This document shows, one piece after another, positions 1 through 38,684 of a stretch of DNA of 38,684 nt. Source of the DNA: a virus (lineage: Duplodnaviria; Caudoviricetes); IMG/VR virus record IMGVR_UViG_3300027581_000017, positions 1 through 38,684 of that record; one strand, 5' to 3'. The position numbers were made by a program, and so were the translations under genes. A model generated the notes under the pieces. It was not told where the DNA came from. It worked only from the letters and a program-made list of their open reading frames with translations, and did no database searches. How positions within the stretch are numbered: the stretch's first letter is position 1; each line of letters opens with the position of its first letter.

Positions 1-870
1 ACCACCACCACCACCAAGTCCACCATTTCCACCAACAGTTCCTGATGCGTTTGAACCATTACCTGCTATCCCAGCACCACCACCGCCACCACCGTTTGCT
101 CCTGTGCCGCTAGTTCCAGTACCACCTGTGTAAATAGTTCCATCTATACCAATGGCGTTTCCACCACTGCCACCTTGTCGCGCACCAGTTGTTGTAGTAG
201 CACCACCACCGCCACCACCTGCTAAACCTGAACCGCCGTTGCCACCAGTTTGTGAAGATGAACCTGAACCAATACTGCCGCCTCCGCCACCGCCTGAAAT
301 ACCATTGCCACCATTGCCACCTGTTGCACCAGCAAGGGAAGTGCCGCCACCGCCACCTGCGCCGCCGCCAACTCCTCCAGAGCTAGGTGTAACTGCTCCA
401 CCTGTTCCTGCTGTTCCATTTGGAATTCCATAATAGTTTGTGATACCAACAACACCATTACCAGCGCTGTATCCGCCACCTCCTGCACCGCCAATAGTTG
501 CAGCACTAAAGGGGCTTGCTCCGCCACCTGCGATGATATGACCGTAACGAGAATACCCACCAGCAGAGTTGCTTCCACCAGCACCTATGATGCAAGTTGA
601 TTGTGGAACAGTCCAACCCCAAGAAACGCCACCAGCACCGCCACCGCTTGCACCAGTTGCTAACCCACTACCGCCACCGCCAGTCATAATGACATATACC
701 CAAGTAATGCCAGCAGGAATTGTGACTGAGCCGCTAGATGTAATTGTTTGGCGAAGTTGCAATCCATACGGATTTACAAAAGATGTTTGAGCAAAAGGTG
801 TGTAATCAGCACTTTGCATACCAGTTGAAACTTCACTACCAACTTGCCCTCTGCGGTTAGGATTAGCCAT
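1..870 (-). CDS. Glycine-rich tail fiber/appendage protein, runs off the window start (not in ORF track)
   Basis: ATG at 870 and open to base 1: MANPNRRGQV...LQLRQTITSSGSVTIPAGITWVYVIMTGGGGSG...GGLGGGGG; paralog of 37696..38619. Confidence 0.85.
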   Translation of the reverse strand, partial: MANPNRRGQVGSEVSTGMQSADYTPFAQTSFVNPYGLQLRQTITSSGSVTIPAGITWVYVIMTGGGGSGLATGASGGGAGGVSWGWTVPQSTCIIGAGGSNSAGGYSRYGHIIAGGGASPFSAATIGGAGGGGYSAGNGVVGITNYYGIPNGTAGTGGAVTPSSGGVGGGAGGGGGTSLAGATGGNGGNGISGGGGGGSIGSGSSSQTGGNGGSGLAGGGGGGATTTTGARQGGSGGNAIGIDGTIYTGGTGTSGTGANGGGGGGAGIAGNGSNASGTVGGNGGLGGGGG

Positions 871-1232
871 TAGGAAATCCTGTTCACATAACCTGAAATC
901 GTAATAACAGATGCAGTGCCAGCAAAAGCTGCAACAGTATTTGCTGCAGCACCTGTTCCTGTCAATGGCAAACCAGCTACGATCAAAACATCACCTGATT
1001 GTGGTGCAAGATTAATTGGCTTTGCGTGTTGAACTGCACCAGTACCACCAAACTGCACTGTTAATAAAACAGGTGAGGTTGAAGTGTTGTTTGCATACAA
1101 CCAGATTTCATCAATAATTGATGCTGATGTGCCAGTTGAATGGATAGTTGTACCAGTTGAAGCTGTCTGAACAACTGTAATCGGCTGACCTTGAGTCGAA
1201 CCGCTAAGTAATGTTTTTGTAAAAGTTGCCAT
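870..1232 (-). CDS. Small beta-rich tail-associated protein
   Basis: 120 aa, Thr/Ser/Gly rich, tightly packed in the tail gene cluster. Confidence 0.6.
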   Translation of the reverse strand: MATFTKTLLSGSTQGQPITVVQTASTGTTIHSTGTSASIIDEIWLYANNTSTSPVLLTVQFGGTGAVQHAKPINLAPQSGDVLIVAGLPLTGTGAAANTVAAFAGTASVITISGYVNRIS

Positions 1233-1241
1233 TGTCTATTC

Positions 1242-2094
<853 letters not shown>

Positions 2095-2098
<4 letters not shown>

Positions 2099-2379
2099 GA
2101 TGAGATTCCTCTGAGAGCCTGCGCTGCAGGTAGTTGAGAAGTACTAGCGAGAGCGTTACATACGCCAGCAAGATCAAGGCGATTGTTGCTAGTCGTGCCT
2201 TGAATCGCATTAAGAACCCCCACTGTGTCTGTTAAGTTTGTTGTTACTGAACGTGCTACTGCCCATTGACGGGCAGCGAGTGCTCGCCCAACCATCGCCC
2301 CTGGTGCTCGATAGGTGCCACCATTAGCTAGACGATTTAGTTCATCTAATAACGTTGTTCCTGCTACTCCTAGTGCCAC
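2095..2379 (-). CDS. Hypothetical virion-region protein
   Basis: 94 aa, GTG start with AGGAG RBS, overlaps the next gene by 4 nt. Confidence 0.7.
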
Positions 2380-2390
2380 CTATATCTCCT

Positions 2391-2555
2391 TTACTTCTTC
2401 TTGTTTTTCTTTACTGCAGCGTTATCTACTAGATTCGGATATGGTCTTCCTGCTGCTTTTGCTCTAGCCTTAGCAGCAGATTTCTGTGCTGGCGTTAAAG
2501 GTGTTGACTTCTTATTAGGATTCTTTGTATCCCAGAAAGCTACTTTCTTTTTCAT
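2391..2555 (-). CDS. Small basic protein (54 aa, not in ORF track)
   Basis: MKKKVAFWDTKNPNKKSTPLTPAQKSAAKARAKAAGRPYPNLVDNAAVKKNKKK; ATGA overlap with upstream gene. Confidence 0.75.
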   Translation of the reverse strand: MKKKVAFWDTKNPNKKSTPLTPAQKSAAKARAKAAGRPYPNLVDNAAVKKNKKK

Positions 2556-2830
2556 TTGCAACTACAATCCCAAGCGCGAAGCGACTTGTTTATCCTAGAG
2601 TTTGGATCTTTAGCGGTTTTCGCTGAAGTTAGTTTAGCCTTAGCTCCACACATACGACCACAGAAAGACTTGCGCCGCCCTGCGGCTTTGGGAGATTTAG
2701 CAGCCTCAGCCTTTTTGACTGGAGGCTTGAGGTTCATCCCCTGCGCTTTGGCAGAGGCACGACCCTTGGCGTTCAGGCCACCCTTGGGGTTCTTGCCTTC
2801 TGCTCTTTGCCACGCTGGAGACTTAGCCAT
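2552..2830 (-). CDS. Basic phage protein (GKNPKGGLN...RRKSFC...W type)
   Basis: 92 aa, K/R/A rich; motif I recognise from aquatic phage head modules. Confidence 0.75.
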   Translation of the reverse strand: MAKSPAWQRAEGKNPKGGLNAKGRASAKAQGMNLKPPVKKAEAAKSPKAAGRRKSFCGRMCGAKAKLTSAKTAKDPNSRINKSLRAWDCSCK

Positions 2831-2953
2831 TTACTTTTTCTTTGTTTTCTTCTTTAAGGCTTTGAAATCAGCGCCAGTAATTTTATTAGTAGGCGTTGCG
2901 GCCTTAGCAATTTTGCCTTGCTTTGGTGTCATCATTTTATCAGCGTGTTTCAT
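2831..2953 (-). CDS. Small basic protein (40 aa)
   Basis: MKHADKMMTPKQGKIAKAATPTNKITGADFKALKKKTKKK; abuts neighbours. Confidence 0.65.
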   Translation of the reverse strand: MKHADKMMTPKQGKIAKAATPTNKITGADFKALKKKTKKK

Positions 2954-3105
2954 TATTTCACTTTCTTTGCTTTAGGTTTTGTGTGAGTAAGAACTTTGCT
3001 AGATGCTGAATGAGTTGCGCCAGTGTGTACTTGACCGTTCATTCTATGAACAGCACCAGTATATTCTTTTCCACTTTTAAGATAGTGTTTAGATGTTTTA
3101 CTCAT
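2953..3105 (-). CDS. Small His/Lys-rich protein (50 aa)
   Basis: MSKTSKHYLKSGKEYTGAVHRMNGQVHTGATHSASSKVLTHTKPKAKKVK; TAATG coupling. Confidence 0.65.
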   Translation of the reverse strand: MSKTSKHYLKSGKEYTGAVHRMNGQVHTGATHSASSKVLTHTKPKAKKVK

Positions 3106-3108
3106 TTT

Positions 3109-3228
3109 TTAACAGGCTTTGCCTTGAGCACCGGTCTGGATTGACTCGTATGTGCAGTACTTCATAGCTGATGCGTACTGCTTATCAGGTGTTGGGTACT
3201 TTGTAATTTCTTCTGTGTAGTTTTCCAT
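3109..3228 (-). CDS. Small hypothetical protein (39 aa)
   Basis: MENYTEEITKYPTPDKQYASAMKYCTYESIQTGAQGKAC; TAATG coupling to upstream gene. Confidence 0.55.
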   Translation of the reverse strand: MENYTEEITKYPTPDKQYASAMKYCTYESIQTGAQGKAC

Positions 3229-3350
3229 TATTTTTTCTTACCCATCTTCTTTATAACTTTCTTAGCTGCCATCTTCTTGTCAGTCTTCTTAACTGCCATC
3301 TTCTTCTTGCTACCCATCATAGGGGCTTTAGCGCCATACATATCCATCAT
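3228..3350 (-). CDS. Small Lys/Met-rich protein (40 aa)
   Basis: MMDMYGAKAPMMGSKKKMAVKKTDKKMAAKKVIKKMGKKK; AAGGAG RBS. Confidence 0.7.
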   Translation of the reverse strand: MMDMYGAKAPMMGSKKKMAVKKTDKKMAAKKVIKKMGKKK

Positions 3351-3360
3351 TGTATTCTCC

Positions 3361-3633
3361 TTAGTCTTTGAAGGTCATTGAGATCCCATCGAAAGCCTTA
3401 CCAGCCTCGTTGGAAAGTTTAACTGCTGCGTCTATATCTACACTCTTTGTTGAACGTGGTTCTATGCCCTGCCTTGTGGCATCGAAGTAGGATTGTAATT
3501 CCTTATCGTGCGCTTTAGCAGTAGGCAATTCTCTATGATTTGCCATACCTACACTCAACTCTAGTTCGCCTATCTTGCAACCAAAGCATCCTTCTATATA
3601 TTCTAGGTGCGTGGTGCGTCTATGTAAACTCAT
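3361..3633 (-). CDS. Hypothetical protein with H/CxxC motif
   Basis: 90 aa, H...GCFGCK, ATGA overlap. Confidence 0.7.
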   Translation of the reverse strand: MSLHRRTTHLEYIEGCFGCKIGELELSVGMANHRELPTAKAHDKELQSYFDATRQGIEPRSTKSVDIDAAVKLSNEAGKAFDGISMTFKD

Positions 3634-3950
3634 ACTATTGGAGTCACATAATCGTTGTAGCCAGCAGCAATAAGAACCGCTGCTTGCTCATTGCTAATCA
3701 CGTACTCGTGTCCACCAAGGAAGTAGTAACTAGCTGCTGCTAGATCATCTTGGCTTGGTGTCTGTGTCATTACAACAGTAGTACCGGTAACTAATAACGA
3801 TTGACCTCTTGGAACATCAGTCATACTAGGCGCGATAGCGCCATTAATAGTTCCACCAGTAAAGCGCCGACCTGCAAGACGAGCATATTTAGAGTTTGGC
3901 TCTGATATGTATGTCTCCCACCGGTACGGTGTTACTAATGTATATGCCAT
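3630..3950 (-). CDS. Hypothetical virion protein downstream of capsid
   Basis: 106 aa, GAAAGG RBS. Confidence 0.7.
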   Translation of the reverse strand: MAYTLVTPYRWETYISEPNSKYARLAGRRFTGGTINGAIAPSMTDVPRGQSLLVTGTTVVMTQTPSQDDLAAASYYFLGGHEYVISNEQAAVLIAAGYNDYVTPIV

Positions 3951-3969
3951 ATCTAACCTTTCATAAGTA

Positions 3970-3997
3970 GCAGAGGCGGGTTTGACCCCGCCCCTGC
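3970..3997 (-). terminator. GC-rich hairpin after capsid gene (partial terminator or mRNA stabiliser)
   Basis: GCAGGGGCGGG-GTCAAA-CCCGCCTCTGC followed by a weak U-tract. Confidence 0.55.
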
Positions 3998-4007
3998 CGA
4001 ACGGAAA

Positions 4008-5189
4008 TTACCCGTTAGTTGCGGCTGACTCAATACGAATGAGTGCAGACTCACGAAGGCGAGCGAAGCCTCCGAAGTAGTACCAACCGATTGTGCGGAA
4101 ACGACGTAGTGCGTCAATCTCTGGACCGATAACGGTTGAGATGTCTGCAGCTTGTGCTTCAGCCAATGCTTCACGACCGGCGATGATCGCACGGTAGTTG
4201 TTGGTAAATGTAACAGTTCCTGTATCAGCAGCTGAAGTAACGTTAGATGCTGTCTTAGCATACGAGAATGTTGTTGATGTAACTGCTGTAATTGTGGCAG
4301 CAGTATCGTTGACTGTTGTTGCAGTTACTGCAGCAACTGATACGACTTGGCCTACGCCAAGACCGTGAGCAACTGCTGTTGTAATTGTTGCAACGTTTGA
4401 TGTCAACGCAACGTTTGTGATGGTTGTAGTTGTTGCGATACCAGCAGCTAGCTTTAGACCGTTAAGGACACGTGGTGTCTCAACGATGAAAGCACCTTCA
4501 ATGACGCCAACTGCACCAGCCACGAATGGAGTGCGGTCAACATACTTTGAAAGTTCTTGAAATCCACCAGTACCAGTTTCAGCACGAAGATCGGCTGACT
4601 GACGTGGGTGGAGGTATGCAGCATATAGTTCACCCATACGAGGCAAAGCCTTGTTTGTGCGTAGTGTTACAACAGCGTTACGGATATCCGCAACTGTCAT
4701 TGTGTCTACTGGTAGAACTGCAGATGATGCAGTTGGAACAGTTCCTGTTGGACCATTGGAGAAGATAACGTTAGTTCCTGCTGACAGGACCTGACCTACT
4801 ACATTGTCAATAGAATCTGCTGCGTTGTAAGCAATGATGTCAGCAAGAGCTGAGTCAACATCGTTGAATGAAGTTAGGTTTAACTTCTTTGTTGTTGTTA
4901 CTGCTGAACCGTATTCGTTCAAAGTAACGGTAACCTGTGATGGGTTACCTAGAGCAATGGAAGATACATCAGATGTTTCTGTCAATGTTGAAGTAGCTTG
5001 CGCTAAGTCTGAATAGATTGAGAATACAACTGATGATCCTGGCATTGCCTGTTGCACTGGCTTGACGTCAGCAAGATTACGCATAACAGGAATGGAGCGA
5101 AGCGCCATTCTAACATACTGGTCGTATGCTGCTTGTACGAGGTTGCTGATCGTCGAGCTAGAGGTGGGGGTACCTGCTGGAATTGCCAC
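4008..5189 (-). CDS. Major capsid protein (HK97 fold, N4-gp56-like) with inserted beta domain
   Basis: 393 aa after scaffold; VTVTLNEYG, YAAYLHP...DLR, GAVGVIEG, D.L.RF.TIGWY motifs. Confidence 0.9.
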   Translation of the reverse strand: MAIPAGTPTSSSTISNLVQAAYDQYVRMALRSIPVMRNLADVKPVQQAMPGSSVVFSIYSDLAQATSTLTETSDVSSIALGNPSQVTVTLNEYGSAVTTTKKLNLTSFNDVDSALADIIAYNAADSIDNVVGQVLSAGTNVIFSNGPTGTVPTASSAVLPVDTMTVADIRNAVVTLRTNKALPRMGELYAAYLHPRQSADLRAETGTGGFQELSKYVDRTPFVAGAVGVIEGAFIVETPRVLNGLKLAAGIATTTTITNVALTSNVATITTAVAHGLGVGQVVSVAAVTATTVNDTAATITAVTSTTFSYAKTASNVTSAADTGTVTFTNNYRAIIAGREALAEAQAADISTVIGPEIDALRRFRTIGWYYFGGFARLRESALIRIESAATNG

Positions 5190-5219
5190 TTTGGTCTAGC
5201 CTTTCGTTAGGATCGGATA

Positions 5220-5690
5220 TTAGAGTCCAGACAACTTAATTAGATCGTCCAGTTCTTCTTTGCTATTTGTATTGAGTAGACGTTGCATAATGTCTGCGTT
5301 ATGTTCTGGTGAAGCACCAGAGTCTGCAGTGTTTGTCATTCTCTTATACGAAGCAGCATCGGCTGGATTCACATTAGGTGTTGCCTGGGTTTGGCCAGAT
5401 TCATAGCCGAATACATCGGCGTAATCCTCTAACCATTTAGACACGGACTCCTCAGTTGGGTCAATGTCCTGTGGGATAAATGAAGCGATCTTCGGATTTA
5501 TCCCGCGACTTGCGAGGGCATCCTTGATTGATCTTTCGCGCTGCGCCTTGCTTAGTCCATCGAACTGTGAACGAAGTTCAGCAAGTTCTTTGTCCTTTTG
5601 CTTGGATGCTTTGCGTAGTTGTTTAACAAGGTCGTTGCCGGTGTCTTCCATTGTGAAGTCATCGTCATCCTCGTAGTCGTAATTGGACAT
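5220..5690 (-). CDS. Capsid scaffolding protein
   Basis: 156 aa, acidic N-terminus and coiled coil, directly upstream of capsid. Confidence 0.75.
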   Translation of the reverse strand: MSNYDYEDDDDFTMEDTGNDLVKQLRKASKQKDKELAELRSQFDGLSKAQRERSIKDALASRGINPKIASFIPQDIDPTEESVSKWLEDYADVFGYESGQTQATPNVNPADAASYKRMTNTADSGASPEHNADIMQRLLNTNSKEELDDLIKLSGL

Positions 5691-5817
5691 TAGTCCTTCT
5701 CCCTATCAGTTGGTTTGATCGTTAGCCACATATCCAATCGGGGAACTGGTATGGCTCTAACTCCTGGTCTTCTTATCGCTCCACTAGGCCAGTAGTTCTA
5801 GTGGCAGGTTTATTTGT

Positions 5818-7017
5818 TTAGTAAGCGCCAGCTCTATCTCTAACTAGCGCTGTGCTGGTTGCTCCAGATTGACCACTAAAGGTGGCCTTCTCAAGTCCTG
5901 TAATTTTCTTACGCTGCGTAGCGGCTTCTTTTTTACCAGCAAGACCAAAGACTTCTGTTTCTGCTGTGGTCTGTGTATAAGGATCTTGACCGTATATTGA
6001 TGCTAGTTGTCCACCACGTGGAGCACCGCCAGCTACTGTCTCAAAGCCTTGTTGTGCTTGAGCCTTAGTAATACCAGCAGAACCAAGTTCTTCAGCACGT
6101 TCCATACCAGTTTTAAGTCCGGCTTGTATGGCTGCGCCACCGATTTCTGCTGCTGTTACTTTACGCTTGATAACATCTTTTCCATTTTTAGGATCAAGTG
6201 TATAAGCAAGAATGTCGCCATTTGTAATTTCAGGATAAAACGATTTAAGTGCAGCTAAAACTTCTGGATTGGAATTAAGAACACGATTCTGTGCAGTCAT
6301 AATTCTATCTTCTAACTCTATTGAATCAACATCATTGGCAATAAGTTGGTCAAAGCCAGCTTGTTTGCCAGTAGGATCTTTGGCATAATAAGAGGCAGGA
6401 AGTCCATAGTTACGCATAATGTTCTGGTATTGATCTTCTAAAGCAATATATTCTGCTGGCTTTAACGCCGAAAGACCTTTATCAAGACGATCTTTATTTG
6501 CACTAAAACGAAGTTTGTAAGCATCGGTATTCTGTAATTTAATAGAAAATTCCGATGGATCAAAAGTGCTGTTAATTAGATAATTTTTAACATCGGATAC
6601 TAATGAGCCAAGGCCATACTTGGTGAACTCAGTAAAAAGAATGTTGTAAGCAGAAGTACGTTCTCCTTTAGCCGCAGCAGCCGCAGTAGCGGCAGCAGCA
6701 GCGGCAGCTGTAACAGCTGGATCAGTTGCTACGATTGTCGCAGCATTGCCATTGGTTGAAATACCTGACTTTGCTGCAGTAGCTGCGTTTAGAGCAGCGC
6801 CTACATTGCCACCCTTAGCTTTAATAGCAAGGTATTCAGCATCAGATAAATCTTTAGTTGGATCGTATGAATCACCAAATTTACTGGTTACTAAGTTTAG
6901 ACCGCCACGACTAACAAGATATTCAGCAGCAGTCATACCTTGACTTCTAGCGTTATCTTCTAATATTTTGCGTTGGGCAACCGGAATAGAATTAATATCT
7001 GTAGTAAATGTAGCCAT
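5818..7017 (-). CDS. Putative internal virion/ejection protein
   Basis: 399 aa, helical and Ala-rich with poly-Ala linker, between portal and scaffold. Confidence 0.55.
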   Translation of the reverse strand: MATFTTDINSIPVAQRKILEDNARSQGMTAAEYLVSRGGLNLVTSKFGDSYDPTKDLSDAEYLAIKAKGGNVGAALNAATAAKSGISTNGNAATIVATDPAVTAAAAAAATAAAAAKGERTSAYNILFTEFTKYGLGSLVSDVKNYLINSTFDPSEFSIKLQNTDAYKLRFSANKDRLDKGLSALKPAEYIALEDQYQNIMRNYGLPASYYAKDPTGKQAGFDQLIANDVDSIELEDRIMTAQNRVLNSNPEVLAALKSFYPEITNGDILAYTLDPKNGKDVIKRKVTAAEIGGAAIQAGLKTGMERAEELGSAGITKAQAQQGFETVAGGAPRGGQLASIYGQDPYTQTTAETEVFGLAGKKEAATQRKKITGLEKATFSGQSGATSTALVRDRAGAY

Positions 7018-7020
7018 CTG

Positions 7021-9444
7021 TTACCCCATAAACCCAAAGTCTTGAAGCACTTGCTTAGTAGCTCTTGCTACTTCGCTGTTTGCTTGTTGCGTGTATTGCC
7101 AACGATCATCCTTGCGCAAAGTTTTTTGGTAATCGTAGAGATTTAATTCTCCATTAGGCGTGATAGCCATACGTAAAGCAGGATCACTAAGTTTAATTGA
7201 ACTAGGATCTTGTATTTCTAATACGCTAGCCATAGTATTTCTGTAAGGTGCGTAAATAGTCTTTAGATCAGTTCCATTGTCAATTAACTTTTTAATAGAA
7301 TCTGGTTGCCCAAGTTTGGCTACCTCACGTATCTGTTGTTTAATGTTATTTACATCTTCACCACTAGCAATAGCAGTTAACCAGCCAGAAATTTGGTTAC
7401 CAAAGTTCTTTTGCAGATCCAAGCCATTATCTGCGGCTGTTTCCTGAAGATCAGCAAATGTAGTTCCAGCAGTACCTTTATATTTACCAGTCTTAGCATC
7501 GGCATCAAATTTGAATATTGAGTTAATTTTAGATATGCCTTGATTGCTTCCTAGTTTAATTCCAGTATCGTAAAATTCTTGAGCCAGTGCGGTAATTTCT
7601 TCAATAGTATTAGAGGCACCGCTAATAGATGCTTGTACATTTAAGGCTGCTTCTATTTCAGCAAGTCCACGACCATAGGCAGTAGTTGTCTTTGCTTTAG
7701 TAATAGCATCTGGATCACCAGCAGCAGCAGCAATAAGGCCTTCGTAAATTTTTTTATCTGAAGCAATTTTAATTAAATCTGCTGGTTGATCTTTGATTAA
7801 ACCATTTTTGTTTTTAAGAACATTACCAATTTCAGTAATACCTTCATTGCTATTAAAGGAAATACCTTTATCGTAAAGTCTTTGAGCAAGTTCTTTTAAC
7901 TCTGCTGAAGTGTTTATAGCACCAGAGTCTTTTGCTCTAGTTTGTAAAGTAGCAACTAATTCTTTTAAGGCACGACCATAGGCGGTGTTGTCATTAGCGG
8001 CAGCAATTTTAGCAGGATCGCCTTTAGCTGCAACAATAAGTTTTTCGTATATCTTTTTATCAGCAGCAATCTGTACTAGATCTGCCGGTGTTTCAGATAG
8101 TAAACCAACATCTGTTTTAAGGGCAGCATTTACAGCAGCAATTCCTTCAGCACTTTCAAGGGTAAGACCTTGATCGTATAATCTTGTAGCAATTGCTGTT
8201 AATTCCTCAACAGTATTAGTCGCATTGGATGTTTTTGCTTTATTCTGTAAAGTGGTAATTATGTTTTTTAGACCGCGTCCATACTCTGTAGTTTCATTAG
8301 CCGCAGCAATCTTTGTGGCGTCACCAGCAGCATCTACGATAAGTTTGTCGTAGATCTTTTTATTAGCAAGACGCACATTCAAGTCAACTGCCTGATCTGC
8401 CACTAGGCCAGTCTTTGTTCTTAAAGCAGCATTTACAGCTGCTACGCCTTCATTACTGTCAAGGCTTATGCCTTGATTGTAAAGTTTTGTGGCAAGTGTT
8501 TTTAATTCTTCTGGAGTATTAATTGCAGAACTATTTTTTGCTTTTGCTTGTAAAGCAGTAATAATGTTTTTAAGTCCACGACCATACTCAGTGGTGTCAT
8601 TGGCTAAAGCAATCTTGTCTGGATCACCTTTAGCAGCAGCAATTAACTTGTCATAGATCTTCTTATTAGCAGCAATTTTTGTCAGCGCGGCTGCTTGGTC
8701 TTTGACCAGTCCAGTATCTGACTTAAAAGCGTTTTCAATTTCAGTTACTGCCTGAGCGCTATTAGCGCTAATACCTTTGTCGTATATTTTCTTAGCAATT
8801 GCTGTTAGTTCTTCAGGGGTATTAGTAGCGCCACTAGATTCAGCCGAGGCGCGAACGATTGCTAGTAACTCGTTTAATCCACGACCATAGGTAGTTGTTT
8901 CATTAAGAGCAGCAATTTTGGCGGCATCACCAGCGGCAGCTAAAACTGCATCGTCATAAACTTTCTTTTCTTCTTGACGAGCATAGTACTGAGGGTCTGT
9001 AGTCTTGATAACATTGATCTCTGCTGCGTAATCAATATCTTTAAGAATATTCTTGTAGGCAACGTTAGTTGCTAACTGACCCTTAAGCCACTGAACTTCA
9101 TCTAAACCAGTAATAGTAGTCTGGATGCCAGTTTTATCTTTTACCGCATACTTTTGAGAAGCCGCACCAGCTTCTTGAGCAGCCTTTAGTAGAGGCTTCC
9201 AGTACTTTAATTCAGCAGTAGTAGCGTTGCGCTTTATTAGTTCTTGAAATGTTTTGTTGATAAAAGCGGTAGCAGCGGTTGAACTAAAGATTGTTGGGTA
9301 CTTATTGTTAGTAGGCTTTGGGGTATCCGCAGGTTTAACGCTTGTGGTGGTCGTTTTAGCAGCAGCAGCACGAGCCAAATCGGCTTGTACTTGTGTCATT
9401 ACTCCTGTAGATACAAGAAGGTCATACAAGTCTTTAGCAGCCAT
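7021..9444 (-). CDS. Putative internal virion protein with five 101-aa tandem repeats
   Basis: 807 aa; KK(I/V)Y...GD..KI......T.YGR.L repeated five times. Confidence 0.6.
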   Translation of the reverse strand: MAAKDLYDLLVSTGVMTQVQADLARAAAAKTTTTSVKPADTPKPTNNKYPTIFSSTAATAFINKTFQELIKRNATTAELKYWKPLLKAAQEAGAASQKYAVKDKTGIQTTITGLDEVQWLKGQLATNVAYKNILKDIDYAAEINVIKTTDPQYYARQEEKKVYDDAVLAAAGDAAKIAALNETTTYGRGLNELLAIVRASAESSGATNTPEELTAIAKKIYDKGISANSAQAVTEIENAFKSDTGLVKDQAAALTKIAANKKIYDKLIAAAKGDPDKIALANDTTEYGRGLKNIITALQAKAKNSSAINTPEELKTLATKLYNQGISLDSNEGVAAVNAALRTKTGLVADQAVDLNVRLANKKIYDKLIVDAAGDATKIAAANETTEYGRGLKNIITTLQNKAKTSNATNTVEELTAIATRLYDQGLTLESAEGIAAVNAALKTDVGLLSETPADLVQIAADKKIYEKLIVAAKGDPAKIAAANDNTAYGRALKELVATLQTRAKDSGAINTSAELKELAQRLYDKGISFNSNEGITEIGNVLKNKNGLIKDQPADLIKIASDKKIYEGLIAAAAGDPDAITKAKTTTAYGRGLAEIEAALNVQASISGASNTIEEITALAQEFYDTGIKLGSNQGISKINSIFKFDADAKTGKYKGTAGTTFADLQETAADNGLDLQKNFGNQISGWLTAIASGEDVNNIKQQIREVAKLGQPDSIKKLIDNGTDLKTIYAPYRNTMASVLEIQDPSSIKLSDPALRMAITPNGELNLYDYQKTLRKDDRWQYTQQANSEVARATKQVLQDFGFMG
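7500..8967 (-). repeat. Five degenerate 303-nt tandem coding repeats
   Basis: YGR codons (cg[a/t]ccata on +) at 8882, 8579, 8276, 7973 and 7670, an exact 303-nt period. Confidence 0.9.
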
Positions 9445-19704: not shown

Positions 19705-20133
19705 ATGAATAACAAGCAGATAGCGGAACTATTAAAGGATTCTGTACAGAATGGCGATATTGATTCAATCTGGTTTGGTATTGGAGAATTAGAGCGCGAT
19801 TATTCAGCAGATACAAGCAAGCAACCTAGTTGCGCGGATAGAATTAAAGAGTCACTAGATTCACTCAATGAAGACATAACCGCCCTAATGGATAATGATG
19901 AAAGTGATGATAATGATGACCCTGCCCTATCGGTGGACACTTATAAATTGGTTAATGTCTGCCTTTCATATGGTGGCCCTAGTTCGTATCTTGAGATCAA
20001 GGCTACAGAACACAATGAAATTCTAAGCGTTACTTATCGGTTCAGCGATTGGTTTGATACCGCTACCCTGCCCGTGTTTGAAAGCGATCCCGCTTACAAG
20101 TACGCGCAATATATTATGGAGGGGCAAGAATGA
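19705..20133 (+). CDS. First early protein, very acidic (142 aa)
   Basis: ATG 19705 preceded by GAGAGAGC; LSYGGPS and DWFD motifs; Asp/Glu rich. Confidence 0.8.
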   Translation: MNNKQIAELLKDSVQNGDIDSIWFGIGELERDYSADTSKQPSCADRIKESLDSLNEDITALMDNDESDDNDDPALSVDTYKLVNVCLSYGGPSSYLEIKATEHNEILSVTYRFSDWFDTATLPVFESDPAYKYAQYIMEGQE

Positions 20134-20276
20134 GAGTCATCAAGGGCGCGCTTATCGCGCTACTAGTCGCGGGGCTATTCGTAGCGGTCACGGGGCTAGT
20201 GTGGTGGGTACCCGCTACCCCTGAAAGGGGCGGGCATTATTGCTTAGGCACTATCGCCACCTGTTTTAACGGTTGA
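20130..20276 (+). CDS. Small membrane protein (48 aa)
   Basis: MRVIKGALIALLVAGLFVAVTGLVWWVP...CLGTIATCFNG; GGAGG RBS, ATGA overlap. Confidence 0.65.
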   Translation: MRVIKGALIALLVAGLFVAVTGLVWWVPATPERGGHYCLGTIATCFNG

Positions 20277-20327
20277 TCGCGTACCGTCGCGCATAGGTGA
20301 GAGTCTATGCGTGGCGGTCTGCTATCA
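20274..20327 (+). promoter_or_regulatory. Long intergenic RNA hairpin (possible RNase III-type processing site)
   Basis: ACCGTCGCGCATAG/CTATGCGTGGCGGT 14-bp stem with G:U pairs, plus a lower stem across an internal loop. Confidence 0.55.
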
Positions 20328-20376
20328 GGCAGACCCTAGCCCGCGAGCGCGGGAGAGGGTGAGAGAGAGGGCAAGA

Positions 20377-20988
20377 ATGGACACAATAGAGAGAACTAGT
20401 ACCGCTATAACCGTGAAATTAGGCGGTTTATTGGAACTATTAGAGGGCGCGAGCACTCACGCTCATAAGGATAGTGACCTGCGGGCGCTTAACGCGGTTA
20501 AAATAGAGGGCGATAGTGAGAGCCTAACCGCTACCGCTACCGATAGATATCGCCTAATTACGGGCAAGATAGAGGGAGAGGGTAACCTACCCGTTAGCTT
20601 GATCTCGCTTACCGATATTAAGCGCCTAATATCACTACTCAAGGGAGAGGGCAAGAGAATGGAATCCTTATCTGTAACGCTCTCACGCGTGGCAGATATT
20701 CTAAGCGTATCGGTACGCGGTAACGCGATAAGCGTAACCCTGCTAGACGCTAACTTTCCCGATAGCGAACACTTATTCGCTCAATTCGATAACCCTAGCC
20801 CTAGTGAAATAGGCGCTATTGACACGGTATCGTTTAACCCTGCCCTATTCGCAGATTATGCGAAGATAATTGGCAAGAGTAATGGAATTAAGGTGACCTT
20901 TATTGCTAAGGGTAAGCCTATGCTTATCGGGCTAGCAGGCGATAAGGTGGCGTGGCGCGCCCTGCTTATGCCTATGCGTATCATCTAA
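20377..20988 (+). CDS. Truncated DNA polymerase III beta-clamp (DnaN)-like protein, 203 aa
   Basis: L.AV.I......LTATATDRYRL, L.DANFPD, VSFNP.L, KPMLI and terminal LLMPMR match DnaN domains II-III; ATG 20377 follows GAGAGAGAGGGC. Confidence 0.75.
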   Translation: MDTIERTSTAITVKLGGLLELLEGASTHAHKDSDLRALNAVKIEGDSESLTATATDRYRLITGKIEGEGNLPVSLISLTDIKRLISLLKGEGKRMESLSVTLSRVADILSVSVRGNAISVTLLDANFPDSEHLFAQFDNPSPSEIGAIDTVSFNPALFADYAKIIGKSNGIKVTFIAKGKPMLIGLAGDKVAWRALLMPMRII

Positions 20989-21016
20989 TACGGTATAGTC
21001 ACCTATCGGTAGGCTA

Positions 21017-21055
21017 TCTATCCTCCCTTGCTTAGGTAGAGCAGGGGAGGGTGGA
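21017..21055 (+). promoter_or_regulatory. Long intergenic RNA hairpin (16-bp stem)
   Basis: TCTATCCTCCCTTGCT/AGCAGGGGAGGGTGGA fully paired with three G:U pairs; no U-tract. Confidence 0.55.
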
Positions 21056-21094
21056 GGGCATATCGCCCTAATTAGAGAGAGAGTGAGAGAGCTA

Positions 21095-21250
21095 ATGAAT
21101 ATAGAGAGAGTGCGCCATAGTGGCGCTTATGTAATCTCCGATTCTATTGGAGAGGGCGCGGGAGAATATCTATTTACCCGCACCTATTACGGTTACACGC
21201 TAAAGCAGGCTAAGGCACTATTCAAGCTAGCGGTAGAGAGAGAGGGCTAA
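21095..21250 (+). CDS. Small early protein (51 aa)
   Basis: MNIERVRHSGAYVISD...TRTYYGYTLKQAKALF; GAGAGAGC leader. Confidence 0.7.
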   Translation: MNIERVRHSGAYVISDSIGEGAGEYLFTRTYYGYTLKQAKALFKLAVEREG

Positions 21251-21450
21251 TGATGAAAGATTACAAGGTTTATTACAGGGAAGAAGATTCTGGCGTATTT
21301 ATATTTCAAGCAGAATCGCTAGATCAAGCTAATGAATTACTTAATAAAGTAAAAGAGGGCGATCTTTACTTAGATGAATTGCCTAATTACTACCGTAAGA
21401 ATAAGAGTTTTGATTCTGACCTGTCCGATATTATAGAGGTGACTCAATGA
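21250..21450 (+). CDS. Small acidic early protein
   Basis: 66 aa, TAATG coupling, GAGAGAGGGC leader. Confidence 0.75.
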   Translation: MMKDYKVYYREEDSGVFIFQAESLDQANELLNKVKEGDLYLDELPNYYRKNKSFDSDLSDIIEVTQ

Positions 21451-21797
21451 GTACCTGTTATGTATGCAAGAGCTGCTTGAATGAGCAAGAATTATATAAC
21501 GCGGTAGTATCTACGCCCGCTAATGAGTACAAGACCGTGAGTAGCTGCTTTGATTGCAGGACAGGGCTAGATGAGTACACTATCAATGAGATAGAGGTGC
21601 TCACCCTATTGGATAGTCAAGAGTCATACTCTAATCGTGTAGAGAGAGAGGGCGCTTACGCTGCTACTACCATAGAGTTAATTACAGGCATACTGGCGTT
21701 AGACCCAGAAAATGATGAAGAATATAACGATTATGCCCTAGTGGATATGATCGAATTGGCGATTAGTTATCACCGCAACCATAAGGATAAGGATTAA
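21447..21797 (+). CDS. Early acidic protein with Cys zinc-binding motifs
   Basis: CxxCxxC...CxxC, 116 aa. Confidence 0.75.
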   Translation: MSTCYVCKSCLNEQELYNAVVSTPANEYKTVSSCFDCRTGLDEYTINEIEVLTLLDSQESYSNRVEREGAYAATTIELITGILALDPENDEEYNDYALVDMIELAISYHRNHKDKD

Positions 21798-21799
21798 CT

Positions 21800-21976
21800 A
21801 TGAGCGCACCTAATAAAGAATACTTAATCGCTAAGGCTACGCTATGCCGTGACCTAGCTATCGAGCAAATGAAAGAGGGTGAGGGCGAGCAAGCTACCCG
21901 CAACCTTATGCGTATGGTCAAGGCGTTAGGCGAAGTCGGAATAATAATCGAGAGAGAGGGCAAGGATAATGAGTAA
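21800..21976 (+). CDS. Small early protein (58 aa)
   Basis: MSAPNKEYLIAKATLCRDLA...EREGKDNE; AAGGA RBS. Confidence 0.65.
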   Translation: MSAPNKEYLIAKATLCRDLAIEQMKEGEGEQATRNLMRMVKALGEVGIIIEREGKDNE

Positions 21977-22084
21977 AGTAATAATTGAAGTATCTGGTGG
22001 CGTAGCTTATTTAGTGAACGCGCCAGAAGGCATAGAAGTAGAGATAAGAGATTGGGATAATGAGAGAGAGGGCAAGGATAATGA
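21950..22084 (+). repeat. 23-nt perfect direct repeat GAGAGAGAGGGCAAGGATAATGA (21950-21972 and 22062-22084)
   Basis: Identical leader-plus-start sequences flanking a 39-aa gene. Confidence 0.9.
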
Positions 22085-22088
22085 ATAG
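21969..22088 (+). CDS. Small early protein (39 aa)
   Basis: MSKVIIEVSGGVAYLVNAPEGIEVEIRDWDNEREGKDNE. Confidence 0.65.
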   Translation: MSKVIIEVSGGVAYLVNAPEGIEVEIRDWDNEREGKDNE

Positions 22089-22236
22089 CACTTGTAAGGT
22101 TTGCTTAGATGATTTTGATGATGAAAGTATGATTGAGGATATACAAGGGGCGAAGTATTGCCTATTCGATAGTGGTGCTATCTGCCCTGTCTGTGGTATC
22201 TATGAGCACGATTGCGAGGGAGAGAGCAATGATTAA
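22081..22236 (+). CDS. Small zinc-finger-like early protein (51 aa)
   Basis: CKVC...C...CPVC...HDC. Confidence 0.65.
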   Translation: MNSTCKVCLDDFDDESMIEDIQGAKYCLFDSGAICPVCGIYEHDCEGESND

Positions 22237-22405
22237 AGAGATAGAGCTAGAATATACCGCCAATAATCTTGTAAAGTTAGCACGCGAGGTATGGGGAGAT
22301 AACGCTACTGAGTACCTTGCGGGTAGATTAGAGAGTGTAATTACCTATAATCAAATGAAGGTTTTAATAGATAGCCTAAAGGGAGAGGCTGACAATGAAG
22401 ATTGA
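22229..22405 (+). CDS. Small early protein (58 aa)
   Basis: ATG 22229 after GAGAGAGC; MIKEIELEYTANNL... Confidence 0.7.
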   Translation: MIKEIELEYTANNLVKLAREVWGDNATEYLAGRLESVITYNQMKVLIDSLKGEADNED

Positions 22406-22532
22406 TAAGCAATTACTACAAGAGCAGATTAAGTTTTTATACTCTTATGCGTGGAGAGAGCAGGGTATCCCTGATGAAATCGTGGGAGTGATCAACCTAT
22501 TAGAAGCAATAGAGGAGGCTGATAATGAGTAG
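22395..22532 (+). CDS. Small early protein (45 aa)
   Basis: MKIDKQLLQEQIKFLYSYAWREQG...; GGGAGAGG leader. Confidence 0.6.
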   Translation: MKIDKQLLQEQIKFLYSYAWREQGIPDEIVGVINLLEAIEEADNE

Positions 22533-22761
22533 TTTTCACCCAAAGTACGATCTAATCAACCTCTATGAAATTGTAGGGGAAGCGGGCGAGGTGGAGTGGG
22601 CAGGCGAATCTGCCCACGAAGCCATTAAGTTACTACGCAGTAGCGCTAACAAGCGCCTGCTGGTATCAGGTTGGGAAAGTGATTACGAGGAAGCACGCCT
22701 AGTCGGGCAGCCTTTAGATGTAACGCAGGTAGCGTTAGCAGCAATAGTATGGGAGAGATAA
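22525..22761 (+). CDS. Hypothetical early protein
   Basis: 78 aa, GAGGAGG RBS. Confidence 0.75.
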   Translation: MSSFHPKYDLINLYEIVGEAGEVEWAGESAHEAIKLLRSSANKRLLVSGWESDYEEARLVGQPLDVTQVALAAIVWER

Positions 22762-22844
22762 TGAGTTACTTAATAGGGATCATAGCTGTATTAGTGATAG
22801 CCTACTTACTTATAGTGGGAGAGGATAAGTTAAATGAGCGTTGA
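22761..22844 (+). CDS. Tiny membrane peptide (27 aa)
   Basis: MSYLIGIIAVLVIAYLLIVGEDKLNER; TAATG coupling. Confidence 0.5.
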   Translation: MSYLIGIIAVLVIAYLLIVGEDKLNER

Positions 22845-23118
22845 GCGACGCATTGAAACCGCACTTAGACAAGCAGTTCATTACCGCAACTATCGTAGAG
22901 CGAGAGAGAGGGCGCTGGCCAAGCTCTCTCATTTATACCCCGACACTTACAAGCAACTGCTTGGGATTGAGAAGGCAATAGATGAGCAAGAGGGAAAGAA
23001 TTGGATTGATATTAGCGGTGCTACTCGTATGGTTACTAGTACCAGCACACCAGACTGGCATACTACCAACACCCAAGAAACCAGAGCTAGCACAAGCAAC
23101 GATGGAAGAGAAGCGTGA
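22834..23118 (+). CDS. Hypothetical protein, Arg-rich N-terminus
   Basis: 94 aa, GGGAGAGG leader. Confidence 0.65.
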   Translation: MSVERRIETALRQAVHYRNYRRARERALAKLSHLYPDTYKQLLGIEKAIDEQEGKNWIDISGATRMVTSTSTPDWHTTNTQETRASTSNDGREA

Positions 23119-23389
23119 AAACATACACGTATCCAAGCGTTACGCTTATCTCATACACGGGTGGGGGAGAGAGCAGCAAGCCTGCCTCGTCACCCTTTGG
23201 ACCCGTGAGAGTAGGTTTGACCACAAAGCGGACAATCCCAGATCTAGTGCTTACGGAATTGCTCAGCTACTTGGAGAAACAAAGCAAGATCCTAGAGAGC
23301 AGATTATCACTGGCCTTAAATACATTGAGCACCGATATAGCACCCCGTGTAACGCGCTTAGTTTCCACAACCGTAAGTACTGGTATTGA
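22982..23389 (+). CDS. Lytic transglycosylase (actinobacterial SLT-like) with N-terminal signal/anchor
   Basis: CL..LW.RES.F...A.NP.SSAYGIAQ.L...QI..GL.YI..RY..PC.A..F...WY. Confidence 0.88.
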   Translation: MSKRERIGLILAVLLVWLLVPAHQTGILPTPKKPELAQATMEEKRENIHVSKRYAYLIHGWGREQQACLVTLWTRESRFDHKADNPRSSAYGIAQLLGETKQDPREQIITGLKYIEHRYSTPCNALSFHNRKYWY

Positions 23390-23394
23390 TACTG

Positions 23395-23403
23395 TGGTAG
23401 AGT
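23395..23403 (+). promoter_or_regulatory. Extended -10 promoter for the putative sRNA
   Basis: TG-G-TAGAGT (TGnTAnnnT) just after the SLT stop codon. Confidence 0.5.
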
Positions 23404-23409
23404 AATAAC

Positions 23410-23476
23410 TATTGAACGCTCTCTCGTTCATACCGACGAAGCCTCACCTAAGACGCAAGGTGGGGCTTTGTCATTT
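23410..23476 (+). ncRNA. Putative sRNA antisense to early-gene leaders
   Basis: Hairpin TGAACG-CTCTCT-CGTTCA followed by terminator hairpin; GCUCUCUC complements GAGAG(A/G)GC. Confidence 0.55.
23438..23476. terminator. Terminator hairpin at the convergence of early and replication arms
   Basis: GAAGCCTCACCT-AAGACGCA-AGGTGGGGCTTT then GTCATTT. Confidence 0.7.
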
Positions 23477-23650
23477 CTTGTAGTCGGTAGAGTAGAAGCC
23501 AGCACCATTGAAGGTGACAGGGGGCGACGACCAGACACGGTTCATAGTTGTATGGCAGTTAAAGCACATAGGATCACTAGCTTCAGCGTGAATAGAACGC
23601 TCAATAGTTATCTGGCTGTTACACTTATCGCACTTGTAATCGTAGTTCAC
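23471..23650 (-). CDS. FmdB-family zinc-ribbon protein (59 aa, not in ORF track)
   Basis: YDYKCDKC...CFNC...MNRVWS...FNGAGFYSTD. Confidence 0.85.
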   Translation of the reverse strand: MNYDYKCDKCNSQITIERSIHAEASDPMCFNCHTTMNRVWSSPPVTFNGAGFYSTDYKK

Positions 23651-24030
23651 AGCTGTACCGCTTCCTCAATCGGGAGATAACCTACTAACTTATCAATCTT
23701 TTTATTGCGAGCAAACTCAGTAGTCGCTGGCATACGATGAGTAAACCACTCAGGTTCTGGTACATCCATTAGATCAAAAGAAAAGACACCCTTGGGTGTC
23801 GAGTTAATATAGAACGGGATTAGATCTCGCTCAGCAGCTTGGGTTATTAACTTGCGGTACTTCATCTCCTCGATCAGCAACGTATCGTAATGAGTGTGAC
23901 GGCACTTGAGTTCTATGTAGTGACCAGCCAAGGCAGAGGTGCAGTCGAAGGCATCATAGATACCAATAGACTTCTCTAAATCTGGGTATAGGTTAGCTTT
24001 AAGGTAATCAAATAACTCTATCTCTTTCAT
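23647..24030 (-). CDS. Putative PD-(D/E)XK nuclease-fold protein
   Basis: E..LF...FDC...YIELKCR. Confidence 0.6.
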   Translation of the reverse strand: MKEIELFDYLKANLYPDLEKSIGIYDAFDCTSALAGHYIELKCRHTHYDTLLIEEMKYRKLITQAAERDLIPFYINSTPKGVFSFDLMDVPEPEWFTHRMPATTEFARNKKIDKLVGYLPIEEAVQL

Positions 24031-24662
24031 TGAAAAGGACTCACCCCGCCCAAAAGATTTTGTAGCCGGCGCATAGCGTTATCAATCCTGCGATCAGCAG
24101 TAGATACTGAGCACTCATAATGATTGGCTATCTGCTGTAAGGTAAAGCTATCTAGGTATCTGATACGCAATAAGATCTGATCCTCAACCTCAAGTTTATT
24201 GTAGCCAACCTTAATATCTATTAGGTTAGCGAGTAAGTTGCCACCTTCAGATGGACTAGATGACCCACGTGGCAAGCCATCTTGGATCATATCTTGTATC
24301 TGTTCTAGCACTGTGTTATCAATGACAGATGCAATAACGAATGGAAGCAACTGACCTAGCGTGTAGCCTTGGTAGTAAGCCTCATCAGTTATCTGGTAGC
24401 CAGACTTAGAAGCCTTCTCACGTCTGGAGTAGCGCTCAGCTGCACGCCTCATCTGCCACGCTATGCGTGCCTCAGCGTGCTTACGCTTATCAGCATCGGT
24501 TGCCTCTAGTAACTGCTCAGTGATCCACTTATGGCGCGACAGCGCCCACGACAAACACTCTTGGAGTATATCCTCACGTTCGACGTAAGCCTTATACCTG
24601 CCGTGAATAGCACGAGTAACGCCAGGTGCTATGTCATAGATAACTGGATCAATACCGGTCAC
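24027..24662 (-). CDS. Phage sigma70-family (ECF-like) sigma factor
   Basis: Region 2-like VEREDILQE and region 4 HTH L..RY....TLQQIA.....SVST..RR...AMRRL. Confidence 0.8.
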   Translation of the reverse strand: MTGIDPVIYDIAPGVTRAIHGRYKAYVEREDILQECLSWALSRHKWITEQLLEATDADKRKHAEARIAWQMRRAAERYSRREKASKSGYQITDEAYYQGYTLGQLLPFVIASVIDNTVLEQIQDMIQDGLPRGSSSPSEGGNLLANLIDIKVGYNKLEVEDQILLRIRYLDSFTLQQIANHYECSVSTADRRIDNAMRRLQNLLGGVSPFQ

Positions 24663-25045
24663 TCAGGCCACTTACCATCCAGTACTAGTAGAGCAATAGC
24701 GCTGTAGTTTAATAGATCAAGGAAGCTATCGCGTAGCGATTCGTTCTCAGGGGTTGCACCACTATCAATCAAGTGATTGATGCGTGCTGTCTTATCCCAC
24801 ATACGCACACGCAAACCATTCAGTGGCCCACCTGGTGCGCCAGCGATATTGCTTGGGCCATAATCCCTATGCTTCTTTAGTAACAGGTTACCGGCACCAT
24901 CTAGCACATCCCACATCGCTGCTATGAACGCGTCGGTATTGGCCTTATCAATATAGTCTCGTTCGCTCTGTCCGAGTGCAGGATCTGCAAGCCCATAGTA
25001 AGCATAGTCTGTAGCAATCTTTCCCAATCTTGATCCGTCATTCAC
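24659..25045 (-). CDS. Nucleotide-modification-associated domain 1 (DUF1599-like, MazG/dUTPase-type fold) protein
   Basis: KHRDYG...RMWDK.ARI..L...ESLRDSFLDL.NY. Confidence 0.75.
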   Translation of the reverse strand: MNDGSRLGKIATDYAYYGLADPALGQSERDYIDKANTDAFIAAMWDVLDGAGNLLLKKHRDYGPSNIAGAPGGPLNGLRVRMWDKTARINHLIDSGATPENESLRDSFLDLLNYSAIALLVLDGKWPE

Positions 25046-25688
25046 TATACTCTCCTATCAATAGTTTGCGAGTAGCACTAGCGCCGTGTACTAGGTAGTA
25101 ATCGTTAATGTCCATATTAGGTGGAAGTGTAACGATTGTAGAGTTCATTACCTCATTAGCCACGCGCTTAGAAAAATCAGCACCTGGGTTGGAGCCATCT
25201 TCTTTAACATCATTATCACCAACAACGTACACAGTTTCATAGCCACCGAATAGCTTTGGAAAGTGTGGCTTCCAAGCAGCTACGCCTGGCACACCAACTG
25301 CTGGTATATCTAACTCACCTGATACTATGATGGTATCAAGTTCACCTTCACATACAACTATGTAAGGCTTCATAACAGTCACATCAGCTACGTTGTAGAG
25401 GTGAGCCTTCTGTCCAATAGGACTACCATACTTAGGTTTGCCTTCATCTAATCTGCGGAACTTAAACCCAACACAAGAACCACTAGCAGTAATATAAGGA
25501 ATGGAGATCCAACCCTCATACATCTCGTGACCATTGATCGGATCGGTGATGGTGCCAAGTTGGAACTTGGCTGCTGTAACTTCACAGATTCCACGTGCGT
25601 CTAGCACGGCCAGCGCCTCTGGACTTATTGCCTGAGCGTATCGCTGCGCCGCTTCCAGCAGCAATTTCGATTGCACGTTTGAGGCCAT
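25038..25688 (-). CDS. DNA primase, catalytic TOPRIM part
   Basis: IPY...KFRRL...PKY, VVCEGELD, GVPG, GDND, DIND. Confidence 0.9.
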   Translation of the reverse strand: MASNVQSKLLLEAAQRYAQAISPEALAVLDARGICEVTAAKFQLGTITDPINGHEMYEGWISIPYITASGSCVGFKFRRLDEGKPKYGSPIGQKAHLYNVADVTVMKPYIVVCEGELDTIIVSGELDIPAVGVPGVAAWKPHFPKLFGGYETVYVVGDNDVKEDGSNPGADFSKRVANEVMNSTIVTLPPNMDINDYYLVHGASATRKLLIGEYSE

Positions 25689-25959
25689 CGTTGAACTCCA
25701 AGTTCTCTAGGATGCAAACTAAGTTTACTGCGTTGCCACCCTTACCGCAGGTGTGGCAGAAATATAAATTGTCATAGGTATTTATCACAGCTGACCTGCG
25801 ACTGTCATTATGTAAGCAGCACCTAACCGATACCGACTTACCTTCTCTTACTTCACCACCAAAGTTGGCAACTATTGCCCCTATGGGGATTGTATTTGCA
25901 TCAATGGAACCTTTGTATCCTTTGTTTTTACGTACCCTGGACCAGTCTTGTGTTGACAT
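25582..25959 (-). CDS. DNA primase zinc-binding (CHC2) domain as a separate ORF
   Basis: CCLHNDSRRS...YFCHTCGKGG. Confidence 0.85.
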   Translation of the reverse strand: MSTQDWSRVRKNKGYKGSIDANTIPIGAIVANFGGEVREGKSVSVRCCLHNDSRRSAVINTYDNLYFCHTCGKGGNAVNLVCILENLEFNDGLKRAIEIAAGSGAAIRSGNKSRGAGRARRTWNL

Positions 25960-26060
25960 ACGCACCCCTTAATGCTGCACTTCCCGTGCTTATGCGCGGC
26001 ACGTTTCAAGTGACCTAGTTTATTCTCAGCACCGGCTTGTATACAGTTAGAGCAGATCAT
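25881..26060 (-). CDS. Small Cys/His-rich protein (59 aa)
   Basis: MICSNC...H.KC...GCVCQH. Confidence 0.6.
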   Translation of the reverse strand: MICSNCIQAGAENKLGHLKRAAHKHGKCSIKGCVCQHKTGPGYVKTKDTKVPLMQIQSP

Positions 26061-26257
26061 ACTTGCTCCAGATCAAAGCCATCATCCTCATAATAATAAT
26101 TAATCCAACCAGAATCTTTCTTGTAAAAATCCCAAGAATACTCACGACCAAATAAGGTTAGATTAAAAGAAAAGTCAGCTTCATTATCTATTAACCAACC
26201 TACATTAAAGTAATCTCTAAGTCTTAAAAATTTAGAAGTTCTATACTTAATCTTCAT
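26057..26257 (-). CDS. AT-rich hypothetical protein
   Basis: ATG 26257 with GGAGG RBS; aromatic-rich. Confidence 0.6.
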   Translation of the reverse strand: MKIKYRTSKFLRLRDYFNVGWLIDNEADFSFNLTLFGREYSWDFYKKDSGWINYYYEDDGFDLEQV

Positions 26258-26363
26258 CTGTTGCCTCCGGCAATACTTCTTCATCTAAATCTTGTACAGG
26301 ATCTTGTACGACTTCTGGTACTAGGATCTCTGATGTTGTTATATCTCCTTGTGGTATTGCCAT
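26247..26363 (-). CDS. Small acidic peptide (38 aa)
   Basis: MAIPQGDITTSEILVPEVVQDPVQDLDEEVLPEATDED; AAGGA RBS, TAATG coupling. Confidence 0.55.
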   Translation of the reverse strand: MAIPQGDITTSEILVPEVVQDPVQDLDEEVLPEATDED

Positions 26364-26713
26364 TATTCCTTCTCCTTTATCCATTGTTTTAGATCTTGGA
26401 TTACCCAAGCGTTCTCTATACCTGAGTTGCGGCGCTTAACTATCACATAGTGCAGCGGTACTTCCCCTTTACCGCGAGCCTTAGCGTAATTAAGCGCCTC
26501 AACTTCAGCTTCCCGCCAGAACTCAGGCAGTGCTAGCGCTGCCCTATTCTTTAGTTCAAGGATGAATGTTTCTCCCGCTATTACAGCGACAATATCACCC
26601 TCGTCTTTCGCCCCAGCCTTTGACAGACGTTCGGCGCTTACGCCTTTATCGCGTAACCATTTCATAACATCTGTCTCAAACTTGGAACCCTTAGTCTTGT
26701 TGTACTGACTCAT
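26363..26713 (-). CDS. Holliday junction resolvase (Hjc-like PD-(D/E)XK)
   Basis: KGSKFE.DV...ERL...G..D.GDI...ELKN. Confidence 0.85.
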   Translation of the reverse strand: MSQYNKTKGSKFETDVMKWLRDKGVSAERLSKAGAKDEGDIVAVIAGETFILELKNRAALALPEFWREAEVEALNYAKARGKGEVPLHYVIVKRRNSGIENAWVIQDLKQWIKEKE

Positions 26714-26921
26714 CTACCAGTACAGCTTTGTTGATCTTGTAGATAATGTTTCCTTCTTCATCTTTAACTAACTCGACAATGCCGGATTGTAATAAGGCAC
26801 CAACGAAGTTAGTTAGGTCTACCTTGAGTGCGTCAACTTCTTCACGCAAAGCATTACTAACATCACGCAGTGCGTCAATCCTCAAGTTGTCTCGGTATTT
26901 ATTTACTAACGGTTCAGACAT
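26691..26921 (-). CDS. Hypothetical coiled-coil protein
   Basis: 76 aa, overlapping neighbours in the operon. Confidence 0.65.
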   Translation of the reverse strand: MSEPLVNKYRDNLRIDALRDVSNALREEVDALKVDLTNFVGALLQSGIVELVKDEEGNIIYKINKAVLVDESVQQD

Positions 26922-27762
26922 TGTAACTCCCTTGGTATCCAGCCATATGATCTCGTCTTAACATCCTACCAAATTGGTCTTCATCACTAATCTGGCACGC
27001 TGCATAGTTTACTAGAAGCTGTGCGTATTTTGACGCATCAGCTGTGTGTGGTCCAAAGCGATTCTTCACAGCAGCCACCTTCAGTGTTGCCTGTCCTGGA
27101 TCGTAACCTAAAGTCAAAATCAGACTAGGCAATTGACTCACTTTCCCGTGAATTGCCCGACGGTGTGGTGGATTGGTTGGACTTCCATACTCGCTCTGTT
27201 CCGATACGTGGTGCAGTACCAGTACGCACGCTTCTGTCTTGCGTGCCATATCGTGCAACTCCATCATAATCGCACGTAGTCCTGCCCATTCATTGTCAGT
27301 CTCTGCTGTTACGTTCATTAGGTTATCTATTACGATCAGCTCCGGAGCCTGCCCATATAGTTCAACGTATGCCCGTATCTCTAACTCAAGATCATCAATA
27401 GATGGTGATGAATCAAAGACCCACTTGATGTGGCCTAACTTCTCAAAGCGAGAATCGTAATAGTGACTATCGTTTGCTAAGTTATTTTCTACAGAGATCT
27501 GTGAGTGACCGCTGACGTGGGCTGCTGCCCTCATCATCACGGTTGTTGTGTCGGTATCTGCTGAAAAGAACAGCGTAGGCACGCCTGCTTTGATTGCGTA
27601 AACCAATGCGAACATTGACTTACCAGCATTAGGTGCTGCTGCAATCATACATACTTGCCCACGCCGAAACTTAATCTCTTTGGCAGTTAAGCCAACCCAT
27701 ACATCAGGTAGCGGTGTTGCTCTAGTGAGCACGCCACCCCAAGCACGGGAAAGATCAAGCAA
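26914..27762 (-). CDS. DnaB-like (SF4) replicative helicase, ATPase domain only
   Basis: AAAPNAGKS, LIVIDNL, VLHH, VKNRFGP. Confidence 0.9.
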   Translation of the reverse strand: MLDLSRAWGGVLTRATPLPDVWVGLTAKEIKFRRGQVCMIAAAPNAGKSMFALVYAIKAGVPTLFFSADTDTTTVMMRAAAHVSGHSQISVENNLANDSHYYDSRFEKLGHIKWVFDSSPSIDDLELEIRAYVELYGQAPELIVIDNLMNVTAETDNEWAGLRAIMMELHDMARKTEACVLVLHHVSEQSEYGSPTNPPHRRAIHGKVSQLPSLILTLGYDPGQATLKVAAVKNRFGPHTADASKYAQLLVNYAACQISDEDQFGRMLRRDHMAGYQGSYNV

Positions 27763-28012
27763 TGTTTTTCCTTTCCATTTCTTTTATACGAGCAATTAAG
27801 ATTCGATCTTTATTAGTTAGCCCACCCCAAATACCGTGAACTTCATTAGCGATGCCCCATTCGGCGCACTCGCTTTTATGTGGACACGTATTGCAAATAG
27901 ACTTTGCAAATGTTACATCCGCAAAACTTCCTACTTCCTTTATATCTGGAAACCAGAAGTCACCACCTATCTGAGCACAACTGGGAGCTTCATAATCTTT
28001 TGGCCCCCGCAC
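27755..28012 (-). CDS. whiB: WhiB-family Fe-S transcription regulator
   Basis: C...WFP...AKSICNTCP...C...GIWGGLT..R. Confidence 0.93.
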   Translation of the reverse strand: MRGPKDYEAPSCAQIGGDFWFPDIKEVGSFADVTFAKSICNTCPHKSECAEWGIANEVHGIWGGLTNKDRILIARIKEMERKNIA

Positions 28013-28015
28013 TGG

Positions 28016-28402
28016 CTATCTAACCCAGATAGTGTCGCACTTATCTGGAGCACCCTTTGGTGTTGAACACATCCAACCCGACCAAGGCCCCTTAGCTGAT
28101 ACCCCACTCTTAAACATCATAGGGCCGTGCTGACAAGAATTACCAACTGCAGGTGGCGCAGCCACCGGTGCTACTGGAGTCTCCTTGAACTGTGTTGCAA
28201 TAGCAGATACTGCAGGTGAAACAGCAGCTCGTGCTACTGATCCTTGTGATAGTTCTCTACCAGTAGTAATAATGTTCAGTGCGTTCATTGCAATATCTGC
28301 AAGTCCTGCTTCTAGTTCACGCACATCTGCTGCGTAAAGATTGATAAGTGTTCCATCAGCCAACTTGTAGTTGACTTGGAACTTAGTTCCTTCTGTAGCC
28401 AT
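28016..28402 (-). CDS. Conserved actinophage replication-region protein with C-terminal Cys/His motif
   Basis: CQHGPM.FKSG...GPW.GW.C...C. Confidence 0.65.
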   Translation of the reverse strand: MATEGTKFQVNYKLADGTLINLYAADVRELEAGLADIAMNALNIITTGRELSQGSVARAAVSPAVSAIATQFKETPVAPVAAPPAVGNSCQHGPMMFKSGVSAKGPWSGWMCSTPKGAPDKCDTIWVR

Positions 28403-29353
28403 TTAGTTACCTCCAACTTGCTTAACAGATAGGCGCTGACTCTCAGCGCTTACCTTCTTAGGGATGAACCCTAATAGTTTTTCTACCTCGCTACTATCAA
28501 CAGTCTCACGACCTTTAATAGTTGACCAACTTACTTCGATACCACTTTGGGTAGTACCTAGTAAACCTACAAAGGATTCTTTCAGAGATTCTTGTTGCTT
28601 CTCCATATCCTTTATTGCTTGCCCCAACTGTAAGTACAGCAGTGCGTTCTTGTCTACTTCCGCATCATCAATGATTACATCACTAACTGCGGTACGTTCT
28701 TTTTTTAGACCATCGCATCCCATCTCACCCGATGCGTCATAGAACTGGCAGTAATGCTGACAGTAACTAGCATCCTTTTCCGGTGCTGGGATTTCCTTTG
28801 ACTCCTTAACAGTTGCGAGCCAACCGAGTGCAGTTAGCGCTATAGATTCATCGTATGGTTCTGTGTGAACCTTGACGTCTCTTTCATCACCGTCCCGAGC
28901 AATTGCTACTAGCGACACTCGGTTGACTACGTAACCGTTTTTGGATAGGAGGTATCCATATAGCTGCACCTGCCAGCGTTGCTGTGTTGACGGGAAGTAA
29001 CCCAAGTTCTTCAATTTAGAAGTCTTCCAGTCAATCACATCGCCAGTGCTTGGTACATATAAATCTATGTGGGCTTTCATCCCATCGTATTCAACTTCAG
29101 CTTCAATCATTAACTTATCGTTACCGGCAAGTGCCTTCTCAATTTCAGTATGTATCGCAGTACCCATAATGGCTGCGAGTTTTAATTGGTTATCATTTGT
29201 TTCTGGTTGTTCATTCAATCGGTACCAGACCCTACGACGGCAACCACCAACCTCTGATGGTCCTATCTCTACCTGTGTTGAACGAGACTTCTTGGCATCA
29301 GAAGCACGTAGTGCTGTTAGTAGTAGTTCCTTTGGATCAGTAAATTCGCTCAA
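28403..29353 (-). CDS. Cas4/RecB-like PD-(D/E)XK exonuclease
   Basis: GPSE...C.R, GTAIH, HIDLY, IDWKT, Q...YG, C..YC.F...C. Confidence 0.88.
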   Translation of the reverse strand: MSEFTDPKELLLTALRASDAKKSRSTQVEIGPSEVGGCRRRVWYRLNEQPETNDNQLKLAAIMGTAIHTEIEKALAGNDKLMIEAEVEYDGMKAHIDLYVPSTGDVIDWKTSKLKNLGYFPSTQQRWQVQLYGYLLSKNGYVVNRVSLVAIARDGDERDVKVHTEPYDESIALTALGWLATVKESKEIPAPEKDASYCQHYCQFYDASGEMGCDGLKKERTAVSDVIIDDAEVDKNALLYLQLGQAIKDMEKQQESLKESFVGLLGTTQSGIEVSWSTIKGRETVDSSEVEKLLGFIPKKVSAESQRLSVKQVGGN

Positions 29354-29501
29354 TTGGTTTACCCCTTACTACGTTTGCTGCTTGGAATAAACCCTTACAA
29401 TAGTCGCACTCGTGGCATCCATCAATACAAGTATACGCTTCAATATCTTGAGCAATTGATTCGCGTAACTCTGCAAACTGTATTTCAATTGTCTTTTCCA
29501 T
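29337..29501 (-). CDS. Small Cys-rich protein (54 aa)
   Basis: MEKTIEIQFAELRESIAQDIEAYTCIDGCHECDYC; GGAGG RBS. Confidence 0.6.
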   Translation of the reverse strand: MEKTIEIQFAELRESIAQDIEAYTCIDGCHECDYCKGLFQAANVVRGKPIERIY

Positions 29502-29510
29502 CGCTACCTC

Positions 29511-30068
29511 CTATAGCTTTTCTTGTACCACCAACTGTAAAGGCTTACCAGTATTAGAGTCAAGAACCGAAGCTATCTCAACAGCACGTCGGGCGTGTCG
29601 CTTAATGTAATCTAAGTCCATAATAGGTTTGCGGATTGAATACAAGTAGCCAAGAGCAAGCTGCCCACCACTACCAATACCATAAGTTCCGTGATCTGTT
29701 TGGAAAAAAGAGAGATCACAAGCAACACGAAAGATACTGCCGTTAAAAGCAAAGAGATAATCAAAGCCACCATCTTTATCCACCTTATTCCACTCGTAGT
29801 TGTTGTCATTAAACGCTGAGATGATACTAGGTATCACCTTGGCGCCCATATAAGTTACTGGATTCTCACCGCGATATGCCGGTGGTTTCCAATTGTAGGT
29901 TAGTATATCTCCTGGGCGTATATCGCCGGAAATGCCTATTAGAAACTTCCCCACCTCGACGATCTTGGGTGTACTAGTCGAGTTACTTATTAGGTTATCT
30001 TCTGTGATCTGCGAGTCAGCGCAGAGCACGGCGTAATAGTCCGTCTGGATAGCTGAGATCGTAGTCAT
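29511..30068 (-). CDS. Proteasome-beta/HslV-like Ntn-hydrolase peptidase
   Basis: N-terminal MTT, ADSQ, KI, GISG, IGSGG..ALG, D..TG. Confidence 0.8.
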   Translation of the reverse strand: MTTISAIQTDYYAVLCADSQITEDNLISNSTSTPKIVEVGKFLIGISGDIRPGDILTYNWKPPAYRGENPVTYMGAKVIPSIISAFNDNNYEWNKVDKDGGFDYLFAFNGSIFRVACDLSFFQTDHGTYGIGSGGQLALGYLYSIRKPIMDLDYIKRHARRAVEIASVLDSNTGKPLQLVVQEKL

Positions 30069-30137
30069 AAAAGAATCTTACTAGAGTATCGGCGTGTCTT
30101 ACCAGAGACACGCTACTGGATTGCTACAATATGAGCC
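30069..30137. promoter_or_regulatory. Symmetric divergent promoter pair GACAC-N13-TAnnAT
   Basis: Plus: GACAC 30107-30111, TG.TACAAT 30125-30130. Minus: GACAC 30098-30094, TAAGAT 30080-30075. Confidence 0.65.
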
Positions 30138-30431
30138 GTGAGGCGAATTAAACAGGGTGAGCGCCCCCTTGAGGGGCGCGATAGGGGTACTGTACGGCTA
30201 CTGCGCTGGCTCCGTCTACCAACCCTGTCAAGAAACAAAGACACCTTACCACCGATATTTGGTAGCGACCTTCGGGAGCTGGGACCAGTACACGTCTGTC
30301 CTTGTGGCTCCCAAGTCTTTAGCGTTATGTGTGCCTTTGAAGACCACGAGATTGTCTGGTATTTCCTTGACGCTGTTTGCGTTAGCTGTGGCAACTTAGT
30401 TACTGTGCCTTGCCCAGTAGACGCAGAATAA
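30138..30431 (+). CDS. Zinc-ribbon protein
   Basis: VCPCGS...CVSCG; lone plus-strand gene; start uncertain. Confidence 0.7.
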   Translation: MRRIKQGERPLEGRDRGTVRLLRWLRLPTLSRNKDTLPPIFGSDLRELGPVHVCPCGSQVFSVMCAFEDHEIVWYFLDAVCVSCGNLVTVPCPVDAE

Positions 30432-30439
30432 AACGGCAT

Positions 30440-30480
30440 AAAAAAAGAACCCCCCACCCCGTAGGGTGGAGGGCCTTTTG
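30440..30480. terminator. Bidirectional intrinsic terminator
   Basis: A-tract, CCCCCACCC-CGTA-GGGTGGAGGG stem, CTTTT; between converging genes. Confidence 0.8.
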
Positions 30481-30497
30481 CCTCGCGTTGCTATGGG

Positions 30498-30689
30498 TTA
30501 CTTAGACCCACGACCAAACTCTGTGGCATTTGGATCCAATGCTTTTAGTAGTGGACCTGCAATAGCAGCAATACCTGCTGTTGCTAGAGCTTTAGGGTCT
30601 GTCACACCCGCAAGGTACAGGGCGATTATTGATGCAACTCCGGCACGTAGGTACGTGGCAGCCATTGCTTTTAACTTGTTCTTATCCAT
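30498..30689 (-). CDS. Holin
   Basis: 63 aa, two hydrophobic helices, follows endolysin. Confidence 0.75.
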   Translation of the reverse strand: MDKNKLKAMAATYLRAGVASIIALYLAGVTDPKALATAGIAAIAGPLLKALDPNATEFGRGSK

Positions 30690-31174
30690 TAGTTCTCCTT
30701 TGGACTTGTTGGTTCTTTCTTCTTAGGTAAAGGTTTAGGAACCTTAGCCTTTACCTTAGAAATCACCGATGGCTTCCCTAACCAGGGAAACCAAGGTGAA
30801 GTATCGTTACCGTACTTATCGTTAATAGAAATATGTAAGTGCTTGTTATGTTTATTGGAACCTGTGTATTCACGATCCCCTTCATCAGCTCGATCCTTAG
30901 ACCAGATCTTGCCTTGGAAGATCAAGTACTTAACGCGTTTGTCTGCCTTTAGTTGCTGAAATAAATTAGCGCAATCAATACCAGCCAACTTATCGTGGGT
31001 TAGATCTACCGCGTATCCAGTATTGTGATCGCTGTTGGGACTAGCAGATATGTGTGCCTTGCTTGGTAGCAGTCCGTCGCTAGCTTTCTTGCGCTTCGGA
31101 CGAAGTGCGCTCGCTTGTCGCAGGACAGCAATAGCGGCAGGTGTGGCTCGTTTGGCAATCATCGCAGGTGTCAC
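30689..31174 (-). CDS. Endolysin (zinc peptidase, M15-like)
   Basis: SDG...H...SDHNTG.AVD...HNKHLHIS; basic C-terminal tail. Confidence 0.8.
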   Translation of the reverse strand: MTPAMIAKRATPAAIAVLRQASALRPKRKKASDGLLPSKAHISASPNSDHNTGYAVDLTHDKLAGIDCANLFQQLKADKRVKYLIFQGKIWSKDRADEGDREYTGSNKHNKHLHISINDKYGNDTSPWFPWLGKPSVISKVKAKVPKPLPKKKEPTSPKEN

Positions 31175-31369
31175 TCATTTCTCAGACATCAATTTGAATA
31201 GATCATCTACTCTATTTTCAAGCCTATCAATGGCATCTCGTAGTGATGTGCCACCGTTTTTATGAAGCTCTGATAGGTAGTGCTTTACCATCCAACGGAT
31301 AGAGGTAGCAAAAGCACCAATGATTGTTATTAATGCAACAGCTACTGTTGCGTAGTCTTGTGCTTGCAT
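31175..31369 (-). CDS. Membrane-anchored lysis-module protein
   Basis: N-terminal TM segment, NGGTSLRD.IDRLE coiled coil. Confidence 0.7.
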   Translation of the reverse strand: MQAQDYATVAVALITIIGAFATSIRWMVKHYLSELHKNGGTSLRDAIDRLENRVDDLFKLMSEK

Positions 31370-33276
31370 TATACCGTCCGAATCGTTACTAGTAATGTGC
31401 CACCAAAGCCAGAGAATCTTTTGTCCTCTGGTGTTTTGTTTATGAAATCTAGTTCTTCAATCAAGCCAAGGTAGGACTCATTAGTTCTAAAGTCTTGAAT
31501 ACGAACAGTGTCACCAATGTTTTCAATTGCTTCTAGCTGTGACATACGGAAGTAAGAAGATCCTTCGTAGCCAACTTCGTTACCAAACTTATCGCTTTCG
31601 TGGTCATAGCAGAATAAGGGATACTGGATAAGGCGCTGGCGTGGTACTGCCGGCAGTGACTTGAGTTGGTATCCAGTAAACAGTGGCCCTTTAAGGACAT
31701 CTGTAGATGAACGAGTAAAGTTAAATTGGAAGCCAAGATATTCCTGTGAGGTAGCAGGGTAACTTACGTTGATTTCTGTAACAGTTGCGTTCTGTGAGAA
31801 GGAACCGATAAGTACAAAGTTATCAAAGGAATCAATTGATTGGATACTGATGGCACCATTGGTGGTATCTACGCGAGCTTGAAGTAACTTAAAGATCTTA
31901 GTCTCTAGGGTGTTGTAACGGATGTAACCGGTACGCAAGTATCCAGTTGCTACTAGGCTAGTAGTTGATTCAGCCCAAGTATTATTACCATTAGTAAAAG
32001 CTGCCCTGTCTGAGTTGCCAAAGAAGGCAACCTGACTTGCGGTAGTGGTAGTTCCAGAAGCAATAAGATCCCAAGCCCAAGGGAAGAATAGAGTGCCTGG
32101 AATAACTGTTGCTGATAGATCTACACGGACTAGTCCTGCAGCCCCATCTACAAGGGTTGCAATGTAGGCAAAGCGATCACGGAAGGCTATCGAGTTACAA
32201 GATGCGTCACTAAAGAGCAATGGCCCATACTGGATATCTCCATTGGTATCTGATACACCCACTCTAAATCCTAGATTGGTAGCAAGGACTGCGTAGAGTC
32301 CAAGGTATACATCAAAGTCATTGATGCGTTCACCTTGTGGCATATCAATAACAACAGTAGGTGGTAAAAGTTCTGGGAAACCTAAAGTGGTAGTATTTGC
32401 TGTATCTAAACCAATCTTAAAGACTGAAGATGATGTTCCATTAGGATCATAACCTGAGATGTAGATAGCCTGCGGTCCTTCAGAGATACTAGACCAGACC
32501 CACGATGAGTTAGGGTGGGTAAATAAAGCAGCAGGCAAGGCACCGGATGAGTTATTGGGATCTAGTTCATAGATGGCGCTACCGATGGCAGCGATAAGGC
32601 GCTGCTTAACATAGCGAATAGTGGCACGAGTTGTACTAGTAGCGTTATAGATTTCAGTATCGCTAGTAGTTCCAGCAAGGTTACCTCGGTGGACGTGTGA
32701 GCCATTGATAAAGAAGTACTGCTTACCATTAGTTGTAAGGCTAAAGATTGTAGATGCTGTGCCAGCCTGTGTGTAGGTACTTGATACAGCAGCGCTAGTA
32801 ATCTTCTTTAAGGCAGTGCCATCTGTTACTAGGATGCAATCGTCAGTGCCATCATTGACACCGATTAGTTGAGCAGCAGCAGCACCAGCATAGAAGCTGG
32901 CTGTGTCATTGAGCAGGGTTGCCTGTCCTCTAGTCCATACATCTAAGCCCTTAGACTCTGTGTACTGGAAGCGTAGCGACTCCTCCTGCTGTGGTTCAAA
33001 GTATTTAATACCAGCGCCATAGTGGAAAGATGACTGAGATCGAACCCACCAACCGGTAAGTGTCTGCTCTCCGGCTTCTCTGGTCTGGTCAATTTGTTGC
33101 TTGCGATACTGAGCAGTAACACGGCGATAAGGCATCTCATCTGAGTTAGCAAGAAAGAATGGCAAAGCGCCAATTGCTATTTCATAAGCAGGGCCAGTAG
33201 GTGTGTAAGTTGTAGATCCTACAGGGTTGGAAAGTACGTAGGGTAAACCCTCGGTGATGTCATCGCCGTATGGCAT
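31369..33276 (-). CDS. Tail nozzle/tubular-B-like protein (probable beta-propeller)
   Basis: 635 aa, beta-rich, end of tail module. Confidence 0.65.
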   Translation of the reverse strand: MPYGDDITEGLPYVLSNPVGSTTYTPTGPAYEIAIGALPFFLANSDEMPYRRVTAQYRKQQIDQTREAGEQTLTGWWVRSQSSFHYGAGIKYFEPQQEESLRFQYTESKGLDVWTRGQATLLNDTASFYAGAAAAQLIGVNDGTDDCILVTDGTALKKITSAAVSSTYTQAGTASTIFSLTTNGKQYFFINGSHVHRGNLAGTTSDTEIYNATSTTRATIRYVKQRLIAAIGSAIYELDPNNSSGALPAALFTHPNSSWVWSSISEGPQAIYISGYDPNGTSSSVFKIGLDTANTTTLGFPELLPPTVVIDMPQGERINDFDVYLGLYAVLATNLGFRVGVSDTNGDIQYGPLLFSDASCNSIAFRDRFAYIATLVDGAAGLVRVDLSATVIPGTLFFPWAWDLIASGTTTTASQVAFFGNSDRAAFTNGNNTWAESTTSLVATGYLRTGYIRYNTLETKIFKLLQARVDTTNGAISIQSIDSFDNFVLIGSFSQNATVTEINVSYPATSQEYLGFQFNFTRSSTDVLKGPLFTGYQLKSLPAVPRQRLIQYPLFCYDHESDKFGNEVGYEGSSYFRMSQLEAIENIGDTVRIQDFRTNESYLGLIEELDFINKTPEDKRFSGFGGTLLVTIRTV

Positions 33277-33279
33277 TAC

Positions 33280-33507
33280 TTACTCCTCTAGTTCAGGTGC
33301 TACGAATACATCATTAACTGAATCATAGGTATCACCGATATCAGCAAATTTACCTCTAAAATTGTTATTGTAACTTGTCTGAATCCAAGTACCACCAAGC
33401 CCAAGAGTATTGGATAAGAAGTTAGCGCCTTCTTCTTCTAGTGAATTGTCTACAACTAGAACGCGAAGCACTAAATTATTATTATCAATTTCTGCAAAAT
33501 GTGCCAT
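33280..33507 (-). CDS. Small tail-fiber-associated protein
   Basis: MAHFAEID...WIQTSYNNNFRGKFA.IG..YD...D.F; start 33507 by TAATG coupling. Confidence 0.75.
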   Translation of the reverse strand: MAHFAEIDNNNLVLRVLVVDNSLEEEGANFLSNTLGLGGTWIQTSYNNNFRGKFADIGDTYDSVNDVFVAPELEE

Positions 33508-34598
33508 TACCAAACCACCGATCCTGAACCAGTCCAAGTGTAAATTTTGTACCCACCTGAGTTTGAAAAACTAGGTGATCCAGTTGTTGACACAGCATCA
33601 GCAAAAGTATTTGAATAACGAATATAACAAACACCTGAACCACCGCCACCTGAAGGAGGAGGTGCGCCAGAACCACCACCTGTATTAGCAGTACCAGCAG
33701 TTCCGTAATAACCAGACTGGGCATATCTGCCACCTGCGCCACCACCGCCGGAGCCTGCTGCTCCGCCAGCACCAACAGTTCCTACGTCGGATGATCCGCC
33801 ACCGCCACCACCGAATGTTCCAGCCCAAGTGCTTTTGCCTGCGCCACCATTGCCGCCGTTACGATTAGCACTAGGAGCATCACCACCAACAGCACCAGCT
33901 CCACCGCCACCGCCGCTTTGTCCTGCAAATCCACCAGTTCCACCAGCACCGCCAGCAAAGCCTTGTCCTGAAGTTCCAGCTCCGCCTGGACGTCCATCAC
34001 GTCCACCGCCACCAGAGCCACCAGCTACTGCGTCTACAGTGTTGTAACCACCAAGGCCACCTTCATTAACTGAAGTAATACCACTGATAGACGAAACGTT
34101 TCCGCTTGCATTAACTCCACCGGCACCAATTGTTATGGTGTAAGTAACTCCAGTGCTAATAGATGAAGTTGAATCAAGTACACCGCCACCGCCACCACCG
34201 CCTGCGCCATTGGTAGAAGTCCATAAAGCACCGGCACCACCAGCAACAAGAACATAATCAATGCTTGATGGAGCTGTTATAGGGTAAGGAGTAACTGAGT
34301 TAGAAGCAGATGAAGAAGCACCTGTTCCTGCTGCGCTAACCGCTGCAATCTGAATTGTGTAAGCAGTATTAGAAGCAAAAGAACCAGTTGCAGTTAATGG
34401 AGATGTAGTTCCAGAAACGCTTAGGCTAATTGAAGGTGAAGATGTAGCAACATAAGAAGTAATAGGTAAGCTACTACTACCTGCTGTAAAGGGAATTGAA
34501 ACAGTTGTTGAATTTGTAACTGTAACTGTTCCAATAGTAGGAGCACTAGGAACTAAATTGTTTGACTTAGTAGAAGCAAGAACTCCTAAAATTGGCAT
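33507..34598 (-). CDS. Glycine-rich tail protein with N-terminal FN3-like domain
   Basis: PSAPTIG...FT...ITSY...YTIQIAA...SSASNSV; LVAGGAG...GGGGG; GGSGVCYIRY. Confidence 0.8.
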   Translation of the reverse strand: MPILGVLASTKSNNLVPSAPTIGTVTVTNSTTVSIPFTAGSSSLPITSYVATSSPSISLSVSGTTSPLTATGSFASNTAYTIQIAAVSAAGTGASSSASNSVTPYPITAPSSIDYVLVAGGAGALWTSTNGAGGGGGGGVLDSTSSISTGVTYTITIGAGGVNASGNVSSISGITSVNEGGLGGYNTVDAVAGGSGGGGRDGRPGGAGTSGQGFAGGAGGTGGFAGQSGGGGGAGAVGGDAPSANRNGGNGGAGKSTWAGTFGGGGGGSSDVGTVGAGGAAGSGGGGAGGRYAQSGYYGTAGTANTGGGSGAPPPSGGGGSGVCYIRYSNTFADAVSTTGSPSFSNSGGYKIYTWTGSGSVVW

Positions 34599-35455
34599 TA
34601 GGAAATATCTCCTGTCACCAACCAAGTATCGGTTGCGATCTTGATACAGGTCGCAACTGAGTTGACTACTCGAAGTTTAGGTGCTGTTGAAGTAGCACCA
34701 GTTGAAAGAATTGTTGTTGTGCCTGGAGTAACTGCGTTTATTGTTGGTTGACCAGCACCGGTAATCCACGCTACGTTGATCTGTGAACCTACTGGGAAAG
34801 CAACAGATGCGTTGGTTGGGATAGATAGTGTCTGAGCTGAGGCATTATTAGAAGTTACTAATTTGCCATTGTCGGTTAAGACAAAGGTATAAGTTGTAGA
34901 TGTATTAGCATTAAGTGTTAGGTTTAACTTTGGGTCATTTAACACTGGCGAAGTTAAAGTCTTATTGGTAAGAGTATCTGTAGTTGCTTTACCCACCAAG
35001 GTATCGTTGGTTGTAGCTGGTAGCGTCAAGGTATTAGTACCAGCAACAGCAGTTGCCTGCACTGTGGTAGTTCCAGAAGTAGATCCGCTAAAGGCAAAGG
35101 ATGCTACAGGCGAGGCGTTGTTACGGAAGAATATAAGGTCATCACTTGTCAGTACGTGCTTGATTGATGCGCCTGAAGTATGGGCAATACCAGAGACAGC
35201 TGGGGTACCAGTGCCAGCCTGACCTCGGCTGATAGTTAGTGTGTCACCAGATACTTGCGTTACATAAACAATTTCTTCATTGACTGTATCTGGATCTATT
35301 GCGACAGTAAAGATGTCAACATTGCCACCGGCTAGTGTTACACCACCCATAAGGGCTGTACCAGTACCAGTTGCTACCGTTAGACTGGTAACAGTAGTGT
35401 TAATAGAGCTAGCAAGTGTTGTTGCATTACTAGTGGACGAGTATTGTCTAGTCAT
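34598..35455 (-). CDS. Tail fiber protein
   Basis: EEIV.VT......LTISRG; TDTLTNKTLTSP; TYT.VL.D.GK...W.V.GD. Confidence 0.8.
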   Translation of the reverse strand: MTRQYSSTSNATTLASSINTTVTSLTVATGTGTALMGGVTLAGGNVDIFTVAIDPDTVNEEIVYVTQVSGDTLTISRGQAGTGTPAVSGIAHTSGASIKHVLTSDDLIFFRNNASPVASFAFSGSTSGTTTVQATAVAGTNTLTLPATTNDTLVGKATTDTLTNKTLTSPVLNDPKLNLTLNANTSTTYTFVLTDNGKLVTSNNASAQTLSIPTNASVAFPVGSQINVAWITGAGQPTINAVTPGTTTILSTGATSTAPKLRVVNSVATCIKIATDTWLVTGDIS

Positions 35456-35464
35456 TTATTTGCC

Positions 35465-36361
35465 TCAACTTGTGTAATGGATACGGATTGGGTATTTGTC
35501 TTGTAATTTTAACGCTTCTTCATTAAGTCTTTGTTGGTATAGCGCAAAGATATAACGAGAAGCAGATACACCGGCAGTGCTTGGGATCTTGGTATCGTTA
35601 AGGTCAGCTTCTGCTGAACTTAAATTGATTCGACCAGAATCCACATATGATAATAACTTATAAGAGGCACCAAGGATTACTACCTCTGAAGATGAACTAG
35701 GCAGTCCAGTTACATCTGCGTAATCATCTGTGCCATTATCTAAAGTATTAGGAGTTGTTGTATACCAAACCTGTACTGTTCTACCAGGTTGGATATTATC
35801 GTAAAGGTTTACAGTATTTTGTGTATTAAATGTGGCAACATTTGCCATCTGGTCTGCACGCCAACGGTTAATAGGTAGCCATTCTTGGCTAGATCCGGTT
35901 GTCTGCCAAGACATATAAAGGATTGACTCTAAATCATCTGGCAAAGGATAGGTAGTTTGGCTTGCGTTAAAGGTAAAAGTAGTTGAAGCAACGGCCCATA
36001 GTTTAGGATAGAAACTATTGATTGTGTCATTGATTGCTTTTTTAATAATGGTTTTTGGAAAGGTTGGAGTAAGAGTTATCTGAGCATACTGAGCGTGAGG
36101 TGAAGCGTTAGTGTTCTGATAGCCTCTACCAAATCCTGGAGCTGCGTTAAGCGTGCTGCTTCCTTGGTCAAAGTTATCAATCCAGATAAGTTCATCATCA
36201 ATTTCAATGATGCCTTTGGCTAAGTTAGAACTTGAACCAATAATCATAGCTGTATCGGTAGATGTTATAGCATTATTAAGATACGTGATTCTATCTTGAC
36301 GCAGGGTGTATCCAGCTAAGGAGGCCCTAACCTCGTCTATCATATCGCTAAGCGTTGGCAT
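35465..36361 (-). CDS. Tail adaptor/tubular-A-like protein
   Basis: TL.DMIDEVR start, I..AIN..I...YP.LW, YPLPDD; carries an inserted fiber-like segment (IEIDDELI..RG). Confidence 0.65.
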   Translation of the reverse strand: MPTLSDMIDEVRASLAGYTLRQDRITYLNNAITSTDTAMIIGSSSNLAKGIIEIDDELIWIDNFDQGSSTLNAAPGFGRGYQNTNASPHAQYAQITLTPTFPKTIIKKAINDTINSFYPKLWAVASTTFTFNASQTTYPLPDDLESILYMSWQTTGSSQEWLPINRWRADQMANVATFNTQNTVNLYDNIQPGRTVQVWYTTTPNTLDNGTDDYADVTGLPSSSSEVVILGASYKLLSYVDSGRINLSSAEADLNDTKIPSTAGVSASRYIFALYQQRLNEEALKLQDKYPIRIHYTS

Positions 36362-37422
36362 TATTTCCTTTCATACCAGCCATCTCCCCATAGAGTTAGC
36401 AGTCTTCCAAAGTATTGCTCGTATTGTGGTGCTATAGCATCTAGCGAATACGTCGCTACTGCCCTCTTATGTATTGCTACTGGGTCTAAGTCTTTGACCC
36501 ACTCTGTTGCTGCTGCAAACTCCATTGCATTTCTACAACGGTATCCAGTAACACCTTGTGGGTTAGTCTCTGTAAAGGCTCCCCAGTCTGTAGTAATTGT
36601 TGGAGTACCGCACATCTGCGCCTCAATTACTATGTTACCAAAAGGTTCTATATATAACGTTGGGGCAAATAGTGCGATAGCACCGCCCATTAACTTTGTT
36701 CGTTCTTCTACACCTACTGGCCCAACCCAATCGCCATACTCAATCTTTGGGTCTTTACCAGGTCCTGCCATAATGAGCTTTAAGTTCATCTCTTTACAGA
36801 CGTGCTGAACGATCTCAATACCTTTACGATCTATCATACGTCCAACGTATAGGTAGTAATCTTCTTTCTTCTCTTGCAGCGGAAACATCTCTGGTTCTAT
36901 GTATCCTGGTATAACAGCATCGTAGAAGTTGCCATCTACTAGCGCCGGATTCTTAAAGGCAGAATAGACTGAGTGCATCCAAGCGTAAGACTCAAAGACT
37001 CGATACTTAGCAAATGTGCCAGCGTAACCAATACCAAACTCAACTGTCATATGATCTGGGAAAGCATCAGCAATTGGTTTGTGTGATGCTCCACCAATAA
37101 CGCAGATAAAATCTTTTTCTTCTATCCGCTTGCCAAGTTCTTCTATAACTTTGCCATTAAAAATCTGCCAGTGCGGTAGTTCATTATTAAACTCTGCTTC
37201 GGTAAAGTGTTTACCAGCTAGCGCTTCTTGCTGTTGCTCTTTGGTGATACAAGTAATTAACTCATCACACGGTGCTTCGTTGTCTTCGCTGGCATAAAGA
37301 TAAACTGTATGTCCAAGACCATTCATCATCATACAGAAGCGTCGTACCTTCTCAGTAAAGGCACAGATAATGTAATCTTTAGTTGTTTGCGTATGGGGCA
37401 GGCTAATAACGTGGAATCTCAT
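36361..37422 (-). CDS. GT-B (GT4-like) glycosyltransferase
   Basis: LYVGR....KG, EPFG.IVIEAQMCGTP.ITTD.GAF.E. Confidence 0.92.
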   Translation of the reverse strand: MRFHVISLPHTQTTKDYIICAFTEKVRRFCMMMNGLGHTVYLYASEDNEAPCDELITCITKEQQQEALAGKHFTEAEFNNELPHWQIFNGKVIEELGKRIEEKDFICVIGGASHKPIADAFPDHMTVEFGIGYAGTFAKYRVFESYAWMHSVYSAFKNPALVDGNFYDAVIPGYIEPEMFPLQEKKEDYYLYVGRMIDRKGIEIVQHVCKEMNLKLIMAGPGKDPKIEYGDWVGPVGVEERTKLMGGAIALFAPTLYIEPFGNIVIEAQMCGTPTITTDWGAFTETNPQGVTGYRCRNAMEFAAATEWVKDLDPVAIHKRAVATYSLDAIAPQYEQYFGRLLTLWGDGWYERK

Positions 37423-37441
37423 ACCACAAGTTTATCAGTCT

Positions 37442-37684
37442 TTATTGTGGTCCTGCTGGACCGTTAACCATTTCAATAGCAGGTGTTTCTGTTAATCCTA
37501 CTGGACCATCAAGAACTGGCGCTTCAAACTTGCCATCTTCATCCATAGTCCAGCCAATACCAGCAGGATTTTCTGCTGTATATTCAACAAGAACACAGTT
37601 AAGTGCTGCCTCTGTTGCTGCCTTATCGTCTGCCACGATTACATTTGATACTGTATTACCGCTCATCATTGCAAATGTTGCCAT
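37442..37684 (-). CDS. Small tail-fiber-associated protein
   Basis: FA......V.NVIVAD...AGIGWT....F..P; similar to 33280..33507. Confidence 0.7.
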   Translation of the reverse strand: MATFAMMSGNTVSNVIVADDKAATEAALNCVLVEYTAENPAGIGWTMDEDGKFEAPVLDGPVGLTETPAIEMVNGPAGPQ

Positions 37685-37695
37685 TGTTTATCTCC

Positions 37696-38619
37696 TTAGT
37701 AGTATAAATAAAGTACGCCATTACCGCCCGCACCGCTTGTTCCAGAGTTGTTAGCACCGCCACCGCCACCACCACCGTCACCGCCAGTTCCGCCTGTGTT
37801 GCCTGATGCGTTACCGCCAACGGCTATGAAACCGCCACCGCCACCACCTGCTCCGCCTGTGTTAGCAGCAGTTGATGCGCTTCCTGTTCCACCTGCAAAC
37901 AAATCGCCAGTTCCACCTGCACCACCTGTTGCAGTTCCAGTAGGGGTTACATTAGATAAGAAAGCGGAACCGCCACCACCGCCAATTAAACCTTGTCCAC
38001 CTGCACCAGCGGTAGCATTAGTTGCAGCACCACCGGTTGTTGCGCCACCACCGCCACCACCTGAAACTCCAGCACCGCCTGCGGTTGCAGTTTGTACCAA
38101 GGTTGCACTATAAACACCAGTTGTCCCACCGCCACCATAGCCAACATTTGCACCAGCCGCAGCCGAAGGTGCGCCTGTATAACTAATACCGCTTGCAGTT
38201 CCTGCTCGTGAAGCACTTGCACTCACACCACCACCACTACCTGCTCCGCCTATAATTCCAGCGGCAGGAGCAGTTGCTGTAGCAACACCAGCAGCACCAC
38301 CACCTGCAATTACCATTCCATAAACTGTTGCGCCACCAGGGTTTCCATTAGATGCACCACCTGTAACGGTTGCTCCACCTGAACCTACGGTGCAAGTGTT
38401 TGTTGCATAAGTCCAACCAGCAGAAAATGCTCCTGCACCACCACCACCGCCTGCTTGAGCTGAGGAACCACCCGATCCGCCACCGCCGATGCAGACTGCA
38501 TAAACGCGGTTGATGTCAGTTGGAATTGTGACTGAACCAGATGAGGTAATTGTCTGTTGTAGCTTTAATCCCAACGGAACATCAGAAAACGATGAATTAG
38601 TATTTATTGTTGCGCTCAT
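37696..38619 (-). CDS. Glycine-rich tail fiber/appendage protein
   Basis: LQQTITSSGSVTIP...VYAVCIGGGG; ends GNGVLYLYY. Confidence 0.85.
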   Translation of the reverse strand: MSATINTNSSFSDVPLGLKLQQTITSSGSVTIPTDINRVYAVCIGGGGSGGSSAQAGGGGGAGAFSAGWTYATNTCTVGSGGATVTGGASNGNPGGATVYGMVIAGGGAAGVATATAPAAGIIGGAGSGGGVSASASRAGTASGISYTGAPSAAAGANVGYGGGGTTGVYSATLVQTATAGGAGVSGGGGGGATTGGAATNATAGAGGQGLIGGGGGSAFLSNVTPTGTATGGAGGTGDLFAGGTGSASTAANTGGAGGGGGGFIAVGGNASGNTGGTGGDGGGGGGGANNSGTSGAGGNGVLYLYY

Positions 38620-38631
38620 TAAAGTTCCATT

Positions 38632-38684
38632 CTAATAATAAATATAAAGAATTCCAGCGCCGCCTGCGGCAGTATTTGTAGAAC
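38632..38684 (-). CDS. C-terminal fragment of a glycine-rich protein, probably the end of gene 1..870
   Basis: STNTAAGGAGILYIYY*, parallel to GVLYLYY* of the paralog. Confidence 0.75.
   Translation of the reverse strand, partial: STNTAAGGAGILYIYY

Follow-up and report, generated by a model that had tools for sequence, protein, structure and literature searches.

A phage element whose CU-rich hairpin loop mirrors the ribosome binding sites (RBSs) of the phage's own early genes lies at the junction where the early and middle genes of a group of phages converge. Sequence comparison confirmed that this element is real, conserved and co-evolving with its predicted targets, and a repressive function is likely. 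The reading that we favor, at a probability of roughly two in three, is that the element encodes a phage small RNA whose CU loop, complementary to the Shine-Dalgarno (SD) regions of the early genes, would base-pair with them, keep ribosomes from loading and so end early translation as the infection proceeds. In lytic phages, the switch from early to late genes is generally credited to proteins that act on transcription. If our reading is correct, silencing of an entire and rapidly changing early gene set by one phage RNA, by means of an RBS code that these genes share, would represent a new layer of control. It would also explain the over-conserved RBS motifs of actinophage early genes, a question that was open in 2025 according to the accessible text of a recent report (PMC12699233).

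Genomic setting and anatomy of the element

The window, meaning the whole stretch of 38,684 nucleotides analyzed here, is a near-complete virus record encoding terminase, capsid, primase, helicase, a sigma-like protein and WhiB. Nearly all genes lie on the - strand; the exception is a + strand cluster of 15 mostly small genes (19705-23389), called early here from gene size, content and position. Among described phages, the best matches of the terminase are the Planktophila phages E7/F5 (46% identical) and the Streptomyces cluster BF phages (42%). Because of this kinship and the presence of WhiB, the host is likely actinobacterial, and the group has relatives among the first phages cultured on the most abundant bacteria of fresh water. 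A search of genome contigs for the host of the window phage returned only two small contigs, in bins of unrelated taxa.

The element consists of an extended -10, a CU-loop hairpin and a terminator, and is located between the last early gene and a convergent FmdB-like gene, the stop codon of which is overlapped by the terminator stem (Table 1). The U tail is modest. The element folds at -32.2 kcal/mol (z -7.0), a stability equaled by none of 200 shuffles, and the - strand at -25.6 kcal/mol. The coordinates that the first-pass annotation had assigned to the -10, the first hairpin, the seed and ten leaders all held on re-checking; the terminator hairpin, which it placed at 23438-23469, is present, but its stem extends further.

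Several other non-coding features were observed in the window. Runs of short repeats (ACCC/AACC-rich) at 19380-19560, 5' of the early promoter, possibly lie near a genome end or origin. In the non-coding head of the middle operon (30068-30498), several hairpins accompany a strong terminator, and a divergent TG-TAnnnT lies at 30122. The strongest leaders, those of genes 20377 and 21095, follow long hairpins of very high stability (20270-20360 and 20994-21070), and comparable hairpins occur between the early genes of relatives and of BF phages; these are possible sites of RNase III-type processing, at which the early mRNA would be divided into cassettes.

Table 1. Coordinates of the candidate RNA element, its neighbors and the matching early leaders in the window.
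Feature	Position	Strand	Remarks
Likely early promoter TTGCTT-18-CATAAT	19624-19653	+	read from the sequence; under the promoter-scan threshold
Leader GAGAGAGC, gene 19705	19696-19703	+	-11.2 kcal/mol
Leader GAGAGGGC, gene 20377 (clamp-like)	20365-20372	+	
Leader GAGAGAGC, gene 21095	21085-21092	+	
Leader GAGAGGGC, gene 21250	21240-21247	+	
Leader GAGAGGGC, gene 21969	21954-21961	+	
Leader GAGAGGGC, gene 22081	22066-22073	+	
Leader GAGAGAGC, gene 22229	22220-22227	+	
Weaker leader GGGAGAG, gene 22395	22381-22387	+	-6.9 kcal/mol
Weaker leader GGGAGAG, gene 22761	22751-22757	+	
Weaker leader GGGAGAG, gene 22834	22817-22823	+	
Last early gene, transglycosylase (SLT)-like	22982-23389	+	own leader without pairing
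Second TG-TAnnnT copy	23387-23395	+	overlaps the first
Extended -10 TGGTAGAGT (TGnTAnnnT)	23395-23403	+	no conserved -35
Predicted small RNA, ~62-69 nt	23410-23478	+	ends inferred from -10 and terminator
Hairpin 1, 6-bp stem, CUCUCU loop	23413-23430	+	stem covariation in relatives
Seed GCUCUCUC (DNA GCTCTCTC)	23418-23425	+	loop plus closing pair; opening cost 1.6 kcal/mol
Terminator-like hairpin and tail	23435-23478	+	stem 23435-23472, 15 bp; also ends the early operon
FmdB-like zinc-ribbon gene	23471-23650	-	convergent; ends the middle operon

Early leaders of the window

Pairing was predicted with a purpose-built energy model that considers a contiguous helix and the opening cost of the RNA and ignores target structure. 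On this scale, 10 of the 15 early leaders of the window reach -6 kcal/mol or better and seven reach -10 or better, and among the 50 other called leaders two reach -6 and none -8. The early leaders without pairing at -6 kcal/mol or better are the five at genes 20130, 21447, 21800, 22525 and 22982. GAGAGAG occurs 20 times on the + strand, always within 19696-23167, where dinucleotide shuffles of the early region predict 1.1 copies (maximum 5 in 300 shuffles); on the - strand it is found only at the loop and at 22930. Six further strong sites lie inside early coding sequences (20643, 21150, 21642, 22454, 22902, and 23163). In the coding sequences of middle and late genes the seed is found 0 times against 2.1 expected (P 0.15) and GAGAG 4 times against 13 (P 0.007), a picture that is mixed across families. 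As a side observation, at 22897-22935, inside a 94-aa gene, family A alone has RARERAL for RARDRAL, where the pattern was found; the codons of RARERAL create a GAGAGAGGGC site, for which local pairing with GCTCTCTC at 22923-22930 is possible.

The first-pass annotation had named a host 16S anti-SD matching GAGAGAG as a result that would speak against an RNA. The middle and late genes of the window carry ordinary AGGA/GGAG-type sites, and the host anti-SD is therefore not itself a GA repeat. Early leaders also pair better with a generic anti-SD motif (-6.1 vs. -4.5 for others), so part of the contrast between early and late genes reflects SD strength.

Conservation among relatives

Scans with three neighboring proteins yielded 162 loci, many of them overlapping, from which a conservation set of 133 oriented sequences was defined by a neighbor of at least 55% identity, the window included. 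A CU-loop hairpin is present where early and middle genes converge in 116 of the 133, representing 78 distinct junctions, although the loop anchors were picked by eye from the junctions, which favors CU-rich loops. The other 17 sequences comprise 14 that end before the junction, one with another arrangement (L072) and two that span the junction (L085 and L127). Relatives that keep GA leaders and have no CU-loop hairpin were foreseen by the first-pass annotation as counter-evidence. These last two are such relatives, as their GA-rich leaders are kept and hairpin 1 is absent, and they stand against the 116 in which the hairpin is found. Their terminator sits directly 3' of the last early gene (L085:6080-6140; L127:7350-7410, in window orientation), as in a natural loss, which makes them useful natural mutants.

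The element is retained where methyltransferase-like or other genes are inserted after the SLT gene, and the -10 keeps its fixed spacing behind unrelated upstream genes. Of 70 distinct upstream sequences, 50 have TAnnnT 4-12 nt 5' of the hairpin (40 of them with TG), compared to 15 (5 with TG) at a control distance; the upstream consensus reads TGTGnTAnnnT and includes no -35. In a set of 50 representatives, the -10 is found in each of the 26 that belong to neither family D nor family L, in 8 of 23 in family D and in the one member of family L not at all (0/1). In 18 family-D hairpins both sides of the stem change in six of eight pairs and the loop is nearly fixed; 95% of the cells of the alignment are paired, and none of 500 shuffles scored as high. 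The + strand is the better folder in 60 of 69 distinct elements. Judged as an anti-SD sRNA, the element has a conserved structure with an accessible seed, and motifs for its own promoter and an intrinsic terminator are present in the window's family, whereas the -10 is missing in 15 of the 23 family-D phages.

Matches to the 18-mer of the hairpin in metagenomes (n = 26, some possibly from the window's own source) have both -10 and terminator in 14 cases and neither in 12. None of the nine RNA runs considered contains half of the sequence words searched for; in the four that were compared with the window, RNA contigs with a depth of 3-5 cover two early genes and middle genes and not the element, although such contigs are unable to show a 65-nt RNA. 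Two-loop versions, with a second CU seed in the terminator loop, were observed in L019, L086-L089, L100, L114, L119, L155-L159, L071, and L015; the two loops of L019 match two different leader classes.

Co-variation of loops and leaders

Whether loop and leader change together in relatives was the check proposed in the first-pass annotation, and its outcome is positive. From 86 loci with at least eight early leaders, 50 non-redundant phages in 14 loop families were drawn. After removal of row and column effects, the own-family diagonal of the pairing matrix exceeded all 200,000 permutations (p 5e-6 by energy), a permutation that ignores kinship among families, of which A, B, and C are close. 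Middle and late leaders show no such co-variation (p 0.15). With exact 7-mer seeds the permutation gave p 1e-5 for early leaders, 0.004 for early coding sequences, 0.15 for other leaders and 0.26 for other coding sequences, at densities of 7.8, 0.57, 0.52, and 0.21 seeds per kb, respectively (leaders 7.8 and 0.52; coding sequences 0.57 and 0.21, early and other). Early leaders pair more strongly with the phage's own RNA than other leaders in 48 of 49 phages, and 214 of 229 strong duplexes end 0-10 nt 5' of the start codon (search window -22 to +3).

The families are recognizable by their leaders. GAGAG[AG]GC occurs in 35% of 138 family-A leaders and in 0.0% of 678 other leaders, AAGGGGTA in 45% of 11 family-Q leaders and GAGAGTG in 31% of 16 family-N leaders. 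Matching loops and leaders include GCUCUCUCUUUCU with AGAAAGAGAGAGC (L005), UCUAACCCUUUC with GAAAGGGTTAGA (L074, with the natural pair UAACCCUUUC/GAAAGGGTTA), CACCCUUCC with GGAAGGGTG (L089), CACUCUC with GAGAGTG (L142) and UACCCCUU with AAGGGGTA (L019); in L118, a loop UAACCC shifted to UCACCC faces the leader AAGGGTGA. Several loops match their leaders via G:U pairs and not as exact copies (e.g., CCCUUUCC vs. GGAGAGGG in L019). On the tree of the neighboring middle gene the loop families are reshuffled, with 16 changes where the minimum is 13. Linkage may hold a loop and its leaders together, but alone it cannot make them complementary in many families.

Other results weaken the case. By raw energies, a phage's own RNA pairs better than the other families do on average in no more than 29 of the 50 phages, with a mean rank of 6.6 of 14, and the pairing matrix shows that loops cross-react widely across families. 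Families I and L are without specificity, and in M the pairing is weak. Matches to the genes at the end of the cluster are rare (last gene, 2 of 50). Family D, with 23 of the 50 phages, matches few leaders, mostly those at the heads of cassettes (23/65 vs. 15/245, in rows that are not independent). Control of most early genes, as originally suggested, fits the window's family and fails for family D, the largest, although pairing at cassette heads could still silence coupled downstream genes. In a blind scan restricted to transcribed strands, the element ranked first in 14 and among the top three in 28 of 50 phages, and third of 57 in the window; two earlier scans were set aside, one swamped by the opposite strand of the leaders themselves and one by U-rich non-transcribed strands (first in 7 of 50).

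The asymmetry between G:U and A.C was also considered as evidence of pairing and rejected. It amounts to 0.188 vs. 0.106 for cognate loops and to 0.256 vs. 0.134 for non-cognate ones, and because the asymmetry is shared by non-cognate loops, the G:U argument carries no independent weight. The earlier argument that A/G variation opposite U residues supports RNA pairing is therefore not specific.

Proposed mechanism and alternative explanations

In the proposed mechanism, an RNA of ~65 nt would be transcribed from the extended -10, which appears to be of the host type, and would then accumulate; in members lacking the promoter, the same hairpin may be released from the 3' end of the early mRNA. 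The loop would seed in trans on early SDs and block 30S loading, and repression is the expected outcome because anti-SD sRNAs work in this way. Timing might be set by the build-up of a stable RNA or by a boost from the phage sigma-like or WhiB protein. Genes would enter the regulon through an SD variant that still serves the ribosome yet matches the loop.

No free sRNA would be needed if the hairpin were simply the 3' end of the early mRNA folding back in cis on upstream ribosome sites, which is in line with its location at the 3' end of the early operon, with the lack of a local -10 in much of family D (15/23 phages) and with the hairpins of BF phages, in which neither -10 nor U tail is seen by eye. 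We consider this unlikely, as the -10 lies at constant spacing behind unrelated upstream genes, ten sites are beyond the reach of one loop per mRNA, and the long hairpins that separate early genes hint at cleavage of the mRNA. It is also quite unlikely that the pairing is real and mainly leads to something other than RBS blocking, either decay or termination of early mRNA or its stabilization or activation. The strong sites within early coding sequences of the window point in that direction, as do the 7 early coding-sequence sites compared to 1.6 in synonymous shuffles and the weak co-variation of such sites across families (p 0.004); site density is, however, 14 times higher in leaders than in early coding sequences, and the duplexes cover the SD, which in established sRNA biology represses initiation.

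Exclusion as the main role, in which the RNA of a resident phage silences the early genes of any superinfecting phage that shares the leader and thereby drives the diversification of loops and leaders, is compatible with early shut-off by a small RNA and as the main role improbable. Close relatives use at least 14 different loop-leader codes, whose distribution is reshuffled on the neighboring-gene tree; this and the precedent of C4 heteroimmunity in P1/P7, as described in the accessible part of the source (PMC5320573), argue for exclusion, and the wide cross-reaction of loops argues against it. That the leaders serve as sites for a protein or at the DNA level, with the hairpin as a - strand decoy with a GAGAGA loop or a by-product of local inverted copying, is highly improbable: the - strand loop does read as the leader motif and the G:U asymmetry does not discriminate, but the promoter is directed along the + strand, the terminator stem is mismatched on the - strand, the + strand folds better in 60 of 69 elements, and the loops that match through G:U are not exact copies. 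The chance is close to negligible that the hairpin is a generic anti-SD mimic directed against host mRNAs, or a chance structure beside a terminator, and that early leaders are merely strong SDs. Early leaders are indeed the stronger SDs, and CU-rich loops are common in sRNAs according to the available text of one report (PMC4615179), yet this leaves the family-specific matching confined to early leaders unexplained and is largely refuted by the permutation tests; host targets may be a side role.

Start-associated sequences and hairpins of cultured phages

The start-associated sequences (SAS) of cluster K mycobacteriophages are an over-conserved motif at the RBS position of non-structural genes only, for which an RNA or protein partner has been suggested; Pope et al. 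(2011) noted one reversed SAS per K1 phage and, in the accessible text, left RNA vs. protein binding open (PMC3203893). SAS-like motifs are described in the available part of a report on cluster EF Microbacterium phages (PMC7302621), and the function of SAS was called unverified in 2025 in the text accessible (PMC12699233). The window leaders are similarly over-conserved at the RBS position, in one orientation and at non-structural genes only. However, SAS have a 13-bp GGGATAGGAGCCC-type consensus and ESAS repeats, as far as the accessible descriptions go, and the window leaders are shorter GA runs (GAGAG[AG]GC) near which no such repeats were noticed.

In Adephagia the reversed SAS forms the loop of a strong intergenic hairpin 3' of the last SAS gene, between genes 92 and 93 (L171:48960-49013; JF704105, about 58660-58712), which, over the 50 kb covered, ranks best among the accessible anti-SAS sites. 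No anti-SAS loop was found in the ~50 kb covered of Pixie, TM4, and AnnaSerena, which begin after the first 11.2, 2.9, and 6.8 kb, respectively; Pixie and TM4 have other hairpins in the stretch matching that of Adephagia. In all five cluster BF Streptomyces phages covered, the early leaders are of the type CAAGGG(G)AGAGA, and directly 3' of the last gene with such a leader lies a hairpin with loop CUCUCUCCC. The BF stems differ among phages by eye, while the pair count is weak (29 of 500) in an alignment partly out of register. In Immanuel3, pairing at -8 or better is predicted for 8 of 11 early leaders and for 3 of the 51 others. The BF hairpins (L166:38420-38465, - strand; also L167-L170) were further seen to be conserved, 3' of the last early cassette and nested in an outer stem; unlike the element of the window, they have no visible -10 or terminator.

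E7/F5 are cultured Planktophila phages, and no mention of the element was noted in the accessible part of their description (PMC10202952). Together with their relatives they carry a long hairpin with compensating stems, the loop of which, CUCCUGUC, mirrors the early leader GACAGGAG. This hairpin heads the middle operon and matches 5 of 17 early and 5 of 49 other leaders; because of this position and because some middle leaders are matched, it may act in cis, and a pseudoknot or a leader-derived RNA is possible. The CUCCUGUC hairpin was observed directly 5' of the first middle gene (L165:32680-32742, - strand; L164, L176-L234), with the RBS of which it can pair. The E7/F5 and BF phages share the genome plan of the window and also have a shared early leader and a hairpin loop that mirrors it, and from their sequences the Adephagia, BF, and E7/F5 hairpins may be regarded as analogs of the window's element.

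We see about even odds for and against a wider hypothesis: that many unrelated actinophages tag their early genes with a private SD variant and read it with one RNA loop, an RNA-only off switch whose code diversifies between relatives, and that at least in certain phages (cluster K1, cluster BF, and the freshwater Nanopelagicales type) SAS serve as the addresses read by such RNAs. The natural swaps of loop and leader offer compensatory pairs that need no design, and analogs exist in cultured phages that grow on laboratory hosts, so that the RNA switch can be tested directly; the SAS question likewise becomes testable.

Comparison with known RNA systems

The element matched no Rfam family; at E values up to 5 only two chance hits were obtained, and no match to C4. 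Our searches found no published description of it, although supplements (SAS tables, lists of candidate phage RNAs) and most subscription papers could hold one. The phage sRNAs in the available parts of recent reports are of unknown function or target host RNAs (PMC11512511; bioRxiv 10.64898/2026.06.19.733364). In its predicted way of working the element resembles two known systems. The C4 antisense RNA of P1/P7 is, in the accessible text, a structured phage-encoded RNA of ~77 nt, with loops that bind phage mRNA by pairing and cover part of an RBS (PMC5320573). The element resembles it in a loop that lies over a phage RBS, here by predicted pairing, and in the joint variation of loop and target between related phages, here by sequence. 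However, C4 has three stem-loops, is processed by RNase P, serves lysogeny and immunity and controls one operon (PMC5320573, accessible text), whereas the element, with two hairpins and one or two loops, has a -10 of its own and fits the leaders of up to ten or more early genes. The Cuckoo/CcsR anti-SD sRNAs of Alphaproteobacteria are encoded on bacterial chromosomes and, as described in the part available, consist of two to four hairpins, each with CCUCCUCCC (PMC4615179); variable stems and a CU-rich, anti-SD-like loop are common to them and the element. The element lacks the two to four CCUCCUCCC hairpins, and its loop differs from one phage family to another, in step with the leaders of the phage itself. 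In comparison with these systems, the element is likely an anti-RBS base-pairing RNA of novel form that likely represses early translation.
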